A DNA stretch of 64,000 nucleotides, taken from IMG/VR virus record IMGVR_UViG_3300032241_002220, positions 25,376 to 89,375 of that record; one strand, 5' to 3'. Below are positions 1 to 64,000 of the stretch, piece by piece. Position 1 is the first letter of the stretch; the number at the start of each line of letters is the position of its first letter. The notes beneath the pieces were generated by a model. The model did not search any database and had not been told where the DNA came from. It saw only the letters and a list, made by a program, of their open reading frames with translations. Both the position numbers and the translations under genes were made by a program. The stretch is from a virus (lineage: Duplodnaviria; Heunggongvirae; Uroviricota; Caudoviricetes).

Positions 1-157
1 GGAGAAGAAGCAGGTTTTACAGGTGAAATGCAAGGTAAACGAGTTATGGAATCTTTCGATACTTTATTTGATACTTGGAAACCTAGAGAAAAATTTGAAC
101 TTATCAATACAAATGAAGTAAAAGAAAATGTTGTAAACCACAAATTAGTATATTAAA

Positions 158-889
158 ATGAAATTACTTGATTTATTATTGGAAGTTTATAAAGAAGAAT
201 ATGAATTGAATCTTAAAGAAGGCTTAACTAAAACTACAGAAATAGGTCAAGCAGTCAATATTCTAAAAAAACAATTCCCTGATTGGATATTTCAGTATTA
301 TAAAGGTGATAAGGATTTTACAATAGAAATTTTGAGAATAAAAAATGGTATTAACCTTGATTCTTTTGAAAAATTATTATCTTTATTAAATAATCTAGGT
401 TATTTTATTTCTTATATGGAGATATACGGTGATGATAGAGGCCGACGATTTGAAATTAAGGATAAATATGATGAAAAAATAGTTAAAAATAGTTTTCAAA
501 ATCAAGATATTTATTCCATATATTTAGAATGTGAAGCCAAATTTGATCAAACTGTTAATAAAATACCTGAATTTTTATATCATGTTGCTCCTTTAAAAAA
601 TTGGGAAAAAATCGAAAAAATAGGTTTGGTACCTAAATCAAGATCTAAAAAAGCTTTTCATCCTGATAGAGTATATTTAGGAAAAGATGAAAAAAATACA
701 TTATCTTTAGCTCCAAAATTTTATCAAATTACAGGAATAAAAGAATGGGTATTATTAAAAATAGATACAAAATCTATTCCTGGAGATTATTTTAAATTAT
801 ATTATGATCCTAATTTTAAGTATGGGTTTTATACATTAAACAATATTCCACCTTACGCTATAGAAAAAATAAAAAATATTAATATTTAA
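158..889 (+). CDS. hypothetical protein; C-terminal region weakly resembles KptA/Tpt1 RNA 2'-phosphotransferase motif
   Basis: 243 aa ORF. Segment LYHVAPLKNWEKIEKIGLVPKSRSKKAFHPDRVYL has the same spacing as KptA LYHGT..I..GL...R.YVHL, recalled from memory. Weak. Confidence 0.35.
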   Translation: MKLLDLLLEVYKEEYELNLKEGLTKTTEIGQAVNILKKQFPDWIFQYYKGDKDFTIEILRIKNGINLDSFEKLLSLLNNLGYFISYMEIYGDDRGRRFEIKDKYDEKIVKNSFQNQDIYSIYLECEAKFDQTVNKIPEFLYHVAPLKNWEKIEKIGLVPKSRSKKAFHPDRVYLGKDEKNTLSLAPKFYQITGIKEWVLLKIDTKSIPGDYFKLYYDPNFKYGFYTLNNIPPYAIEKIKNINI

Positions 890-901
890 TTAAAAAGTTA
901 T

Positions 902-2218
902 ATGAACAAACCATTATTTATAATCAGCTCACCTTTTGATACTTTTAGTGGCTATGGAGCTCGTAGTCGCGATATTATTAAGGCAATAATTAACCTAGAC
1001 AAATACGATGTTAAGTTAATCCCACAACGTTGGGGTCAAACACCTTGGGGATTCTGTGATAATAACCCAGAATGGGCATTTTTAAAAGAACACATTCTAA
1101 ATACACCTCAACTTCCAAAACAACCCGAGGTATGGATGCAAATTACAGTACCAAACGAATTTCAACCAATAGGAAAATATAACATTGGTGTTACAGCAGG
1201 TATCGAATCTACTGTTTGTTCTCCTGAATGGATTGAAGGTATCAATAAAATGAATTTAACTTTGGTATCATCAAATCACTCTAAAACAGTATTTGAAAAC
1301 AGTAAATTTGAAAAACGTAATCAACAAACTAATCAGGTTGAAGGAACAATACAACTTCAAAAACCAGTTGAAGTATTATTTGAAGGTGCAGATATTACAA
1401 CCTATTTCCCCTCGGATAATAGCAAAACCACTTATCCAGAACTATGGAATGATTTAAACGATATTAAAGAAGATTTCGCTTATCTTTTTGTAGGACATTG
1501 GATACAAGGTGATATAGGAGAGGACAGAAAAAACGTTGGATTGTTAATTAAAGCATTCTATGAGACATTTAAAAATAAAGCGAAGAAACCGGCCTTAATA
1601 TTGAAAACTGCGCTGGCTGGTTCATCATATGTTGATAGAGAAGAAATACTTAAACGTATTAAACAAATCAAGAAAACAGTTAATTCTAAAAATCTACCAA
1701 ACATTTATCTATTGATGGGTGAATTTTCAGATTCTGAAATGAATGGTTTATATAATCATCCTAAGGTAAAATCAATGGTATGTTTAACTAAAGGTGAAGG
1801 TTTTGGTCGCCCATTACTTGAATTTAGCTTGGTTAAAAAACCTATTATTACTACAAATTGGAGTGGACATACCGATTTCTTGGATAAGGAATTTTGTGTA
1901 ATGCTAGATGGTCAATTAACCAATGTTCATCCAAGTGCCGCTAACCAATTTTTACTTGCTGAAAGTCAATGGTTTTCACCTGATTTAGGACAAGTAGGGT
2001 TTTATTTAAGAGATGTATTTGAAAATTATAAAAAATATACTACTAAAGCCAAACGCCAGGCATATAAAAGCAAAACTGAATTTAGTTGGGATATGATGAA
2101 AGAAAAATTAGATTCAATATTTACACAATATATACCTGAATTTCCTAAAGAAATTGCTTTGAAATTACCTCAAATTAAAAAAATTGAATTACCAAAACTA
2201 AATAAAATAAATGGATAA
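902..2218 (+). CDS. glycosyltransferase family 1 (GT4-like)
   Basis: 438 aa. C-terminal GEGFGRPLLEFSLVKKPIITT matches the GT1 E-x7-E/EGFG motif. Confidence 0.6.
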   Translation: MNKPLFIISSPFDTFSGYGARSRDIIKAIINLDKYDVKLIPQRWGQTPWGFCDNNPEWAFLKEHILNTPQLPKQPEVWMQITVPNEFQPIGKYNIGVTAGIESTVCSPEWIEGINKMNLTLVSSNHSKTVFENSKFEKRNQQTNQVEGTIQLQKPVEVLFEGADITTYFPSDNSKTTYPELWNDLNDIKEDFAYLFVGHWIQGDIGEDRKNVGLLIKAFYETFKNKAKKPALILKTALAGSSYVDREEILKRIKQIKKTVNSKNLPNIYLLMGEFSDSEMNGLYNHPKVKSMVCLTKGEGFGRPLLEFSLVKKPIITTNWSGHTDFLDKEFCVMLDGQLTNVHPSAANQFLLAESQWFSPDLGQVGFYLRDVFENYKKYTTKAKRQAYKSKTEFSWDMMKEKLDSIFTQYIPEFPKEIALKLPQIKKIELPKLNKING

Positions 2219-2678
2219 CTTAACAATTTGTGATAGATGCGGCTCGGATGCTTGCTTTGTAAATGAAATTCCTTCAATAAATAGGGAAATGATCGAAACC
2301 CATCATTGTATGGGTTGTGGTTTTATTACAAACTCATTAATGAAAGAAGGAGAACAATTCCTTGAAGAACAAAAAACAGTTCTTCCTGATCTGTATAAAG
2401 CATTGTTTTACACCGATTCAGAAGGTAAAATATGGATGCCATCTGCTGTGAATCTTCCCCAACAAGGAATGATATTTGCTAATGGTAATAGTGCAGATAA
2501 TTGGAAATGGAGCGCTGTTAAGGCAGTACCCGTTACCGAAGAAGAAAAAACAAAATACCCAATCCCCGGTAAAAAGAACAAATACTACGAATTTAGAATG
2601 GACATGACAACCATGAAACATTTTGAAGAAAGAGAATACATAGACGCCCTAGAATTCATAGGTATTCTTCCAGAGTAG
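2211..2678 (+). CDS. hypothetical Cys-rich (zinc-ribbon-like) protein
   Basis: 155 aa. CDRCGSDAC...HHCMGCG cysteine pairs. Overlaps the previous stop by 8 nt. Confidence 0.5.
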   Translation: MDNLTICDRCGSDACFVNEIPSINREMIETHHCMGCGFITNSLMKEGEQFLEEQKTVLPDLYKALFYTDSEGKIWMPSAVNLPQQGMIFANGNSADNWKWSAVKAVPVTEEEKTKYPIPGKKNKYYEFRMDMTTMKHFEEREYIDALEFIGILPE

Positions 2679-2715
2679 ATTTGGAAATCCAAATACTCTG
2701 TCGTACATTTAATAC

Positions 2716-2979
2716 ATGGAAAAAATAACAAAAGAACAGTATTTAAATTATCTACGAAACGGAGCATTTGATGTTATTGTATTTTATGAATATTATAACG
2801 AATTTAATACTAAACCTGAATATAGTTTTAGTTTAGAAGACTTCAATAATATATTTAGCCATTATGTACAAACCGTAGGTTATAATAATGTTGTTAATAC
2901 TATTAGATCACATTATTCCCGTAAGTTTAATGTGTATGAAGTAACAGATAAAACAGGAAAAATTGTAGGTTATTACTAA
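2716..2979 (+). CDS. hypothetical protein
   Basis: 87 aa ORF, same-strand tight packing. Confidence 0.45.
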   Translation: MEKITKEQYLNYLRNGAFDVIVFYEYYNEFNTKPEYSFSLEDFNNIFSHYVQTVGYNNVVNTIRSHYSRKFNVYEVTDKTGKIVGYY

Positions 2980-2988
2980 AATACAAAT

Positions 2989-3618
2989 ATGAAAATAAGT
3001 TATACTGTAACGGTGTGTAATGAATTTGTAGAAATACAAAAATTATTACCCTACCTTCTAATAAATAAAAGACCACAAGACGAAATTGTAATTTTATATG
3101 ATTCAAAAAACGGTGATGAAGCCGTAGATGAATATTTAAGATCTCAATCAATAGCCAATCCGACTAATTTTTTGTGGGTATCTAGAGAATTCAACAACGA
3201 TTTTGGAGATTGGAAAAACCAATTAAGTGATTTATGTACTGGAGACTATATATTCCAAATAGATGCTGATGAAATACCTAATATATTTCTGATGAACTAT
3301 CTACATGAAGTAATAGAACTAAACCCAGAAATAGATATTTTATTGGTTCCCAGAGAAAATTATGTCAATGGTCTTACCCCAGAACATATTAAAAAATGGG
3401 GATGGAAAGTTGATGAAAATAAAAGAATAAATTGGCCTGATTTACAATGGCGTATTTATAAAAATATACCTGAAATTAAATGGGTAAATAAAGTACATGA
3501 ACGTTTAGAAGGTTTTAAAGTTTATACCCATTTACCTCTTATGTCTGAATGGAGTTTAAATCATACTAAAGACATTAAACGTCAAGAAAAACAAAATAAT
3601 TTTTATGATACTATATAA
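2989..3618 (+). CDS. putative glycosyltransferase family 2-like protein
   Basis: 209 aa. Rossmann-like N-terminus and an acidic DADE motif (FQIDADEIP) typical of GT-A DxD. Confidence 0.45.
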   Translation: MKISYTVTVCNEFVEIQKLLPYLLINKRPQDEIVILYDSKNGDEAVDEYLRSQSIANPTNFLWVSREFNNDFGDWKNQLSDLCTGDYIFQIDADEIPNIFLMNYLHEVIELNPEIDILLVPRENYVNGLTPEHIKKWGWKVDENKRINWPDLQWRIYKNIPEIKWVNKVHERLEGFKVYTHLPLMSEWSLNHTKDIKRQEKQNNFYDTI

Positions 3619-4531
3619 GGAAAAATTATCACATCAAACAAAATTAACGGTTGGAAGGATGTGGTATCAAAAAGGTAGAGAAGCATACTTTGGATTAAAA
3701 CACTTAACTGAATCTTTTCCTAATATAGAATTTGATATCCATCTTATAATTAATGATCATGAATATGTAGATGAATATACTAATAAAATAGATGATTTAA
3801 ATCTTAATATTACATTTTATAAAAAAGATTTCTTTAAAGAATATCTTCAAAAACATTATTTGTTAGATAAAGAAATAATAAATAATATTATTAATTTACC
3901 CCATTTTTATCATATAATAATAGGACATTATTTACGAAGAGTTCATTTAGTTGATTATATGTTAACTTATGAATATGACGTTGTATTTAAAGATACAGAC
4001 TTAAAAGAATTAAAATATTGTTTAGAAAATAAAATTCCTTTTGGTATAACTGAACCCCATAATATAGGATGTGATAAAGGATTATATCAACATTTATGTA
4101 ATTTATTTCAAACTGATTTAAAACAAGGAAACATTAATTCAGTTAACCCTGATTTTTTAGGAATAAATGCTGGATTTCAAGGTATTAATTTAGAATTATT
4201 TGATGAATTTTTATCGGTAAGTAATTTTACCTCTTTATTGAATATATTTGATTTTAAACCAATGATAAATGAAGATGGAACTAAACGACTAGAGGGGTGG
4301 AATCAAACAATGTATGAAACTCAAGAACAATCATTTTATTCTCTTTTAAATCAAGCATACTCTGAAAATTATATAATATTAAATCCGCAAGAATATTATT
4401 TTTGGCCATGTTGGGATGATATTCCTGAATTTGTAGAAAAATCATTACAATCAAAAGTATTACATTTTACAGGTCATAAAAAAAGTAAAGAATGGTATAA
4501 ATTCATGGATGAATACTTAAACGAAAAGTAA
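3605..4531 (+). CDS. hypothetical protein (glycan island)
   Basis: 308 aa ORF contiguous with glycosyltransferase genes. Confidence 0.5.
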   Translation: MILYKEKLSHQTKLTVGRMWYQKGREAYFGLKHLTESFPNIEFDIHLIINDHEYVDEYTNKIDDLNLNITFYKKDFFKEYLQKHYLLDKEIINNIINLPHFYHIIIGHYLRRVHLVDYMLTYEYDVVFKDTDLKELKYCLENKIPFGITEPHNIGCDKGLYQHLCNLFQTDLKQGNINSVNPDFLGINAGFQGINLELFDEFLSVSNFTSLLNIFDFKPMINEDGTKRLEGWNQTMYETQEQSFYSLLNQAYSENYIILNPQEYYFWPCWDDIPEFVEKSLQSKVLHFTGHKKSKEWYKFMDEYLNEK

Positions 4532-5484
4532 TGAAAAATATATATTTAACTACAAGTAATAATGTTATAACTGGAGGGGTAGAAGCTACTTATCAATTAT
4601 ACTATATTTTAAAACAACTAAGATATAATCCTAAACTACTACTCCTAAATCCAGGAATCCACCCTCAATTTCATCTTAATTGGTTGGATTTACATAAACA
4701 ATCTTTTATTAAAAATTATCCTGAAGTATATAAAAAATACAATATTGATGAAAATGATTTGGTTTGTGAAGTAGAAGATATTTCTGATAATTTTTTCTTA
4801 GTACCGGAAATATTTCCAGATATGTTATCTACTTTTAAATATATTCAAAAAGGTATATGGTGGTTGAGTGTAGATAATGGGTTAGGAACAGACCAAAGGA
4901 ATTTTATAATAGAAAGAAATACTCCGGATTTATGGCATTTTTACCAATCGGAATATGCTCATTGGTTTTTAATTAATAATGGAATAACAAAAATATCTAA
5001 ATTATCCGATTTTATATCCTCAGAATACAGAAATCTAAATATAAATTTATCTGAAAAAGAAAATACAATATTATATAATCCTAAAAAAGGAATTGAAATT
5101 ACTCAAAACTTAATTTCATCTAATCCTAATTTTACTTTTATTCCAATTCAAAACATGACTCCTGATCAAATAAAATCATTAATGTTGAGAAGTAAAATAT
5201 ATATTGATTTTGGAAACCATCCCGGTAAGGATAGAATACCACGAGAAGCAGCAATGTGTGGGTGTGTAGTAATAACAGGATTTAAAGGATCATCTATGTT
5301 TTTTGAAGACGTAAACATAAATAATGAGTATAAATTTGATAATATTGATGTATTTGAATTTAAATTATTAGTAGAAGATATATTTTTAAATTTTAAAAAT
5401 CACTATAATAATTTTAATTTTTATCGAAAACAAATTCAAATAGAAGAAGAACAATTTAAATTAGAAATTAAAAAAATATTTTAA
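4531..5484 (+). CDS. hypothetical protein (glycan island)
   Basis: 317 aa ORF; its start overlaps the previous stop. Confidence 0.5.
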   Translation: MKNIYLTTSNNVITGGVEATYQLYYILKQLRYNPKLLLLNPGIHPQFHLNWLDLHKQSFIKNYPEVYKKYNIDENDLVCEVEDISDNFFLVPEIFPDMLSTFKYIQKGIWWLSVDNGLGTDQRNFIIERNTPDLWHFYQSEYAHWFLINNGITKISKLSDFISSEYRNLNINLSEKENTILYNPKKGIEITQNLISSNPNFTFIPIQNMTPDQIKSLMLRSKIYIDFGNHPGKDRIPREAAMCGCVVITGFKGSSMFFEDVNINNEYKFDNIDVFEFKLLVEDIFLNFKNHYNNFNFYRKQIQIEEEQFKLEIKKIF

Positions 5485-5486
5485 TA

Positions 5487-6161
5487 ATGAAAAAAACAAT
5501 AAACGAATCTATTGAATTTTTAAAAACAATAGATTTTAAAAATATATCTCAAGAAGACCTAGAAACTATACTTCCAACATTAGGAATGAATGATGAATGT
5601 ACCCATCAAATGCCAGGAATATTATTAGATTATTTTGGATGGGGGTTAAAATTTTGGCAATACCCTAATCAATTAAGTAAATTAATTAAATTTATTTCTA
5701 CATTAAATATAGATTCTTATACAGAAATAGGATGTAGATGGGGAGGTACATTTGTTATTATTAATGAAGTATTAAAACAACAAAATCCTTATTTAAAATC
5801 TTGGGCCTGTGACTTAATAGATAAATCTGAAGTTCTTAATGAATATTCTAACTATTCTCCTTTTACTTATATCAAAAATAATTCTCATTCTGAAGATTTT
5901 GCATCAATATTTCCTAAAAATATAGATTTTATTTTTATTGATGGTGATCATTCATATGAAGGAGTAAAAGAAGATTATGAAATGATGTTAAAATTTAATC
6001 CTAGATATATGATGTTTCATGATATTTTATGTCCTGATATGGGTGTATATCAATTTTGGAATGAAATTAAAACACAATACAAGCATTACGAATTTACAGA
6101 TCAATATGATATTACAAACAATAAGGGTTTATTAGGAATTGGAGTTATAGAATTAAATTAA
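5487..6161 (+). CDS. class I SAM-dependent O-methyltransferase-like
   Basis: 224 aa. IGCRWGGT...FIFIDGDHSYEGVKEDYE resembles the Methyltransf_24/CmcI-type fold motif. Confidence 0.55.
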   Translation: MKKTINESIEFLKTIDFKNISQEDLETILPTLGMNDECTHQMPGILLDYFGWGLKFWQYPNQLSKLIKFISTLNIDSYTEIGCRWGGTFVIINEVLKQQNPYLKSWACDLIDKSEVLNEYSNYSPFTYIKNNSHSEDFASIFPKNIDFIFIDGDHSYEGVKEDYEMMLKFNPRYMMFHDILCPDMGVYQFWNEIKTQYKHYEFTDQYDITNNKGLLGIGVIELN

Positions 6162-6162
6162 A

Positions 6163-7257
6163 ATGATGTACGATTATATAATAATAGGATCTGGTTTTTA
6201 TGGTTCAATATGTGCTTATGAATTAAATAAAGCAGGATATAAATGTCTTGTTTTAGAAAAAAGAAACCATATTGGTGGAAATTGTTATACTGAAAATAGA
6301 GATGATATTAATATTCATATTTATGGGGCTCACATATTTCATACTTCAAATGAAGAAGTATGGAAATGGATTAATCAATTTGTTTCTTTTAATAATTATA
6401 TTAATTCACCTGTGGCTAATTATAATAATGAAATATATTCTTTACCATTTAATATGTGGACTTTCAGTAAACTATGGAATATTACTCATCCATATCAAGC
6501 TAAAGCAATTATAGAAGAACAAAGTAAAGAAATAAATGAACCAACTAATTTAGAAGAACAAGCAATTAAATTAGTAGGTAGAGACGTATATGAAAAATTA
6601 ATTAAAGGTTACACTGAAAAACAATGGAAAAAACCATGTGTTGATTTGCCTAAAGAAATTATTAAACGTTTACCCGTTAGATTTACGTACAACAATAATT
6701 ATTTTAATGATAAATATCAAGGTATTCCTATTGGTGGTTATACCCAAATATTTGGAAAATTATTAGCAGGTATTGAGGTTAAATTAAATACAGATTATTT
6801 ACAAGATAAAATATATTGGAATAACCAAGCCCGTAAAATAATTTATACTGGTCCTATTGATGCTTATTATAATTATCAATTCGGTGAGTTAGAATACAAA
6901 ACAACTTTTTTTGATCATAAAAAAATTATAACAGATAATTATCAAGGAAATGCAGTAATAAATTTCACAAATAAAGATATTCCTTACACCAGAATAATCG
7001 AACATAAACATTTTGAATTTGGAACTCAACCACATACATGGATATCATTTGAATATCCCGTTGATTACAAAATAGGAAAAACAGAACCATATTATCCGGT
7101 TAATGATAAAGAAAATAATTTAAAATATTCTCAATACAAAGAATTGTCTAATCAAGAAAAAAATATTATATTTGGGGGTCGTTTAGCTGAATATAAATAT
7201 TATGATATGCATCAAGTAATTGAATCTGCTTTAAATACAATTAAAACAATAATATGA
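6163..7257 (+). CDS. glf: UDP-galactopyranose mutase
   Basis: 364 aa. N-terminus YDYIIIGSGFYGSICAYELNKAGYKCLVLEKRNHIGGNCYTE...IHIYGAHIFHT matches the FAD-binding UGM signature closely. Confidence 0.85.
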   Translation: MMYDYIIIGSGFYGSICAYELNKAGYKCLVLEKRNHIGGNCYTENRDDINIHIYGAHIFHTSNEEVWKWINQFVSFNNYINSPVANYNNEIYSLPFNMWTFSKLWNITHPYQAKAIIEEQSKEINEPTNLEEQAIKLVGRDVYEKLIKGYTEKQWKKPCVDLPKEIIKRLPVRFTYNNNYFNDKYQGIPIGGYTQIFGKLLAGIEVKLNTDYLQDKIYWNNQARKIIYTGPIDAYYNYQFGELEYKTTFFDHKKIITDNYQGNAVINFTNKDIPYTRIIEHKHFEFGTQPHTWISFEYPVDYKIGKTEPYYPVNDKENNLKYSQYKELSNQEKNIIFGGRLAEYKYYDMHQVIESALNTIKTII

Positions 7258-7928
7258 AAATAATATACAGAATATCAGATGCTGGTTATAATAAAGTAAA
7301 ACCATATTACATAAACAATGAAAATTGTTTAGAGAATGCTAGTCAAGTATTTGATAAAGCTGATTGGTTAGTAATAGCAGACAATTGTTCCCAATCTACT
7401 TTAGATATTATATCCAAATATCAATCCAATATTATTAAAGTATCAGTAGGTCATGGTGCTGGAACATTTAATTTAGCATTAGATGAAGCACTAAAATATG
7501 ATGATGAAGAAATAATATATTTTGTAGAAAACGATTATTTACATAAACCAGGTTCTCAAGATATATTACTAGAAGGTTTTAACACAGGAGCAAATTATGT
7601 TGCTCTTTATGATCACCCCGATAAGTATATAGATGGAGCAAATCCGGAAGTAATAGATGGAGGAGAAATTACTAGAGTTGTATTAACTAATTCCTGTCAT
7701 TGGAAATTAACTAATTCAACAACAATGACTTTTGCTTCTGAAGTTAAAACATTAAAACAGGATGAAGAAATATTAAGACTTTATACAAAAGGTACTTATC
7801 CTAAAGATTTTGAAATGTTTCTTGCTTTAAGAGATAAAGGAAGAAGTCTTATAACTTCTATACCTGGATATTCTACACATGGTGAAACAGCTTGGTTAAC
7901 CCCTTTAACAAATTGGTCAAGAATATGA
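7254..7928 (+). CDS. hypothetical protein (glycan island)
   Basis: 224 aa ORF between glf and a GT2 gene. Confidence 0.5.
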   Translation: MKIIYRISDAGYNKVKPYYINNENCLENASQVFDKADWLVIADNCSQSTLDIISKYQSNIIKVSVGHGAGTFNLALDEALKYDDEEIIYFVENDYLHKPGSQDILLEGFNTGANYVALYDHPDKYIDGANPEVIDGGEITRVVLTNSCHWKLTNSTTMTFASEVKTLKQDEEILRLYTKGTYPKDFEMFLALRDKGRSLITSIPGYSTHGETAWLTPLTNWSRI

Positions 7929-8677
7929 TATCAGTAATTATTCCAACATATAAATCCCCCGATGCTCTTGATTTATGCCTTAAATCAGCAATTGAGGGAC
8001 AAATAAATAAAAATCAAATTATAGTTGTAGTTGATGGTTTTTATAATTTAAATAAAGATGTACTTGAAAAATATAAAGACAATATTGATATTCTTAATTT
8101 AGAAGAAAATGTTGGATTATGTCGAGGAACTAATTTAGGTGTTTACAATGCTCAATATAATAAAATATTAATTGTAAATGATGATAATGTATTTCCTAAT
8201 AAATGGGATATTACTTTAGAAAAAAATTATAGAGTAGAATGTGTAATATCTCCAAATCAAATAGAACCATATCCAAGTATGTTTAAACAATTTAAAATAC
8301 ATGACTTAGGAAGAGATCCTAAAACATTTGATTTAAAAGCATTTTGGGAAAGAGAAATAAAACTAAGCCAACCTAAGAATGATAATACAGGTTCAACACT
8401 CCCTATATTTATGTCTAAAATAGATTATTTAAGATTAGGTGGTTGGGATGAAAATTATGAGATGGGAATGGTTGCTGATTGGGATTTTTTATTAAAATGT
8501 CAATTATCTGGATTAAAAATGTTAAGAACATATGAATGTCATTTTTACCATTTTGCTTCAATCTCAGTAAATGGAGATAAAAGAAAACAAGCAGAACAAA
8601 ATGGTCACGAATATGCTAGATATAAATGGGGGAATTACATCAAACATAACCCTTATAATAATTTAAAATATTTATAA
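7925..8677 (+). CDS. glycosyltransferase family 2
   Basis: ISVIIPTYKSPDALDLC...VVDGF is the classic GT2 N-terminus. Start moved to the internal ATG at 7925 because the track ORF (7892) overlaps the upstream gene. Confidence 0.6.
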   Translation: MISVIIPTYKSPDALDLCLKSAIEGQINKNQIIVVVDGFYNLNKDVLEKYKDNIDILNLEENVGLCRGTNLGVYNAQYNKILIVNDDNVFPNKWDITLEKNYRVECVISPNQIEPYPSMFKQFKIHDLGRDPKTFDLKAFWEREIKLSQPKNDNTGSTLPIFMSKIDYLRLGGWDENYEMGMVADWDFLLKCQLSGLKMLRTYECHFYHFASISVNGDKRKQAEQNGHEYARYKWGNYIKHNPYNNLKYL

Positions 8678-8836
8678 TTATGAGATACGGCTTTTACTTT
8701 AGAAACGACCCCCACCAAGAAATAATAGATAAAACTATTGCTTTTTCAAGACTATCAGCAGCAAAATTATTTGCTAGTAGAAAAAAATTAGATTTAAAAT
8801 CATTTTTAAAAATATGTGGTGTAAAAAAATTATAAA

Positions 8837-9223
8837 ATGGATATAAGAAAATTTGGCCAACGATTAAAAGTTGAAGAAAATAAGGCCAATAAAACCCTTA
8901 AAGAAAAAGACATATTCATTGAAAATATTACTTTATTAGAGACCTGTATAGAACGTTCTGATAAATTGTTTAATGAAATGATGGTGGATTTTTATATGTA
9001 TGAAGAACCATTCTTGCAAATTATTGAAAATCTACTATTCATGAAATATGGAGAGATAATCAGTGAATTAATAGCATGGTATGTTTATGACCGAAAAGAA
9101 CAAGACGGAACAATTCATCCTTTAGTATTTGAAGAAGAAGGACAAGAACCAAAAGAAATAATAATCAAAACCCCAGAAGAACTGTGGAAATTTATAGATA
9201 AAAATTTAAAATTAAATAAATAA
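8837..9223 (+). CDS. hypothetical protein
   Basis: 128 aa ORF. Confidence 0.5.
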   Translation: MDIRKFGQRLKVEENKANKTLKEKDIFIENITLLETCIERSDKLFNEMMVDFYMYEEPFLQIIENLLFMKYGEIISELIAWYVYDRKEQDGTIHPLVFEEEGQEPKEIIIKTPEELWKFIDKNLKLNK

Positions 9224-9226
9224 GTT

Positions 9227-9544
9227 ATGGAAACAACACGTTATTGTAAATGCGGTGTTCAAATACCTACAGCAAGATTAAAAATTTTACCTAATACTCG
9301 AACTTGTGTTAATTGCTCAGATGCAAAAGCTAAAAAACCAGTTATAGTTCAACGAGGAGAAGGAGATCACACATATACTGAAACAGTAATATTGGAACAT
9401 GATGATTATGTTCATTATATGGAAGAAGAAACCAAGATGAGAAAACGTATGGGTATAGCCACTAAACCAGAATTGTTAGATTTTGAAAACGAATCAACAA
9501 TCCCCGCCAAAATTCCTGATGTAGACTCAGATAAAATAATCTAA
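9227..9544 (+). CDS. TraR/DksA-type C4 zinc-finger protein
   Basis: 105 aa. CKCG..x17..CVNCS C4 arrangement. Confidence 0.4.
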   Translation: METTRYCKCGVQIPTARLKILPNTRTCVNCSDAKAKKPVIVQRGEGDHTYTETVILEHDDYVHYMEEETKMRKRMGIATKPELLDFENESTIPAKIPDVDSDKII

Positions 9545-9545
9545 C

Positions 9546-10193
9546 ATGCCTAAAAGGAGAGATTTTAAAAAGGAAGAGGTCGTTGCGGCTATGGCTAAAA
9601 CCAAGTCTAACCGCGCTGCTGCTAGATACCTAAATTGCTCATATCAACATTATAAAAAATGGGCAAAATTCTATAAGGATGAAAATGGTGTAAGTTTATT
9701 TGATAAACATAAAAACCAATGCGGTAAAGGTATCCCTAAATTTTTAAGCAACTCCCCATTCGGCAGAAAAGAACCAGCACTACTGGACATAATAGAAGGT
9801 AGAATAGACGCGGCCCATTTTAGCCCTCAGAAAATCAAGTACAGGATGCTTGAACAGGGCTATTTAAAGGAAGAGTGTGGTAATTGTGGTTTTCACGAAC
9901 GTCGTGTACTCGATTATAAAGTGCCGTTAATTATGCATTTTAAGGACGGAAACAAACAACACTACAACTTAGGCAACGTCCAACTGTTATGTTACAATTG
10001 CTATTTTTTATACGTTGCTGATATATTTACTGATAAACAAGTAGACCATTTGGAAGATCATGTACCTCACATGGAAAAACAACCTACATGGGAAGTAGAT
10101 GAATATCACCTTAAACGTTTAGAAGAGTTGGGACTTAATGTTTTTGAAAAAGATGATGATGATCCATATAGTCTAGTTAGTAGGAAAAAATAA
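9546..10193 (+). CDS. HNH endonuclease-like protein
   Basis: 215 aa. CGNCGFHE...HFKDGNKQHYNLGNVQLLCYNC shows the His-Asn-His spacing between Cys pairs. Confidence 0.5.
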   Translation: MPKRRDFKKEEVVAAMAKTKSNRAAARYLNCSYQHYKKWAKFYKDENGVSLFDKHKNQCGKGIPKFLSNSPFGRKEPALLDIIEGRIDAAHFSPQKIKYRMLEQGYLKEECGNCGFHERRVLDYKVPLIMHFKDGNKQHYNLGNVQLLCYNCYFLYVADIFTDKQVDHLEDHVPHMEKQPTWEVDEYHLKRLEELGLNVFEKDDDDPYSLVSRKK

Positions 10194-10378
10194 ACAATAT
10201 TTATATGTGATGTCTAATCATAAAAAACATAAAAAATATGATGCTCTTATTCGTGATTATGAGGGACAGAAGGCTAAACATCTTGAAAAATTAGCAACTA
10301 AAATGTTGGAAAATGAAGAAAAGTTTAGTAAATTAAAAGAAAAAGAAACGAGTTTAAAATTTTTAAAGCTTTTTTAAA

Positions 10379-10714
10379 ATGGCTCTGGAACTAACGGTAA
10401 ACAACGCAGACGAATTTCAACACATGGTTGATGAAAAAGATTTCAAAATATCAGAGTCTATAGTAAACGCAATTTTAAAAAACATTAACGGGCGAAAACA
10501 ACATATCCATGTTCTTTCGGTTAATATATTAGAAGATGGTTCTGTAGTAGATATAACGCTTGAACGTAAATTTTTTGTAGAAACCTTGGAGGAAAATTTA
10601 AAATACTTTATTGAAAAGGAAAAATACGAAGAATGTCAACAGATGGTTGAAGCTATTGATAAATTAAAAAAGGTTAAAATAAAAAAAGATAATGGCAAAG
10701 TCAACAGCAAGTAG
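10379..10714 (+). CDS. hypothetical protein
   Basis: 111 aa ORF. Confidence 0.5.
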   Translation: MALELTVNNADEFQHMVDEKDFKISESIVNAILKNINGRKQHIHVLSVNILEDGSVVDITLERKFFVETLEENLKYFIEKEKYEECQQMVEAIDKLKKVKIKKDNGKVNSK

Positions 10715-11004
10715 CGATGCTCATAAAGTAACATTTGGTGTAAGAAAAAAAGGTCAAGCACAAAAAAGTTACAATAAGCATACACCCCGCCCTAAAGCTT
10801 ACAGAAGACAAGGTAGATAATTATGGAAAATATAAGAAAATTCACGGCTTTAGAAGTATTTATGTCTATGCCTGATGATTTACTGGTTGCTATGTTACAA
10901 AGAGACCCAGAAGGTATACAGATAATGTGCCTCGCTCTGGGGATCGAGCTAAGTAATGCCAAAAATGTAGAAAAAATTGAATTTTTTACACCTCTCGCGT
11001 GAGA

Positions 11005-11087
11005 AATGTAATCTCTCGCAAAAAAACGAAAAAGAACGTGGCTACCGTAAGGTAGCTTCGTATATTTACGTATAATAAAATTAAAAC
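11005..11087 (+). promoter_or_regulatory. compound promoter (two CTCTCGC boxes + GCTACC-GTAA-GGTAGC hairpin + -7 TATATTTACG)
   Basis: AATGTAATCTCTCGC box. GTAA-tetraloop hairpin immediately 5' of the -7 element. ATG 11088. Confidence 0.55.
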
Positions 11088-11372
11088 ATGACATTAGCAC
11101 AACAATTAAAAGTTACAGAATTTCCATTTATTGTTAAAGATTCAAAAGGTAACCAAATCTATTTTGAAACTTCAAATGGATATTGGTGCAAATATGAATA
11201 TGATTCAGAGGGCAATAATATATATGAGGAAAATTCAAATAAAGAATGGATGAAACGTGAATTTGATTCAAAACGTTTTGTGATATATTATGAAAATTCG
11301 TACGGATCTATTACAGATAAAAGATCAAAAAGTAATGTTTCTTCTACAAAAACAAAATTGGCTATTCAGTAA
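11088..11372 (+). CDS. hypothetical protein
   Basis: 94 aa ORF directly downstream of a conserved promoter. Confidence 0.55.
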   Translation: MTLAQQLKVTEFPFIVKDSKGNQIYFETSNGYWCKYEYDSEGNNIYEENSNKEWMKREFDSKRFVIYYENSYGSITDKRSKSNVSSTKTKLAIQ

Positions 11373-11408
11373 ATGGTTCGTATATTTACGTAAATAAAAA
11401 TAAAGGTT
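11355..11408 (+). promoter_or_regulatory. Bacteroidetes-type promoter (-33 TTGG, -7 TATATTTACGTAAATAAAAATAAA)
   Basis: Conserved motif TTCGTATATTTACGTAAATAAAAATAAA. ATG 11409. Confidence 0.6.
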
Positions 11409-11864
11409 ATGCCACTTATACAATTTTCAAACAAAAATAAATACGGTACATTACGAACTCGTATTTTATATACCGAATCAATGCCCTTTAGTATTAATCC
11501 TAAAGGATTTGGTGACACTATAATAGTTAAGGTATTTAAATACAAACATGAACATCATTTACCTCCTACCTTATTTATAGATACAAAAGGAAAAAAATAC
11601 ATTTTACCTACTTGGGTTGAAGTAGTACCGGAAACCACTTTATCTGATATAGAATGGACTCAACCTAAATTAAAAGGTGAGGTTAAACAAGTTAAAGTAG
11701 AATCTAATACTTACCGATTTGAATCTAAAAGTGAACCGGGTTCATTTTATACTGTTACTCAAAAAGGTGATAAATTAAAATGTGATTGCCCTGGAACGTG
11801 GAGAGCAAAAAATAGGGAATGTAAACATATTTTAGAAGTAAAATCAAAATTAAACATAAAATGA
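11409..11864 (+). CDS. hypothetical protein with SWIM-type zinc finger
   Basis: 151 aa. KCDCPGTWRAKNRECKH shows the CxCxnCxH pattern. Preceded by a conserved promoter. Confidence 0.5.
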   Translation: MPLIQFSNKNKYGTLRTRILYTESMPFSINPKGFGDTIIVKVFKYKHEHHLPPTLFIDTKGKKYILPTWVEVVPETTLSDIEWTQPKLKGEVKQVKVESNTYRFESKSEPGSFYTVTQKGDKLKCDCPGTWRAKNRECKHILEVKSKLNIK

Positions 11865-12592
11865 AAACAATAATATTAGGAGATACCCATGGTCGTAACT
11901 ATTGGAAAAAAATAATTGAACACGAAAATCCAAATAGAGTAATCTTTATAGGAGACTATTTTGATTCATTCGATATTCCCGGAGTAGACCAAATTCATAA
12001 TTTTAAAGAAATTATTGAATATAAACAAAATACAAAAACAGAAGTAATAATGTTAATTGGTAACCACGATTATCATTATTTCCCAGAAATTGGGGATTGT
12101 GGAACTAGTGGTTATCAAAGAGGTATTGCTCCAAATATTATTCAAGTAATAGATGAAAACAGACATCATCTTCAAATGGCTTACAATTTTGGTGATTTTG
12201 TATTTACTCATGCTGGTGTTAGTGAACAGTTCATGGATCAAACGTTTGGTAAAACAAATTGGAATGTAGAATCAATGGTGGTTGATTTAAACGAAATGTT
12301 TAAATATAAACCCTTAGCATTCATGTTTAATGGATTTAACGCGTATGGAGATGATCTATGGCAAACACCCATTTGGATTAGACCAAAATCATTAATAGAA
12401 GTAAACCGTGATTATTTAAGAAAAGAAATAATCCAAGTTGTTGGACACACCTCAATGAAACAAATAGATATTGAAGGTAAAGCAACAGGTGGTAGATATT
12501 ATTTTATAGATTGTTTGGATACCTCAGGAGAATATCTTATCATTACGGACGGAGAAGTAACTGTTAACTCGTATAAAAATTATGGAAAGTAA
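11861..12592 (+). CDS. calcineurin-like metallophosphoesterase
   Basis: 243 aa. GDTHG...GDYFD...GNHD motifs. Confidence 0.75.
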   Translation: MKTIILGDTHGRNYWKKIIEHENPNRVIFIGDYFDSFDIPGVDQIHNFKEIIEYKQNTKTEVIMLIGNHDYHYFPEIGDCGTSGYQRGIAPNIIQVIDENRHHLQMAYNFGDFVFTHAGVSEQFMDQTFGKTNWNVESMVVDLNEMFKYKPLAFMFNGFNAYGDDLWQTPIWIRPKSLIEVNRDYLRKEIIQVVGHTSMKQIDIEGKATGGRYYFIDCLDTSGEYLIITDGEVTVNSYKNYGK

Positions 12593-12800
12593 AGATTATA
12601 TTTTACGTAGAGATTTTTTAATCAAACAAATGAGAAAACAAAATTTCTATTTGGAAATGGGTCTTTATAACGAAGGTTCTAAGGGTAATAAGCGAGGTCG
12701 AAAACCTGCTCCTTCTAAAAGAATTGAACGTGAAGTTAACACTAAATTATATTCACCAAAAAAATTAACAAACCAGGAAATAGATGAATTTTGGGACTAA
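12582..12800 (+). CDS. hypothetical basic protein
   Basis: 72 aa ORF. Confidence 0.4.
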   Translation: MESKDYILRRDFLIKQMRKQNFYLEMGLYNEGSKGNKRGRKPAPSKRIEREVNTKLYSPKKLTNQEIDEFWD

Positions 12801-14430
12801 TAAATTAAACATTTTAGGTATTATAGGTGGTACCCACTCTTGTGGTGTTGCCTATGTACAACAGGGAGAAGTGATAGCTGTACTTGAAGAAGAACGCTTA
12901 TCAAGAGTTAAACCATGGAAAGATTTTGAATCAGATTTTTGGAGATATCCTCTTCAAGGTTTAATAACATTACATGACCGTTATAATGTTAATTTTGAAG
13001 ATATAGATTATTTTACTAGTTTTCTTGAATATGATGTTATAGCAAATATGTTGAAAGCAACAGTTAGTTATGATTTACCTAAAGAGAAATTTTTCAAAAC
13101 GGAACATCATGAAACACATTGTGCTTTAGCTTATTATCTATCTGGTTTTGAAGATGATACTCTAATTATAGCAATCGATGGTAGTGGAGAATATCACAGC
13201 GCTAAATATTATTTAGGCAGTAAAGGTGAAATGACTTATATTGATGGAATTGGTATTGATAGAAATTCACTAGGGATGTTTTATGCTGCTATAACGGAAC
13301 TATTAGGATTTAAGCGTTTAAAAGATGAAGGTAAAGTAGTTGGAATGGCTGCTCATGGAGTTTATTGGGAAGGTATTTACAAAGCATTCCATAATGTTCT
13401 TCAAATAGAAGATATTCAAACTAATAAATCAACATTCCCCGGAAATGATACAGCAGGTGGAGATGTTTATTTAAATACTTATAAAAATTTCTTTGAAGTA
13501 GTAGGTAGTAAATGTTGGAAAAATCCTCAAGCACTTAAAGATATAGCATATACTGGTCAGTTGGTGTTTGAAGAAAAAATACTTGAATTAATTGATAATC
13601 TTCACAAACGTTATCCTAATGTTAAAAAATTAGCATTATCTGGAGGTATATTTGCCAATGTTAAATTAAATAAACGAATAAATGAATTAAATTGGGTTGA
13701 TGAAGTATTCATTACCCCACCAATGGGCGATGAAGGATTAATGTTAGGTTCGGCCTTACTTGTAATAAAACATTTTAATCCTGAATTTAAACCTGTTCGT
13801 TTATCTGATGTTTATTTTGGTAATGAATACACTGAAGATGAAGTAAATAAAGCAGCTAAATCAATTTTAGGTACTTATAATTATGTTCCTTTTAATTTTG
13901 ATTTTATTATCAGCTTATTATTAAATAAGAAAATATTAGGTTTATATCAAGGTAAAAGTGAACATGGTCCCAGAGCATTAGGTAATAGAACTATTATGTG
14001 TGAGGCGACACATCCTGAAACATATGATATAATCAATGGTAAATTGCAGCGTAACGATTTTATGCCTTTTGCTCCTGCTGTATTGGATGAAGATGCAGAT
14101 CGTTTATTTGAAATTGATAAATCAAAATATACAGCCGAGTTTATGACTATGTTGTACGATACTAAAGATGAATGGGCTGATAAATTACCTACAGTAACTC
14201 ATCCTAAAGATAAAACAGCACGTATCCAAATAGTAAAACAAAATAGTAATCCATTATTTTATCAGATACTTAAGGAATATAAACAAAAAACAGGTGTTGG
14301 ATGTTTAGTAAATACATCTTTCAATATTCATAATGAACCTATTGTGGATAAACCTGAAGAAGCATTTACCCATTTGAAAAATGGAGTTATTGATTATTTA
14401 GTAACACCGTTTGGTGTTTATAGTATATAA
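12784..14430 (+). CDS. NodU/CmcH-family carbamoyltransferase
   Basis: 548 aa. N-terminal ILGIIGGTHSCGVAYV (ASKHA/Kae1-like) and C-terminal GGIFANVKLN...PMGDEGLMLGSAL are typical of carbamoyltransferases. Confidence 0.6.
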   Translation: MNFGTNKLNILGIIGGTHSCGVAYVQQGEVIAVLEEERLSRVKPWKDFESDFWRYPLQGLITLHDRYNVNFEDIDYFTSFLEYDVIANMLKATVSYDLPKEKFFKTEHHETHCALAYYLSGFEDDTLIIAIDGSGEYHSAKYYLGSKGEMTYIDGIGIDRNSLGMFYAAITELLGFKRLKDEGKVVGMAAHGVYWEGIYKAFHNVLQIEDIQTNKSTFPGNDTAGGDVYLNTYKNFFEVVGSKCWKNPQALKDIAYTGQLVFEEKILELIDNLHKRYPNVKKLALSGGIFANVKLNKRINELNWVDEVFITPPMGDEGLMLGSALLVIKHFNPEFKPVRLSDVYFGNEYTEDEVNKAAKSILGTYNYVPFNFDFIISLLLNKKILGLYQGKSEHGPRALGNRTIMCEATHPETYDIINGKLQRNDFMPFAPAVLDEDADRLFEIDKSKYTAEFMTMLYDTKDEWADKLPTVTHPKDKTARIQIVKQNSNPLFYQILKEYKQKTGVGCLVNTSFNIHNEPIVDKPEEAFTHLKNGVIDYLVTPFGVYSI

Positions 14431-14442
14431 AAATAAAAGGTT

Positions 14443-15021
14443 ATGAATAATACAAAATTAAGTTTTTTTAAAAAAATATACTTGTGGTGGAAATTTGAAG
14501 CAAGATATTACCACAAAGATTTTGCACACGGAGTAAAAAACCTAATCCGTTGGTTTCCAGTTATTTGGAAAGACAGGGATTGGGACGATCACTACATTTG
14601 GGAGATATGGAAGAAAAAACTAAGCTTCCAAGCCGAACACATTTACAAACACGGACACCACGTCGATAACGTTTACGATGCTGAAAGGATGAGAATATGC
14701 GTTCGTTTGATGGACGATATACAACACGAATTCTACTCAAGCGAATTCATGGATTATCACGAATCGAAGATGCACTTTATGCCTTCTGAAAAATATCCGG
14801 AATACAGCACGGTAGAAACCACCGAGCTGTGGGAGAAGTTCGATGACTATTTTGCAAAGTATCCCCATGCGTATCGTGAGGTTACAAAAACAAACAGGTA
14901 CATATTCGATAACGATTCGAAACAAAAGATAGCTATGAATATGGGTTACTATCTACACAAGAAAGCAAACAGGATATTATTTAAACTTTTAGAACGCCAC
15001 CTTGAATCTTGGTGGGATTAA
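14443..15021 (+). CDS. hypothetical protein
   Basis: 192 aa ORF, Trp/His-rich. Confidence 0.5.
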   Translation: MNNTKLSFFKKIYLWWKFEARYYHKDFAHGVKNLIRWFPVIWKDRDWDDHYIWEIWKKKLSFQAEHIYKHGHHVDNVYDAERMRICVRLMDDIQHEFYSSEFMDYHESKMHFMPSEKYPEYSTVETTELWEKFDDYFAKYPHAYREVTKTNRYIFDNDSKQKIAMNMGYYLHKKANRILFKLLERHLESWWD

Positions 15022-15025
15022 TATT

Positions 15026-15313
15026 ATGAAAAACATTATTTATATATTATTAGCATTGTTGGTTTTCTCTAGTTGTAGAACACCTAAACATGGTTGTATT
15101 TGTGATGCAAATGAATGGGATCATTTCCTTCATCATCATTCAACTTACAAGGAAAAAATATTTTATAAACCAACTAAAGTTTATAAGTACCATAAACCTG
15201 TTCCTCCTCCTGAACCTAAAATAAAGCAACCTAAAGTTAAAAAGGTAAAAGTTAAACATCACCGTCATCTTAATATAATGACTAAAGTTAAAGTATCATA
15301 TTCTAAAGACTAA
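15026..15313 (+). CDS. putative lipoprotein
   Basis: Signal peptide MKNIIYILLALLVFSSC with lipobox Cys. Start trimmed from the track ORF (15002). Confidence 0.45.
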   Translation: MKNIIYILLALLVFSSCRTPKHGCICDANEWDHFLHHHSTYKEKIFYKPTKVYKYHKPVPPPEPKIKQPKVKKVKVKHHRHLNIMTKVKVSYSKD

Positions 15314-15315
15314 TA

Positions 15316-15588
15316 ATGAATAAAATAGAACTGGTGGATAAATATAGAGACAAGAGGGGTATTAATTATATTGACGGGAAATTATGTTGTTTTATAAGTG
15401 CTGAAAGATATAATAAAGGGGGATATAGTTCTTTTCTTGATATATTTTGCAGTCATACATTTGATATTATCTTCATAGAGAGAGATGTGTATGGGAAGGT
15501 TAGGGAAGATGAACAACTTTGGCAACTGATAATGACTACGTTAGTTACTAAAGGTAAAGATATAAAAGATTGTATATTAGTTTTTTAA
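15316..15588 (+). CDS. hypothetical protein
   Basis: 90 aa ORF. Confidence 0.4.
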   Translation: MNKIELVDKYRDKRGINYIDGKLCCFISAERYNKGGYSSFLDIFCSHTFDIIFIERDVYGKVREDEQLWQLIMTTLVTKGKDIKDCILVF

Positions 15589-15598
15589 AATAAAAAAT

Positions 15599-16918
15599 AT
15601 GAATAAATTAGATAAACAATACCAAGCATTACTCCAAGACATCTTAGATAACGGAGTTAAAAAAACTGACCGCACAGGAACTGGTACTATATCAGTTTTT
15701 GGAAGACAAATACGTCACAAAATGAGTGATGGGTTTCCTTTACTTACAACAAAGAAAATGTACTTTAAAGGAATTGTAACTGAACTATTGTGGTTCTTGC
15801 AAGGTGATACAAATATTAGGTACCTTATAGATAATGGTAATACTATATGGGTAGGAGATGCTTATAAAAATTATTGTAAATTTGAACATTATAATCCTGG
15901 AACGATTATAAAATCTGATGAAAATGAGTTTGAAAGAGAAGTTATAAAGGTTGATTTAACTCAAGACGAATTTATCAACAAAATCAAAACCGATGATGAA
16001 TTTGCTAAAAAATGGGGTGAATTAGGTCCTATATATGGTGCACAATGGAGAAATTGGACTAAATTTAAAGAATATAAAGATGCTTTTGAAGTAGATATTT
16101 TAGAAGAAAATGAAGATTCAATTTCATTTTCAATGGGTACTAGTGGAATGGTTTATAAAATAGACCAAATCCAAAATCTTATTAATGACCTTAAAACAAA
16201 TCCAGATTCAAGAAGATTAATGGTTAATGCTTGGAATGTAGGTGAGTTAGACCAAATGGTTCTTCCACCATGTCATTATGGCTTTCAAGTTTATACAAGA
16301 GAGTTGAGTTTCGAAGAAAGGTGTGATTATGCCATAAAAGCAGGATGGATGTCTCCTTTGGGTGCGTTTGATTTTCCAGAAACACATTACGCATTGGATG
16401 CCTCAAAAACCCCTAAACGAGCAATCTCCCTCATGTGGAATCAACGTTCAGTAGATACATTCTTAGGTTTACCGTTCAACATCGCTTCGTACGGTTTGTT
16501 ACTTGAGATCATTGCTAAAATGGTTAACATGGTACCAGATGAACTCATAGGCAATCTCGGAGACACACACCTATATCTTAACCACATCGAACAGGCAAAG
16601 GAGCAAATCGGTAGAAAGATTTCAATAGATGAAAGAATATCTTTACTAATAAAAGCAATGGGTTATGAATCATATAAAGATGCTGTTTCAAATTTAATAC
16701 CATTTGGTGGTGGTATGAGCGAGTATTTCGAATCGTTTAAAATACCGTATTATACAAGAGAACCATATTCATTACCAAAATTGGTTCATGGTAAAACAGA
16801 TGCCTTTTATAAAACTTTATCTGAAGATTTATCTCTGTTTGGGCATTTAGATCCTGAAAATTTCACTGTGGAGAATTACCAGTCCCATCCAGCAATTAAA
16901 GCACCACTAAGTAATTAA
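15599..16918 (+). CDS. thyA: thymidylate synthase family protein with large insertions
   Basis: 439 aa. DRTGTGT, FPLLTTKK, ELLWFLQGDTN, PPCHYGFQ, LGLPFNIASYGLL and C-terminal HPAIKAPL are all present, but about 50, 30 and 45 aa insertions relative to canonical ThyA. Confidence 0.85.
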   Translation: MNKLDKQYQALLQDILDNGVKKTDRTGTGTISVFGRQIRHKMSDGFPLLTTKKMYFKGIVTELLWFLQGDTNIRYLIDNGNTIWVGDAYKNYCKFEHYNPGTIIKSDENEFEREVIKVDLTQDEFINKIKTDDEFAKKWGELGPIYGAQWRNWTKFKEYKDAFEVDILEENEDSISFSMGTSGMVYKIDQIQNLINDLKTNPDSRRLMVNAWNVGELDQMVLPPCHYGFQVYTRELSFEERCDYAIKAGWMSPLGAFDFPETHYALDASKTPKRAISLMWNQRSVDTFLGLPFNIASYGLLLEIIAKMVNMVPDELIGNLGDTHLYLNHIEQAKEQIGRKISIDERISLLIKAMGYESYKDAVSNLIPFGGGMSEYFESFKIPYYTREPYSLPKLVHGKTDAFYKTLSEDLSLFGHLDPENFTVENYQSHPAIKAPLSN

Positions 16919-16972
16919 AATAAATTTGGAGGAGCAAATAAATATTTATATCATAACCAAAAACATTAAATT

Positions 16973-17482
16973 ATGAAGAAATTAGTAATTTTACTGGGAG
17001 TTTTAGGTATTTGTTACCTGTTTGTAAACGGCAATACTATTGTATCAAGTTTGCGCGAACAGGCACCAAACAACGAAAATATTTACCTAGCATTAAAGAC
17101 ACTCAACGTTAAATATGCCGACGTTGTTTATGCCCAAATAATGCTAGAAAGCGCCAACTTACATAGTAAGTTATTCAAAACAAATAATAATCTAATGGGT
17201 ATGAAACATCCTAAAAGAAGAGAAACTACTTCATTGGGAAGCCGTAAAGGTTATGCTAGGTATGAAGATTGGTATTCATGTGTACAAGATTATTTATTAT
17301 ATCAAAATGATATATTAGAGGATAAACATATGTCTAAAAAACAATACATTGCTTATTTAGGTAAAAAATATGCTACTGATAAACATTATATTGCTAAGCT
17401 TAAAAATAAAATGAAAGAAAATAAAATTCTAGTAACAAAAATAGATTCAGTTTACTCAAATAATTACTTATGCCAAAATTAA
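16973..17482 (+). CDS. secreted glucosaminidase-domain peptidoglycan hydrolase (endolysin candidate)
   Basis: 169 aa. N-terminal signal peptide. AQIMLESANLHSKLFKTNNNLMGMK resembles the FlgJ/glucosaminidase motif (LESg...NNlFGiK). Confidence 0.55.
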   Translation: MKKLVILLGVLGICYLFVNGNTIVSSLREQAPNNENIYLALKTLNVKYADVVYAQIMLESANLHSKLFKTNNNLMGMKHPKRRETTSLGSRKGYARYEDWYSCVQDYLLYQNDILEDKHMSKKQYIAYLGKKYATDKHYIAKLKNKMKENKILVTKIDSVYSNNYLCQN

Positions 17483-17673
17483 AAATAGACATTTACTGCC
17501 ATACCTTATGGAGTAGTGAGTTTAAACAGGTTTATTTACCTAGTTTATGTTTTGTTTTAAACACAATGGATCCTGATGATTGGTTTTTTATAATTGGAGT
17601 TAATTTATTATGTTGGGATTTAGGTTTTGTAATAGGTAAAAGAAAAAACAAATGCGAGGAAGACCACCAGTAA
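17470..17673 (+). CDS. hypothetical small protein
   Basis: 67 aa ORF. Confidence 0.3.
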   Translation: MPKLKIDIYCHTLWSSEFKQVYLPSLCFVLNTMDPDDWFFIIGVNLLCWDLGFVIGKRKNKCEEDHQ

Positions 17674-17915
17674 CCGAAGATAATATTCGTCCAAATAAAT
17701 TTGAGATGCGTTATGAAAATAACGATTCAACAGAGGTATGGAAGTATGATTTGAATAAAAATCCTACTGGTCCTATTGAGGTGATAATCGAATATAAAAA
17801 AGATGTTGTTAAGAATTGGGGAAATAAACTAAAAGAAGCCAAAGCACAGAAAAAAGTGGCTAAGCAAATGAAACAAATTCAATCTAAATCAAAGAAAAAT
17901 GTCCGCAACAAGTAA
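17652..17915 (+). CDS. hypothetical small basic protein
   Basis: 87 aa ORF. Confidence 0.35.
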   Translation: MRGRPPVTEDNIRPNKFEMRYENNDSTEVWKYDLNKNPTGPIEVIIEYKKDVVKNWGNKLKEAKAQKKVAKQMKQIQSKSKKNVRNK

Positions 17916-18108
17916 ACATTATGGTGATGTAGGTATATGGATTGAAAAGATTATTGAATCTTGTAAAACTATAGAACAAGCAAATAATTGTTATACATTA
18001 GTCCATTCATTTTATAAAAAATATCACCAACATAGTGTATATAATCATTTGTATTTTTTAATGGAAAATAAATATAACGATTTATTACATCAAAAATACA
18101 AATTATAA
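17899..18108 (+). CDS. hypothetical small protein
   Basis: 69 aa ORF. Confidence 0.35.
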   Translation: MSATSKHYGDVGIWIEKIIESCKTIEQANNCYTLVHSFYKKYHQHSVYNHLYFLMENKYNDLLHQKYKL

Positions 18109-18128
18109 ATAGTTAACATTTATCGCGC

Positions 18129-18225
18129 GATAAATACAATCTCTCGCGGGTCTTTCGCAAATCTTCATAAAAAATGTGGAGAAGCGAAAGGCCCGTCGTA
18201 TATTTACGTAAATAAAAATAAAAAC
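18129..18225 (+). promoter_or_regulatory. compound promoter: conserved box ATAAATACAATCTCTCGCGG + 11-bp hairpin enclosing the -33 element + -7 TCGTATATTTACGTAAATAAAA
   Basis: GGGTCTTTCGC...GCGAAAGGCCC inverted repeat flanks AAAATGTGGAG. Core motif 20 nt before ATG 18226. Preceded by the 12-bp palindrome TATCGCGCGATA. Confidence 0.6.
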
Positions 18226-18459
18226 ATGACATTTAATTTCACATTTAAGACAGATGAAGAATATGAAGTAAAAAGAGACTCTACTACTTTTTTTGATTAT
18301 AATATAGTAAGAATGATAGTGCAACTAGAAGATGGTAGTACATTAGATTTCCCTTGCCATTCTCAAGAAGATTATGAAAATTGTTCCAAAAGATGGGAAG
18401 GTAGAATCATTGATGTATATGAAGCTGAACACTACTATGAAATGATGTTCGAATATTAA
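18226..18459 (+). CDS. hypothetical protein
   Basis: 77 aa ORF with a conserved promoter 20 nt upstream. Confidence 0.5.
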   Translation: MTFNFTFKTDEEYEVKRDSTTFFDYNIVRMIVQLEDGSTLDFPCHSQEDYENCSKRWEGRIIDVYEAEHYYEMMFEY

Positions 18460-18461
18460 AA

Positions 18462-18517
18462 ATAAGTTTGGTTACCTAAAAAACAGTTCGTATATTTACG
18501 TAAATAAAAATAAAAAC
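18462..18517 (+). promoter_or_regulatory. Bacteroidetes-type promoter (TTTGGTTACCTAAAAAAC-N-TTCGTATATTTACGTAAATAAAAATAAAAAC)
   Basis: -33 TTTGG, 19-nt spacer, -7 TATATTTAcg. ATG 18518. Confidence 0.65.
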
Positions 18518-18832
18518 ATGGCAAAATTATCAAACCAAAGTACAAACGGAACATCATTCCATAGCGACACAGTTACATGCTCTTTAAATGATTTGATAGC
18601 AATAATAGGTAAACCTGTACGTTGTTTCGATGATAAAGTAAATTTTGAATGGACATGCGAAACAGATAAAGGAGATGTATTTACAATTTATGATTGGAAA
18701 GAATATCGTAGTATTCCAGAAAATCAAAACATAGAATGGCATATCGGAGGACACAATTGGGGTGTTACATACCAAGCCAAAATTGAATTAAACGATATGC
18801 TTTATCTAGCTACTAAAGAAGGTAAAATCTAG
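18518..18832 (+). CDS. hypothetical protein
   Basis: 104 aa ORF with a conserved promoter upstream. Confidence 0.5.
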   Translation: MAKLSNQSTNGTSFHSDTVTCSLNDLIAIIGKPVRCFDDKVNFEWTCETDKGDVFTIYDWKEYRSIPENQNIEWHIGGHNWGVTYQAKIELNDMLYLATKEGKI

Positions 18833-19184
18833 ATAATGGATATAAAAGTAGGAGATAAAATCATATTCAAAAATTCTAAAAAAGATGAAGAATATGAAGT
18901 AGCAAAAATAGAAGGTGGATTGATTTGGTATAAAATTAAATACGGAATAGGTCAAACAATAGAATCAAGTATTGAAAAAGTTATTAAACCGAAAAAAAAG
19001 TTTATAAAATGAAAAAGTATAAAGTAGCTTTACTAAATTCATTAGGTGAAACGGTGTTAGAACATTATTTACTAGCAGCAAATGATGAATCAGCAAGAGT
19101 CAAATGTGAAATACTAGTAAAAGAAGCTAAAGATAATTCAGTTGTTGGATATAAATTGTTAAACTAAAAATAAAATTTTATAAA

Positions 19185-19529
19185 ATGGGATTAGATACAT
19201 CACACAATGCATGGCATGGACCTTATAGTTCATTTAATTCGTGGAGAACATTAATTTGTGAAAAAGCCGGATTAGGTTACCTTAGAAACTATATTGGTTT
19301 TGAAGGTGAAAAACAATGGGATGAAAATCATCCATTAGTACCACTATTAAACCATTCAGATTGTGACGGTGAAATTAAATGGGAAGATTGTAAAGGTATA
19401 GCCGTTGCTTTAACTGAAATACTACCTAAATTAGAACCAGAAGATTTGTATAATATTGGTAAAACAGAGGATTTTATTAATGGTTGTATAGATGCTTATA
19501 AGGCACAAGAAAACATTGACTTTCACTAA
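19185..19529 (+). CDS. hypothetical protein
   Basis: 114 aa ORF. Confidence 0.45.
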   Translation: MGLDTSHNAWHGPYSSFNSWRTLICEKAGLGYLRNYIGFEGEKQWDENHPLVPLLNHSDCDGEIKWEDCKGIAVALTEILPKLEPEDLYNIGKTEDFINGCIDAYKAQENIDFH

Positions 19530-19764
19530 AAACAAATATATGCTAAATTTTATTAAACGAAACAAGAAAAGTAACCCAATGCCACCAATGACATTTACAA
19601 CAGTTCATCCGGATACTACTCTAAATTTAGATGAATGGAAACAACATTTGAATGTTAGTGGTAAATTTACATATTTGGAAGATTCAGAATGGCTCCAAAA
19701 AGTAAGAAAAAGAGAAAATCTTTTTGCAAAAACTTGGAAACCCGAAGATGAGTTAGTATGTTGA
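19492..19764 (+). CDS. hypothetical protein
   Basis: 90 aa ORF; start uncertain. Confidence 0.35.
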   Translation: MLIRHKKTLTFTKNKYMLNFIKRNKKSNPMPPMTFTTVHPDTTLNLDEWKQHLNVSGKFTYLEDSEWLQKVRKRENLFAKTWKPEDELVC

Positions 19765-19803
19765 TAGGGTATTAAATAAGTAATCAAATAAAAAGTTATA
19801 GTT

Positions 19804-20037
19804 ATGAGTTATCAAACTAAGGTACGTGCGAATTACCTTAACCGCACAAGTAAATTGTCATTTTTTACAGCCCGCCAACGTCAAGGAGATGTTAATCGTA
19901 TTGCTGAAAACACTGGTTATTCAACCTCCCACATCAGCAATGTATTAGCTGGTCGTCGTTCAGTTCCAGCACCTATGGCTAATGAAATGTATAACATTAG
20001 CCGACGTAGAGAAAAAAATAGCGAAATTTTTGCTTAA
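19804..20037 (+). CDS. hypothetical protein, possible HTH DNA-binding
   Basis: 77 aa. Followed by a GC hairpin terminator. Confidence 0.4.
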   Translation: MSYQTKVRANYLNRTSKLSFFTARQRQGDVNRIAENTGYSTSHISNVLAGRRSVPAPMANEMYNISRRREKNSEIFA

Positions 20038-20052
20038 TTCTTTTCGAAAAAA

Positions 20053-20116
20053 TCGCTATTAGTATTTGGAGGAGCAAAAGCTCCTCCTTATTTTTACCTA
20101 AATAAAACATATAAAA
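20053..20116 (+). promoter_or_regulatory. terminator/promoter hybrid: TTTGG + GGAGGAGC-AAAA-GCTCCTCC hairpin + TTATTTTTACCTAAATAAAAC
   Basis: Perfect 8-bp GC hairpin followed by a T-run (terminator for the 19804 gene) overlapping a promoter-like motif for ATG 20117. Confidence 0.5.
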
Positions 20117-20302
20117 ATGTCAAACAATAACAGCACAAGTAACAGATTAGGATTAGGAACAATATTATTCCTCATATTCCTTATTTTAAAATTAACCAAT
20201 TTAATAACATGGAGTTGGTGGTGGGTATTTTCACCTATTTGGATACCTATTGTAGTATTAGGATTTATGGTATTATTATTACTAATAAAAAATCTACTAT
20301 AA
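20117..20302 (+). CDS. small membrane protein
   Basis: 61 aa with two hydrophobic helices (LGTILFLIFLIL...WIPIVVLGFMVLLLLI). Confidence 0.45.
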   Translation: MSNNNSTSNRLGLGTILFLIFLILKLTNLITWSWWWVFSPIWIPIVVLGFMVLLLLIKNLL

Positions 20303-20562
20303 TGAAGATATTGAGACCAGAGGTATTAAATTATATCTATACACAAACACCAGGTGGTTTGTTTCAGATATTTGATCAGATATATATGCAAGCCCTAAAC
20401 ATAACACCAGATGAATTAGATATTTTAGCCGAAAAAATGAATGATGATGAATTGGAAGATTGGTCACGGTTAACTCAAGAACATCTTCCATTCAGTAAAA
20501 GAAGACAAATAATCAAATTTAGAAACAAACACTTAAATTATTTCTATGAAAAAAGTATATGA
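20302..20562 (+). CDS. hypothetical protein
   Basis: MKILRPEVLNYIY... internal start of track ORF 20209..20562; chosen to avoid overlap. Confidence 0.35.
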   Translation: MKILRPEVLNYIYTQTPGGLFQIFDQIYMQALNITPDELDILAEKMNDDELEDWSRLTQEHLPFSKRRQIIKFRNKHLNYFYEKSI

Positions 20563-20731
20563 GTATTTAGCAGTGGCTTTGGCATTGTTTGGTATGTATA
20601 ATTTATTTACATTAACCGAAGGATGGATACATGGTAAACCAGTAGATGTAGCCAAAGTATGGATATGTGGCGGTTCTACTATTTTAGTATATATAATCAA
20701 TAAAATACTAGAAAAACAAAATAGAAAATAG
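20546..20731 (+). CDS. small membrane protein
   Basis: 61 aa, hydrophobic. Confidence 0.4.
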   Translation: MKKVYEYLAVALALFGMYNLFTLTEGWIHGKPVDVAKVWICGGSTILVYIINKILEKQNRK

Positions 20732-20744
20732 TTGGTTGTTTAAA

Positions 20745-20780
20745 ACAAGGGTTGTATATTTACAACACGGAAAAAATAAT
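20745..20780 (+). promoter_or_regulatory. promoter-like variant (GGTTGTATATTTACAACACGG)
   Basis: ATG 20781. Confidence 0.35.
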
Positions 20781-21464
20781 ATGAAACTAATACTAAATAA
20801 AGGACAACGACTCTGGTTTACGAGCGATACACACTACAACCATTCAAATATCTGTTCAGCTACTACAAAGTGGACTGATGCCGAAGATATGACTCGTGCT
20901 TTTAATTCATTGGAAGATATGAATAAAACATTAGTTGAAAATATAAATTCATGTGTTGAAGTAAATGATGTTTTGATTCATTTGGGCGATTGGTCTTTTG
21001 GTGGTTTTGATATGATTGAAGAATTTAGAAAACAAATCAAGTGCAAAAACATTCATTTGATACTAGGTAATCACGATAATCATATCCAAAACAACAAGAA
21101 TAACGTACAATCTCTGTTTAGTTCTATTCACGAATATTTGTATTTGGATTTGAGAATACCAGCTGGAAAAGAAGTAAACAAATTTAGAATGGTTTGTATG
21201 CATTATCCTCTAGCTAGTTGGAACGGAATGAATGATGGTGTTGTTCACCTTCACGGACACGTTCATCTTCCTAAAGATCTTAGAGTGGCTAAAGGTAAAG
21301 CAATGGATGTTGGTGTTGACGGAAACGATCTATACCCAATTGAATTGTTTCAAATATTGAATATTATGAAAACACAACCGGTTATGAGCTTGTCATTGCC
21401 AAAAGATCATCACGTTAAAAGAGTAGCACCAGTTGAAGAAAAAGGAGGACATTATGGATGTTAA
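20781..21464 (+). CDS. calcineurin-like metallophosphoesterase
   Basis: FTSDTHYNH...HLGDW...LGNHDNH motifs. Start set at MKLILNK after the promoter-like TGTATATTTACA. Confidence 0.6.
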   Translation: MKLILNKGQRLWFTSDTHYNHSNICSATTKWTDAEDMTRAFNSLEDMNKTLVENINSCVEVNDVLIHLGDWSFGGFDMIEEFRKQIKCKNIHLILGNHDNHIQNNKNNVQSLFSSIHEYLYLDLRIPAGKEVNKFRMVCMHYPLASWNGMNDGVVHLHGHVHLPKDLRVAKGKAMDVGVDGNDLYPIELFQILNIMKTQPVMSLSLPKDHHVKRVAPVEEKGGHYGC

Positions 21465-21846
21465 TAAATTAGAAGAATTCCTTAAAAGTGAAGAAGGACA
21501 ACGTTCTATGGATAAATGGGTTATGGATCTTGTAAATAAAAAAGAACATCTAAAACGTTGGGTTGAAAAGTTTAAAAAGTGGGCAGAACCAAATATAGAT
21601 GCTGCTTTAGAAATACTAATCACCAAATATGACTCTTCAGAATATGTTAAACGAGAATATAAAATCGGATATGAACCAAGAGAAGAATTTCTTTGGTTAG
21701 CTTTCGAGTATGCTAGAATATATTGTAAACCTTGTGAAGATGAAAAATATTTTAATATGTTTACAGGAGAGGCTTATTATATAGGTTCATATGTAATTCA
21801 ATCAATGCATGGTCAAGGTTCTGTTATAAGAATTGATAAAATATAA
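21433..21846 (+). CDS. hypothetical protein
   Basis: 137 aa ORF. Confidence 0.45.
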   Translation: MKKKEDIMDVNKLEEFLKSEEGQRSMDKWVMDLVNKKEHLKRWVEKFKKWAEPNIDAALEILITKYDSSEYVKREYKIGYEPREEFLWLAFEYARIYCKPCEDEKYFNMFTGEAYYIGSYVIQSMHGQGSVIRIDKI

Positions 21847-21856
21847 AATTAAAACA

Positions 21857-22279
21857 ATGGATAAAATATTATATCTTACAAGAGGTCTTCCAGGATCTGG
21901 AAAAACAACTCTGGCTCATCAATTAACAAATTCACATTCTATTTGTGAAGCAGATAAATTCTTCTATGATAAAGAAGGTAATTATAATTGGGATGGAGAT
22001 AAACTAAATGAGGCTCATAATTGGTGTGTAAGTGAAGTTAAAGTTCGAATGATGGATAATGCTAGAAATGAACAATTTTATCCTATAATAGTTGTTTCAA
22101 ATACTTTCACTATGGAAAGTGAAATGGAGCCTTACATAGAACTAGCTAAAAAATATGGTTATATAGTAATTTCATTAATATTGGAAAATAGACATGGCTC
22201 TGTATCAAAACATAACGTTCCTATTAAATCTTTGAACAAAATGGAACAAAGATTGCGACAAAATATAAAACTTCGTTAA
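21857..22279 (+). CDS. P-loop nucleoside/polynucleotide kinase-like protein
   Basis: Walker A LTRGLPGSGKTTLA at the N-terminus. Size and layout resemble Pnk-type kinase domains. Confidence 0.5.
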   Translation: MDKILYLTRGLPGSGKTTLAHQLTNSHSICEADKFFYDKEGNYNWDGDKLNEAHNWCVSEVKVRMMDNARNEQFYPIIVVSNTFTMESEMEPYIELAKKYGYIVISLILENRHGSVSKHNVPIKSLNKMEQRLRQNIKLR

Positions 22280-22282
22280 AAA

Positions 22283-22337
22283 AGTTTGGAGGGGCGAATA
22301 CCCCTTCGTACATTTATGTAAGTAAAAATAAAAACAT
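22283..22337 (+). promoter_or_regulatory. promoter: TTTGG + GGGGCGAATACCCC hairpin spacer + TACATTTATGTAAGTAAAAATAAAAAC
   Basis: The hairpin sits in the spacer between -33 and -7. ATG 22338. Confidence 0.6.
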
Positions 22338-23171
22338 ATGATATTAAACCTAGCATATCCTGAAGATTCTCAGGTAAATTTTCAAATATCTCAATTTCCA
22401 GATGGGCAACAATCTTTAACTATCCTTTCAGGTGTAGGACCTGAGGATTGTATTATTATAGGTTCCCATTTAAATTCATTTAAAGATTTAGAATTAATAA
22501 TCTGTGCCAATGTGGCTTTAAAAGAAATGGGAGTTAAAAATATTGAATTGTATGTTCCTTATTTTCTAGGTGCTCGTTCAGATAGGAAATTTGGTGAAGG
22601 TGGATTTAACTATTTAAAAACTGTTATTTGCCCTATAATCAATTCTCAAAATTTTAGTAAAGTAATAGTTTTAGACCCACATTCAGATGTACTTGAGGCT
22701 TGCTTAAATAATTTTGAAAAAAGAAGCAATATAGGAGTTGTATCTCATGCTCTTCAAGGCATTGATGCTGAAAAAGAAGATACAGTAATTATATCTCCTG
22801 ATGCCGGTGCATTAAAAAAGATATACGATATTGCTAAGGTATTTGACTTACCAAATGTAATTACAGCAGGTAAGGTTAGAGATATTCCAACAGGTAAAAT
22901 ATTAAAAACTGAATTGCCTAATATTACTCAATTTGAAGGTAAGAAATTCCTTATCATAGACGATATTTGCGATGGAGGTAGAACGTTTATTGAACTAGCG
23001 AAAGCAATTAAAGAACAACTCCCTGATGCTGAATGTTATTTATGTGTTACTCATGGTATTTTTAACCAGGGATTTGATGAATTATCAACTTATTTTAAAA
23101 AAATCTATTGTACAAATAGTGTAAAAGATTTTAATTGGAAACCTTTTATTAATCAACTAAATGTATTTTAA
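22338..23171 (+). CDS. ribose-phosphate pyrophosphokinase-like (PRPP synthetase family)
   Basis: 277 aa. YVPYFLGARSDRK resembles the Prs PYFGYARQDR motif. FLIIDDICDGGRT is a PRPP-binding loop. Confidence 0.6.
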   Translation: MILNLAYPEDSQVNFQISQFPDGQQSLTILSGVGPEDCIIIGSHLNSFKDLELIICANVALKEMGVKNIELYVPYFLGARSDRKFGEGGFNYLKTVICPIINSQNFSKVIVLDPHSDVLEACLNNFEKRSNIGVVSHALQGIDAEKEDTVIISPDAGALKKIYDIAKVFDLPNVITAGKVRDIPTGKILKTELPNITQFEGKKFLIIDDICDGGRTFIELAKAIKEQLPDAECYLCVTHGIFNQGFDELSTYFKKIYCTNSVKDFNWKPFINQLNVF

Positions 23172-23173
23172 TT

Positions 23174-23599
23174 ATGGACTTAACAAATAAATACGTTACC
23201 CGTCTTAGGAAAGAGTGGGAACAATATGGAAAAATTATAGTTGCAGTAGACTTTGATGACACTATTTCTCCTTGGAAATTTTCAAAAGAAGAACTTCAAG
23301 ACACAGTAGACTTAGTAAAAGAAGTACAACAAACCGGAGCTTATATTGTTATATTTACAGCCTGTTCTCCAGATAGATATGAAGAAATTTCATCTTATGT
23401 TAATTCTTTAGGTATTAAAGTAGATGCTATCAATCAAACACCAATAGAGATACCTTATGGTAATCATAATAAAATCTATGCCAATATCTTTTTAGATGAT
23501 CGCGCAGGACTTGAAGAAGCCAAAAAAATATTGCGAGAATGCATGTATCTTCAAAGAAGCTTTAAAAGATCGCAAATTACTTTGGACGAAGTTGGATAA
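23174..23599 (+). CDS. HAD-like hydrolase (DxDxT)
   Basis: IVAVDFDDTISP motif near the N-terminus. Confidence 0.35.
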   Translation: MDLTNKYVTRLRKEWEQYGKIIVAVDFDDTISPWKFSKEELQDTVDLVKEVQQTGAYIVIFTACSPDRYEEISSYVNSLGIKVDAINQTPIEIPYGNHNKIYANIFLDDRAGLEEAKKILRECMYLQRSFKRSQITLDEVG

Positions 23600-23657
23600 A
23601 AATTTGGCTACCTCAAACATTAGTCGTATATTTACGTAAATAAAAAATTAAAAAATT
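23600..23657 (+). promoter_or_regulatory. Bacteroidetes-type promoter (TTTGGCTACCTCAAACATTAGTCGTATATTTACGTAAATAAAAAATT)
   Basis: ATG 23658 (nadV). Confidence 0.65.
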
Positions 23658-25202
23658 ATGTTTAAACCAGTTAGTTTATTTTACACAGACGGATATAAGA
23701 TTGGCCACAAGAAAATGTTAGCCCCAGGAACTACAAAATTATATGGTACTTGGATTCCTCGTAGCACAAAATATGCTCCTACCGGTGTTACAAAAATAGT
23801 ATCGTTTGGTCAACAGCTTGTAGTTCGTTGGTTAAATGATGAGTTTACAGAACATTTTTTCAACCAACCAAAATCAGTAGCAACCCAATTTGGTAAAGAT
23901 ATGTCAATGTATCTTGGAATGGATTATGATGCTACCCATTTTGAAGCACTTCATGATTTAGGTTATTTACCTATTCGAATCAAAGCATTACCAGAAGGTA
24001 TTGAAACATTACCTAATGTTCCTCATATGACATTCATCAATACAGTAGATGGTTTTGCGTGGTTAACTTTATATTTGGAAACGATTATATCTTCATTAGC
24101 TTGGAAACCTTCAACATCAGCCACTATTGCTCTACAATATCGTAGGAATTTAGTTCAATGGGTTATGAAAACAGATCCGGCTAACGCGTGGTTGATTCCT
24201 TTCCTCGCACACGATTTCTCTGCTCGTGGTTTATCTCCTTGGGACATGTTATCAAGCGGTTTAGGACATGCTACTTCGTTTAGAGGTTCTGATACCATTA
24301 TTTGTATTCCTGGTGCTCGTTATTTTTATAATGAACCTGAAAATGAAGTTTGTATCAATTCGGTAAATGCTTCTGAACATAGCGTTTCAACAACTAAAAT
24401 CTTTACAGTTGGTGAACAACAAATGATTGCAGATTGGTTGGTTGATTTTCCTAAAGGAATATTATCAATTGTATCAGATACGTTTGATTTGTGGAAGTTG
24501 ATTACCGAATACTTACCTGCAAACAAAGAAGCAATCATGGCTCGTGATGGTAAGTTGGTTATCCGTCCTGACTCTGGTGATCCGGTTGATATTATTTGTG
24601 GGTTAAACACTAAAACTAAGGTTGAATATTTTCAAAATGCTGATGCTCCAGATGTTAAAGGTGTAATCGAATTACTTTGGGAAATCTTCGGTGGTACAAT
24701 CAACGAACAAGGTTACAAAGTTCTTGATCCACACATCGGAGCCATTTACGGTGACTCAATTACATTGGAACGTCAAATTCAGATTTATGAAAGGTTAGCG
24801 GCTAAAGGTTTTGCTTCAACTAATATTGTACTCGGTGTTGGTTCTTATACATACCAAATGAATACTCGTGATACTTTAGGTTTTGCTGCTAAAGGTGCCT
24901 GGTTTGAAGTTGAAGAAGAATACGATGCCACTCCAGAAGAACATGGAGAACCAGTTGTTGATTTTTATATACCTGGATTTAATAAAATAGGTTACGACAT
25001 CTACAAAGATCCAGTAACCGATTCAGGTAAAACAAAGAAATCTTTGAAAGGTCTTATCATGGTAGATGAAAATCTTGAAGTACACACCCAATGTACACCT
25101 CAACAAGAGGCTCAAGGTTTATTACAAACCATTTATATGGATGGTAAATTCTACAATCAAACAACATTAACTGAAATTCGCGCTAAACTTGAAAAGCTAT
25201 GA
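23658..25202 (+). CDS. nadV: nicotinamide phosphoribosyltransferase
   Basis: 514 aa. N-terminal LFYTDGYKIGHKKM...TKLYGTWIPRS matches the NAMPT/NadV signature. Size fits. Confidence 0.8.
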   Translation: MFKPVSLFYTDGYKIGHKKMLAPGTTKLYGTWIPRSTKYAPTGVTKIVSFGQQLVVRWLNDEFTEHFFNQPKSVATQFGKDMSMYLGMDYDATHFEALHDLGYLPIRIKALPEGIETLPNVPHMTFINTVDGFAWLTLYLETIISSLAWKPSTSATIALQYRRNLVQWVMKTDPANAWLIPFLAHDFSARGLSPWDMLSSGLGHATSFRGSDTIICIPGARYFYNEPENEVCINSVNASEHSVSTTKIFTVGEQQMIADWLVDFPKGILSIVSDTFDLWKLITEYLPANKEAIMARDGKLVIRPDSGDPVDIICGLNTKTKVEYFQNADAPDVKGVIELLWEIFGGTINEQGYKVLDPHIGAIYGDSITLERQIQIYERLAAKGFASTNIVLGVGSYTYQMNTRDTLGFAAKGAWFEVEEEYDATPEEHGEPVVDFYIPGFNKIGYDIYKDPVTDSGKTKKSLKGLIMVDENLEVHTQCTPQQEAQGLLQTIYMDGKFYNQTTLTEIRAKLEKL

Positions 25203-25597
25203 AAGAACAATTTGTTACATACGAAATAGCTATAATCTTAAAAGAAAAAGGGTTTAATGAAGATTGTTTAGGTGTATATATCGATAAAGAATTAACTATA
25301 GGTTTACCGGAAACTACATTAAATGTAATTACTAAATATTATGATATTCTTGAAAAAGAAGAATATTTATTAGCTCCATTATGGCAACAAGCAATTGATT
25401 GGTTTAGAGAAAAACATCGTTTTATTATAACTATAGATTTTTTAAACAAACAAGAATCATTACACCCTAACGATCCAGAATGGACATCAGAATTATATAA
25501 TATGGATAACTTTCATTATATCATAGCTGAATACGATAGATACTCATACGAAGACGCAAGACAAGTAACTATTGAACATGCCTTAACATTGATTTAA
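25199..25597 (+). CDS. hypothetical protein
   Basis: 132 aa ORF. Confidence 0.45.
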   Translation: MKEQFVTYEIAIILKEKGFNEDCLGVYIDKELTIGLPETTLNVITKYYDILEKEEYLLAPLWQQAIDWFREKHRFIITIDFLNKQESLHPNDPEWTSELYNMDNFHYIIAEYDRYSYEDARQVTIEHALTLI

Positions 25598-25662
25598 TAT
25601 GGTAATAAAAATCTTTATAGCAATAGTAGTAACACTTATACTTTTACCTAATTTTAAAAAAA

Positions 25663-26799
25663 ATGGAAAATAACAATAGCGTTTGCTTCATAGCAAAAAT
25701 AAACGAAATAAAAGAAATACCGGGAGCCGACAATATCGAACAGGCAATGGTAGGCAACTGGTCTTGCATCATCAAAAAAGGAGCTTATGCTGAAGGTGGT
25801 TTAGTGGTTTGTGCTACTACAGACGCTGTTATACCTGAAGACTTGGCCGAAAAGATGAACGTAACAAACTACTTACGTAAGGGCAACCGTGTGCGTACAG
25901 TAAAGCTTCGTGGTGTTTATTCCGAGTGTTTGGTTATACCTTTTGAAATCGGAGACGTTATGACTAAAGACGAGTTACACGAAGGTAAAGACATGATGGC
26001 TATATTGGGTATTATAAAGTTTGAACCTCCCGTAAAGCAAATTCAACTCGCTTCAGGTAAAAAGATACGCTATAGTGAAAATCCAAATTTTCATATATAT
26101 TATAAATTTCCAAATCTTAAAAACGTATCATGTATGTTTACAGAAGAGGACTCGGTTCAAATCACACGCAAGATACACGGCACTTCATCTAGGTATGGTA
26201 TAGTGAAAAAGAATAAATTATCTTTTTGGGATAAATTCAGAAAGTTCTTTAGGATAGCTAATGAATGGATTGATTACGAGTTTGTAGTAGGTTCACATAA
26301 CGTTGAAAAGGGATCCGATTCTCAAGGTTTCTATGATACAAATGTTTGGTATGAAATAGCCAACAAATATAAGATCAAAGAAAAGCTTTGGGATTATGTA
26401 AAAAAGTATATGTCTTTAGAAGAACTAGGTTCTGGTGTTGTAATATATGGTGAAATCTATGGAGCCGGTATTCAAAAGGGTTATGATTATGGTCTTAAGG
26501 ATATTCAATTTGCTGGATTTGATGTTATGGAAAATGGGCAATATTTGAGTGCATTTAATACTCTTCTTGTTTTAAAATGTATGATAGATTTACCTCATGT
26601 CCCTGTATTATACGATGGTCATTGGTCTCAAGAAATTCAAGATAAGTATGTATTTAATAACTTTATTGAAGGTACAAAAGTACCACACGAAGGTATTGTT
26701 ATCAAGCATACTTCAGGTAATCGTTTTAAAGTCGCAAAAGTGATTAATCCAGACTATTTAATTTATGGAGAAAAACATGATATAGGAGACTCACACTAA
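25663..26799 (+). CDS. Rnl2-family RNA ligase
   Basis: 378 aa. Nucleotidyltransferase motif I RKIHGTSSRYG (T4 Rnl2 has EKIHGTN). GEIYGAGIQKGYDYG parallels Rnl2 GEFAGPGIQKNVDY. Confidence 0.75.
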   Translation: MENNNSVCFIAKINEIKEIPGADNIEQAMVGNWSCIIKKGAYAEGGLVVCATTDAVIPEDLAEKMNVTNYLRKGNRVRTVKLRGVYSECLVIPFEIGDVMTKDELHEGKDMMAILGIIKFEPPVKQIQLASGKKIRYSENPNFHIYYKFPNLKNVSCMFTEEDSVQITRKIHGTSSRYGIVKKNKLSFWDKFRKFFRIANEWIDYEFVVGSHNVEKGSDSQGFYDTNVWYEIANKYKIKEKLWDYVKKYMSLEELGSGVVIYGEIYGAGIQKGYDYGLKDIQFAGFDVMENGQYLSAFNTLLVLKCMIDLPHVPVLYDGHWSQEIQDKYVFNNFIEGTKVPHEGIVIKHTSGNRFKVAKVINPDYLIYGEKHDIGDSH

Positions 26800-26809
26800 A
26801 ATTAAGGTT

Positions 26810-27148
26810 ATGTACAGAAAAGATGGTGAACGTGATATGCGTTTTAAAGAAAACAAGGATTGGGCTAGCGGTTTAACAATGCTAGCCTATATCCTTATAA
26901 TAGGGGTTGTATTATATTTAGGTTGGCAAGGTATATTTAAATTATTTTCAAATCGAAAAAATGATGATAGGCCTTTAATAGTAGCCGGTATTCATAGTTT
27001 GATTTTAATAATCATATTTGTGTGTGGATTTGTTACTGACGGAGATACACAAAAATGGTTTATCGGCGCTTTTGTATATTCTATTATGCATAGTATTATA
27101 TTTACGTTAATTGGGTTTGTACTTAATATGGTAATTAAAGATAAATAA
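26810..27148 (+). CDS. membrane protein
   Basis: 112 aa, three predicted TM helices. Confidence 0.45.
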   Translation: MYRKDGERDMRFKENKDWASGLTMLAYILIIGVVLYLGWQGIFKLFSNRKNDDRPLIVAGIHSLILIIIFVCGFVTDGDTQKWFIGAFVYSIMHSIIFTLIGFVLNMVIKDK

Positions 27149-27160
27149 CTACTATTGCGC

Positions 27161-27251
27161 AGATAAATACAATCTCTCGCGGATTTTTTTACAAAAAACG
27201 TGGAAAAGCGTAAAACCCGTCGTACATTTACGTCAATAAAGAATTAAGGTT
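27161..27251 (+). promoter_or_regulatory. compound promoter (box ATAAATACAATCTCTCGCGG + hairpin + -7 TACATTTACG)
   Basis: Same architecture as 18129. CGGATTTTT...AAAACCCG inverted repeat around ACGTGGAAAAG. ATG 27252. Confidence 0.6.
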
Positions 27252-27575
27252 ATGAAACAATATACAATAGAAGAAATCCGCAATTACATTAAATCTCAAG
27301 ACAGTTTAGGTGATGTATTATACAACTTAACAGAGGAAAAAATAGACGAAGCCAACAAAGTGATAGAAATAGTTGGCTGTTTAGAGACTGTAGATAATTG
27401 GGGTAGAGAAGAACAATATGACGCCCAAGAAACATATAAGTTACTAACTAACCCCGATGAATGGACTGATGATCAAAGATTTTATGATGAATGTAATAGA
27501 TGTTTCTTTATTGAAGAATTAATTGGTAAAAAAATTAAAGTAGGTCCATTTACCTTTACCTTAACCGAAGATTAA
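27252..27575 (+). CDS. hypothetical protein
   Basis: 107 aa. Conserved box + promoter upstream. Confidence 0.5.
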   Translation: MKQYTIEEIRNYIKSQDSLGDVLYNLTEEKIDEANKVIEIVGCLETVDNWGREEQYDAQETYKLLTNPDEWTDDQRFYDECNRCFFIEELIGKKIKVGPFTFTLTED

Positions 27576-27589
27576 TATAATATTATTTG

Positions 27590-27638
27590 GTTATTTAAAA
27601 ATAAATTCGTACATTTACGTAAATAAAAAATTAAGGTT
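27590..27638 (+). promoter_or_regulatory. promoter (TTCGTACATTTACGTAAATAAAAAATTAAGGTT)
   Basis: ATG 27639. Confidence 0.55.
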
Positions 27639-28046
27639 ATGAATAAAATTACACTACAACAACAACTCGAAGCATTTGATAAAGGAATCATTTTAGATTT
27701 TGATGGTAATGTAGATGAAAATTATAATTTTTATGATTGGTTTTGTAAAAGAACCTCACTAAAAGCAAAATCGGAAAAACTTTTTAAAATAGTAAAACGT
27801 TGGGCTAAAAATAAAAATATAGATACTACTAAGTTCTATTGTTTTTTTAAAAATAACTGCCCTCTTAACGGACCATTATACGATGATTTTAGAATATGTG
27901 ATATTGAAACAGGTGACGTTATGTGGACTGTAATTCCTAAAAGTGGATTTACAAATCAAGCAGAAATTTGGGGTTATCCAAACGATTTTAAAGGCCCTAT
28001 TGTTACAGGTAAAAATATGAACGAAATCTTTAAACAATCCTTTTAA
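27639..28046 (+). CDS. hypothetical protein
   Basis: 135 aa. Conserved promoter upstream. Confidence 0.5.
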   Translation: MNKITLQQQLEAFDKGIILDFDGNVDENYNFYDWFCKRTSLKAKSEKLFKIVKRWAKNKNIDTTKFYCFFKNNCPLNGPLYDDFRICDIETGDVMWTVIPKSGFTNQAEIWGYPNDFKGPIVTGKNMNEIFKQSF

Positions 28047-28047
28047 T

Positions 28048-28425
28048 ATGAAATTTGAATCAGGAAAAGAATACGCTAAAGCATTAGTTAATGGTATAGT
28101 ACAATCCGAATCAGAAACACCAGCCGAATCAAGGATTCCAGATGAATTGTTGGAATATTTTTTCAAAAATATTGAAGATTTATGTGATCAAAAATATTAT
28201 AATTACATAGTTGGTGCCGTTGAAAGTTATATTTTAACAGATACAGAATTGGAAGAAGCGTTTAATAGTGCTAACCAATCATATATTGAAGTAATATTAG
28301 ATGGTTTGGTTGATAAAAATATGCTTGAAGTTTCTGTTGGTGAAGGTGGAGATATACTTTATGGTTTAACTCCTCAAGGTGAACAAGTTGTTAAAAAACT
28401 AAATCAAAATCCTTTGGAAAATTAA
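28048..28425 (+). CDS. hypothetical acidic protein
   Basis: 125 aa ORF. Confidence 0.45.
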   Translation: MKFESGKEYAKALVNGIVQSESETPAESRIPDELLEYFFKNIEDLCDQKYYNYIVGAVESYILTDTELEEAFNSANQSYIEVILDGLVDKNMLEVSVGEGGDILYGLTPQGEQVVKKLNQNPLEN

Positions 28426-28464
28426 AATATTAGTCGTACATTTACGTTAATAAAAAAATAAAAC
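28420..28464 (+). promoter_or_regulatory. promoter (GTCGTACATTTACGTTAATAAAAAAATAAAAC)
   Basis: ATG 28465. Confidence 0.55.
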
Positions 28465-28692
28465 ATGCTCGAAGGTAAAAAAGTAAATTGGGGTAAAAAA
28501 CAAGAAATAGCTGTTGCTACTGCTGAAACAAAGAAATCAGGTACCACAGTTAAAGTATCTAAGCTAATAGATAAACTAGAGGAGTTTCTAGCACTATCTG
28601 AAATAGCTTATGAAAATAAACCAACATCGGAATTATATGGTGTTATTACCTCTACTAGAATTAATTTAGCAGAATTAAATAGATTAAACTAA
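28465..28692 (+). CDS. hypothetical protein
   Basis: 75 aa. Conserved promoter upstream. Confidence 0.45.
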   Translation: MLEGKKVNWGKKQEIAVATAETKKSGTTVKVSKLIDKLEEFLALSEIAYENKPTSELYGVITSTRINLAELNRLN

Positions 28693-28697
28693 ATCAT

Positions 28698-28976
28698 ATG
28701 ATAGTAATATTATTAATTGCCTTATACGTAGCATGCGTTTTGTATATGCGAAATTGGATTAAAATAGCTCATTCTAAAGATAGAAGATTTAAAATAGCTC
28801 ATTCTAAAGATGGAATATTTAGTAATTTAGATGTGGAGTTTATGGATTTCTTTTATACATTTATGCCTATAGCTAATACAGTATGTTCTTTTGTATTTTT
28901 CTTTATATCACCTTATGAAAATAAGCCATATAGAAAACCGATTAATTATAATAAAATTTTTGGAGTTAAAAAATAA
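28698..28976 (+). CDS. small membrane protein with internal tandem duplication
   Basis: 92 aa. KIAHSKDRRF/KIAHSKDGIF duplication encoded by a 26-bp tandem repeat. Confidence 0.4.
   Translation: MIVILLIALYVACVLYMRNWIKIAHSKDRRFKIAHSKDGIFSNLDVEFMDFFYTFMPIANTVCSFVFFFISPYENKPYRKPINYNKIFGVKK
28772..28823 (+). repeat. 26-bp direct tandem duplication
   Basis: AAAATAGCTCATTCTAAAGATAGAAGAT / TTAAAATAGCTCATTCTAAAGATGGAATAT inside the CDS at 28698. Confidence 0.6.
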
Positions 28977-28982
28977 AAGAAT

Positions 28983-29204
28983 ATGACAACACTATTAGTA
29001 ATCGTACTGTACGTTTTAAATGTACTATTGAATCGCTGGATGTATTTTGTACTGTGTAAACACGATGATGATTGGTATCCGAATCCGCCTTTTATATTTA
29101 CCCTGTTTCTCGGTCCTCTCGGAACAGTTGTAGTAGGCATGTTTTTATTAAATTATGCAAAAAATTCATTTTTTACACCACCTCACTTAAGAGATAAAAA
29201 ATAA
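28983..29204 (+). CDS. small membrane protein
   Basis: 73 aa, two TM helices. Confidence 0.4.
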   Translation: MTTLLVIVLYVLNVLLNRWMYFVLCKHDDDWYPNPPFIFTLFLGPLGTVVVGMFLLNYAKNSFFTPPHLRDKK

Positions 29205-29409
29205 AGTTATGAAAAATACCATTATATATTTATTATTGTTTTTTGTAATATTATATCTATTATTTGCTTTTGTGATTAATGATTTTAATTTTACAAAATG
29301 GAGTGAAGAAGCAAGGTTTGGTGTAGCAGCAATTTGGGCATGTTTTACTCCTCTTATAATTGTTTTTGTAAAAGACCATAATTTGTAAAAAACCATAAAA
29401 AATAAAGTT

Positions 29410-29646
29410 ATGAAAAAGATATTATCAATATTATTACTAACGAGTTTAGTAACATCGTGTGGACCAGGAACTTCACTTAGAGATACCTCAAACTATGAAA
29501 TATTAGTCGGCTCGGGAAATTCTATGGTGGTTTATTTTACAAATTCATATACCTTGGATTCAAACAAATGCATTTCGTTTAACGCTTTAGACGAAGGTGG
29601 GTTGGTTAAAATTTGTGGAAGTTATACCCTTTTAACGCTTAAATAA
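29410..29646 (+). CDS. putative lipoprotein
   Basis: MKKILSILLLTSLVTSC signal + lipobox. Confidence 0.45.
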   Translation: MKKILSILLLTSLVTSCGPGTSLRDTSNYEILVGSGNSMVVYFTNSYTLDSNKCISFNALDEGGLVKICGSYTLLTLK

Positions 29647-29663
29647 AATAAAACAATAAAGTT

Positions 29664-30704
29664 ATGTCGATTATTAAACAAGGTAGTCAATACACATTTG
29701 CTGATATCACTGCTAGTTATGAAGTACTGCCTAAGGGAGTGTATTTGATGAAACAGGATCAACAGGGAAACTTCTACCTAACACAGAAAGAGGATTTCGT
29801 TATGCCTAAAAAAATCTATGGCGATCATTCCATCACTAAACGTTGGTTGAAGTCATATAATGAGAACTCTGAAAAGAATATGGGTATTATCTTATCTGGT
29901 ATTAAAGGTTCGGGTAAAACCATTACTGCACAACAGTTTTGTATTCAATCAGGCTTACCAGTTGTTATTATTAATGAACCTTTCTCAGGACAGAATTTTG
30001 TTGATTTTTTAACAAACCCTAAACTTGGTAAATGCGTTATTTTCATTGATGAATTTGAAAAGATATATCCTGATAGTGGTAGGGATTCAACTAACGCAAA
30101 CGAGTTGTTGTCTTTGATGGACGGTAACTTCGCAACGCGCCTTATATTTTTACTTACTGTTAACGAGTTCAGGATAAACGAATACCTTGTAAACCGATTA
30201 AACCGTATCAAGTACCGTAAACACTACGAAGATTTAGATGAAAGCGTGGTTAGTGAAGTAATAGAGGATTTGCTTATAAACAAAGCACATACCGACTCCA
30301 TATACCAATTCTTTGATAGGATAAATATGTGTACTTTTGATTTGCTAGTTAATATAATCAAGGAAATGAACTTATTTGGTGAAGATGCTATATCATGTGG
30401 TAAACATCTAAACCTAAAAAGCGAAAATAAGTATTACGAGGTATTTGAAATATTTAAAGGTAAAGAATATCCATGCAATACTATAAATATGTGTGCTGGT
30501 GAAACTGAATTAGAAATTGAAAGAACAACAACTAATTATCTACCAGAACCTGATAAAGATTACCATTATATAACAATATCATTGATAGATTATCCACTTA
30601 AGAAATTATCAAATAAAACATCTATATTAAAAGCTAAAGATGTTGATGGTAAAGATGTGGAATTTAAATTAAAAGCACGTAGTTTTAATACTATGGTATT
30701 TTAA
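29664..30704 (+). CDS. AAA+ ATPase
   Basis: 346 aa. Walker A GIILSGIKGSGKT, Walker B VIFIDEFEK. Confidence 0.6.
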   Translation: MSIIKQGSQYTFADITASYEVLPKGVYLMKQDQQGNFYLTQKEDFVMPKKIYGDHSITKRWLKSYNENSEKNMGIILSGIKGSGKTITAQQFCIQSGLPVVIINEPFSGQNFVDFLTNPKLGKCVIFIDEFEKIYPDSGRDSTNANELLSLMDGNFATRLIFLLTVNEFRINEYLVNRLNRIKYRKHYEDLDESVVSEVIEDLLINKAHTDSIYQFFDRINMCTFDLLVNIIKEMNLFGEDAISCGKHLNLKSENKYYEVFEIFKGKEYPCNTINMCAGETELEIERTTTNYLPEPDKDYHYITISLIDYPLKKLSNKTSILKAKDVDGKDVEFKLKARSFNTMVF

Positions 30705-30711
30705 TAAGAAT

Positions 30712-30877
30712 AGTCAGGTGGCGGAATGTTAGACGCTATTAATCTTTGTTTTTAGTTCAGACGGATAGGCAAACGTAACATAAGACAGTGGAATATATTC
30801 TAGGATACGAAAGCCAAAGTTACTAGACAAACTGTTAAAAAAAATCTGAACGTGTGGGTTCAAGTCCCACCAGAATG
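30712..30877 (+). ncRNA. tRNA-like element (class II tRNA 5' acceptor/D-arm ... T-arm) with about 110-nt intervening sequence; not a foldable tRNA
   Basis: AGTCAGGTGGCGGAATGTTAGACGC is a canonical Leu/Ser-type acceptor + D-arm. GTGGGTTCAAGTCCCAC is a canonical T-arm 140 nt downstream. No 3' strand complementary to the acceptor. Confidence 0.3.
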
Positions 30878-30912
30878 GCATGAATTAAAAGCTAAAATAG
30901 AAAAATTAGAAA

Positions 30913-31356
30913 ATGAAAATGAAAACATATCAAGGTAAAATAAGGAATTTAGAACCAAACCAAGTATTTTGTTTTGGCTCTAATCCACTCGGAATTAACG
31001 GTTCGTTAAGAACTGGTAAGGGTGGATCAGCTTTATTTGCCTTAAAAAAAGGTTGGGTTAGACAAGGTGAAAGAATGAATAATTGTTTATCTTCTTGTGG
31101 TAAAGCATGGGGTATAGTCACCGTGACTGGACCTGGAAAGAAAAAATCTAAAACTCCGGAACAAATACAAGCGAATATATTAAAATTATATAGACATGCA
31201 GAAGCTAATTTTGGACAAGAGTTTTTAATTGCTTATACTGGAATTAACAATTATAATTTAAATGGGTATTCTAATAAAGAATTAGCAAAAATGTTTTCAA
31301 CTTTTCCAATACCTGATAATATAGTATTTGAAGAAGAATTCAGCACATTATTATGA
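30913..31356 (+). CDS. hypothetical protein
   Basis: 147 aa ORF. Confidence 0.45.
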   Translation: MKMKTYQGKIRNLEPNQVFCFGSNPLGINGSLRTGKGGSALFALKKGWVRQGERMNNCLSSCGKAWGIVTVTGPGKKKSKTPEQIQANILKLYRHAEANFGQEFLIAYTGINNYNLNGYSNKELAKMFSTFPIPDNIVFEEEFSTLL

Positions 31357-31445
31357 GCACCAAAATATACAATGCCGTTAGAATATCTAAAAAACTAGAT
31401 AAAGAAGCAAAAAGTGGGATGAATTAAAATTAAAAATACAACAAT

Positions 31446-31637
31446 ATGAGTGAAGTATTAACAGAATTACTAAAACAACGACAAGATGCTCAAAACAAAC
31501 TATACCAATTGGGTAAAGACGCAGTGCATCAACAACATGAAATAGCAGAAACTATCAAATCAATTGATAAAGCTATTACATCCATAAGCAATCATTCAGA
31601 GTACGATAAAGAATATGACGAAGATATTCACGATTAG
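31446..31637 (+). CDS. hypothetical coiled-coil protein
   Basis: 63 aa ORF. Confidence 0.35.
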   Translation: MSEVLTELLKQRQDAQNKLYQLGKDAVHQQHEIAETIKSIDKAITSISNHSEYDKEYDEDIHD

Positions 31638-31644
31638 TGAAATA

Positions 31645-31747
31645 GATATAATCTCTCGCGGGTTTTGTGTAAATCTCTATAAAAAGTTTGGAGAAACATA
31701 AAACCCGTCGTACATTTACGTCAATAAAGAAATAAAAAATAAACAAA
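31645..31747 (+). promoter_or_regulatory. compound promoter (box ATAATCTCTCGCGGG + hairpin + -7 TACATTTACG)
   Basis: CGGGTTTTGTG...CATAAAACCCG inverted repeat around AGTTTGGAG. ATG 31748. Confidence 0.6.
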
Positions 31748-32008
31748 ATGATACACGAATTAAAAACATTACCACAATATTTTCATCGAGTTTTCACAGG
31801 TGAAAAAACATTTGAAATACGTAAAAACGACAGAGATTTCCAAACAGGGGATGTATTACTTTTACAAGAATATCTACCAGAAGATGAAATATACAGTGGT
31901 CAAACAATCCGTGCTTCAGTAACCTATATCTTACAAGGTGGACAATTTGGAATTGAGCCGGGATATTGCGTTTTAGGAATCAAAGTATTTGGTGTAAATA
32001 AAAAATAA
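31748..32008 (+). CDS. ASCH/PUA-like small protein
   Basis: 86 aa. FEIRKNDRDFQTGD resembles the ASCH/DUF3850 motif. Conserved box + promoter upstream. Confidence 0.4.
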   Translation: MIHELKTLPQYFHRVFTGEKTFEIRKNDRDFQTGDVLLLQEYLPEDEIYSGQTIRASVTYILQGGQFGIEPGYCVLGIKVFGVNKK

Positions 32009-32049
32009 TTCCAAACCAACCGAAATCGGGGTAATTAAAATGATAAACT

Positions 32050-32268
32050 ATGTTTAAAAAGAAATACACAAAATGGATGCCATTAGGTAATTATAGTTGG
32101 GCTGGGGTAGATTTCATAGTCTTTGTACGAAGAAATATGAAAAATGGACTTTGCCAATTCAAAACAATACGAGTTCACACACGTTTTCGATTAGATTTAG
32201 TACCCAACGTATTGCCATCAACTTTAATAGACACTCGTAAAGCATGGAACGAATTAATTAACCAATAA
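32050..32268 (+). CDS. hypothetical protein
   Basis: 72 aa ORF. Confidence 0.35.
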   Translation: MFKKKYTKWMPLGNYSWAGVDFIVFVRRNMKNGLCQFKTIRVHTRFRLDLVPNVLPSTLIDTRKAWNELINQ

Positions 32269-32278
32269 AACATAAACT

Positions 32279-32587
32279 ATGCACAAAGAAATTGATATCG
32301 ATATAGTTGCTAAAGGCGAGGAATTGTACCCAATTGATATACACGGTGTGTCAGCTGATGTTTATGAAGGGCGTGAAGAAGAAATGGATTATAACTTTCA
32401 AGAACGCCAAGCCTACCAACAAGGCGCAATGGATGAACGCCAAAGAATAAATGAAGAAATATCCAAAATAGAAAGTTGGATAACAGAAAATAGACCACAC
32501 TTAACAGGCTTAGGCGCATTAACCGCTATGTTAAAACAAGTTAAGGCAGTTGAAACATTACCTTTACAAATCACTAAATCAAACTAA
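32279..32587 (+). CDS. hypothetical protein
   Basis: 102 aa ORF. Confidence 0.4.
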   Translation: MHKEIDIDIVAKGEELYPIDIHGVSADVYEGREEEMDYNFQERQAYQQGAMDERQRINEEISKIESWITENRPHLTGLGALTAMLKQVKAVETLPLQITKSN

Positions 32588-32597
32588 AATTAAACAT

Positions 32598-32843
32598 ATG
32601 GGATTCAATTACAATTTAGGAGACGACCAAATGCGAATGATTAATAAATTTGGTAAGGTAAGTAAAAATAATAATGATGAAACAGATCGTAACAGTCCAC
32701 GTTTTGATCCAACTACTTTACCTTTAAAAGAACAATTAGAATGGTTTGAGGAAAAGAAAGCAAAAGCCGCAGAAGCAAAATATAAAGCAGCTGCTGAAGC
32801 TAGATCAGCTAAACCAATTGTACGAACTACATTACGTAAATAA
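32598..32843 (+). CDS. hypothetical protein
   Basis: Internal ATG of track ORF 32550..32843 (MGFNYNLGDD...), chosen to avoid overlap. Confidence 0.35.
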   Translation: MGFNYNLGDDQMRMINKFGKVSKNNNDETDRNSPRFDPTTLPLKEQLEWFEEKKAKAAEAKYKAAAEARSAKPIVRTTLRK

Positions 32844-32884
32844 TTACATAATATGAAAGAAAAACTATCGGACAAATTAATGAT

Positions 32885-33091
32885 GTGTTGGATGAATATT
32901 TCCAATTAGATCAACTTAGATTTATTGACAAATGGGTGAGAGACCCTAACAATAAATGGAAACAAGAAAGGGTTGATAAAGCTATTAACCTATTAGACGA
33001 ATATAGAGAAAAACGTGCTAATCTAATCAAAGAAGATAAAGAAAAAAACGGAATGGCAATGGCGGGGCGACTACAAACAATACCACTATAA
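32885..33091 (+). CDS. hypothetical protein
   Basis: 68 aa ORF. Confidence 0.35.
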   Translation: MLDEYFQLDQLRFIDKWVRDPNNKWKQERVDKAINLLDEYREKRANLIKEDKEKNGMAMAGRLQTIPL

Positions 33092-33232
33092 TAAATCCAG
33101 ATACAACCAACGCCCATACACCAAACGAGATAGATAATAAAATAAATCAACTATATACACCGACGAGGAAAACACCCAATGATATAGATGATATAACACG
33201 AGTAAAACGCCCAACTAGTAGATAGATAGCAA

Positions 33233-33321
33233 TAACCGAATGGGTGAGGATCGACGTTGTTTTAGGCCTGTAATGTGTGACCAACGGTGGGGAAACGGGT
33301 GGGTGAATGGGTGGGTGAGGG
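33233..33321. repeat. G-rich short tandem repeats (AATGGGTGAGG, ACGGGTGGGTGA, ATGGGTGGGTGAGGG) with G-quadruplex potential
   Basis: GGTGGGG...GGGTGGGTGAATGGGTGGGTGAGGG: at least 5 GGG runs within 35 nt, inside a 380-bp ORF-free segment. Confidence 0.6.
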
Positions 33322-33399
33322 TATAGTATGTGGAAGTTATATGGCGGAACGTGGAGATGGTGATTTTCGCGGAGATAACCCTTTTTCCTCGCGCATCCA

Positions 33400-33486
33400 A
33401 CCACCTCCGATCGATAAAGTATATACGAGAATCGCGTGGAAATGCGATTTTCTTGTCGTATATTTACGTCAAATAATAAAAAACAT
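33400..33486 (+). promoter_or_regulatory. promoter with AATCGC-GTGGAAAT-GCGATT hairpin over the -33 region + -7 TATATTTACG
   Basis: Same hairpin-over--33 architecture. ATG 33487. Confidence 0.5.
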
Positions 33487-33589
33487 GAAAAAATTAACTG
33501 GATTAGAAATGATTATGTTGGCCTCTATGGTGATAGTTGGAACAGGAGTGCTATGGTTTATAATGTTTCTAATAGCTTTGGTGGGATAA
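33487..33589 (+). CDS. very small membrane protein
   Basis: MKKLTGLEMIMLASMVIVGTGVLWFIMFLIALVG. ATG 20 nt after a conserved promoter. The track ORF 33287 extends upstream into a non-coding G-rich repeat. Confidence 0.4.
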
Positions 33590-33894
33590 TTGCGATTTTC
33601 CCATATCTTCCCATATGTATAACCGATAAGCGAATTCGACTTTGGGATAACGCTGGTTTCCCCAACAAAGTAGCACGGCCTAGGCACGCAAAATGTTATA
33701 GCTTAATATTATCATGAGGTCGGACGGATAAATCCTCACAATAACGTTCAAAGAGAATAGGCAGCTCAACATAATGTCTCAGGAATAGATACCTGGTCAA
33801 ATGCTCTAACGGTAAAAAATTTAAAACTTGCATATAAATGCAGGCTATCATACTGCTCGGCACGATAAATAAACCTTATCACAGAAATATTTGG

Positions 33895-33944
33895 TAAATC
33901 GAAACACCGGTCGTATATTTACGTCAATAAAGAAATAAAGCGAT
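33895..33944 (+). promoter_or_regulatory. promoter (GTCGTATATTTACGTCAATAAAGAAATAAAG)
   Basis: ATG 33945. Confidence 0.55.
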
Positions 33945-34139
33945 ATGAATATACAAGAATTAAAAGAAAAAGTGGTATTAACAGCCGAAGAGCGTGATTT
34001 GGTAAATTCAGTAAACCCGGAATGGGTTGAAGAGTTTTTGTTTCACCATTCATGGAATAACACTTATCTAAATTTATCTGTATATTCAGAAGTTGAACAT
34101 GACCGACGTCAGTTTGAAATGGAAACGGGTATTTTTTAA
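33945..34139 (+). CDS. hypothetical protein
   Basis: 64 aa. Conserved promoter upstream. Confidence 0.45.
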   Translation: MNIQELKEKVVLTAEERDLVNSVNPEWVEEFLFHHSWNNTYLNLSVYSEVEHDRRQFEMETGIF

Positions 34140-34213
34140 AAATAGTTTGGTTACCTGAAGAAATGGTCGTAGATTTAACACATAATAATAATAACAATAA
34201 AAATAAAACAGTT

Positions 34214-34468
34214 ATGAAAAACACAGAAACACAATCAGTAAAACGCGGTCGTCCAGTTAGCACAAATAGTGCTCGTCAAGCAAGATTAGCAGCATGGGAA
34301 GCTAAACGTGCTAGCGGAATGGAAGTAAAACGCGGTCGTCCGGCTAAAGCAAAAACAACAAACGATGCTCCTAAAACACCGGAAATGCCTGTTGCTCGTA
34401 GGAAATCAGCAGTAAACAAAAACACAGATGTGGTAGTGATAGATAATATCAACCCAGAAAATAATTAA
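34214..34468 (+). CDS. AT-hook-like DNA-binding protein
   Basis: Two KRGRP motifs. Start set at the internal ATG after a promoter-like variant. Confidence 0.35.
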   Translation: MKNTETQSVKRGRPVSTNSARQARLAAWEAKRASGMEVKRGRPAKAKTTNDAPKTPEMPVARRKSAVNKNTDVVVIDNINPENN

Positions 34469-34523
34469 AGATACATTCAGTAAGCAGGGGCAAAGTCTGA
34501 ATTAAAACAAAATGTTGCCCATA

Positions 34524-34605
34524 TAGTCAGGTGGTGGAATTGGATAGACACAACCTCGCTCGGAGGTATAAGCGCAAACTTACAGGTTCGAATCCTGTCC
34601 TGACT
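34524..34605 (+). ncRNA. tRNA-like gene (class II architecture) with defective anticodon arm
   Basis: Acceptor AGTCAGG/CCTGACT is perfect. D-arm GTG..CAC. Variable hairpin TAAGCGCAAACTTA. T-arm ACAGGTTCGAATCCTGT. The anticodon stem ACCTC/GAGGT encloses only 5 nt (GCTCG). Confidence 0.4.
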
Positions 34606-34714
34606 ACAGATACTCTAACAGGCGCCAACCTGTCCCTATGGCGGGGCTAAGTAGAGTCAGTATTTTAAAACATAAAAATCAAAAAATAGGGCCTTTGTTT
34701 TTTATTATAATACG

Positions 34715-34870
34715 TTCCGGGCCGGTGCCGGGGTAAGATCTGGTGCCGGCCGTACGGCGTATATATTATGATAGTATTAGGATACCACGCGCGCTGATGT
34801 CCATCGATACGGCGGGCGGTGGAGAAAAGGATTAGATTAAAAGACAGAGCCTCTACAAATCCTCCACCAC
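34715..34870. repeat. GC-rich palindromic island (CCGGGCCGGTGCCGGGG / GGTGCCGGCCG, CGCGCGC, GGTGGAG...CTCCACC long hairpin)
   Basis: About 60% GC over 150 bp in a roughly 30% GC genome. Repeated GGTGCCGG. Non-coding. Confidence 0.55.
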
Positions 34871-34973
34871 CGATTGTATATACCTATATACTACCCCCAT
34901 TCATGGATTGGTTTTTCGAAATGGCAAACTTTTCTAAAATCCACAAAAAACAAAAAGAAAGATCTTTATAAAA

Positions 34974-35025
34974 AATTTGGAAACCACAAAATATATACGT
35001 ATATTTAAGTATAAATTAAAACAAT
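34974..35025 (+). promoter_or_regulatory. promoter variant (TTTGGAAACCACAAAATATATACGTATATTTAAGTATAAATTAAAAC)
   Basis: ATG 35026. Shares the TATATTTAAGTATAA form with the tRNA-array promoters. Confidence 0.5.
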
Positions 35026-35412
35026 ATGAAAAAATTCGATTTACAAACAGCATTAAATCATCCCGAAAAAGTAACAGATAGTTGTAACAATAAATTTGTA
35101 AAATTCTATCTTATTAAAGAATTAAAAAAACAAACCCAATTAATAGGAATACAAGAGGATGGTTGTGGGATGTGGTATACTGAAAAAGGAAATGTATATC
35201 ATAATTCTATATCAAATTTTGATTTATGTATGCGCCCAGAAGAAAAAGTGAGTTATGTAAATGTTTATGAAAATGGTGATACGGGACCAGCCCATGATTC
35301 TATAGAATTAGTTAAAAAAAATATGGCTACGGGAGAGGTTGTGTTATGTATTTTAAAGATCACTATCACAGATGGTAAGGATGTAACTACAGAAATCGTT
35401 CACAAATATTAA
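35026..35412 (+). CDS. hypothetical protein
   Basis: 128 aa. Promoter variant upstream. Confidence 0.5.
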   Translation: MKKFDLQTALNHPEKVTDSCNNKFVKFYLIKELKKQTQLIGIQEDGCGMWYTEKGNVYHNSISNFDLCMRPEEKVSYVNVYENGDTGPAHDSIELVKKNMATGEVVLCILKITITDGKDVTTEIVHKY

Positions 35413-35413
35413 T

Positions 35414-35737
35414 ATGAAAAAACTTATACTAATACCGTTATTGGCTTTATATTCCAGTATTCAAGCCCAGTGTGTGGTTGCTTTACCAACGGCTTTTACG
35501 CCAAATAAAGATGGTTTAAATGATACTTTTAAAGCCATTGGAAGTGGTTATATAGTTCACGATTTTATTATCTTTAACCGTTGGGGAAACAAGGTGTTTG
35601 AATCAACAAACAATATGGGTTGGAATGGTGTAACCAATGGAATAGAACAAGATCCGGGTGTATATATGTACTATCTAGTGTATGATTGTAATGGTGAGGA
35701 AAAATATATAAAGTCAACAGTAAATCTAATTCGATAA
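35414..35737 (+). CDS. secreted protein with T9SS/gliding-motility C-terminal sorting domain
   Basis: 107 aa. Signal peptide. FTPNKDGLNDTF...IFNRWGNKVFEST...WNG matches the Bacteroidetes type-B CTD motif. Confidence 0.55.
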   Translation: MKKLILIPLLALYSSIQAQCVVALPTAFTPNKDGLNDTFKAIGSGYIVHDFIIFNRWGNKVFESTNNMGWNGVTNGIEQDPGVYMYYLVYDCNGEEKYIKSTVNLIR

Positions 35738-35741
35738 AATT

Positions 35742-36191
35742 ATGAACATAGTAGAAACACCAGGGCAATATGGCACTGTTAAAAAATCATACGCAAATGT
35801 TGATTTAAAATATAAAAACTTCGCCAAACAAGTAAGAGTGTTACCAGCACCTTACTTTGACCAGCCCCACGTTTATTTCACCTTAAAAGCGATTCATGAG
35901 CCGGGTGAAAAAGGATGGCCAAAAGGAGGAATTGAGGTTTACAGTGATGGAGGAGGAGTTTATAACTATGAATTAGATCAAGTTATAGTACATCCGTATG
36001 TTTTGGGTGTTAAAAAGTTTGGTCCCGAAAAAGAACCAAAACCGGAAAATACAACAAGCAAATATGTTGCAACCGGTGGTAAAAGAGGTCGTAAACCGTT
36101 GGATCCGGAAACCAAAGCTCAACGCGAAGCCGATAAAGCTCAACGAGCAGCAAAAAGTGGAGGAAAACGCGGTCGTCCTAAAAAGAAATAG
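35742..36191 (+). CDS. hypothetical protein with C-terminal AT-hook-like basic tail
   Basis: GGKRGRKP...GGKRGRPKKK. Confidence 0.45.
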   Translation: MNIVETPGQYGTVKKSYANVDLKYKNFAKQVRVLPAPYFDQPHVYFTLKAIHEPGEKGWPKGGIEVYSDGGGVYNYELDQVIVHPYVLGVKKFGPEKEPKPENTTSKYVATGGKRGRKPLDPETKAQREADKAQRAAKSGGKRGRPKKK

Positions 36192-36213
36192 TAGTCATGT
36201 TTTGTTTTTGAAG

Positions 36214-36235
36214 AGGTCTTTTCTAAGACCTTTTC
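36214..36235 (+). terminator. rho-independent terminator
   Basis: AGGTCTT-ttct-AAGACCT + TTTCG. Confidence 0.5.
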
Positions 36236-36317
36236 GCATCTACCCAATATATACGTATATCTTGCTGTTAGATCAAAATTATTAAAATATTTATATAAGT
36301 AATAAATTAAACCCAGA

Positions 36318-36719
36318 ATGCTTCGTTTATCTAAAACAAAGTTTAGACGCATATCCAATCAAATATTGGATTTATGCCCTCACTATATGGGTTACCCTCA
36401 TATGTCTAAATCTGTGTTTATTTTACCGAAATTAAGCATTCATTATAGTGATGTTCCGTGGTGTGGTGTGTTTCATAATTATGATTTGATTATTAGAATA
36501 TATCCTCGTCGTATCAAATCTAAAATGGATTTGGTTCGAACTATAATACATGAATATACTCATTATGTTCAGATGTATAATTCTCCGAGAATGGATCATA
36601 GATATACAAAATTAAATGATTTGCTGGGATATAAGGATAATCCGTTTGAAATTGAGGCTAGGGAAAATGAGATTAAACATATGCGCAAGGTATATGCAAG
36701 AGTGGCTCATATATTTTAG
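36318..36719 (+). CDS. putative zinc metallopeptidase (HExxH)
   Basis: TIIHEYTHYVQ motif. Confidence 0.35.
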   Translation: MLRLSKTKFRRISNQILDLCPHYMGYPHMSKSVFILPKLSIHYSDVPWCGVFHNYDLIIRIYPRRIKSKMDLVRTIIHEYTHYVQMYNSPRMDHRYTKLNDLLGYKDNPFEIEARENEIKHMRKVYARVAHIF

Positions 36720-36804
36720 TATATACGTATTTAAGTGGAGGGGAGTATGTAATGCAGCATTGCGGGGTTGAAAATATATAATATTTATAATAAAAGAAAA
36801 AATT

Positions 36805-37062
36805 ATGGATTACCCTAAAATTGTAAACGGCGCCCTTACTGTGGTTGCTGAATTTGAAGAAGGATGTTTAGATCCTCTTAGTCTTTATTCTATTGCTTTC
36901 ATTAATGGTGAAGGTGGAATTTCTTTCTATGGTGCAGAAACTGATGCTGAATTTGTAGCTTTGGCTAATCATTTAGGTGGTTCATGTACTGATGTTGCTA
37001 GTGCTACTGCTTATGTACATAGTTTAGGACATAAACCGTTTTTCAACGGTACAGCACTGTAA
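36805..37062 (+). CDS. hypothetical protein
   Basis: 85 aa ORF. Confidence 0.4.
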   Translation: MDYPKIVNGALTVVAEFEEGCLDPLSLYSIAFINGEGGISFYGAETDAEFVALANHLGGSCTDVASATAYVHSLGHKPFFNGTAL

Positions 37063-37083
37063 AGGCTTTTGAAATTTATGGAA

Positions 37084-37136
37084 AAATGTGTGGAGGAGCG
37101 AAAGCTCCTTCGTATATTTACATAAATAAAAAGCTT
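37084..37136 (+). promoter_or_regulatory. promoter: TGTGG + GGAGGAGC-GAAA-GCTCCTTC hairpin + TATATTTACATAAATAAAAAGCTT
   Basis: GNRA-loop hairpin in the spacer. ATG 37137. Confidence 0.55.
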
Positions 37137-37919
37137 ATGAAAAATTTAAATTTTATTCCACTTAACAACGATGTGAACAAATTAATTGCTTTTACACCTT
37201 CATTAGATGGTGGATGGCGGAAAAACCAAAGGATTGAATCTAAACCTTTTTATACTGAAACATTGGATGTTGTAAAAATGTTACAAAAGGAAGGATGGAG
37301 AGTAGATGGTTCGTATGAAAATAGAAATAAAGCATCTCGTAAAATAGGTAAACATTGTGTTCGTTTATCTCATCCTGATTTAGGAATAAAAATTCAGGGT
37401 AAAAATGAAGGTTTTGCTAGTATGTACTTAACTAATAGCTGTAATGGTTCATCTCCATTAAATATGGATTTTGGAATGTATCGCCAAGTTTGTTCAAATG
37501 GTTTAGTTGTTAAAGATATTTATGCTGATTCAAAAATCAAACATACTGAAAAAGATTATAATCGTTTACCTCAAATTATTGCAGGTTTGGAATCTAAGAT
37601 TCAACCTATGTTTCGAAAATTTGAACATTTAAAAAATGTTACTTTAACAGATAAACAAATGAGAGATCTTGCTAAAGAAGCATCACTTATTCGTTTTGAA
37701 CAAGATCATAAAATCAATACAGATCAATTGCTTAGTGTTCGTCGTGTTGAAGATGAAGGAAACAATCTATGGGCTGTTTATAATCGCATACAAGAAAATT
37801 TAACACAGCCTAATATGTTAATAGATGAAAAAGGTAATTTAATTAGTGATATATCTAATCCGTTAGTTGACATTAGTATTAATCAAGGTTTATACGATCT
37901 TGTTGAAGCTTATGCATAG
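37137..37919 (+). CDS. hypothetical protein, paralog A (DUF932-like?)
   Basis: Start placed after the conserved promoter (track ORF 37086 runs through it). Shares LTNSxxG...F..VC.NGLV with the next gene. Confidence 0.5.
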   Translation: MKNLNFIPLNNDVNKLIAFTPSLDGGWRKNQRIESKPFYTETLDVVKMLQKEGWRVDGSYENRNKASRKIGKHCVRLSHPDLGIKIQGKNEGFASMYLTNSCNGSSPLNMDFGMYRQVCSNGLVVKDIYADSKIKHTEKDYNRLPQIIAGLESKIQPMFRKFEHLKNVTLTDKQMRDLAKEASLIRFEQDHKINTDQLLSVRRVEDEGNNLWAVYNRIQENLTQPNMLIDEKGNLISDISNPLVDISINQGLYDLVEAYA

Positions 37920-37937
37920 TTAAAAAACTATGTACAG

Positions 37938-38003
37938 GAAATTTGGTTATCTAAAAAATCGTTCGTATATTTACGTATATTAAAAAATTAAAAAATCAAG
38001 GTT
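37938..38003 (+). promoter_or_regulatory. Bacteroidetes-type promoter (TTTGGTTATCTAAAAAATCGTTCGTATATTTACGTATATTAAAAAATTAAAAAATC)
   Basis: ATG 38004. Confidence 0.6.
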
Positions 38004-38804
38004 ATGTTAAACTTAAACAATTCAGAATTCTTAAATCAAGAACAAATCCGCAAAATCGCTCCAAGCGTATTTACAAAACAAGGTTCAGATACTACCTCAG
38101 AAAAGTATGCTCATATTCCCACTAATCGTATTATCGAAGATATGGAAACCTTGGGTTGGGGTGTTGTTGATGCTAAAGAGGTTAAAGCTCGTAGGCAAAT
38201 AGGATACCAAAAACATTTGGTTGTATTTCGCAATAACGATATTGTTATCGAAGGTTCAGATAATGATACTGTTTATCCTCAAATCTTGTTAACCAATAGC
38301 CATGATGGTAAAAATGCTTTTACTTTCACAGCTGGTTTGTTTCGTATGGTTTGTGAAAATGGTTTGGTTATATCCAGCCAAGAATTCAACGATATGAAGA
38401 TTCGTCACTATGGTTATGATTTTGAAACTCTTCAAAACACAATCAAAGAAATGGTTGAAAAATTGCCTTTGACAGTTGAATCGATGAACAAATTTAAGCA
38501 AACTGAGCTTGATCAAGAAGCTGCTTTGGATTTTGCTAAACGAGCTGTTGGATGTCGTTTTAGTGAAGAAGAAATTGAAAATGTTAAAATCAATTGGGAA
38601 GATTTGTTAACACCAACCCGCGTTGAAGATAAAGGAAACGATCTTTGGAGTGTGTTTAATGTAGTTCAAGAAAAATTAGTTCACGGTATGTTCAATTATA
38701 CCTACGGTAATAAACACCGTAAAGCTCGTAAAATCAAAAACTTCAAACAAGATATGGTTTTGAACGAGAAATTGTATGATTTGGCTTTAGAATACGCTAA
38801 CTAA
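38004..38804 (+). CDS. hypothetical protein, paralog B (DUF932-like?)
   Basis: 266 aa. LLTNSHDGKNAFTFTAGLFRMVCENGLV parallels paralog A. Promoter upstream, terminator downstream. Confidence 0.5.
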   Translation: MLNLNNSEFLNQEQIRKIAPSVFTKQGSDTTSEKYAHIPTNRIIEDMETLGWGVVDAKEVKARRQIGYQKHLVVFRNNDIVIEGSDNDTVYPQILLTNSHDGKNAFTFTAGLFRMVCENGLVISSQEFNDMKIRHYGYDFETLQNTIKEMVEKLPLTVESMNKFKQTELDQEAALDFAKRAVGCRFSEEEIENVKINWEDLLTPTRVEDKGNDLWSVFNVVQEKLVHGMFNYTYGNKHRKARKIKNFKQDMVLNEKLYDLALEYAN

Positions 38805-38812
38805 ACAAACAA

Positions 38813-38841
38813 GGGGCGGTTAACGCCGCCCCACAATTTTT
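38813..38841 (+). terminator. rho-independent terminator
   Basis: GGGGCGG-ttaacg-CCGCCCC + ACAATTTTT. Confidence 0.6.
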
Positions 38842-38846
38842 ATAAT

Positions 38847-39311
38847 ATGAACATTCAAAGAATTACACCCGAAGAAGCTCAACAATATATTAGTTGCAAA
38901 GACGATTTGTTAGGTTACCCTTCAGAATTTTATACTTTGACTCCTTCAATCGAACTGGGTTGGGAAGATGTTACATATTATACCGCTAGAAAGAAAAATA
39001 TGGTTAATCGTGAAGGAGAAGGTAAATATTGGATTTACGTTTTATCTAACGATTCCGTGCCTAATATGATTAAAATTGGATACACGAAGCAATCGCCCGA
39101 AGAACGCGCAAATCAATTATCTGCTGCCACAGGTGTTGCTACTCCATTTAAAGTTGAATATGTTTTTAAATGCCATGAAGGTGAATTTTTAGAATCTGAG
39201 GTGCATAAACATTTAGATGCGTATCGTGTTAGTAACAATAGGGAGTTTTTTACTATTAGTGTAAAAGAAGCACAAGAAATTATTGAAGAACTTGGAAAAA
39301 AATACATTTAA
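38847..39311 (+). CDS. GIY-YIG-like (T5orf172/MUG113-type) domain protein
   Basis: WIYVLSN...IKIGYT...ERANQL...PFKV pattern. Confidence 0.45.
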   Translation: MNIQRITPEEAQQYISCKDDLLGYPSEFYTLTPSIELGWEDVTYYTARKKNMVNREGEGKYWIYVLSNDSVPNMIKIGYTKQSPEERANQLSAATGVATPFKVEYVFKCHEGEFLESEVHKHLDAYRVSNNREFFTISVKEAQEIIEELGKKYI

Positions 39312-39363
39312 AATTTGGAAAATTAAAAAATCGTTCGTATATTTACGTAAATAAAATGATAAA
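39312..39363 (+). promoter_or_regulatory. Bacteroidetes-type promoter (TTTGGAAAATTAAAAAATCGTTCGTATATTTACGTAAATAAAATGATAAA)
   Basis: ATG 39364. Confidence 0.6.
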
Positions 39364-39564
39364 ATGAAAAATATAACATTAAAAATAATACTTCTTTTAC
39401 TAGACATATCATTAATATTGGTTGGTATCAATATTGGGTTTTGGATGATGAATCAAGCAAATACTATATTGTTTATTTTAGGTATAGCTGTAACAGTATT
39501 ATCTATATTAGGGCCTATTGAAATAGCTTATCGTCGTTGGATTTCTAAAAAAATAAAAAAATAA
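39364..39564 (+). CDS. small membrane protein
   Basis: 66 aa, two TM helices. Promoter upstream. Confidence 0.4.
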   Translation: MKNITLKIILLLLDISLILVGINIGFWMMNQANTILFILGIAVTVLSILGPIEIAYRRWISKKIKK

Positions 39565-39568
39565 AAAT

Positions 39569-39808
39569 ATGATTTACTTTTTAATCTTTTACGTTCTACC
39601 TGCTTTCCTTATGTGGAGGTACATTCACGTCAATTTCTCAAAAGGGGGAAGAGAGGAGGGTAAAGAAATACTACCTGTACTTTTGCTTTTTGTTTTCCTA
39701 CCTGTAATTAATTTTTTTGGTAGTGTCTTTTTTTGGTTAACAGAATATCCAAAAAAACGTGCAGGTAGAAACATTGGAGTAGATAAATTCTTTAGAATCA
39801 AAAAATAA
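39569..39808 (+). CDS. small membrane protein
   Basis: 79 aa hydrophobic. Confidence 0.4.
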   Translation: MIYFLIFYVLPAFLMWRYIHVNFSKGGREEGKEILPVLLLFVFLPVINFFGSVFFWLTEYPKKRAGRNIGVDKFFRIKK

Positions 39809-39814
39809 AATATT

Positions 39815-40042
39815 ATGTCTAATACAAAAATGAGATTACTTAGAGCATTATCTGTACCGGCTATTATATTCTTACCTTACTTTGCAGGACAGTTTGTATG
39901 CTCACCAGGTGTACCTAAAATCATAGTGTGGATTGGGGGAGTATTTGTAGTAAGTGTTTCTGCGGGAGTTTTAGCTCTTGTAGTTGCAGTTTTGCATGAT
40001 TTTTTTGAATGGATTTGGTATGGATCAAAAAAAAGATATTGA
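39815..40042 (+). CDS. small membrane protein
   Basis: 75 aa hydrophobic. Confidence 0.4.
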   Translation: MSNTKMRLLRALSVPAIIFLPYFAGQFVCSPGVPKIIVWIGGVFVVSVSAGVLALVVAVLHDFFEWIWYGSKKRY

Positions 40043-40075
40043 TTATTAAAATTAAAAAATAAATAAAAATCAAAA

Positions 40076-40945
40076 ATGAAAAGGTTTACGTATGTGCTAG
40101 CTCTCGCACTTTCTTTGAGCACTATTTTTTCAATGCAATCTTGTGAACGAATTAGTCCTACTGAGGCTGGTTTTAAGATTAGCAATTCAGGAAATTATCG
40201 CGGTATTGATAGTTTACCACTTTTAACAGGTTGGCAATTTTACACTCCCGGTTTTAATTACATTGTAACCATTCCTACAGTAATGCAACATGAAGTTTGG
40301 ACTGATTCCAAAGAGGGTCAAGAGGGTATGAATGCAATTACAATCGCTTGTATGGGTGGTGCCGGTTTTAGGGTTGATGTTGGTCTAAACTACCACGTTG
40401 ATGCAAATAAAGCTTCCCATATTTACCTTAAATGGAGGAATGATGATCTAAACCAGATTACAAACCAGTATATTAAGAATATTGTTCGTGGTTGTATGCA
40501 AGATGTTTCCGGTCATATTACAGTTGATAGTATTCTAACAAATCTACCGGCTTATGAACATGAAGTTGCATCTAATATAACTAAGAAACTAGGTGCTGAT
40601 GGGTTTATTGTAGACGGTTTTAACATTACATCTCAACCACGTCCTACAGATGCTAACTTGGCTGCTTCAATCAACGCTAAGGTAAAAGCAAAACAGGATG
40701 CCGAAACCTCGGTTATGGAACTACAAAAATCAATTGCTGAAGCAAACAAGAAAATTGCTGATGCTCGTGGTGATAGCGCCTCTAAGGTAATCGAATCAGC
40801 TGGTGAAGCCGCAGCTATACGTTTGAAACAACAAGTGGTTACACCAACATATGTTGAGTATATCAAAGCTAGTTCTTGGGACGGTAAATTACCAAGTGTT
40901 ATGACTGGTTCTGGTGGTACAATGTTGAATATAAGTACAAAATAA
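40076..40945 (+). CDS. lipoprotein with SPFH/band-7-like domain
   Basis: 289 aa. Lipobox FSMQSC. Central region resembles prohibitin/stomatin. Ala/Lys-rich coiled-coil C-terminus. Confidence 0.4.
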   Translation: MKRFTYVLALALSLSTIFSMQSCERISPTEAGFKISNSGNYRGIDSLPLLTGWQFYTPGFNYIVTIPTVMQHEVWTDSKEGQEGMNAITIACMGGAGFRVDVGLNYHVDANKASHIYLKWRNDDLNQITNQYIKNIVRGCMQDVSGHITVDSILTNLPAYEHEVASNITKKLGADGFIVDGFNITSQPRPTDANLAASINAKVKAKQDAETSVMELQKSIAEANKKIADARGDSASKVIESAGEAAAIRLKQQVVTPTYVEYIKASSWDGKLPSVMTGSGGTMLNISTK

Positions 40946-40947
40946 TT

Positions 40948-40993
40948 GAATCGACTGGGTTAAAGGGCGGGTTCGACTCCCGCCCCGATTCCA
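40948..40993 (+). ncRNA. tRNA-like minihelix (acceptor + T-arm only) resembling the tmRNA 3' domain
   Basis: GAATCG-ACTGGGTTAAAG-GGGCGGG TTCGACT CCCGCCC-CGATTC-CA. Same T-loop TTCGACT as the tmRNA at 48426. 13 bp coaxial stem. Sits between two genes. Confidence 0.4.
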
Positions 40994-41006
40994 AAAAACA
41001 AATATT

Positions 41007-41327
41007 ATGAAAAAAATATATCATTTAGTAGACTCAAAACTCAAAATTAACGAATATGATTTTGAAGTAGAATCAATAAATTCAGATAGAACAATCTATA
41101 GGTTAAAAAGATCTGAAGTAAAAGAACAATGGACATTACCTGGAGAATTGTTATTAGAGATTGAAGATAATGGAAATGGTTTTGAACTTATAGTTTTTCA
41201 ATTCCCTAATCAATACGATACATTTGCCGAATTATCAGTGTTAATGAATTGTATTAGAGCATTAGATACAGGTATTACTAATACTTTTGAACTTATTGAA
41301 TCAAATCCAATAGCAACAAATTTATAA
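41007..41327 (+). CDS. hypothetical protein
   Basis: 106 aa ORF. Confidence 0.45.
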   Translation: MKKIYHLVDSKLKINEYDFEVESINSDRTIYRLKRSEVKEQWTLPGELLLEIEDNGNGFELIVFQFPNQYDTFAELSVLMNCIRALDTGITNTFELIESNPIATNL

Positions 41328-41348
41328 ACTTTAAAAAATACAAATACA

Positions 41349-41573
41349 ATGGGATTCTTATTATTTTTATTATTTTGGATTAGCGGAATGTGCGTTCAAT
41401 ATGTTAGGGTACACACTACCCATAAAGATTGGTTAGAACAAAGAAAAGAGATAGCTGATGATATAGAGCAACCTTTATTCCTGCCTTATATGGCTATTGC
41501 CCTTTCTTGGTTTGCTTTTCTAGCAATGACAATCAAACGCTTTTTAGACAAAACATTTATAAACAAAAAATAA
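41349..41573 (+). CDS. small membrane protein
   Basis: 74 aa. Confidence 0.4.
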   Translation: MGFLLFLLFWISGMCVQYVRVHTTHKDWLEQRKEIADDIEQPLFLPYMAIALSWFAFLAMTIKRFLDKTFINKK

Positions 41574-41582
41574 ACACATATT

Positions 41583-41771
41583 ATGGCCGACACAATCAAT
41601 GTTCAGAAATCAGATTTGATAAATCAACTTTTCTTTTTAAACGAAATAAAACAAGATCTTTGGGTATTTCATCCAAACAATCCCGAACAAATTAATGTTG
41701 TTCAAGAATATGAAGCTATAGTGGAAGAAATGAAATCTATAGAAGAAAAAATAGAAAGTTTGGAAAATTAA
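41583..41771 (+). CDS. hypothetical protein
   Basis: 62 aa. Confidence 0.35.
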   Translation: MADTINVQKSDLINQLFFLNEIKQDLWVFHPNNPEQINVVQEYEAIVEEMKSIEEKIESLEN

Positions 41772-41990
41772 AAAAACATTTGTATATTTATCGCGGAAAC
41801 AAGAAATTATATATATTTATATTAAACAATTAAAAATGCAATTAATATCATTACATACAAGCTGGCCTATAGAACGTAGAGATACGTTATCGCTAGGGTA
41901 TTGCTTTAGTGCGAATATTAATGTGCAAGGCAAACCAATACCAAACCAGGATACAATGGAAAAAGGGTAAGATATAAATACCAAAACATT

Positions 41991-42022
41991 AGCTCCTGGT
42001 TCAAAAGATCAGGAGCTTTTTT
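41991..42022 (+). terminator. rho-independent terminator
   Basis: AGCTCCTG-gttcaaaagat-CAGGAGCT + TTTTT, just upstream of the tRNA array. Confidence 0.65.
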
Positions 42023-42029
42023 AATTTAC

Positions 42030-42102
42030 GGTGCCTAAGCTAATCTGGTGAAAGCGCTAGACTGAAAATCTAGAGAGATAGGGTCGAAACCTATAGGTAC
42101 CA
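42030..42102 (+). tRNA. tRNA-Phe (GAA)
   Basis: Acceptor GGTGCCT/AGGTACC. Anticodon stem CTAGA/TCTAG with loop CTGAAAA. Confidence 0.75.
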
Positions 42103-42172
42103 CAAAAACATAAAAATGAAACGAAAACAGTAACGCCGCTCTGAAATACGAGTGGCATAATAGAAATAAAAT

Positions 42173-42245
42173 GCGCTCGTAGCTCAATTGGTAGAGTAGC
42201 TGGCTTTTAACCAGCGGGTTGTAGGTTCGAACCCTACCGGGCGCA
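42173..42245 (+). tRNA. tRNA-Lys (TTT)
   Basis: GCGCTCG...TAGCTCAATTGGTAGAG. Anticodon stem GCTGG/CCAGC, loop CTTTTAA. T-arm GTAGGTTCGAACCCTAC. Confidence 0.85.
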
Positions 42246-42263
42246 CTTAAAAATATAACACAG

Positions 42264-42338
42264 ACGCGTGTGTAGCTCAATTTGGTAGAGTGTCGGTCTC
42301 CAAAACCGAAGATGAGGGTTCGAGTCCCTACATGCGTG
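42264..42338 (+). tRNA. tRNA-Trp (CCA)
   Basis: Anticodon stem TCGGT/ACCGA, loop CTCCAAA. T-loop TTCGAGT. Confidence 0.8.
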
Positions 42339-42345
42339 CAAGATT

Positions 42346-42418
42346 GCCTTCATAGTTCAATGGATTAGAACACTTGGCTACGGACCAAGAAATAGGAGTT
42401 CGAATCTCTTTGAAGGTA
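42346..42418 (+). tRNA. tRNA-Arg (ACG)
   Basis: Acceptor GCCTTCA/TGAAGGT. Anticodon stem CTTGG/CCAAG, loop CTACGGA. Confidence 0.8.
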
Positions 42419-42423
42419 CAAAA

Positions 42424-42496
42424 GGTCAAATGGCCGAGATGGCGTAGGCGTATGTCTGCAAAACATACCACAACAGTTCGAATCTGTTTTTGACCT
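42424..42496 (+). tRNA. tRNA-Cys (GCA)
   Basis: Acceptor GGTCAAA/TTTGACC. Anticodon stem TATGT/ACATA, loop CTGCAAA. T-arm AACAGTTCGAATCTGTT. Confidence 0.8.
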
Positions 42497-42506
42497 CTTA
42501 AAAAAA

Positions 42507-42560
42507 ATGTTTGGCTACCTAAAAAAACAGTCGTACATTTAAGTATAAGAAGATCTTTGA
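42507..42560 (+). promoter_or_regulatory. tRNA-array internal promoter (TTTGGCTACCTAAAAAAACAGTCGTACATTTAAGTATAAGAAG)
   Basis: Same -33/-7 architecture, 20 nt 5' of tRNA-Pro. Confidence 0.55.
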
Positions 42561-42579
42561 CATATTGGGATTAATTCAA

Positions 42580-42656
42580 TCGAGAGGTCGGGCAGATGGT
42601 TATACCCGCGTGCTTTGGGAGCACGATATCGCTGGTTCGAATCCAGTTCTCTCGAC
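42580..42656 (+). tRNA. tRNA-Pro (TGG)
   Basis: Acceptor TCGAGAG/CTCTCGA. Anticodon stem CGTGC/GCACG, loop TTTGGGA. T-loop TTCGAAT. Has its own promoter-like motif upstream. Confidence 0.75.
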
Positions 42657-42663
42657 ATAAAAT

Positions 42664-42738
42664 GGGCTGGCATGTTCCAAGGCTTGGCGATTCTCCTTTG
42701 CACGGAGAGTGTGAAGAGTTCGATTCTCTTCTGGTCCA
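42664..42738 (+). tRNA. tRNA-Ala (TGC), atypical D region
   Basis: Anticodon stem TCTCC/GGAGA, loop TTTGCAC. T-arm AAGAGTTCGATTCTCTT. The acceptor needs 3 G-U pairs. Confidence 0.5.
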
Positions 42739-42743
42739 CATTC

Positions 42744-42814
42744 AGTCCCTTAGCTCAACGGAAGAGCGCTTGTTTTACATGCAAGAGGCTGTGATATCGT
42801 AATTCACAGGGACT
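42744..42814 (+). tRNA. tRNA-Val (TAC)
   Basis: Acceptor AGTCCCT/AGGGACT. D-arm GCTC..GAGC. Anticodon loop TTTACAT. T-loop ATCGTAA. Confidence 0.7.
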
Positions 42815-42891
42815 ACTCATGGTTTATTAGTATACAATGTCAATCATAGGAACTAATATTGGAGTTATACCAATTAAAAAATATAACAAAC

Positions 42892-42963
42892 GCAGATATC
42901 GTATAGCGGTTATTACTCTGGTCTTCCAAACCGGAGACGTCGGTTCGATTCCGACTATCTGCT
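42892..42963 (+). tRNA. tRNA-Gly (TCC)
   Basis: Acceptor GCAGATA/TATCTGC. Anticodon loop CTTCCAA. T-arm GTCGGTTCGATTCCGAC. Confidence 0.85.
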
Positions 42964-42968
42964 CTTAT

Positions 42969-43041
42969 AGTCCAATGATGTAACTGGCAACATGGCGTGT
43001 TTTGAGCTCGCTCTTCTAGGTTCGAATCCTGGTTGGACTAC
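42969..43041 (+). tRNA. tRNA-Gln (TTG)
   Basis: Acceptor AGTCCAA/TTGGACT. D-stem ATGT/ACAT. Anticodon loop TTTTGAG. T-arm CTAGGTTCGAATCCTGG. Confidence 0.75.
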
Positions 43042-43045
43042 ATTT

Positions 43046-43135
43046 GGAAGCATAGCCTAATTGGTAAGACAGCAGTCTTGAAAACTGCCGTGTCGGTGAT
43101 GAATCGGCTTATAGGTTCGAGTCCTATTGCTTCCG
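43046..43135 (+). tRNA. tRNA-Ser (TGA), class II
   Basis: Acceptor GGAAGCA/TGCTTCC. Anticodon stem GCAGT/ACTGC, loop CTTGAAA. About 22-nt variable arm. T-arm ATAGGTTCGAGTCCTAT. Confidence 0.85.
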
Positions 43136-43488
43136 CTAAAATAAACTAGACACTGTAAAAACCAGTGGTTGACTTAATAACTATAGGAGTAATTACCTAT
43201 GTATGCGAACAGCAATTAATCCTGACAGCAATGTTTATTTTAATATGGGTCTTTAAGCTTTAAGGTGAAGCGCATGTTTGTGGAGCATGAGAACTCGGTT
43301 CAATACCGTGATGGACCCCAACAAGGAAAGTAAAGCAACGAGGTTGTTGCCACCACCTGCTAAGTGAGTGGATCATTAAATTGATTGTGTTTCGACTACA
43401 CTGCTTTCCGCGAAATCCAATGTGTGCTGCTGCTAGCCGGAGACACAAAACAGAAGTGAAGGAACTGTTCCACATTTGGATTTTTATT

Positions 43489-43561
43489 GGAGATATAGTA
43501 GAATGGTTCAGCACACCTGTCTGATACGCAGGTAATCCAAGTTCGAGTCTTGGTATCTCCA
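43489..43561 (+). tRNA. tRNA-Ile (GAT)
   Basis: Acceptor GGAGATA/TATCTCC. Anticodon loop CTGATAC. T-arm CCAAGTTCGAGTCTTGG. Confidence 0.8.
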
Positions 43562-43571
43562 CTTATAAATT

Positions 43572-43644
43572 GGACTTGTAGCTCAGAGGCAGAGCAGGCG
43601 GCTGTTAACCGTCAGGTCGGTGATTTCGAAATTCCCCAAGTCCG
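43572..43644 (+). tRNA. tRNA-Asn (GTT), degenerate T-arm
   Basis: Acceptor GGACTTG/CAAGTCC is perfect. D-arm GCTC..GAGC. Anticodon loop CTGTTAA. T-stem pairs poorly (GGTGA TTTCGAA ATTCC). Confidence 0.55.
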
Positions 43645-43651
43645 CAAAATT

Positions 43652-43740
43652 GAGAGTAAGGTAACTATTGGTTGGTTATCAACGGCTGTAACCCGTCAGG
43701 CCCAGAAAGGGGGTAGGTTCGATTCCTACTACTCTCACCA
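43652..43740 (+). tRNA. tRNA-Tyr (GTA), class II, CCA encoded
   Basis: Acceptor GAGAGTA/TACTCTC followed by A-CCA. Anticodon loop CTGTAAC. Variable arm CCCAGAAAGGG. T-arm GTAGGTTCGATTCCTAC. Confidence 0.75.
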
Positions 43741-43761
43741 AAATAAAAAAACTTCTTAAAA

Positions 43762-43820
43762 AGAGGTTGGCTTATAGAAATCTTGTTCGTATATTTAGGT
43801 ATAAGAAAAAAGATAAGAAG
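43762..43820 (+). promoter_or_regulatory. tRNA-array internal promoter (TTGGCTTATAGAAATCTTGTTCGTATATTTAGGTATAAGAAAAAAGATAAGAAG)
   Basis: After tRNA-Tyr, before the second tRNA sub-cluster. Confidence 0.5.
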
Positions 43821-43835
43821 CTCTTTGAAAATATT

Positions 43836-43910
43836 GAAACTGTGGTAATAAGTTGAGTTACTTCGTATGGCTTATATAAAATGAACTCACTTAAGCATTC
43901 CCGGTTAAAA
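43836..43910 (+). repeat. conserved hairpin element copy 1 (GTAATAAGTTGAGTTACTTCGT ... AACTCACTTAAGC)
   Basis: A near-identical 22-nt arm recurs at 44622. Stem AAGTTGAGTT/AACTCACTT. Confidence 0.5.
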
Positions 43911-43941
43911 TCATTTAGGTGGTTAATTAGAAAGTTACTTC

Positions 43942-44015
43942 GCACGAATAGTTCAATGGTTGAACATTTTCATATCCAGAAAAAGTAACGGGTTCAATTC
44001 CCGTTTCATGCCCCA
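43942..44015 (+). tRNA. tRNA-like gene with non-standard anticodon loop ATATCCA (anticodon ATC?), CCA encoded
   Basis: Acceptor GCACGAA/TTCATGC (one C-A mismatch) + C-CCA. Canonical D-arm TAGTTCAATGGTTGAAC. Anticodon stem TTTTC/GAAAA. T-arm ACGGGTTCAATTCCCGT. Confidence 0.45.
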
Positions 44016-44067
44016 AAAAAACTTTCTTAAACATTCCCCTAAACTTATTTGATGAATAGTAAGGACC

Positions 44068-44145
44068 AGCGTTACTTCGCGTGCAAGGTGCACATTTAAA
44101 TTTGGCTTTTAAAAATCGCGGTTCAATTCCGCCTGAAACGCTACC
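44068..44145 (+). ncRNA. degenerate tRNA-like element ending in ACCA
   Basis: T-arm GCGGTTCAATTCCGC and a terminal ...GAAACGCTACCA. 5' AGCGTTA pairs with AAACGCT, but the D/anticodon region (GTGCAAGGTGCAC hairpin) does not fold as a tRNA. Confidence 0.3.
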
Positions 44146-44168
44146 AATGTTCTTTCATCATTTTTTAT

Positions 44169-44241
44169 GTTCCTGAGGACAAAATGGTTGAGTCGTCACC
44201 CTTTCAAGGTGAAGGAGCGGGATCGTTACCCGTCAGGAATA
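44169..44241 (+). tRNA. tRNA-Glu (TTC)
   Basis: Acceptor GTTCCTG/CAGGAAT (one G-U). Anticodon stem TCACC/GGTGA, loop CTTTCAA. T-arm GCGGGATCGTTACCCGT. Confidence 0.7.
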
Positions 44242-44247
44242 CAACAA

Positions 44248-44318
44248 GGTCTATTAGTGAATTGGTATCATATCTCACTGTCTATGAGAAGTGCTCGGAT
44301 CGTAACCGTGATAGACCG
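44248..44318 (+). tRNA. tRNA-Asp (GTC)
   Basis: Acceptor GGTCTAT/ATAGACC. Anticodon stem TCTCA/TGAGA, loop CTGTCTA. T-loop ATCGTAA. Confidence 0.7.
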
Positions 44319-44327
44319 CCAACAAAT

Positions 44328-44400
44328 GCTTCTATAGCTCAATGGTCAGAGCAGGACGCTTATATCGTCAAGGCTACAGGTTCGAGTCCTGTTAGAAGTA
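44328..44400 (+). tRNA. tRNA-Ile (TAT) (AUA-reading, UAU anticodon)
   Basis: Acceptor GCTTCTA/TAGAAGT. D-arm GCTC AATGGTCA GAGC. Anticodon loop CTTATAT with U33 and A37. T-arm ACAGGTTCGAGTCCTGT. Confidence 0.65.
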
Positions 44401-44417
44401 CTAAAAACAAAAATAAA

Positions 44418-44609
44418 ATGAAAAAAATAGTAATCTACAAAGATGTAGAAAATGTAAACGGTAAAAAAGAACGTCATATTCTTCGTTCAATCCAGCCTAG
44501 TTATGATTGGCAAGGATATGCGAAAAATAAAAACAGTATGATAGATTCTGAAGTTAGGAATTTAGCACGTGCTTTAGAACCTAGTTTTACAGGATTCTAT
44601 GTAGCATAA
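44418..44609 (+). CDS. hypothetical small protein
   Basis: MKKIVIYKDVENVNGKK... The track ORF 44184..44609 starts inside tRNA genes, so it is trimmed to the first ATG after tRNA-Ile(TAT). Confidence 0.4.
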   Translation: MKKIVIYKDVENVNGKKERHILRSIQPSYDWQGYAKNKNSMIDSEVRNLARALEPSFTGFYVA

Positions 44610-44621
44610 AGATATTTGCTG

Positions 44622-44690
44622 TAGTAATAAGTTGAGTTACTTCGTCTGACTTTTTAATTCATAAATGAAAAAACAACTCACTTAAACTTT
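44622..44690 (+). repeat. conserved hairpin element copy 2 (GTAATAAGTTGAGTTACTTCGT ... AACTCACTTAAAC)
   Basis: Second copy, upstream of the tRNA-Met/Thr/Arg/Leu sub-cluster. Confidence 0.5.
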
Positions 44691-44712
44691 CTCAGTAAAC
44701 TTATTTTAAAAT

Positions 44713-44787
44713 TGTGGGATGCGTAGAAAATGGTTATCTCGTCAGTCTCATAAGCTGAAGTTCCCGGTTCAAGTCCGGGTCCCGCAA
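44713..44787 (+). tRNA. tRNA-Met (CAT)
   Basis: Acceptor TGTGGGA/TCCCGCA (one G-U). Anticodon stem TCAGT/GCTGA, loop CTCATAA. T-arm CCCGGTTCAAGTCCGGG. Confidence 0.7.
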
Positions 44788-44911
44788 CATAAGTCCTTGA
44801 TCAGGAACCGAAGATATGGTCGGCCTCTTGTGTAAACAATGCACACTGCTACCATCTAAACCGTAGGTTAGCACAGTTCACAACTCTGGGGATATTTTAA
44901 AAGTTGTATTT

Positions 44912-44986
44912 GGACGCATAGTTTAGTTGGAAAAACACTTGCCTTGTAAGCATGAGTTCTCGGGTCGGTTCCGGGTGTGTCCTCCA
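44912..44986 (+). tRNA. tRNA-Thr (TGT), CCA encoded, unusual T-loop
   Basis: Acceptor GGACGCA/TGTGTCC + T-CCA. Anticodon loop CTTGTAA (stem has one U-U). T-arm CTCGG GTCGGTT CCGGG. Confidence 0.6.
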
Positions 44987-44991
44987 CGCAT

Positions 44992-45064
44992 GGTTCTATC
45001 GTTCAATGGATTAGGACAATTGCCTTCTAAGCAATTTATGCTGGTTCGAATCCAGCTAGAACTA
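44992..45064 (+). tRNA. tRNA-Arg (TCT)
   Basis: Acceptor GGTTCTA/TAGAACT. Anticodon stem ATTGC/GCAAT, loop CTTCTAA. T-arm GCTGGTTCGAATCCAGC. Confidence 0.85.
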
Positions 45065-45070
45065 CAACCC

Positions 45071-45152
45071 GCTCCGATGGTGTAATTGGCAGCCACGCTA
45101 GACTTAGGATCTAGTGTCGTAAGACGTAAGGGTTCGAGTCCCTTTTGGAGCA
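45071..45152 (+). tRNA. tRNA-Leu (TAG), class II
   Basis: Acceptor GCTCCGA/TTGGAGC. Anticodon stem CTAGA/TCTAG, loop CTTAGGA. Variable hairpin GTCGTAAGACG. T-arm AAGGGTTCGAGTCCCTT. Confidence 0.8.
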
Positions 45153-45162
45153 CTTAACAAAA

Positions 45163-45248
45163 TATTTGGCTAAGCAAAAAATTGGTCTTATATTTACGAC
45201 ATAATAAAGCAATTAAAAATTCTCTAACAATAAAAAATTAGTAGTAAA
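45163..45248 (+). promoter_or_regulatory. promoter for the Ro60-like gene (TTTGGCTAAGCAAAAAATTGGTCTTATATTTACGACATAATAAAG)
   Basis: ATG 45249. Confidence 0.5.
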
Positions 45249-46790
45249 ATGGCACGTTACAATTCAAAAGCAACAACAGTTACTCCAACAGTAACAAACC
45301 ACCAAGGTGGAACAGGGTACAAATACGACCCAAAAACAGAATTAATCTCAATATTAGCAACAGGCTTGGATAACAAGTATTATGAAAAAGTAGGTGAACG
45401 TGAACAACGTTTGGCCAAAGTCATAGAAGAAGTAGCTAAAAAAGACAAACTATTTGCTGCAAAAGCTCTAGTGTATGCTCGTACCGTAATGGGACAAAGA
45501 ACAGTAACACACTTTGGTGCTGTAGAATTAGCTAAAGTATTAGGAGGTGATTCTCTAGGTTCTCGTTTCTTTTCAAAGCGTGAACGTAAACAAAACAAAG
45601 GTGGTATTATCTTCCGTTTGGATGATATGCTTGAAATTGCTGCTTGTTATCAAGCACGTAATGAAGGTAAACCATTTTCAAATGCAATCAAGAAAGGTTT
45701 TAAATCCGCTCTTGAATCAGCAGATGAATATGAATTAGCTAAATATCAAGCTAAAAATCGCGATTTATCTTTAGTTGACATCGTTAACTTAGTACACCCA
45801 AAACCATCACCAAGAATGGCTCCAGTGTTTGCTAAATTGATGAAAGGTGAACTTAAACAGTTTAATACTGTAGAAGATAAAAATACTAAAGCTGGTCAAG
45901 AAGTTGCTGCTAAAGTAAAAGAAGGTAAAATTACTAAAGAAGAAGCAGCAGTTGAATTAGCGCAAGCTAAAGAAGACAACTATGCCGAATTGATTAAAAC
46001 ACGTAAAATCGGTTATTTAGCTTTATTACGTAATTTACGCAATATTCTAAAAACAGGTGCCGATAAAGAAATTATAAACGGTGCTTGTGAACTATTAACT
46101 GATCAAAAGTTAATTAAACAATCTTTAGTGTTTCCACACCAAATAGATTTAGCATTAGAAATAATGTTGGATGAATTTGGTTCAAGTAAAGTTAAACCAT
46201 TTGTTAAAGCATTAAACACCGCTTACGAACTAGCGATACCAAACCTAACAGAATTATTTCCAAATGGCCGCACAGCGGTTGTATTTGACAGTTCAGGTTC
46301 AATGTCAACATCTATTAGTTTAGCTAATAAAAATAATGGTTCAGAATCAGCCATTTCAAAAGCAGCATTAATTGCCGCTACTTTAGCTAAAGGTATTGAA
46401 GCCGATGTTTATCACTTTGCTGATCGTTGTGATGAAATCAAGTTTAACCCACTTGATACAGTTAACACACTTAAGAATCAATTTTTAAATAAACAAGGTT
46501 CAGTTGGTTATGGTACTGCCTTTGCCAGTATTATGAAAAAATTAGGTGATCAATATGACCGTGTGTTTGTAATATCGGATATGCAAGGTAGTGATTATCT
46601 TGAAAGAGCTAATTACAAAAATCTTCACATATATTCAATCGATATTGCCGGTTATGGTACAACAATGTTCAAACCAGGAAACAAAGTTTATTCATTGTTT
46701 GGTTATTCTGCCGATATTTATGAATTGATAAAGAAAGTGGAAATCGATCCAAAAGCGTTAATCGCCGAAATCGAAGCAATAGAAATTTAA
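45249..46790 (+). CDS. rsr: Ro60-like TROVE domain + vWA domain RNA-binding protein
   Basis: 513 aa. N-terminal QGGTGYKYDPKTELISILATGLDNKYYE resembles the TROVE signature. C-terminal TAVVFDSSGSMS is a vWA MIDAS DxSxS. Domain order as in Ro60/Rsr. Confidence 0.6.
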   Translation: MARYNSKATTVTPTVTNHQGGTGYKYDPKTELISILATGLDNKYYEKVGEREQRLAKVIEEVAKKDKLFAAKALVYARTVMGQRTVTHFGAVELAKVLGGDSLGSRFFSKRERKQNKGGIIFRLDDMLEIAACYQARNEGKPFSNAIKKGFKSALESADEYELAKYQAKNRDLSLVDIVNLVHPKPSPRMAPVFAKLMKGELKQFNTVEDKNTKAGQEVAAKVKEGKITKEEAAVELAQAKEDNYAELIKTRKIGYLALLRNLRNILKTGADKEIINGACELLTDQKLIKQSLVFPHQIDLALEIMLDEFGSSKVKPFVKALNTAYELAIPNLTELFPNGRTAVVFDSSGSMSTSISLANKNNGSESAISKAALIAATLAKGIEADVYHFADRCDEIKFNPLDTVNTLKNQFLNKQGSVGYGTAFASIMKKLGDQYDRVFVISDMQGSDYLERANYKNLHIYSIDIAGYGTTMFKPGNKVYSLFGYSADIYELIKKVEIDPKALIAEIEAIEI

Positions 46791-46813
46791 AATTTTCCAA
46801 TAAAGTAAAATGA

Positions 46814-46838
46814 CTGGGTGTTTCTACACCCGGTTTTT
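46814..46838 (+). terminator. rho-independent terminator after the Ro60-like gene
   Basis: CTGGGTG-tttcta-CACCCGG + TTTTT. Confidence 0.65.
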
Positions 46839-47035
46839 ATTTAAAGTTCTTTGAAATATTATACTATAGTAAGGGTTTGTGAGGTACTTCGTATTTATAA
46901 ACTAGCTTAGAAATAAGCATTTTAATTATACACATATCAGATAAAAACCTCGTACTAGGTGCCTCTTGAAAATAACCAACAACAAGAGCAAATAAGTACA
47001 AACTCACCCCAGTAATCTTAGTATATTTTTTTTTT

Positions 47036-47120
47036 GCCTGGGTGTCGTAAAGGTAGCCGAGGTGGACTTAAAATCCACTGAACTGTAAGGTTCGTGCGGG
47101 TTCGATTCCCGCTCCAGGTA
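47036..47120 (+). tRNA. tRNA-Leu (TAA), class II
   Basis: Anticodon stem GTGGA/TCCAC, loop CTTAAAA. Variable hairpin GAACTGTAAGGTTC. T-arm GCGGGTTCGATTCCCGC. Acceptor GCCTGGG/TCCAGGT has G-U at both ends. Confidence 0.75.
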
Positions 47121-47122
47121 CT

Positions 47123-47584
47123 ATGAAAAAAGCAATTTATCTAGACGACGTCAGAACACCAATCAATGGTGATGTTGAATGGATTGTGGTTAGAAATTAT
47201 AATGAATTTGTATCTAAAGTTCAAGAAATTGGATTGGAAAATATTGATGTAATTTCTTTAGATCATGATCTTGGGGATAGTGCTATGAATGAATATTTTA
47301 AAAATGTTGCTCCTAATTATACTTTGGATTACAATAATATTACCGAAAAAACGGGATATGATTGTGCAAAATGGTTAGTTGAATATTTTTATATAAAAAA
47401 TCCTAATTGGAAATATAAAAGTAGAGATGTTAAACAAGGAAGTCTATTTCGATTTCCAAAAGTATTTACCCATTCAGCTAATCCTATAGGTTCAGCTAAT
47501 ATTATGGGTTATATAAATAATTTTTTAATGAATGAAGTTCAAAGCCAAACCTGTGTAAGAGTTCAAATTCAACACACAATTTAA
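47123..47584 (+). CDS. hypothetical protein
   Basis: 153 aa. ATG 3 nt after tRNA-Leu(TAA). Confidence 0.5.
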   Translation: MKKAIYLDDVRTPINGDVEWIVVRNYNEFVSKVQEIGLENIDVISLDHDLGDSAMNEYFKNVAPNYTLDYNNITEKTGYDCAKWLVEYFYIKNPNWKYKSRDVKQGSLFRFPKVFTHSANPIGSANIMGYINNFLMNEVQSQTCVRVQIQHTI

Positions 47585-47595
47585 AAATTTATGAA

Positions 47596-48051
47596 ATGAA
47601 ACAGTTTAAAACATTAAGCGCTCATAGAAAAGTCGACTTAATACCATACATAAGAGAATATGTTGCTAATCATCCAGAAACAGAAGTTTTAATTGGTTGT
47701 GACTCTCAAAACAGAAAAAAAGAAACTGTTTATGCTATTGTGGTAGGTTTATATACACCTGGAAAAGGCGCTCACGTTTTGTATTCTAAATTTTTTATTC
47801 AACGTGAACGAGATAACGTAGTTCGTTTATTAAACGAAGTATGGAATTCTGTTGAAACCGCAGAACAAATTAAAAATGAAATAGGAATAAAAGCAACTTG
47901 GATTGATATTGACTTAAACCCAGATCCAAAATATCGTTCAAACCAAGCACTGGCGAGTGCAGTTGGTGTTGTAACAGGTATGGGTTATAATGTAAGACAT
48001 AAAGGTAATTCACCTGTTATGACTTATGCAGCAGATCATCTTGTTAAATAA
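47596..48051 (+). CDS. hypothetical protein
   Basis: 151 aa. Stop 2 nt before the tmRNA 5' end. Confidence 0.5.
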   Translation: MKQFKTLSAHRKVDLIPYIREYVANHPETEVLIGCDSQNRKKETVYAIVVGLYTPGKGAHVLYSKFFIQRERDNVVRLLNEVWNSVETAEQIKNEIGIKATWIDIDLNPDPKYRSNQALASAVGVVTGMGYNVRHKGNSPVMTYAADHLVK

Positions 48052-48052
48052 C

Positions 48053-48448
48053 GGGGTCGACCGGTTTTGACAGCAATTGAAGTAGAGAAAGATGATGCAG
48101 GCAGTGTTAGTATTGGAAACACTTAAATAACCTATACAAACAATAAACGCAAACGTAGAATTATCTACTTGGACAATCGAAGATGCTTTGGCATTTGTAG
48201 ATGGTGAATTCGCACTAGCTGCCTAGTTCACCCAGGGGCTTCACACACGCGCCTTGCAACAGAAGTGTATTTAAAAAGGAACTAAGAGGCTTACCTTTTC
48301 AAAAAAGAGTACTCGGTAGGTTTTCAGTCCCAATCGTCCGAGAAGCGGAACTGGTATTTTGTCTAGTTAGAAAACGAGACTAAGCCTGTGAATGAGTCGA
48401 TTTAGACTTATTGTTTGGACGGGAGTTCGACTCTCCCCGACTCCACAA
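48053..48448 (+). ncRNA. ssrA: tmRNA (ssrA)
   Basis: 5' GGGGTCG pairs with 3' CGACTCC-A. The 3' tRNA-like domain GGACGGGAGTTCGACTCTCCCCGACTCCAC matches the tmRNA TLD consensus. Internal reading frame 48149-48226 encodes ANVELSTWTIEDALAFVDGEFALAA then TAG, the characteristic ...ALAA-stop tag. No overlapping CDS on either strand. Confidence 0.8.
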
Positions 48449-48452
48449 ATTA

Positions 48453-48481
48453 ACACCAACATTTCTGTTGGTGTTTTTTTA
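48453..48481 (+). terminator. rho-independent terminator after tmRNA
   Basis: ACACCAACA-tttc-TGTTGGTGT + TTTTTTT. Confidence 0.8.
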
Positions 48482-48504
48482 TCTTTATTATATATTTATA
48501 TATA

Positions 48505-48932
48505 TGGACATCAATAAAATTTTCAATTTATTTGACGAAAACAACGATTTAAAAAATGAGGACATACAGATCATTAACTTGTATGAGCAGCCGTTGTTTT
48601 GGGTTGGTATGTTTGAAAAATTGATAAGAAATAATGGTATATTCAAAAAACAACTTTCAAGTTTTTTACAAGAATATGATCCTGAATACAGTAATGAGGT
48701 TATGAAAGAAACAGGTGATCATTTAGTATTCAACAGAGCCTGGATATTTATTAAGCAAATAAATTTAGAAGAAGAATTACATCAAACCGCAATTAAAGCC
48801 AGGGCAAAACACCCTTATTTATCCTCAGCATTAGAAAAAGCATTGGAACATTTTATAATGCTTGAAGAATATGAAAAATGTGCTCATCTTAAAAAAATAC
48901 AAGAATTTATAAAAACAAATTTGGAAGCCTAA
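48505..48932 (+). CDS. hypothetical protein
   Basis: MDINKIFNLFDEN... The track ORF 48411 starts inside the tmRNA/terminator, so it is trimmed. Confidence 0.45.
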
Positions 48933-49049
48933 AATACCTTTATTAACTTCGGAGACGGGGGTTAAGGGGAAAAGGGGGGAATGAGAGATGGGGGATGAGA
49001 CGGGTGATGAGACCGTGGGTATAACAGTTAAAACAATAAAATATATAAT

Positions 49050-49253
49050 ATGGTAAATCGTGAAATTATTAGACGTAAATTAGAGAAAGTTGAGTCTAAT
49101 TTAACAAAATTAGATTTCATTTTGAAACGTACAGGTAATTTAGAAGAATTCCTTAATACAACCTCTGAAATGAAAGAATTAGTGAAAGAATTAAAAGCAT
49201 ATATTGAGTATGAACCTCGTAGTGCTAATGAAATAAATTCATCTGCTCGATAA
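49050..49253 (+). CDS. hypothetical protein
   Basis: 67 aa. Confidence 0.35.
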   Translation: MVNREIIRRKLEKVESNLTKLDFILKRTGNLEEFLNTTSEMKELVKELKAYIEYEPRSANEINSSAR

Positions 49254-49269
49254 AATCAAAATAAAAGTT

Positions 49270-50058
49270 ATGAATATTACTGCTGAACAAATTCAAGAAA
49301 ATTGGGAAAAGTTAATGTTGATGATTGATCAATTTATTACATTCCCACGTAAAGAAAATCTGGTTGCTTTCTATGAAAAATACCAAAGTCGTTTAATGAT
49401 GATGCCTGCATCACATAAAAAGGAATACCATAATGCTTTCCCTGGAGGGTATGTTGATCATGTTCTGAGAGTAATGGAATGTGCTATTCGTTTACATAAA
49501 GTATGGGAAGATATGGGTGTTGATACTAGTACCTATACATTTGAAGAATTGATATTTTCCGCTTTAAATCATGATCTGGGTAAATTAGGTAGTGAAACAG
49601 AAGATGCTTTCATACCTCAGACCGACCAATGGAGAAAGGATAAATTAGGTGAAGATTATATGTTTAATAATAGTATCCCTTTTGCATCTGTTCCCGATCG
49701 TGGTTTATTTTTCCTTCATTCTAATAACATCCAGTACACATTTAATGAAATGGTTGCTATTCAGACTCATGATGGTTTATATGATGAAGCCAATAAGAAA
49801 TATCTTATGGGTTACCTCCCAGAACAAAAACCACGTACAGCCCTACCTCTTATATTACACCAAGCTGATTTAATGGCTGCTCGAATTGAATTTGAAAAAG
49901 AATGGTTACCTAAATTCCAGAAAAATTTGGAAGAACCAAAGAAGAATTTTACCTTGTCAGGAAATAAACCCAACACTAAATCTCCCAATGCTCAAAAAAA
50001 TAAAGCATTAAGTAATATTAAGTCGGAGGGATTAAAAAATCTATTAAATAATATATGA
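49270..50058 (+). CDS. HD-domain phosphohydrolase
   Basis: 262 aa. H...ALNHDLGK...D HD motif. Confidence 0.5.
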   Translation: MNITAEQIQENWEKLMLMIDQFITFPRKENLVAFYEKYQSRLMMMPASHKKEYHNAFPGGYVDHVLRVMECAIRLHKVWEDMGVDTSTYTFEELIFSALNHDLGKLGSETEDAFIPQTDQWRKDKLGEDYMFNNSIPFASVPDRGLFFLHSNNIQYTFNEMVAIQTHDGLYDEANKKYLMGYLPEQKPRTALPLILHQADLMAARIEFEKEWLPKFQKNLEEPKKNFTLSGNKPNTKSPNAQKNKALSNIKSEGLKNLLNNI

Positions 50059-50333
50059 CAACAGTAATAATTGTAATTTTATCGATAATGGTTGTTGTAC
50101 TTGGGTACACAACCTTTAATCTTCTACGAAAAAACGAAAAACAAGAAGACATCTTGATGGGTTATATGACCTATCTAAACAAATTCTCAGAAATAATAGC
50201 ATATTCAGATAAGAAACTAAAAGAAATAGATGCTAAAGGTTCATTTGAAAGCGATGATGAGGTTGGTTTCTTCTTCCAATCGTTGAAAGCTATACAAGAA
50301 ATATTAAATACTTTCAACGTTAAGAATTTATAG
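50055..50333 (+). CDS. hypothetical protein with N-terminal TM helix
   Basis: 92 aa. Confidence 0.4.
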   Translation: MTTVIIVILSIMVVVLGYTTFNLLRKNEKQEDILMGYMTYLNKFSEIIAYSDKKLKEIDAKGSFESDDEVGFFFQSLKAIQEILNTFNVKNL

Positions 50334-50334
50334 A

Positions 50335-51054
50335 ATGGATACAAAAGTAAAGAAAAGAAAGAAAAAAAATTCTAATGTGTATTTTACACAGGAAACAGAA
50401 AATGCTATTGTAGCCTATAATTCTACAAATGATCCTATTGAACGTAATAGATTATATAATGATGAAATACATCATGCCTTTTTCAAATTAACCGAAAATA
50501 TTATTCATACCTTTAAATTTTATTATACTGAGGTAGATAATATTGAGGATTTACAACATGAGGTAATTACGTTTTTACTATCAAAGATACATTTGTTTGA
50601 TCCAAGCAAAGGAGCCAAAGCATTTTCATATTTTGGAACAATAGCAAAACGCTATTTAATTCTATCAAACCAGAAAAACTATAAAAAACGTGTTGAAACA
50701 TCATCTATTACCTCAATTGAAGAAGATGAAAAATTTTCATATCAATTAGATGATTCAAAATCTACATTTGAAACAAATTTATCACGTTTTGTAGACGAAT
50801 ATGTAAATCATTGTACTAATAATATATTTGATTTATTTCCAAAAGAATCAGATGCTCAAGTAGCCGACGCTATTTTGGAATTATTTCGCAAAAGGGAAAG
50901 TCTAGATGTATTTAACAAAAAAGCACTTTATATATACATTCGTGAAATGATAGATGTTAAAACACCTAAAATTACCAAAGTAGCCGATAAATTATATGGT
51001 ATATTTAAAGAAAAATATGTTTTTTATTTAGAACAAGGATATACAAATTTTTAG
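50335..51054 (+). CDS. putative late-transcription sigma factor-like protein
   Basis: 239 aa. Region AFSYFGTIAKRYLI resembles sigma region 2. Sits immediately upstream of the structural module. Confidence 0.35.
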   Translation: MDTKVKKRKKKNSNVYFTQETENAIVAYNSTNDPIERNRLYNDEIHHAFFKLTENIIHTFKFYYTEVDNIEDLQHEVITFLLSKIHLFDPSKGAKAFSYFGTIAKRYLILSNQKNYKKRVETSSITSIEEDEKFSYQLDDSKSTFETNLSRFVDEYVNHCTNNIFDLFPKESDAQVADAILELFRKRESLDVFNKKALYIYIREMIDVKTPKITKVADKLYGIFKEKYVFYLEQGYTNF

Positions 51055-51084
51055 GTACAATATTTATAGTCAAAAATAAAACGT

Positions 51085-51438
51085 ATGAATTCGTTAGAAA
51101 ACGTAGTTTTTGGCAAGAAAACATTTAGTTCTATATTAGAAGAGATATATGACAATCAAAAGAAAAAAGATAAACAAATATCTGCTTTAATATCTGAACT
51201 TAAACCGTTGATTGAAAGTATAGGTGACGCCACTTTAATAGTTCCGCTTATCAAAGAATACTTAGAAATAAGTGTTAAAAATGACGAGCAACTTATTAAA
51301 ATGGCCACCATTATCCAACGTGCTTTAAACTCCTCATCATCTTCGGAAGATGGTGGTTTAGGCATATCGGATGAAGAAAAAGCTCAATTACTTGCTGAAA
51401 TAGATAAAATACACGAGGAGAATAAAAATGGCAACTAA
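51085..51438 (+). CDS. hypothetical protein
   Basis: 117 aa. Confidence 0.45.
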   Translation: MNSLENVVFGKKTFSSILEEIYDNQKKKDKQISALISELKPLIESIGDATLIVPLIKEYLEISVKNDEQLIKMATIIQRALNSSSSSEDGGLGISDEEKAQLLAEIDKIHEENKNGN

Positions 51439-52654
51439 ATACGGGTTTGAAGCCTTTAATAACATAATACAGAACCAAGAAATAACATCTCAGGTATTGG
51501 CTGGTTTTCAACCAACAATAACATCTGTTCGTGTTAAAAGTATTGTATTAGATGCTTCCCATCCTAGATTTAAAGAATTAGGTGAATGGAATGCTTTGGG
51601 TGTTATTGAATATCAATCTATAATAAATCCCCAAGAGTCTACTACCTATCCTATAGCTTATTCCCTTATTCCTAATAATAAAACATTACCCTTAGTAAAC
51701 GAGATTGTTTTTTTATTAGTTTTACCTGATACTAGTATAGGAGAATTACCATCGCCCACAAAATCATATTATTTTACCTCAATTTCATTATGGAATCATC
51801 CCCACCATAATGCCTATCCTTTTGATTCAAATAAATTACCTTCTCCTCAACAAAAAGATTATACCCAAACTCAATTAGGTAGTGTTAGACGTGTAACTGA
51901 TGGTTCTACTGAAATTTATTTAGGTTATACTTTTAAAGAACGTTCAAATATTCATCCACTTTTACCTTTTGAAGGTGATGTTATTCAAGAAGGTAGATGG
52001 GGTAACAGTATAAGATTTGGTTCAACGGTTCAAAATACTCCAAACAACTGGTCAAGTACTGGAACCAATGGTGATCCTATCACTATTATAAGAAATGGTC
52101 AACGTGTAGATGCAAATAGTGAAGGTTGGGTACCTATTACTGAAGATATAAATCAAGACTTATCTTCAATATATGCTACCTCAACTCAACAAATACCATT
52201 AAATGCGGCTTCTACAAATTATACTAGTTATAAAACAGCACCTACTACCCCAAACCAATATTCAGGAAATCAAGTAATTATAAATTCTGGTCGTTTAGTA
52301 TTTAACAGTAGTGCAGATCATATTTTACTTAGTTCAACTAAAACCATTAACTTAAACGCTGTATCTTCTGTAAATATTGATACTCCTACCACTATAATTC
52401 AATCAAATGAGGTATATTTGGGATCAAAAGATGCTACTGAACCTGTATTATTAGGTGATTCAACTGTTAACTTATTACATACTTTAGTTCAAAATTTAAA
52501 AGCATTTACTGATATTTGCAGTACAGTTGTAGGAACAGCTCCTGGAGTACCATTAGGTCCTTTAAACGCTGCTGCCTCTCAATTATCAGTTACATTAGCT
52601 CAATTAGATATAAATTTAGATAGTACAAAATCAAAATACGTTAAAACAGCATAA
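51428..52654 (+). CDS. virion structural protein (baseplate/tail module)
   Basis: 408 aa. Ser/Thr/Asn-rich. First gene of a co-linear structural block. Confidence 0.5.
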   Translation: MATKYGFEAFNNIIQNQEITSQVLAGFQPTITSVRVKSIVLDASHPRFKELGEWNALGVIEYQSIINPQESTTYPIAYSLIPNNKTLPLVNEIVFLLVLPDTSIGELPSPTKSYYFTSISLWNHPHHNAYPFDSNKLPSPQQKDYTQTQLGSVRRVTDGSTEIYLGYTFKERSNIHPLLPFEGDVIQEGRWGNSIRFGSTVQNTPNNWSSTGTNGDPITIIRNGQRVDANSEGWVPITEDINQDLSSIYATSTQQIPLNAASTNYTSYKTAPTTPNQYSGNQVIINSGRLVFNSSADHILLSSTKTINLNAVSSVNIDTPTTIIQSNEVYLGSKDATEPVLLGDSTVNLLHTLVQNLKAFTDICSTVVGTAPGVPLGPLNAAASQLSVTLAQLDINLDSTKSKYVKTA

Positions 52655-53889
52655 TGGCAACACCTCAACAAATAGATGCTCAACGAGCTCAAGAAACAGC
52701 TCAACGTTTATCATCCCAATTAAGAATTGTGGGTGTTAACGCTACAGCTATTCAAAATGCAACTCCGGGAGAACAACAACCTCAAGGAAGTGCTAAGTTA
52801 AGTGTTACTATAACTAATTTAGGTAAAAAAATTATAGTTGGACTTATACCTATCGCTATTGATATGGTCAAACAATTTATTACGGAAATAGTAGAAAATG
52901 AAATAACTAAAGCAAAAGAAAAAGCAATAGCAGAACAACAAAAAATTCAAGACCAAATTAATACTTTAGAGGCTAAACGAAAAAGTGGTACTAAAGGATT
53001 AGATGTACAAATAGGTACATTAATTGCTAAAAAAGAAGCAATACCTGTAGCTACACAAGCTATCGAAGATAATTTACGTGCTCAAATAATAAATTTTGGA
53101 TCTTTTTCATTTGCTGAACTTCCTAAACAAATACCTCCTATATTAAAAACAGTATTTGCTAGTGGTTGTCCTAATCCAAATAGTCCTACTATTAAAAAAA
53201 TTATTACAATTAGGAATGGTTTAGTAGTATCATTAAATTCAATAGGTAATCAATTAAATACTTTAACTATAGCTATTACTGGTTTATCTTCATTTTTAGC
53301 TATATCTGAAACTGTTATATCAGCTTTAGATATTGCTAAAGCACTAATATCAGCAGGATCGAAACTAATACCCTCACCCCCGGGTGTTCCTGGAGCTGTT
53401 ACTTCTAAATTGGCTGATTTAGAAGATACCATAATTAAACTATTATTTGATGATTTAGGACAGCCTAGATTACCTATAATAGCCGGTTCTATTGCTTCTT
53501 CAGCTTTATCCATTTCTATAGTAAATGGGTATATACAACAAATAGTAGCTATACTTGAAGCAATAGATTTAAAATTACAACAATGTGCTCCTGATTTAAC
53601 TAGTCCTACATCTTTACCTGGATTAGTATCTATAAGTTCCGATTTAGTACAAATAGCATTATTACAAACCAAAGCACAACAAACACAAAATCAAGTAACA
53701 TATAAAGGATTTGTAATTGAAATCGAAACAGTACCATATACTCCAACCGTAAATCGTCATAGAGCTGTAGGTAAAAATCAAAGTGGTATAGTTTTAGTTG
53801 AAACCGAATTATCTTTTACAACAGAATTTCAATTACTTATAAATGAACTTAAACTAATTATTGACGCAAACAATTTAAAAGCTTATTAA
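52654..53889 (+). CDS. virion structural protein
   Basis: 411 aa. Ala/Ile/Leu-rich, possible coiled coil. Confidence 0.5.
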   Translation: MATPQQIDAQRAQETAQRLSSQLRIVGVNATAIQNATPGEQQPQGSAKLSVTITNLGKKIIVGLIPIAIDMVKQFITEIVENEITKAKEKAIAEQQKIQDQINTLEAKRKSGTKGLDVQIGTLIAKKEAIPVATQAIEDNLRAQIINFGSFSFAELPKQIPPILKTVFASGCPNPNSPTIKKIITIRNGLVVSLNSIGNQLNTLTIAITGLSSFLAISETVISALDIAKALISAGSKLIPSPPGVPGAVTSKLADLEDTIIKLLFDDLGQPRLPIIAGSIASSALSISIVNGYIQQIVAILEAIDLKLQQCAPDLTSPTSLPGLVSISSDLVQIALLQTKAQQTQNQVTYKGFVIEIETVPYTPTVNRHRAVGKNQSGIVLVETELSFTTEFQLLINELKLIIDANNLKAY

Positions 53890-53908
53890 TTTTAATATTT
53901 ATAATACG

Positions 53909-54268
53909 ATGGACACAAAACAATTTAAAAAAATCATCAAAGAAGCGGTAAAAGAAGTATTTCAAGAAGAAATGCGTGAAATATTGCTAGAAGCTGTAAA
54001 AGCACCTAAAGCAACTATTGTTACTGAAAGTACTAACACCAGTGGTAATAATAGTATGTTACAAACAGGTACATCAACCAAAACATTAACCGCGGCTGAA
54101 CGTAAAGCAATGTTTGGTGGAATGCTTGAAGAAATGCAAAATGGAACTTTATCAGCAACAAGCAACAATATACCTTTTAGACCCGTACCTGGTAGAGACA
54201 CCACAAGTGGCGCTTTACCTCCAGGCGAAGTTGATTTTAGTCAAATAATGGGATTAATGAGTAAATAA
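53909..54268 (+). CDS. hypothetical structural-module protein
   Basis: 119 aa. Confidence 0.45.
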   Translation: MDTKQFKKIIKEAVKEVFQEEMREILLEAVKAPKATIVTESTNTSGNNSMLQTGTSTKTLTAAERKAMFGGMLEEMQNGTLSATSNNIPFRPVPGRDTTSGALPPGEVDFSQIMGLMSK

Positions 54269-54675
54269 TGGCATTCGGAGCGAAAAAAATATTTCCAATA
54301 GATACTAAACCGGGAACTGCGGTTGGAGTATCTATTCCTTTTAATGCCCCTGCTGTATTTTATTCAACATATTTTACTAAGGATGCTATTAGAAATAATT
54401 TATTGAATTTTTTTCTAACTAATCAACCTGAAAGATATTTAAATCCAACATTTGGTGCTAATTTAAGAGCATTCATATTCCAACAAATTACTGATGGTAA
54501 TTTAGAGGGATTAAAAGAAAATGTACAATCGCAACTAGCAACTTATTTTCCAAATGTTATAGTAGCATCCTTGGATATTTTACAAGACCCTGATGATAAT
54601 ACTATTACTATGGTTTTAAAATATAATATAGCAGATACCGGTATAACAGATCAATTACAAATTTCATTTCAATAA
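54268..54675 (+). CDS. baseplate wedge protein, gp25/GPW-like
   Basis: 135 aa. PERYLNPTFGANLRAFIFQ matches the gp25-family ERxxxPxFGxxL..LIFEP motif. Confidence 0.7.
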   Translation: MAFGAKKIFPIDTKPGTAVGVSIPFNAPAVFYSTYFTKDAIRNNLLNFFLTNQPERYLNPTFGANLRAFIFQQITDGNLEGLKENVQSQLATYFPNVIVASLDILQDPDDNTITMVLKYNIADTGITDQLQISFQ

Positions 54676-56540
54676 TGGCTACTACTAATACAGCAAAAAA
54701 CATAACCTATATAAATAAAGACTTTACCGAGTTAAGGGCAAGTTTGATAGATTATGCTAAAACATATTTTCCAACAACTTACAATGACTTTACACCAGCT
54801 TCACCTGGTATGATGTTTATTGAAATGGCAGCTTATGTAGGTGATATCTTATCATTTTATTTAGATAATCAATTCCAGGAAAACTATTTACAATATGCTC
54901 GCCAAACAAATAATTTATTTGAATTGGCTTATATGTTTGGTTATAGACCAAATGTAACTCAAGTAGCGACTACTGAAATTACTTTTTATCAACAAGTACC
55001 TGCTATTTTATCGGGCTCAGTTTATGTTCCCGATTATAGTTATGCTTTATTTATCCCAGCAAATACAACTGTAAGTTCAACTTTAACTAATATACCAACA
55101 TTTTTAGTAGAAGATCCTGTTGATTTTACTGTTTCATCTTCACAAGATCCTACAGTAGCAACAGTATATACTGTATCTGGTGGTAATCCCACATATTATT
55201 TATTAACTAAAACTAGAAAATCAATATCGGCTACTATTAATACTACAACATTTAGTTTTGGAGCTCCGGTTCAATTTTCGACAGTTAATATAAATTCTCC
55301 TCAAATCATTGATATATTAGATATATTCGATTCTAATGGTAACCAATGGTATGAAGTAGATTATTTAGGACAAGAAATGGTTTATACACCTATTAAAAAC
55401 ACAAATCCTAATGATCCTAATTATTATAAAGACCAAGGTAATGCCCCTTATCTTTTAAAATTAGAAAAACAACAACGCAGATTTGCAACTAAATTTATAA
55501 ACTCAGGATCACTACAAATCCAGTTTGGTGCTGGTATAGCAAATGATACTGATGAAAATATAACCCCTAATCCAAATAATGTTGGTATAGGTTTACCTTT
55601 TGAAAAAACAAAATTAACTACAGCTTATTCACCTTCAAATTTCCTATTTACAGGAACTTATGGTATTGCTCCTTCAAATACAACTTTAACAGTTAGATAT
55701 TTGACAGGAGGTGGTGTTGCCTCAAATGTTCAATCTAATGTTTTAAATACATTAAATACTAATCCTACATTTTTAAACGCCAATTTAAATCTAACTACAG
55801 CCAACGCTGTTTTTAATTCATTAGCCGTTACAAATTTAATAGCTGCTGATGGTGGTGGTGATGGAGATACAGTAGACGAAATTAGACAAAATGCAATGGC
55901 TAATTTTGCCTCTCAATTACGTAATGTAACCCAAGACGATTATTTAGTAAGAGCATTATCTATGCCAGCCAAATATGGTGTTGTAGCTAAAGCATATATT
56001 GAATCTACAAAACGCACTTTAGTATCTGAAGGTGAATCTAATTCAGTTTTAGATTTATATATCTTAAGTTATGATGCTAATAAAAATTTACAAACAGCAT
56101 CTAATGCTTTAAAACAAAACCTAACAACATATTTAAGCCAATACAGAATGATTGGTGATGCTGTTAATATTAAAGATGGTTTTGTTATTAATATTGGTGT
56201 AAATTTTGAAATAATAGTATTACCTAATTACAACAATAATGACGTTTTAATTAGATGTATAGCGGCTTTACAAACATATTTTTCAATAGATCAATGGTCT
56301 ATTAATCAACCTATTTTATTGAGAGATTTATATGTTTTATTAGATCAAATACAAGGAGTTCAAACAGTAAAAAACATAACAATAACAAATTTAGTTGGAA
56401 CTAATTTAGGATATAGCCCATATGCTTATGATATTAACGCGGCTACTTCAAACGAGGTAATCTATCCTTCACTTGATCCTTCTATCTTTGAAGTTAAATA
56501 TTTAAATCAAGATATTCAAGGTAAAGTAGTACCATTATAA
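54675..56540 (+). CDS. baseplate J-like (gp6-like) protein
   Basis: 621 aa. Immediately follows the gp25-like gene, as in T4-like baseplate cassettes. Confidence 0.5.
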   Translation: MATTNTAKNITYINKDFTELRASLIDYAKTYFPTTYNDFTPASPGMMFIEMAAYVGDILSFYLDNQFQENYLQYARQTNNLFELAYMFGYRPNVTQVATTEITFYQQVPAILSGSVYVPDYSYALFIPANTTVSSTLTNIPTFLVEDPVDFTVSSSQDPTVATVYTVSGGNPTYYLLTKTRKSISATINTTTFSFGAPVQFSTVNINSPQIIDILDIFDSNGNQWYEVDYLGQEMVYTPIKNTNPNDPNYYKDQGNAPYLLKLEKQQRRFATKFINSGSLQIQFGAGIANDTDENITPNPNNVGIGLPFEKTKLTTAYSPSNFLFTGTYGIAPSNTTLTVRYLTGGGVASNVQSNVLNTLNTNPTFLNANLNLTTANAVFNSLAVTNLIAADGGGDGDTVDEIRQNAMANFASQLRNVTQDDYLVRALSMPAKYGVVAKAYIESTKRTLVSEGESNSVLDLYILSYDANKNLQTASNALKQNLTTYLSQYRMIGDAVNIKDGFVINIGVNFEIIVLPNYNNNDVLIRCIAALQTYFSIDQWSINQPILLRDLYVLLDQIQGVQTVKNITITNLVGTNLGYSPYAYDINAATSNEVIYPSLDPSIFEVKYLNQDIQGKVVPL

Positions 56541-56549
56541 TATTAACCC

Positions 56550-57725
56550 ATGGCAGTATATAAAATATTCCCTACCAAAGACGCAACAATATATTCTCTA
56601 TTTCCTAACATGAATACGGGATTAGATGAAATAATTGAATCAACCCAAACCCAAATTAGCACAGCTAATGATGGTAATCCTCAAGTTAGTCGTTTTTTAG
56701 TACAATTTGATCAAAGTGAAATAGATGATGTTCTACATAATAAAATAGGAATTAGTAGTTCTGCTCAATTATTGAATACATCTTCATGGACAGCTAATCT
56801 ACAATGCTTTGTTGCTACAGCCACTGGTTTAGCACTAAACACAACTTTATACCTATACCCAGCTTATGGTAATTGGGGAATGGGAACAGGACACTATTTA
56901 GATGAACCTGAAATAACAGATGGTACTAGTTGGATTTGGTTAGATTATTCTGGTTCTACAGCATGGTTAACTAATAGTTATCCTACTTGTGTAACTGGTT
57001 CTTATAATACAAATTTTGCTTATGCGGGTGGAGGTAATTGGTGGACAGGTTCAACAGTTTCTTGGTTTAATTCTGATACTTATCCTATTACTCAATCTCA
57101 AACATTTGATTATTTTAGCGATAAGGATATAAATATGGATATATCCAATATTGTTAGAGCATGGTATACTGGTTCTATTTCATCAGATGGTGTTATAATA
57201 AAATTATCAGATGCAACTGAGTGGGTTAACAATATTAATGTTCAACCTGAATTAAAATTCTTTAGTAGAGATACTCACACTATTTATCCTCCTCAACTTC
57301 AATTTAGTTGGATAGATTATTCATATAATACTGGTTCACTTACCGTTTTAAATCAACTACCTGCAACAGTAGTATTGGCTGAAAACCCTGGTTTCTTTTA
57401 TTCTAGTAGTATTAATCAATTTAGAGTAAATGCTAGACCTCAATATCCTGCTCAAACATGGCAAACAGCTTCTGTTTATACTCAAAATTATGCTTTACCT
57501 TCTACTTCATATTATGCTATCAAAGATTTAGATACTAATGAGTATGTAATTAATTTTGATACTAAATTTACACAATTAAGTTGTGATGCTACAGGTAGTT
57601 ATTTTACTTTATATATGAATGGTTTAGAACCTGAAAGATATTATACAATATTAATTCAAACAACTATAGCAGGAACAACAATAGTATATAACGATCAATA
57701 TTCATTTAAAGTCATTAACGGATAA
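56550..57725 (+). CDS. baseplate/tail structural protein
   Basis: 391 aa, Ser/Thr/Tyr-rich. Confidence 0.45.
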   Translation: MAVYKIFPTKDATIYSLFPNMNTGLDEIIESTQTQISTANDGNPQVSRFLVQFDQSEIDDVLHNKIGISSSAQLLNTSSWTANLQCFVATATGLALNTTLYLYPAYGNWGMGTGHYLDEPEITDGTSWIWLDYSGSTAWLTNSYPTCVTGSYNTNFAYAGGGNWWTGSTVSWFNSDTYPITQSQTFDYFSDKDINMDISNIVRAWYTGSISSDGVIIKLSDATEWVNNINVQPELKFFSRDTHTIYPPQLQFSWIDYSYNTGSLTVLNQLPATVVLAENPGFFYSSSINQFRVNARPQYPAQTWQTASVYTQNYALPSTSYYAIKDLDTNEYVINFDTKFTQLSCDATGSYFTLYMNGLEPERYYTILIQTTIAGTTIVYNDQYSFKVING

Positions 57726-58081
57726 TGTCAGACCAAATAGTATTAGTAAAACCTTCGTTTAATAAAAACTCTTACGAGCAAGTAATTAACACTCAATTTA
57801 CACAATTAGTACAACCTGTTACTTCTAGTGTAGTGACCCCTACTATTTCTGTTCAACAATTTTTTGAATATTATCAACAATTGTTTTATATCATCCCTAA
57901 ACTTGGAGATATTAATTCTCATCAGTACCTTGCTCAGACAAGTTTGGATTATATAGGAGCAAACACAACAACCGATGACCTAACACAATCTTTACTTACA
58001 GAAATAAATGATTTAAGACAAGAAAATTTAGGTTTACAACAACAAATATTAAACATCACAACCTCATCTTCAATCGCTTAA
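57725..58081 (+). CDS. structural-module small protein
   Basis: 118 aa. Confidence 0.4.
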   Translation: MSDQIVLVKPSFNKNSYEQVINTQFTQLVQPVTSSVVTPTISVQQFFEYYQQLFYIIPKLGDINSHQYLAQTSLDYIGANTTTDDLTQSLLTEINDLRQENLGLQQQILNITTSSSIA

Positions 58082-58086
58082 TATAG

Positions 58087-61000
58087 ATGGCAGAAATAGT
58101 AAACATACAACAACTAAATCCTACTACTTTTGAATTACAAGAGTATTCTGTCCAAGATATTAGTCTTATTCCTATAACTGATACTTTTGATACTTTTGAC
58201 CCTACTGTAGATCATATCGAATATTTTATATTTGATTTAAATGGTAATACTTTATATTCAAATGTAGTTGGTTATCCTAATTTTAGTTTAATTAACAACA
58301 ATGTTGTAATTGATCCTGAAAATGATTTAAAATCTCAAGGATATACTGAAGGTAATTATAATACATTATATAATTTCCTGAAAAATAGAGTATCATCTTC
58401 TCCTACATTTAAATATTATATACAACAAATTAGCACTGATAGAACTGAGGTTAGATTAAATACTACTTCTATTTCTAATGCTAATGTTATAGCTGGTGCT
58501 ACTGATTTTATAAACTATAGAGCTAGTAGTAGTGTATTTATAGATTTTTATCTTGATTTTGGAAACAACAATTTAGTAATAGCTAATAACATTTTACTAG
58601 ATACTACTAATCCAGACAATGCTACTGTATTAATTAAATTATATGAACCTTTACCTGCTCAATTTGATACAAATTCTCAATGTTGGGTAGTAGAAACAAT
58701 CGCTGTACCTCGCGCGTATAATATTAATATAACTCAAACATTCGATGTTTTAAGCAACAATATACCTTTAAAAGGGCCTAATTTAAATATAGCCGTTAAA
58801 GATCAAATTAACAATTCAACTCCTTTTTACAGTTACAATCAATTAACATCAAATAATTCTTCTTTAGGTACAGGAAGTTTACAATACCAAATTAACAGTA
58901 TATTGGCTGAAAAAGGTATTGAAATTAACATTGACTATTCTGACTATTCTCAATTTGTGTTTTTTGCTTCCTCACAAACACAATTAGAAAATTTCTATTA
59001 TAAATTATCTTTACTTGAACAATACCAATACAGTGCAAGTATAGCAGGTCCAAGCACCATAAATCCCTATATTTCATCAAGTAATAACGTTTGGTTAGAT
59101 CAAATAAATGCTATTATGACTGGATTTAGTGGATATGAATATTACCTATACTACAATTCAGGTAGTACATCTTGGCCTAAAACAAACTCAACTTATCCCT
59201 ATACCAATGCTGGATCTAATTCAGTTGCTGGTTTAGCATTTTTAACTTCTCAATCTATTGTTGCTGAAAATTATGATTCTCAAAACAATAATCGTTTAAT
59301 AAATGCTATTCCTTCATATTTAACCTCTGATCCTTCAAACGACCAATATATGTTGTTTGTGGATATGGTTGGTCAAAATTTTGATAGTGTATGGGTTTAT
59401 TTGAAAGATGTTACAAATAAATTTGATGCAGACAACCGTTTAAATTATGGTGTATCTAAAGATTTAATAGCCGAAATTTTAAGAGATTTAGGTGTTAAAA
59501 TTTACCAAAATAATTTTTCAGTAAACGATTTATACTCTGCTTTCTTAGGTATTACACCTTCAGGTAGTTTATATAATTTACCTTATACAACAGGTTCTTT
59601 ACCTACTCCTCAAGGTTATGAATACATAAACAATTATGTAACAGCTTCTGCAACAGGCTCTTTAATGCCTACCTATGACATTAATGCTGAAACATACAAA
59701 CGTATTTACAACAATTTACCTTACCTACTTAAGAAAAAAGGTACAGTTGAAGGTTTAAGAGCATTGATTACTTTATATGGTGTTCCTGATACTATTTTAC
59801 GTATAAACGAATTTGGTGGTAAAGATAAAAATCCAAATACATGGGATAATTGGCAATACGAATACAATTATGCTTTAGTAAACAATAACCCAAGTTATAG
59901 TAATTCAGCTGTTGTAACTCCATGGCAATTAGATCCCAATTGGAATACTAGTGCTATATATAATAGACCTCAAACCATAGAATTTAGATTTAAACCTACA
60001 AGTTTACAATATGGTATTTCTAATCCAAGTCAAAGCCTATGGGTTCTAGATAATGGAAATAGTCCTGAAGCTCTATTAGCTATACTTTATACAGGTTCAG
60101 GATACACAAGTGGTTCCTATAATGGTTCTATTCCTGATCCTTATAATCAATATGCAAATTTAGTTTTTTATATTGATAATACAACCACAAACACAGCAAG
60201 TGTTTATTTACCATTTTATAATGGTGATTGGTGGTCTGTTGCTGTAACTACAACAGATGGTATTACCTATAATCTATATGCTGGTAATAGCCAATATGAT
60301 GGATTTGATGGAAATATTTTAGGATATTTTGCTTCATCTTCCGTTACATTAGGTGGTATAGCTTCCTCTTGGACTACAGCAACAACATCATCTTTTCTTC
60401 CAGGAAATGGATATGTTGCTCGTGGATATTCATATAGTGGATTTTCTGGTTCTTTACAAGAAATCAGATATTACAACACAGCTTTAAATCCCTTATCTTT
60501 CCAAGACTATATAATGAATTCAGATTCAATAGAGGGAAATGGAATAGATGGGGGTGCAAGTCAAATTGCTTTTAGAGCTGCTTTAGGTGGTGAATTATAT
60601 ACTGGTTCAAAATCAATTCATCCTTATATAACTGGATCTTGGGTTCCAACCCAATCTTTTAGTAATGGTAATAGCAATTTTACTGTTACAAATAGTATAT
60701 TTGTTCCAAATGTAGAAACTCATTTTTATACCCAAGTACCAGCAGGCATTCAAAATGCTATATCTGATAAAATTCAAAACAAAAATATAGTATTACCTTT
60801 TACAAGCAGTAATACAAATTATACAAATATTCCTAACAATAATGTTTTATCTCCATTTATCTCAATACAACAAAATGTAGTAGCAAGTAGTTCTTATACC
60901 GCTAATGTTGATTATGTTGAGGTAGCTTTTTCACCACAAAATGAAATAAATGAAGATATAAACGATTCACTTGGATATTTTAATATAGGTGAATTTATAG

Positions 61001-61857
61001 GTGATCCTAGAGAAATACCTTCACGTAATACTCACTATCCAGAACTAGATGCTCTAAGAGATTATTATTTTGAAAAATACACAAGTAATTATAATATCTG
61101 GGATTATATAAGACTTATCAAATATTTTGATAACTCTTTATTTAAAATGATCCAAGATTGGGTTCCTGCTCACACTGACCTAGCATCCGGTGTTGTTATA
61201 AAACAACATTTACTTGAAAGAAATAGATACCCTTCACCTTTAGTTAACATTCAAACTACCCAATCATATTATGGTAGTGGTAGCAATCCTGGAATATATT
61301 GGGATTCACCAAATACTTTTGAAGATATTACAATTACTGCCTCTATTAGAACCATTCCTGGTATTTTAGATGGACAAAGAATATTTACTTCATCTACTCA
61401 ATACGAATCTTTTCCAATAGAATTAGTAAGTGGTAGTTCTGGAGGTGTAATGCCTGAATTTAATGGTACAGCTTCAACCAATTTATATTCTAATATAGTA
61501 CAGGTTTGGACAGGTTCTACTCCAAGTTTACTTGGACCTGTAGGATTTGTTGAATCATACCAATATGAATTTTTCAATGGTGAATTAAGTGGTTCTATAA
61601 TAACTGTAGATAATGGAAATTTAACAGACCCAGCAAATAGAATTTATTTAAACGCTAGTACAGCTGAAACACCTTATGAAATTATATTTTACAAATCTAC
61701 CAACTTAGGTGGATCAGGAAACGCACAAGCAATATTTTTAAATGCAAATACAGCACCAGGAAATGGTGAAATGTATATTTATTGGGATTCAGGCAGTTAT
61801 TACAGTCCAATACCTTATTATAATCCTGCTAATGTTGCTAATGCTTATCACCCTTAA
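58087..61857 (+). CDS. large tail fibre / baseplate-associated protein
   Basis: 1256 aa. Asn/Ser/Thr/Tyr/Gly-rich, typical of fibre proteins. Confidence 0.55.
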   Translation: MAEIVNIQQLNPTTFELQEYSVQDISLIPITDTFDTFDPTVDHIEYFIFDLNGNTLYSNVVGYPNFSLINNNVVIDPENDLKSQGYTEGNYNTLYNFLKNRVSSSPTFKYYIQQISTDRTEVRLNTTSISNANVIAGATDFINYRASSSVFIDFYLDFGNNNLVIANNILLDTTNPDNATVLIKLYEPLPAQFDTNSQCWVVETIAVPRAYNINITQTFDVLSNNIPLKGPNLNIAVKDQINNSTPFYSYNQLTSNNSSLGTGSLQYQINSILAEKGIEINIDYSDYSQFVFFASSQTQLENFYYKLSLLEQYQYSASIAGPSTINPYISSSNNVWLDQINAIMTGFSGYEYYLYYNSGSTSWPKTNSTYPYTNAGSNSVAGLAFLTSQSIVAENYDSQNNNRLINAIPSYLTSDPSNDQYMLFVDMVGQNFDSVWVYLKDVTNKFDADNRLNYGVSKDLIAEILRDLGVKIYQNNFSVNDLYSAFLGITPSGSLYNLPYTTGSLPTPQGYEYINNYVTASATGSLMPTYDINAETYKRIYNNLPYLLKKKGTVEGLRALITLYGVPDTILRINEFGGKDKNPNTWDNWQYEYNYALVNNNPSYSNSAVVTPWQLDPNWNTSAIYNRPQTIEFRFKPTSLQYGISNPSQSLWVLDNGNSPEALLAILYTGSGYTSGSYNGSIPDPYNQYANLVFYIDNTTTNTASVYLPFYNGDWWSVAVTTTDGITYNLYAGNSQYDGFDGNILGYFASSSVTLGGIASSWTTATTSSFLPGNGYVARGYSYSGFSGSLQEIRYYNTALNPLSFQDYIMNSDSIEGNGIDGGASQIAFRAALGGELYTGSKSIHPYITGSWVPTQSFSNGNSNFTVTNSIFVPNVETHFYTQVPAGIQNAISDKIQNKNIVLPFTSSNTNYTNIPNNNVLSPFISIQQNVVASSSYTANVDYVEVAFSPQNEINEDINDSLGYFNIGEFIGDPREIPSRNTHYPELDALRDYYFEKYTSNYNIWDYIRLIKYFDNSLFKMIQDWVPAHTDLASGVVIKQHLLERNRYPSPLVNIQTTQSYYGSGSNPGIYWDSPNTFEDITITASIRTIPGILDGQRIFTSSTQYESFPIELVSGSSGGVMPEFNGTASTNLYSNIVQVWTGSTPSLLGPVGFVESYQYEFFNGELSGSIITVDNGNLTDPANRIYLNASTAETPYEIIFYKSTNLGGSGNAQAIFLNANTAPGNGEMYIYWDSGSYYSPIPYYNPANVANAYHP

Positions 61858-61867
61858 AATTTAAAAA

Positions 61868-63952
61868 ATGGCAAATACACCATCATATACACAAGGAATT
61901 AAATACATTAAAATATCTAAAAAAGATGCTAATGGAAATGATCAAACAAATGAATTACAAAATTTAAATGATATTAGAGTATTATTTGGTGATATAATTT
62001 CTCCTGTTGATTATTTTGTAGCTTCGATAAATGAATATCCATCCTATTATTTATATGTTATTGCTCCAACAAATGTTACTTCATCTGTTGATGATGAAAT
62101 TTTAAATTATCAAGTTTCTGCTAGTTCAAATACTTTAGATTCTTCTACTGGAAATATTATATCTTATTCTGTAGTATCTAATCCTACAAATTATTTTACA
62201 GCATCTTCGGGTTATTGGACTTTAGGAAATACACCAAATATTTCTCCTTTAAATATAACTTGTTCTATAAGCTTTAGTGTAATTCCTACAGGTTTTGGAA
62301 ATTCATTTTTAGGAGGAGCTATTCTTGCTTCTCTTAATTTACACCAAATATCAAATGGAGTAGACACTATAATAAATTCTTCAACAGTAGGTATATCTTT
62401 AAACCCTTATCCTGGAGCAACTGCTGGACCTTATACTCTAAGTTTAAATTCAGCTTTATATCCTGTTGAAAATTCATCATATTATTTATCTTTTACTCCT
62501 ACTCCTACTGGTTTAAATACATTTACTAGTTATTGTTACATATATAGTGTAAATAATTCCCAATTTCAAGTAACACAATCTATTGCTCCATATACCTCAC
62601 CAGGCAATAACTTGGTAGTATTAGAACCTTATATTGATGGTCAATTTGAAGGAAGTGATGCTAATGTTTTACAAAACAATGTAATAACTAACCAAATAGA
62701 TCCACTATACATGATGGTGGATTATAATAATAATTCTATAATTGCTGAAAACCAAGCCGCTATTTTAAATGGTTCAGCAACAAGAGCTCAAGTTCAGCCA
62801 TGGAATTATACATACGCTTCTCAAATAAGTGGTAGATATATTGGTAGAGAACAAAACGCAATAGCTTACAACACATATACAAGTGCAAGTCAATTTGCAA
62901 CTTCTTCTGCTTTTGGATTCTCTGGTTCTTGGCCTGGTGATACAACATCTCCCTCAGTAAATGGTAGTGTTGTTATTGAACAATTAGACAGTTGTATTTA
63001 CGAAATAAATTGGGGAGGTGGAGGTTATCCTGAAAATTCAAATGGTGGTGGATTTAGTTTAAACAATATTCTTTTAGTAGGATCTAATAAAGATGATGTT
63101 ACTGTAATATCACCGGATAATCCTTTATATTATGATACTATAACTAAAAATCTTCCTTATCTTTCTCAACTTTTAGTTAGACAATATAACCCAACTTCAA
63201 ATTCTACATTAATTGCTACTTCACTTTATCCTGGTATTAGTTTAAATGATGCTGTTTATTGGATACCTTCTGATTATTCTGAAAATTCAGCATATACAGG
63301 CTATTTTTACCCAACAGGGTCTGGATCAATTGTTAATCAACCTCTTATCCAATTATATTCTACAGGAAGTACTGGAAATTATAATTTTATACCTCCCGGA
63401 ACTAGAATTAATGGAGTACAACAAATAGTTCGTCCATATTATCCTATGGATCAAGCTATGATTACTATAAGTAGTAGTTTATCCCCTAGTAATCCGTGGT
63501 TTGCTAGTTTATATTATGGAAGCGGAATTATAGGAGCTTCAGGAAGTATACCTGGATTAGGAGAAATAGCTAGTGGAAGTTCTACATATCAGATAGGTTA
63601 TCCTTTTGAAATAACTTCTATCTATTATGATCCTACTGTTATAGGTCCTAGTAGTCAATCAAAGGCATGGAATATTTTTATAAAAAATGCAAATCCTAAT
63701 TTATTTACTAATTTATCATCTATTAATCCTATAGGAACTAATGGTACTACTGTTTATCAACTTGGTTTAATACTTACTAATGGGAATAACCCAAATACTT
63801 CTATTGTAGTTTATATACCTTCACCTCAAGGTGCATGGAATCAATTTAGTGGTATAGGAACAGGTTACATAACAACCCAATACCCAACAGAAACAATTCA
63901 ACAGAACATAAATTATATTACTAAAAAATATGGTAATAATCCAAACCCTTAA
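61868..63952 (+). CDS. tail fibre protein
   Basis: 694 aa. Ser/Thr/Asn/Gly-rich repetitive composition. Confidence 0.5.
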   Translation: MANTPSYTQGIKYIKISKKDANGNDQTNELQNLNDIRVLFGDIISPVDYFVASINEYPSYYLYVIAPTNVTSSVDDEILNYQVSASSNTLDSSTGNIISYSVVSNPTNYFTASSGYWTLGNTPNISPLNITCSISFSVIPTGFGNSFLGGAILASLNLHQISNGVDTIINSSTVGISLNPYPGATAGPYTLSLNSALYPVENSSYYLSFTPTPTGLNTFTSYCYIYSVNNSQFQVTQSIAPYTSPGNNLVVLEPYIDGQFEGSDANVLQNNVITNQIDPLYMMVDYNNNSIIAENQAAILNGSATRAQVQPWNYTYASQISGRYIGREQNAIAYNTYTSASQFATSSAFGFSGSWPGDTTSPSVNGSVVIEQLDSCIYEINWGGGGYPENSNGGGFSLNNILLVGSNKDDVTVISPDNPLYYDTITKNLPYLSQLLVRQYNPTSNSTLIATSLYPGISLNDAVYWIPSDYSENSAYTGYFYPTGSGSIVNQPLIQLYSTGSTGNYNFIPPGTRINGVQQIVRPYYPMDQAMITISSSLSPSNPWFASLYYGSGIIGASGSIPGLGEIASGSSTYQIGYPFEITSIYYDPTVIGPSSQSKAWNIFIKNANPNLFTNLSSINPIGTNGTTVYQLGLILTNGNNPNTSIVVYIPSPQGAWNQFSGIGTGYITTQYPTETIQQNINYITKKYGNNPNP

Positions 63953-64000
63953 TTAAAAAATTAAATTCTTTATATATTTATAATAAAAATACACTAAAAA

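Follow-up and report, generated by a model that had tools for sequence, protein, structure and literature searches.

Ro60, a major autoantigen, and its Y RNAs are conserved in organisms as distant as bacteria and humans. The bacterial YrlA RNAs (RF02553; PMC4201824) are encoded on the same strand as the Ro60 (rsr) gene, within a few kilobases of it and often in more than one copy, an arrangement shared by the locus described here. Thermus phage phiLo carries a phage Ro60 gene with several phage-encoded Y-like RNAs beside it, and a complex with host PNPase is reported to resemble the Ro60/Y RNA/PNPase complex (PMC12135203). Two RNAs of phiLo, Yrl1 and Yrl2, were picked because a large internal bulge in them contains a CGAA motif, and Caulobacter phage CcrColossus has been cited as having Y-like RNAs (PMC12135203). 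In Bacillus phage G, CcrColossus, and mycobacteriophages, Ro60 lies among tRNA genes in large genomes.

Here, we analyzed a 64,000-nucleotide stretch of phage DNA (the window), which resembles phiLo in having several candidate Y-like RNAs beside a phage Ro60 gene and resembles the large phages in the placement of that gene among tRNA genes. A T9SS CHU_C domain, together with bacterial relatives in the Saprospiraceae and elsewhere in the Bacteroidota, pointed to a host in the Bacteroidota; this host thus differs in phylum from the host of phiLo and is unlike the hosts of Bacillus phage G, CcrColossus, and the mycobacteriophages. A tRNA array, tmRNA, or cREC context is not described for phiLo (PMC12135203), unlike in the window. 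The Ro60 gene and its immediate surroundings comprise the following features.

43767-43797, + strand: promoter-like motif TTGGCT-N17-CGTATATTTA, 40 nt upstream of the array of RNA elements A-A'-B (from motif enrichment; putative function)
45166-45196, + strand: promoter-like motif TTGGCT-N17-CTTATATTTA of the same class, upstream of the Ro60 gene
45249-46790, + strand: Ro60/Rsr homologue of 513 aa, TROVE plus vWA with MIDAS motif DSSGSMS (ATG open reading frame; Pfam, phrog, and structure matches)
46812-46845, + strand: intrinsic terminator-like hairpin plus T-run, 3' of the Ro60 gene
47123-47584, + strand: cREC gene, cyclic-phosphate-processing receiver domain (PF20274, E 1.6e-19)
47596-48051, + strand: RNaseH-like gene (PF04308, Pfam E 7.3e-18)

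Motifs of the form TTGG-N19-TAYATTTA numbered 27 on the + strand, compared with an expectation of 4.1, an enrichment consistent with promoter function. A cREC gene was also present near Ro60 in three related loci (L004, L005, and L009), and an RNA repair role has been proposed for this domain (PMC7824862). The RNaseH-like gene directly followed Ro60 and RNA element D in L004-L010 and L014.

An earlier note on this DNA had proposed that the 513-aa protein is a Ro60/Rsr orthologue with a TROVE-like N terminus and a C-terminal vWA MIDAS, and this proposal was borne out. The TROVE profile search that it recommended returned PF05731 at 44.3 bits (E 1.8e-11; cutoff, 23 bits). This HEAT-repeat ring domain precedes the vWA region, and a match to phrog_850, annotated as RNA-binding protein, covered residues 9-505 of the open reading frame (E 5e-34). 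The single 513-aa sequence matched Thermus phage phiLo Ro60 (9KOP/9L5Y) over its full length (E 4e-18). When a profile of 11 homologues was compared with solved structures, the matches were phiLo Ro60 (3e-36), Xenopus Ro60 (3e-13), human RO60 (3.5e-12), and Deinococcus Rsr (5e-10); the closest solved relative is phiLo Ro60. The DSSGSMS motif occupies residues 347-353, and the MIDAS residues D347, S349, S351, T423, and D444 were invariant across the alignment of the 11-homologue family, with the vWA region of the window protein aligned to the DVSGSM of phiLo Ro60. Among Pfam vWA models, the sole match was a weak one to vWA-TerF-like (E 0.08), and an NCBIfam search of the protein gave no match. 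GenBank phage proteins were at most 36% identical to the window Ro60, and a search for near-identical DNA in GenBank phages matched nothing except one tRNA. As judged from these sequence matches, the open reading frame at 45249-46790 is a genuine Ro60/Rsr homologue, and its full-length alignment to 9KOP suggests a closed ring fold with a central cavity. The gene end of 46838 given in the earlier note also covers the intrinsic terminator at 46812-46835 and its T-run.

The same note had expected Y-RNA-like partners to flank the gene. We found such candidates as five copies of one conserved RNA scaffold, all on the + strand like the Ro60 gene and all within 1.4 kb of it. R1 and R2 below denote covariance models.

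43837-43907, + strand: element A, 19-nt insert without tRNA-like features (R1, 36 bits; R2, 29.9 bits, E 1.8e-4)
43914-44043, + strand: element A', 78-nt insert, tRNA-shaped in normal order (motif plus pairing, ARAGORN, Rfam)
44051-44159, + strand: element B, 58-nt insert with a hairpin, an AU-rich arm, and the T-arm GCGGTTCAATTCCGC, followed by a T-run
44616-44698, + strand: element C, 31-nt insert (R1, 35.2 bits; R2, 24.7 bits, E 3e-3)
46861-47024, + strand: element D, 110-nt insert, with a 3-nt bulge in stem 2, followed by a ten-T run

From 5' to 3', the scaffold begins with a terminal stem formed by both ends of the RNA, followed by a single bulged U on the 5' strand and two base pairs (RG/CY). 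An asymmetric internal loop (URA on the 5' side; about six nucleotides ending in UU on the 3' side) then leads to a second stem of 8-11 bp, the tip of which carries an invariant single-stranded UACUUCG and then the variable insert. The 5' blocks of the window copies read UGGUAA, UGGUUA, and UAGUAA, and (U/G)UAC was present in 5/5 copies within the invariant UACUUCG. A CGAAGUA partner for UACUUCG was looked for inside the same RNA and none was seen. At the DNA level, GKTACTTCG occurred five times in the window, always on the + strand and between 43857 and 46891, compared with 0.32 expected occurrences, and 0/100 shuffles reached five. The inserts differ in tRNA-like content: A' has a tRNA in normal order and B a T-arm only, while A, C, and D have none. 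The earlier note had overlooked A, C, and D, all of which are without a tRNA-like part. Orthologues of element B were found in L006 (position 2057) and L008 (position 2932). The possibility that a 124-nt spacer at 44788-44911 containing ACCGAAG is a canonical Y RNA was rejected, because its fold was not significant (z +0.5) and its conservation was limited to near-identical relatives.

Covariation, RNAalifold, and single-sequence folds all indicated that the 5' and 3' ends of the scaffold pair as a long bulged-helix stem. The covariation set comprised 37 scaffold copies from phages and bacteria with the cargo (inserts) removed, in an N-padded manual alignment, as MAFFT on unpadded arms misaligned the 3' halves. 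Paired cells made up 89.3% of this alignment compared with 58.1% after shuffling (0/500 shuffles as high), and 212 cells were changed on both sides compared with 75.5, although pair counts lean towards structure because the alignment script maximizes pairing. The covariation score was 0.806, against 0.230 in shuffles and 0.08-0.23 in slid controls, and compensatory changes were seen in 8/8 outer-helix pairs. RNAalifold on six orthologues of element D recovered the scaffold independently. A matching 3' arm, a criterion with a decoy rate of 32%, was never used as sole evidence; an unconstrained minimum-free-energy scan for 3' arms returned mainly local hairpins and was abandoned. Model R2 was trained only on phages with Ro60 at most 59% identical, none of them from the clade of the window, and over the whole 64-kb window it found only A and C. 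Elements A', B, and D were not recovered by R1 or R2 even with filters off; because these models cannot span long inserts, the assignment of the three elements rests on motif and pairing analysis. The same architecture was seen again in dozens of loci from phages and bacteria, built there from stem sequences that differ completely. Collectively, the comparisons presented here show a conserved, covarying RNA structure, as predicted from aligned copies.

The scaffold also travels with Ro60 genes. In loci anchored on Ro60, 125 copies of the motif lay on the gene strand compared with four on the opposite strand, and 118/125 were within 2.5 kb of the gene. Elsewhere, R2 matched 15 sites in Ro60 loci; each was on the strand of the Ro60 gene, and almost every one lay immediately upstream of a bacterial rsr. 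The motif adjoins Ro60 genes only 27-37% identical to that of the window, including Saprospiraceae chromosomal rsr, and in the Saprospiraceae chromosomal loci L040, L043, and L045 it is present without tRNA genes. CcrColossus has five TACTTCG copies upstream of Ro60, in the same layout as the window scaffold. A reverse search of a viral collection with the RNA motif alone returned 61 loci with at least two copies; a TROVE gene lay inside the returned stretch in 27/61, a count that covers short DNA stretches rather than whole contigs, many of the motif-bearing ones being tRNA arrays without TROVE. The 5' block varied with Ro60 clade, reading UAGUAA or UGGUAA in the window, UGGUGA in L019-L027, UAGUGAG in Saprospiraceae, and UGGCG(U/C)AG in CcrColossus; GGCGA was kept in a few relatives (L017, L033, L052, and CcrColossus). 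These searches show here a linkage of the predicted RNA scaffold to Ro60 genes in phages and bacteria.

Known Y RNA models detected this structure poorly. The earlier note had recommended an Infernal search with Y RNA and YrlA models, and in the region 43600-48500 neither Y_RNA (RF00019) nor YrlA (RF02553) matched, even at E<=10; at gathering thresholds, Rfam returned no Y RNA in the window or in 16 loci. A weak L20_leader match at 46729-46847 (Rfam, E<=10) was discarded as a chance match to the Ro60 terminator. On related loci, RF02553 scored 29-47 bits against a gathering score of 69, with below-threshold scores of 47.1, 42.3, 35.5, and 35.3 bits on scaffold copies that have a permuted tRNA-like insert. 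In its alignment to L036, the CgaAUG and CUAc of the model fell on AGUAAG and UUAC. The permuted tRNA-like domain (V, T-arm, closed acceptor stem, and D-arm) was present in relatives (L019 3565, L012 2538, and L005 423) and absent from 5/5 window copies. Likewise, the YrlA motif GNCGAAN0-1G was found in none of the five window copies, in which a URGURA block sits at that position, as the RF02553 alignment shows. On the basis of scaffold covariation, Ro60-adjacent location, and sub-threshold YrlA alignment, we infer that the five window elements are divergent YrlA-class Y RNAs, which would bind Ro60. Comparison of related loci was the only route that recovered this identity.

The earlier note had listed aberrant tRNA-like RNAs at 43942, 44068, 34524, 30712, and 40948 as candidate Ro60 ligands. 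Two of these stood, 43942 being the insert of A' and 44068 lying in the insert of B, the element with the T-arm noted above. The remaining three had neither scaffold nor UACUUCG, which speaks against them as Y RNAs: 34525-34607 is a weak tRNA-like sequence (36.8 bits), 30712 repeats the 5' half of that sequence, and 40948-40993 consists of a T-arm, an acceptor strand, and CCA, resembling the 3' end of a tmRNA. The checks proposed in that note gave a mixed picture: TROVE was matched, the Y_RNA and YrlA models had no match in 43600-48500, and 43942 does score as a tRNA.

For A' only, it is possible, though we consider it the less probable interpretation, that 43942-44015 is a working decoding tRNA and the surrounding stem a mere precursor structure, rather than a mimic. 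ARAGORN called this insert tRNA-Asp(AUC), and it scored 49 bits in the Rfam tRNA model against a gathering score of 29; it forms a complete cloverleaf with an encoded CCA, but the C4-A69 mismatch at acceptor pair 4-69 is conserved. A canonical tRNA-Asp(GUC) already lies 230 nt downstream, and to our knowledge A34 anticodons in bacterial tRNAs are otherwise known only for tRNA-Arg(ACG); both points argue against decoding by AUC. Anticodons elsewhere point in two directions. The orthologous inserts of L004 and L006 read UUC and UCC, whereas over about 130 nt the sole difference between L024 and L026 is the anticodon (GAU to UCU), their flanks being only 85% identical, which implies that the anticodon is under selection, as for a real decoder. 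Similarly, other scaffolds hold tRNAs that score up to 72.8 bits (for example, L012 767-839), but several scaffold "tRNAs" have impossible identities, such as Leu(UAG) and Ser(GCU) without a long variable arm.

An alternative for all five elements is that the scaffold serves to process or punctuate the transcripts of phage tRNA arrays, as a leader-trailer duplex for an RNase or other factor. The scaffold would then not be bound by Ro60, and its proximity to Ro60 would simply reflect the placement of Ro60 genes within tRNA arrays. In about 10% of scaffolds there is indeed a complete tRNA shape whose 5' end falls within UACUUCG, where RNase P would be expected to cleave; however, nothing tRNA-like is found inside A, C, and D. 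Most multi-copy loci without TROVE in the returned stretch are dense tRNA arrays (18 tRNAs in L081 and 17 in L087), and elements lie up to 3.7 kb from the Ro60 gene. Yet no scaffold occurs among the 15 clustered tRNAs of the window at 42.0-43.74 kb, the five copies being found at 43.8-47.0 kb around Ro60, and bacterial rsr loci without tRNA genes carry one to three copies directly upstream. The scaffold, moreover, is laid out like the stems that Ro60 is known to bind and can be aligned by RF02553. We regard a pure processing role as distinctly unlikely. It is hardly credible that A, C, and D arose by chance as AU-rich hairpins or terminators and that they share the motif through a recent, functionless local duplication. 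The stems of A and C are identical, T-runs follow B and D, and the folding stability of the window elements is unremarkable (z-scores of -0.8, -1.25, and -2.2 in single-sequence folds), but the same architecture with unrelated stem sequences occurs in dozens of phage and bacterial loci, and the independent model R2 gave no matches in the window other than A and C. In addition, the position of D just 3' of the Ro60 stop codon is kept in related phages with Ro60 79-87% identical, and the stems there show compensatory changes. For practical purposes, these comparative data refute chance or duplication as the origin of A, C, and D.

We therefore favor, with reasonable confidence, the interpretation that the open reading frame encodes a phage Ro60/Rsr ring protein with A, A', B, C, and D as its Y RNAs. 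The five elements share one putative docking module, the layout of which matches the Ro60-binding stem of metazoan Y RNAs. This module corresponds to the Rsr-binding stem of YrlA, with URGURA in place of GNCGAA and the UAC of UACUUCG for YUAY. If it behaves like the Ro60 proteins of Xenopus, Deinococcus, and Thermus phage phiLo, the window protein would bind the scaffold stem on its outer surface. The variable tip insert may tether Ro60 to other factors, the partner in other systems being PNPase, or may gate the cavity, and tRNA-shaped inserts could recruit tRNA-binding enzymes. The Y RNAs would probably be cut out of tRNA-array transcripts. A broader reading, which we offer as a speculation and think rather improbable, is that the Y stem is a portable Ro60-docking cassette for interchangeable inserts in phages and Bacteroidota, and that the tethered tRNA look-alikes act as decoys, sensors, or repair handles against host nucleases that cut anticodon loops, together with the cREC and RNaseH-like genes, the tRNA array, and the tmRNA. 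The inserts include complete tRNA shapes with quickly switching anticodons, as in L024 and L026. The locus, with these neighboring genes, offers testable material on the use of Ro60 to a phage.

The scaffold shares the stem layout of metazoan Y RNAs (1YVP, RF00019): above the lower stem come a lone pyrimidine bulge in the 5' strand and two base pairs, and an asymmetric internal loop separates these from the upper stem. The window protein likewise matches Xenopus and human Ro60. In contrast, the bulged residue is C in metazoan Y RNAs and U in the scaffold, and their conserved GGUCCGA is absent from the scaffold. Metazoan Y RNAs are RNA polymerase III products, whereas the window elements would be cut from polycistronic transcripts. 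Like YrlA (PMC4201824), the scaffold pairs its two ends into a stem in which a purine-rich block is conserved on the 5' side and YUAY lies at the top, and many of its relatives outside the window have the permuted tRNA-like domain (T-arm, closed acceptor stem, and D-arm). It departs from YrlA in having URGURA for GNCGAAN0-1G and in adding an invariant UUCG after UAC. In the window, the permuted domain is replaced by no structure, a partial tRNA, or a normal-order tRNA, and, again unlike YrlA, five copies are found at one locus. Some tips are complete, normal-order tRNAs with fast-changing anticodons, a feature that the Ro60/Y RNA sources consulted here do not describe. The signature URGURA - stem - UACUUCG finds putative Y RNAs missed by Rfam thresholds, in Bacteroidota and in many large phages. 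Five predicted Y RNAs at one locus that share a stem and have entirely different tips fit the view of Y RNAs as modular tethers. As a form of the known Ro60/Y RNA system, the locus is new in being multi-copy and modular.

We found that the 513-aa protein, proposed in an earlier note on this DNA to be a Ro60/Rsr orthologue, is indeed of this family. It matched the Pfam TROVE model (E 1.8e-11; 44.3 bits, cutoff 23), PHROG 850 ("RNA-binding protein") spanned residues 9-505 (E 5e-34), and the Thermus phage phiLo Ro60, whose structure is solved (9KOP/9L5Y), aligned with it end to end (E 4e-18), with DVSGSM of the phiLo protein aligned to DSSGSM of the window protein. A profile of 11 homologues matched the solved phiLo (3e-36) and Xenopus (3e-13) Ro60 structures as well as human RO60 (3.5e-12) and Deinococcus Rsr (5e-10), and the MIDAS residues D347, S349, S351, T423, and D444 were invariant in the alignment of these homologues. 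Among GenBank phage proteins, the best match reaches just 36% identity, and these sequence comparisons identify the window protein as a new Ro60 family member. The previously assigned end coordinate of 46838 is accounted for by an intrinsic terminator with a T-run, which follows the ORF.

At Rfam gathering scores, the window contains 21 tRNAs, one tmRNA, and no Y RNA. The Y RNA and YrlA models gave no match within 43600-48500 even at E<=10. The nonamer G(U/G)UACUUCG, however, occurs five times between 43857 and 46891, always on the + strand (0.32 copies expected; 0/100 shuffles reached five), and all five copies are embedded in one architecture. From 5' to 3', this scaffold consists of an outer stem in which the two ends pair over 5-8 bp, a single U bulged out of the 5' strand, RG paired with CY (two pairs), an internal loop (URA on the 5' side and about 6 nt ending in UU on the 3' side), a second stem of 8-11 bp with a 5' bulge in some copies, and UACUUCG, followed by a variable insert. 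All five elements surround the Ro60 gene; the 15-tRNA block at 42.0-43.74 kb contains none.

Features of the Ro60 region
42511-42541, + strand: promoter-like motif, further example
43767-43797, + strand: promoter-like motif 5' of the A-A'-B array
43837-43907, + strand: element A, 19-nt insert without tRNA-like features
43914-44043, + strand: element A', 78-nt insert (ARAGORN "tRNA-Asp AUC")
44051-44159, + strand: element B, 58-nt insert with a hairpin, an AU-rich arm, and a T-arm
44616-44698, + strand: element C, 31-nt insert
45166-45196, + strand: promoter-like motif 5' of the Ro60 gene
45249-46790, + strand: Ro60/Rsr ORF, 513 aa, ATG start
46812-46835, + strand: intrinsic terminator and T-run 3' of the Ro60 ORF
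46861-47024, + strand: element D, 110-nt insert, ten T directly 3'
47123-47584, + strand: cREC domain gene (PF20274)
47596-48051, + strand: RNaseH-like gene (PF04308)
48053-48448: tmRNA gene

The promoter-like motif, TTGG-N17-(T)CGTAYATTTA, has 27 + strand sites between 2681 and 48498 (4.1 expected); it is phage-specific and resembles the Bacteroidota -33/-7 promoter type.

The folding energy of the elements is weak by itself (z-scores of -0.8 to -2.2), so the evidence for a conserved structure comes from related loci. Searching viral contigs yielded 27 Ro60 loci, with 99% to 27% identity to the window protein. TACTTCG was present near the Ro60 gene on the same strand in most of these, and loci at ~29% Ro60 identity carried three copies 200-500 nt upstream. 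When 37 scaffolds with their inserts cut out were aligned segment by segment with N padding, by a script that maximizes pairing and therefore biases pair counts towards structure, 89.3% of cells were paired (58.1% shuffled; 0/500 shuffles as high), 212 cells had changes on both sides (control, 75.5), and the covariation score was 0.806 (0.230 shuffled; 0.08-0.23 slid), with at least 17 different sequences in the outer helix. Three checks independent of this script agree with the structure. RNAalifold recovered the outer stem, bulge, two pairs, and second stem from six full-length D-type elements. R2, a covariance model trained only on phages with Ro60 <=59% identical to the window protein, gave exactly two matches in the whole window (both strands, E<=10), element A (29.9 bits; E 1.8e-4) and element C (24.7 bits; E 3e-3). 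In unseen Ro60 loci, it gave 15 more matches; each lies on the Ro60 strand, and almost every one is directly 5' of bacterial rsr. Covariance models cannot bridge long inserts; for elements A', B, and D, the evidence is therefore the shared motif together with the pairing analysis.

In Ro60-anchored loci, the 5' part of the scaffold (the 5' signature) was found 125 times on the strand of the gene versus 4 times on the opposite strand, and 118 of the 125 lie within 2.5 kb of the gene. In bacterial contigs of up to 660 kb, chromosomal Ro60 genes (Saprospiraceae and others, 35-38% identical) have 1-3 copies within ~500 nt upstream, both with a tRNA array (L033, L034, L061) and without any tRNA gene (L040, L043, L045). 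Conversely, querying the viral collection with GTAGTAA-N6-12-GTTACTTCG returned 119 stretches, 61 with at least two copies and 58 with one. A TROVE gene was present inside the short DNA returned for 27/61 multi-copy versus 5/58 single-copy stretches, and many of the 58 are probably chance matches. In the short DNA returned, the TROVE-negative multi-copy stretches are mostly tRNA arrays, and two TROVE-negative stretches have Ro60 on another stretch of the same contig (L120/L142, L134/L137). Arrays of 6-19 tRNA genes were also seen 5' of Saprospiraceae rsr (L033, L034, L061, L041; contigs up to 660 kb), so that the combination of Ro60 and tRNA array is not confined to phages, unless these are prophage regions.

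The baseplate gp25 and J genes at 54268-56540 mark the window as phage, and a CHU_C type IX secretion domain is encoded at 35414-35737. Most of the nearest bacterial Ro60 relatives are from Saprospiraceae and other Bacteroidota, which points to a Bacteroidota host. Tandem DUF932 genes (37086-37919 and 38004-38804), followed by a T5orf172 (GIY-YIG-like) gene (38847-39311), lie 5' of the tRNA region.

Among the tRNA-like RNAs that the earlier note had put forward as possible Ro60 ligands, that at 43942 proved to be the insert of A' and that at 44068 the insert of B, while those at 34524, 30712, and 40948 lack the scaffold (none at 34525-34607, 30712, or 40948-40993). The 34525-34607 sequence is a weak type-II-like tRNA (36.8 bits, 83 nt; ARAGORN Glu CUC), and its 5' half alone recurs 3.8 kb upstream at 30712-30740 (AGTCAGGTGG(T/C)GGAAT). 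The 40948-40993 element, directly after an SPFH/Band 7 gene, is a stand-alone T-arm with an acceptor 3' strand and CCA (GGGCGGGTTCGACTCCCGCCCCGATTCCA); it resembles the tmRNA 3' end, matches tmRNA model positions 347-363, and may represent an attachment-site remnant or a minihelix. Three tRNAs were missed by ARAGORN: 42030-42102 (57.6 Rfam bits), 44169-44241 (45.6; by eye Glu(UUC), whose T-loop, ATCGTTA, is unusual), and 44713-44787 (33.7; by eye with a CAU anticodon and a start ~7 nt 5' of the Rfam boundary). Between tRNA(CAU) and tRNA-Thr lies a spacer of 124 nt (44788-44911) that is comparatively rich in GC and holds ACCGAAG, similar to the canonical Y RNA motif. The spacer does not fold significantly, and only near-identical relatives conserve it.

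The inserts are diverse. In a rough motif-based sorting of 306 non-redundant 5' signatures, 134 inserts lacked both T-loop and D-loop motifs, 95 had a T-loop only, 35 had a D-loop then a T-loop (the normal tRNA order), 25 had the permuted, YrlA-like order of T-loop then D-loop, and 17 were D-like only. Permuted examples include L019 3565, L005 423, and L012 2538, the last with G-CCA encoded in the loop closing the acceptor stem. An ARAGORN tRNA begins 0-6 nt into UACUUCG in 40/396 signatures. The tRNA-shaped inserts are odd, for instance Leu(UAG) and Ser(GCU) without a long variable arm, and that of A' has A34. Orthologous inserts differ in anticodon (AUC/UUC/UCC in one set, UAG/UGG in another). 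The Y-scaffolded, tRNA-shaped orthologues L024 2370-2500 and L026 1456-1586 are identical over ~130 nt except for all three anticodon bases (GAU versus UCU), with flanking DNA ~85% identical, and the change appears confined to the anticodon. The tRNA-shaped inserts may be mimics or working tRNAs, and these chimeras of tRNA and Y stem, in which the anticodon switches, most merit further study.

By analogy with the Xenopus, Deinococcus, and phiLo systems (PMC4201824, PMC12135203), the shared stem would most likely be bound by the outer surface of Ro60, and the insert would either tether Ro60 to other proteins or gate its central cavity, such that one Ro60 with five Y RNAs, each with its own tip, would gain five different partnerships. 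The neighboring genes would support a function in RNA repair or quality control. These include the cREC gene, for whose domain processing of 2',3'-cyclic phosphate RNA ends has been proposed (PMC7824862), the RNaseH-like gene, which related phages conserve downstream of Ro60 and element D, and the tRNA array and tmRNA gene.

GOLLD, a large RNA, is absent from the window. Full-length copies (RF02032, 239-288 bits) lie among the Y elements of four related phage loci, 0.1-1.7 kb 5' of the Ro60 gene (L005 3491-3917, L011 2720-3134, L012 1913-2328, and L013 2489-2905), and such repeated proximity to Ro60 and Y RNAs may offer a lead. The tRNA/Y RNA region of L005 also contains a group I intron (2387-2586; RF00028, 60.7 bits).

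The bacterial Y RNA family in Rfam is YrlA (RF02553, gathering score 69). Below this score, the model aligns with L036 (47.1 bits), CcrColossus (42.3), L019 (35.5), and L005 (35.3), copies in which the insert is a permuted tRNA-like domain. YrlA carries GNCGAAN0-1G near the 5' end as the proposed Rsr site, YUAY where the variable loop opens, and a tRNA-like domain in permuted order, with T-arm, closed acceptor stem, and D-arm (PMC4201824, Chen et al. 2014). On L036, RF02553 places CgaAUG over AGUAAG and CUAc over the UUAC of UACUUCG; from this alignment and the described YrlA motifs, URGURA is therefore read as the local version of GNCGAA, and UAC of UACUUCG as the YUAY of YrlA. GGCGA itself is kept in a few relatives (L017, L033, L052). 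Caulobacter phage CcrColossus, cited as a Y-like RNA carrier (PMC12135203), has five TACTTCG copies 5' of Ro60, the 5' side reading UGGCG(U/C)AG and the 3' side GUUCCCC. The 5' block varies between Ro60 clades yet is uniform inside each locus, as would be expected if it had co-evolved with a single protein partner. Metazoan Y RNAs (hY1 and the Xenopus Y3 structure) share the stem layout of the scaffold, with a lower stem, a bulged pyrimidine, two pairs, an asymmetric loop, and an upper stem. Judged by sequence and predicted pairing, the window RNAs are a divergent, multi-copy, modular variant of the YrlA class of Y RNAs, missed at current Rfam thresholds. Phages that pair a Ro60 with Y RNAs have been described before, so the window system is a variant thereof and not a new kind of system.

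Follow-up and report, generated by a model that had tools for sequence, protein, structure and literature searches.

Within a 64,000-nt stretch of a tailed-phage genome (Caudoviricetes; IMG/VR record IMGVR_UViG_3300032241_002220), referred to here as the window, positions 48053–48481 had been predicted to contain a phage-encoded tmRNA gene (ssrA) with a 25-codon tag. The locus raises the question of whether this is a genuine tmRNA gene, from where its parts have come, and what use a bacteriophage might make of it.

The tmRNA gene, its fold and its tag

By structural criteria, as far as the DNA can tell, the locus is a genuine and ordinary tmRNA gene. ARAGORN called a one-piece tmRNA at 48053–48446 (+), in agreement with Rfam family RF00023, which was matched from 48053 to 48448 over the full model (1–374) with 100.1 bits (E 6.2e-38), the gathering score being 47; together with the CAAA trailer, these calls place the gene at 48053–48445 (+), from G1 to the discriminator A. 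Its parts are colinear, in keeping with RF00023 and not with the permuted two-piece architecture (RF04321), whose model matched only an unrelated viral locus (L001). The predicted pairing of the two ends is borne out, since GGGGTCG (48053–59) and CGACTCC (48438–44) form a 7-bp acceptor stem that includes G3.U70 and is followed by the discriminator A (48445). The G3.U70 wobble is the alanine identity determinant. The T arm (48421–37) is canonical, having a 5-bp stem and a 7-nt loop (GGGAG/TTCGACT/CTCCC), in line with the textbook tRNA-like 3′ domain described in the original prediction. The tRNA-like domain consists of a 5′ half at 48053–48076 (+), which comprises the acceptor strand, a D-loop analogue and the start of helix 2a, and a 3′ half at 48410–48445 (+), TTGTTTGGAC, which comprises the T arm, the other acceptor strand and the discriminator. 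No CCA end is encoded, the discriminator A being followed by CAAA (…CTCC-A-CAAA). Across 14 distinct phage tmRNAs, the acceptor and T stems are paired in 168/168 cells (100 %), and 8 of the 12 pairs (4/7 in the acceptor stem and 4/5 in the T stem) have changed on both sides, with G3.U70 invariant; none of 500 shuffles reaches the observed pairing values, and slid registers come nowhere close. Downstream lies an intrinsic terminator (48452–48480, +), as had been claimed, with a 10-bp stem (AACACCAACA/TGTTGGTGTT, 48452–48475), a TTTC loop and then a T run; a promoter specific to the tmRNA gene was not recognized. The only ORFs that overlap the gene are one of 41 aa and that of the downstream gene when spuriously extended to a TTG, its ATG being at 48504, and the earlier statement that no protein ORF occupies the locus stands.

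Inside the gene, helix 2 forms in its proximal pairs (20–25 with 357–363) and in 2d, whose 5′ strand CAGGC (48098–48102, +) pairs with GCCTG (48384–48388); its middle is irregular and poorly paired, and RNAfold, given the single sequence, favours a local hairpin for the 3′ strand. PK1 (48103–48137, +) consists of stem 1, AGTGTT (48103–08) with AACACT (48118–23), and stem 2, GTATTGG (48110–16) with CCTATAC (48131–37), the latter including one U.U mismatch, and 11 nt separate it from the resume codon GCA. Pseudoknots were sought with a simple enumerator of H-type stems because two-pass RNAfold was uninformative, and stem 2 as given here for the window was assigned manually by homology; in the window and in its relative L002, the scan had settled on a different stem, 3 nt upstream of the codon. 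An H-type PK1 with differing, compensating sequences is found upstream of the resume codon in 15/15 distinct phage tmRNAs, at a distance of 8–13 nt in the 13 whose sequence at this point is not that of the window. Helix 5 (48203–48232, +), formed by GGTGAA (48203–08) and TTCACC (48227–32), encloses the last part of the tag together with its stop codon. It is followed by a candidate PK2 (48233–48268, +), with stem 1 composed of CAGGG (48233–37) and CCTTG (48252–56) and stem 2 of ACAC (48243–46, or 48245–48) and GTGT (48265–68); stem 2 covaries in relatives (ACAC/GUGU, GGAC/GUCC, GUAC/GUAC, AGAC/GUCU and GCACA/UGUGC). The PK3/PK4 region (48269–48383, +) offers plausible H-type candidates from the single sequence. 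The RF00023 alignment is poor across it, and its variation is uninformative because L002 and L174 are near-identical there and two further relatives, L168 and L176, have a different block. PK2–PK4 are common but not universal among tmRNAs. The pseudoknot conservation that the original prediction had proposed as a check is found in part: PK1 stands, PK2 is plausible, and PK3 and PK4 are single-sequence candidates. The structural case is weakest at PK3/PK4 and in the middle of helix 2.

The tag frame (48149–48226, +) runs from the resume codon GCA through 25 codons (ANVELSTWTIEDALAFVDGEFALAA) to the stop TAG at 48224–26, its 3′ end reading GCA CTA GCT GCC TAG and its C-terminus, as predicted, ALAA. 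In the RF00023 alignment the consensus resume codon falls on GCA 48149, in the context AAUAAAC-GCA. ARAGORN gave a 15-codon tag for the window (EDALAFVDGEFALAA, from GAA 48179), which was rejected, since that start lies ~40 nt past PK1 and the codons upstream of it are conserved as codons. The 25-codon frame is preferred because of the Rfam alignment, the PK1 spacing and those conserved codons; the long frame is reported by ARAGORN itself in relatives L174 and L166. The original prediction had made its case depend on a resume codon and frame shared by related phages, and such conservation was found. The homologous tags of L002 (ANVELSTWTIEDALAFVDGEAMAIAA), L008 (DELSTMTFDDLMAFVGADYALAA) and L016 (AEELSSFTFEDAMAFVGADYAVAA) can be aligned with that of the window, and most differences among relatives are synonymous or affect third positions. 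Counted by codon position (1/2/3), 8/7/20 of 27 columns vary, and pN/pS (Nei–Gojobori) ranges from 0 to 0.66 and is <1 in all 15 group-1 pairs. On this pattern of substitution, the full tag frame is under purifying selection in the phage relatives. Phage tags in this comparison are 20–26 codons long, with the single exception of L018 (10 codons); this hints, as a lead and not as a result, that long tags could be typical of phages.

Host-like and phage-like segments of the gene

Sequence comparison identifies the tmRNA as an evolutionary chimera, in which a host-type tRNA-like domain is joined to a phage-lineage core (PK1, tag and PK2–4). Exact copies of the 29-mer GGACGGGAGTTCGACTCTCCCCGACTCCA near its 3′ end were found in 107 contigs of bacterial genomes, almost all from Flavobacterium/Bacteroidota. 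Of the 18 loci checked, 15 gave a Flavobacterium-type gene, and in these the 29-mer forms the end of the ssrA of the host itself. Flavobacterium ssrA is ~396 nt long, with the tag GENNYALAA or a one-residue variant of it and a resume codon at nt 95–97. The window tmRNA is identical to it at 24/25 of the first nt and at 36/36 of the last aligned nt, the C after the discriminator included (35 identical nt being counted for the 3′ half of the tRNA-like domain), and the CAAA trailer is the commonest one among Flavobacterium ssrA genes. The intervening ~330 nt has background identity to host ssrA, and is 95 % identical, over nt 37–350, to the tmRNA of sister phages (L002, L004 and L006). At the junction pair 25–357, the G-C of the host is replaced by U-A in the window, a compensatory change. 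The acceptor and T-arm stem pairs differ freely from one phage gene to the next, so that a match to the host at each of them argues for sequence transfer over convergence. The host-identical domain further predicts that the host is a Flavobacterium.

Relatives were collected in two ways. The upstream RNaseH-like protein, used as a query against IMG/VR, gave 53 loci, many of them tmRNA-bearing, and a scan of metagenomes with a 22-mer of the tag gave 13 contigs. A search of IMG/VR and the JGI metagenomes for the exact 5′ chimera junction returned no match because of a single mismatch in L168 and L176, both of which were recovered with the tag 22-mer. These two contigs, which come from samples distinct from each other and have their own point differences, agree with the window in the host-type domain, in the placement of the tmRNA behind the RNaseH-like gene and in the terminator, with flanking proteins 98–100 % identical; they differ from it in the end of the tag (…VDGDGKAIAA) and in the PK3/PK4a block. 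The tmRNAs of the sister phages (L002/L004/L006 and L165–L177) share with the window the core and the first 20 tag residues (ANVELSTWTIEDALAFVDGE), but the L002-type gene differs in lying within the tRNA array, in its tag end (EAMAIAA) and in its phage-type tRNA-like domain (GGGGATG…TTCGG-TTCGACT-CCGAA-CATCTCCA). L008, L016, L018 and L034 also have a different, phage-type domain. The same tag core is found on yet other tRNA-like domains, i.e. those of L174 (GGGGTCGCC…), L166 (GGGCAGG…) and L171/L172/L175/L177 (GGGCCCG…); the GGGCCCG-group members testable by ARAGORN have non-canonical T loops and were missed by that program.

The position of the gene is fluid too. It follows the RNaseH-like gene in the window, L168 and L176, and lies inside the tRNA array, between tRNA-Tyr and tRNA-Asp(atc), in L002/4/6 and L165/167/170/173. 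In the window the tRNA-Tyr/tRNA-Asp(atc) slot (43741–43941) is empty, and none of the four sequences that cover both sites has a tmRNA at both. Identity between the window and L002 is ~98 % upstream and falls to ~81 % exactly at the tmRNA locus. That sister phages ~98 % identical have a quite different tRNA-like domain indicates that host identity is not strictly required, and any benefit of the chimera is hypothetical.

Phage context, proposed function and rival explanations

All genes around the tmRNA are on the + strand. Upstream are an array of ~22 tRNA genes (42030–45153, +), a Ro60/TROVE RNA-binding protein (45249–46790, +), a tRNA-Leu (47036), a cRec (cyclic-phosphate processing receiver) domain protein (47123–47584, +), which is a gene of RNA-repair/NAD-conflict contexts (PMC7824862), and, directly upstream, an RNaseH-like protein (PF04308; 47596–48051, +), the stop of which ends 1 nt before the tmRNA, making co-transcription probable. 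The adjacency to the tRNA array and Ro60 is thus as first described. Downstream are a sigma-like protein and baseplate genes (gp25-like and Baseplate_J), and elsewhere the window encodes an RNA ligase, NAPRTase and PRPP synthetase, thymidylate synthase, glycosyltransferases and a gene with a CHU_C type IX secretion domain, the last of which suggests a host among the Bacteroidota. Of cultured phages, those closest to it are the immuto-group Flavobacterium phages, at ~32 % protein identity, and a DNA search of INPHARED phages with the tmRNA, distant mode included, gave no match. Integrase families were absent from the 58 window ORFs scanned against Pfam. Baseplate genes downstream, the tRNA array upstream, the single coding strand and the integrase-free ORFs uphold the claim that the tmRNA is phage-encoded, and the genome looks, from its gene content, like that of a virulent myovirus and not like a prophage border. 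A reading of the locus as a prophage border or attP was rejected, given phage genes on both flanks and no integrase in the 58 scanned ORFs. For Ro60, no Y RNA partner emerged, as Rfam gave no near-threshold match (the YrlA model scored 22 bits vs 69, at another site) and the spacer between Ro60 and tRNA-Leu folds no better than shuffles (z −1.1). The combination of tRNA, Ro, cRec, RNA ligase and NAD-salvage genes has been described as a large-phage counter-defence kit that sustains translation (PMC7824862), and the tmRNA is probably part of the phage toolkit for keeping translation going, along with the tRNA array, Ro60, cRec and the RNA ligase.

The partner protein SmpB was not detected in the 64-kb window by tblastn with phage SmpBs and with E. 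coli SmpB, a query validated by its matches to L021, L024 and L044. Those three more distant relatives encode SmpB (PF01668, E 1e-47) directly after the RNaseH-like gene, i.e. in the slot held by the tmRNA in the window, which indicates that the lineage invests in trans-translation. With no SmpB in the window, function depends on host SmpB or on a gene beyond the window. The window phage probably relies on host SmpB, which would fit the host-identical tRNA-like domain.

Taken together, the locus very probably encodes a functional one-piece tmRNA of a virulent, myovirus-like Flavobacterium phage; its expression, processing, partners and benefit are what we infer from the gene and its surroundings. 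The tmRNA would be transcribed together with the upstream RNaseH-like gene, RNase P freeing the 5′ end at G1 and the 3′ end being trimmed. CCA would then be added by a host enzyme, as for the host ssrA, because neither gene encodes it. Since the tRNA-like domain is essentially that of the host, host AlaRS (by way of G3.U70), SmpB and EF-Tu should accept the molecule. It would enter ribosomes stalled on broken or non-stop mRNAs, which may be expected to be abundant when infection or host defence nucleases cleave mRNAs and tRNAs. Translation would resume at GCA 48149 and stop at UAG, adding a 26-residue tag made up of the charged Ala and ANVELSTWTIEDALAFVDGEFALAA. Termination would free the ribosome, and the C-terminal ALAA would mark the peptide for proteolysis.

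Several features of the locus might also be accommodated by a molecule that does no rescue at all. A host-identical tRNA-like domain could act as a decoy, titrating SmpB, AlaRS or EF-Tu and so shutting down host trans-translation, and the lack of an SmpB gene in the window, as well as reports of TLD-only phage molecules that inhibit tmRNA (PMC4131195, PMC11915505), among them that of mycobacteriophage DS6A, which has been proposed as such a decoy, would suit this idea. A decoy needs no message, however, and here PK1, AAUAAAC-GCA, a selected 25-codon frame, the helix-5 stop and ALAA have all been kept, leaving the decoy an improbable explanation. Slightly less probable again is a passenger or relic without a role in translation, i.e. 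host ssrA sequence captured through recombination or an imprecise excision, or a stretch serving as an attP-like match to the ssrA 3′ end. Although ssrA 3′ ends are frequent integration sites whose fragments occur in prophages (PMC9004378, PMC11915505), and although the 3′ 35 nt is host-identical, the gene is full length, its 5′ end is also host-like, its core does not derive from the host and is conserved from phage to phage, and the tag is under selection. Moreover, the genome is virulent-myovirus-like, and an ssrA-targeting integration module would be at odds with both a full-length tmRNA and an integrase missing from the 58 ORFs.

The joining of host-like and phage-like segments within a single gene might instead suggest that a metagenome assembler had merged reads from a host ssrA and a phage tmRNA. 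Yet, the stretches that resemble the host measure no more than 24 and 36 nt, flank a phage core and run straight into phage genes; the G-C to U-A change at the junction pair 25–357 is compensatory; and identical junctions and flanks recur in the independent contigs L168 and L176. A chimera at the same site in both of these excludes an assembly artefact for practical purposes, and of the three alternatives it is by far the hardest to credit.

Implications and comparison with known tmRNAs

The tag is ~3 times the length of that of the host and is conserved throughout, which argues that its sequence itself matters to the phage, beyond ribosome release. A broader reading, which is offered tentatively and seems to us rather doubtful as a whole, is that the tmRNA is modular: the tRNA-like domain would be swapped by recombination, in the window for that of the host, to fit the available SmpB, AlaRS and EF-Tu, the long ELSTWTIEDALAFV-type tag core would be selected for a peptide fate of the phage's choosing, and long tags (20–26 codons) would be a general phage signature. 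If that were true, rescued polypeptides might be recognized by a specific adaptor or protease, or have their amino acids recycled faster, beyond what the 9-codon host tag provides. The sister phages amount to a natural experiment, in that one message module occurs in near-identical phages at two genomic sites, joined in some to a host-identical tRNA-like domain and in others to a phage-type one, and more distant relatives add an SmpB of their own at the same locus. The main value of the locus is that it makes the role of phage tmRNAs testable.

Phage-borne tmRNAs have been found in 402 of 18,146 phage genomes (~2.3 %; PMC9004378). Reported cases include those of huge phages, which carry tmRNA and SmpB (PMC7162821), of flavobacterial phages such as Cellulophaga phage Calle (PMC8776804) and of cluster C mycobacteriophages (PMC4131195), and for the tmRNAs of huge phages, Melnitz and Calle it has been proposed that they sustain the hijacked translation machinery (PMC7162821, PMC9004378, PMC8776804). 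The kit of mycobacteriophage Bxz1 matches that of the window. Like the window, Bxz1 and its cluster have a one-piece tmRNA, a large tRNA array, Ro60 and a 25-codon tag (PMC4131195); in Bxz1 the tmRNA (73.9 bits) is within the tRNA array, the tag is ATDTDATVTDAEIEAFFAEEAAALV and Ro60 is also encoded. Bxz1 differs, however, in infecting a host of another phylum, in having no sequence relationship to the window and in a tag that ends in ALV rather than ALAA. An ungapped comparison of the two tags gave 7/25 identities vs ~3.4 expected by composition, a similarity that was not considered significant.

Flavobacterium ssrA resembles the window tmRNA in architecture, length (~396 nt), resume codon (nt 97), the lack of an encoded CCA and the ALAA end of the tag, but the sequence between the helix 2 strands is unrelated, and its tag is one of 9 codons (GENNYALAA) as opposed to the 25 of the window; the commonest length of bacterial tags is 10 aa (PMC11915505). 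The other phage tmRNAs (those of huge phages, the two-piece Melnitz and Calle) are, like that of the window, phage-borne rescue RNAs, often host-related. The window gene is unlike them in being one-piece and not permuted, and in combining host and phage segments instead of being a host gene captured whole. A riboswitch was not detected with the window tmRNA. Chimerism, module shuffling and a long tag do not make a new kind of system, and the classification of the gene is unchanged; the phage tmRNA is itself already known, and what the window adds to it is chimerism, the shuffling of modules together with alternative genomic sites, and a long conserved tag.

Alternative genomic positions of the tmRNA gene

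In the sister phages of the window phage, which are approximately 98 % identical to it upstream, the tmRNA gene lies within the tRNA array, flanked by tRNA-Tyr and tRNA-Asp(atc), and not 3′ of the gene for the RNaseH-like protein. The array slot that is occupied in the sister phage L002 (639-1074) is without a tmRNA in the window (43741-43941), and the corresponding comparison at the site following the RNaseH-like gene is between 48052-48489 in the window and 5392-5442 in L002. A short stretch of similarity links the two edges of the insertion in the array, the tRNA-Tyr gene ending in CTCTCAC(C/A)A and the tmRNA gene in ATCTCCACAA. Exactly at the tmRNA locus, the two sequences, window and L002, drop in identity from 98 % to approximately 81 %.

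Variant tmRNAs and the reach of the 3′ sequence

Sub-modules of the tmRNA are swapped between phages. Two JGI metagenome contigs, L168 (585-983) and L176 (1887-2285), belong to the window's lineage and have its host-type tRNA-like domain; their PK3/PK4a block differs from that of the window and resembles the blocks of the metagenome contigs L171 and L175 and the IMG/VR relative L031, and their tag ends in DGKAIAA, unlike the window's. The tag core ELSTWTIEDA also occurs in tmRNA-like genes of L171 (3466-3854), L172, L175 (4960-5349) and L177 (694-1066), all of which have a GGGCCCG/CGGGTCC acceptor stem; the members of this group that were run through ARAGORN have non-canonical T loops (e.g. 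GGGAG-AGTCGGTG-CTCCC) and received no call. In L175 and L177, the resume codon appears to be GTA. Among the IMG/VR relatives, L007 (7828-8137) and L008 (7828-8212) are otherwise identical loci that differ by a deletion of approximately 75 nt inside the tmRNA of one; the shorter tmRNA received no ARAGORN call, yet scored 81.5 bits with Rfam. The 29-nt 3′ sequence of the window's tRNA-like domain also terminates an unrelated, permuted viral tmRNA (L001, IMG/VR contig 3300012984_000001, 11507-11726) and a tmRNA with the tag AKKSTTNTVALAA in a MAG labelled Ruminiclostridium (L110, 5481-5835), and it is therefore not exclusive to Flavobacterium.

Other genes and RNAs

The window genes for a PRPP synthetase-like protein (22338-23171), NAPRTase (23658-25202) and RNA ligase (25663-26799) are an NAD salvage and RNA repair, counter-defence kit. 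An ORF with a CHU_C type IX secretion domain (35414-35737) indicates a Bacteroidota host. Because the Pfam match of the 439-aa thymidylate synthase (15599-16918) has profile positions 1-227 stretched across residues 6-342, its sequence suggests a large insertion.

Unusual members of the window's tRNA array (43942-44015 and 44328-44401) include a tRNA-Asp with anticodon AUC, beside a normal GUC copy, and a tRNA-Ile(UAU); three more tRNA-like genes (42030-42102, 44169-44241 and 44720-44787) were detected by Rfam only. Related phages carry, close to their tRNA arrays, GOLLD RNAs of 239-327 bits (L009 and L010, each at 3418-3844; L022, 999-1408) and a group I intron of 60.7 bits (L009, 2181-2380; L010, 2314-2513), both of which are absent from the window. 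Between the Ro60 gene and tRNA-Leu (46791-47035), no Y-RNA-like partner of Ro60 was detectable, the spacer having no Rfam match near threshold and a fold z-score of -1.1.

SmpB and CUA-anticodon tRNAs

More distant relatives encode their own SmpB (PF01668, E values of 1e-47 and 7e-41), at 6456-6899 in L024, 6441-6893 in L021 and 7205-7597 in L044, directly 3′ of the RNaseH-like gene, i.e. in the slot taken by the tmRNA in the window. Genes for tRNAs with a CUA anticodon, which are of the amber-suppressor type and are labelled tRNA-Pyl by ARAGORN, are located at 8048-8122 in L021, 8063-8137 in L024 and 7605-7677 in L053; such tRNAs are found in SmpB-carrying relatives as well as in mycobacteriophage Bxz1 (L179, 10436-10508).
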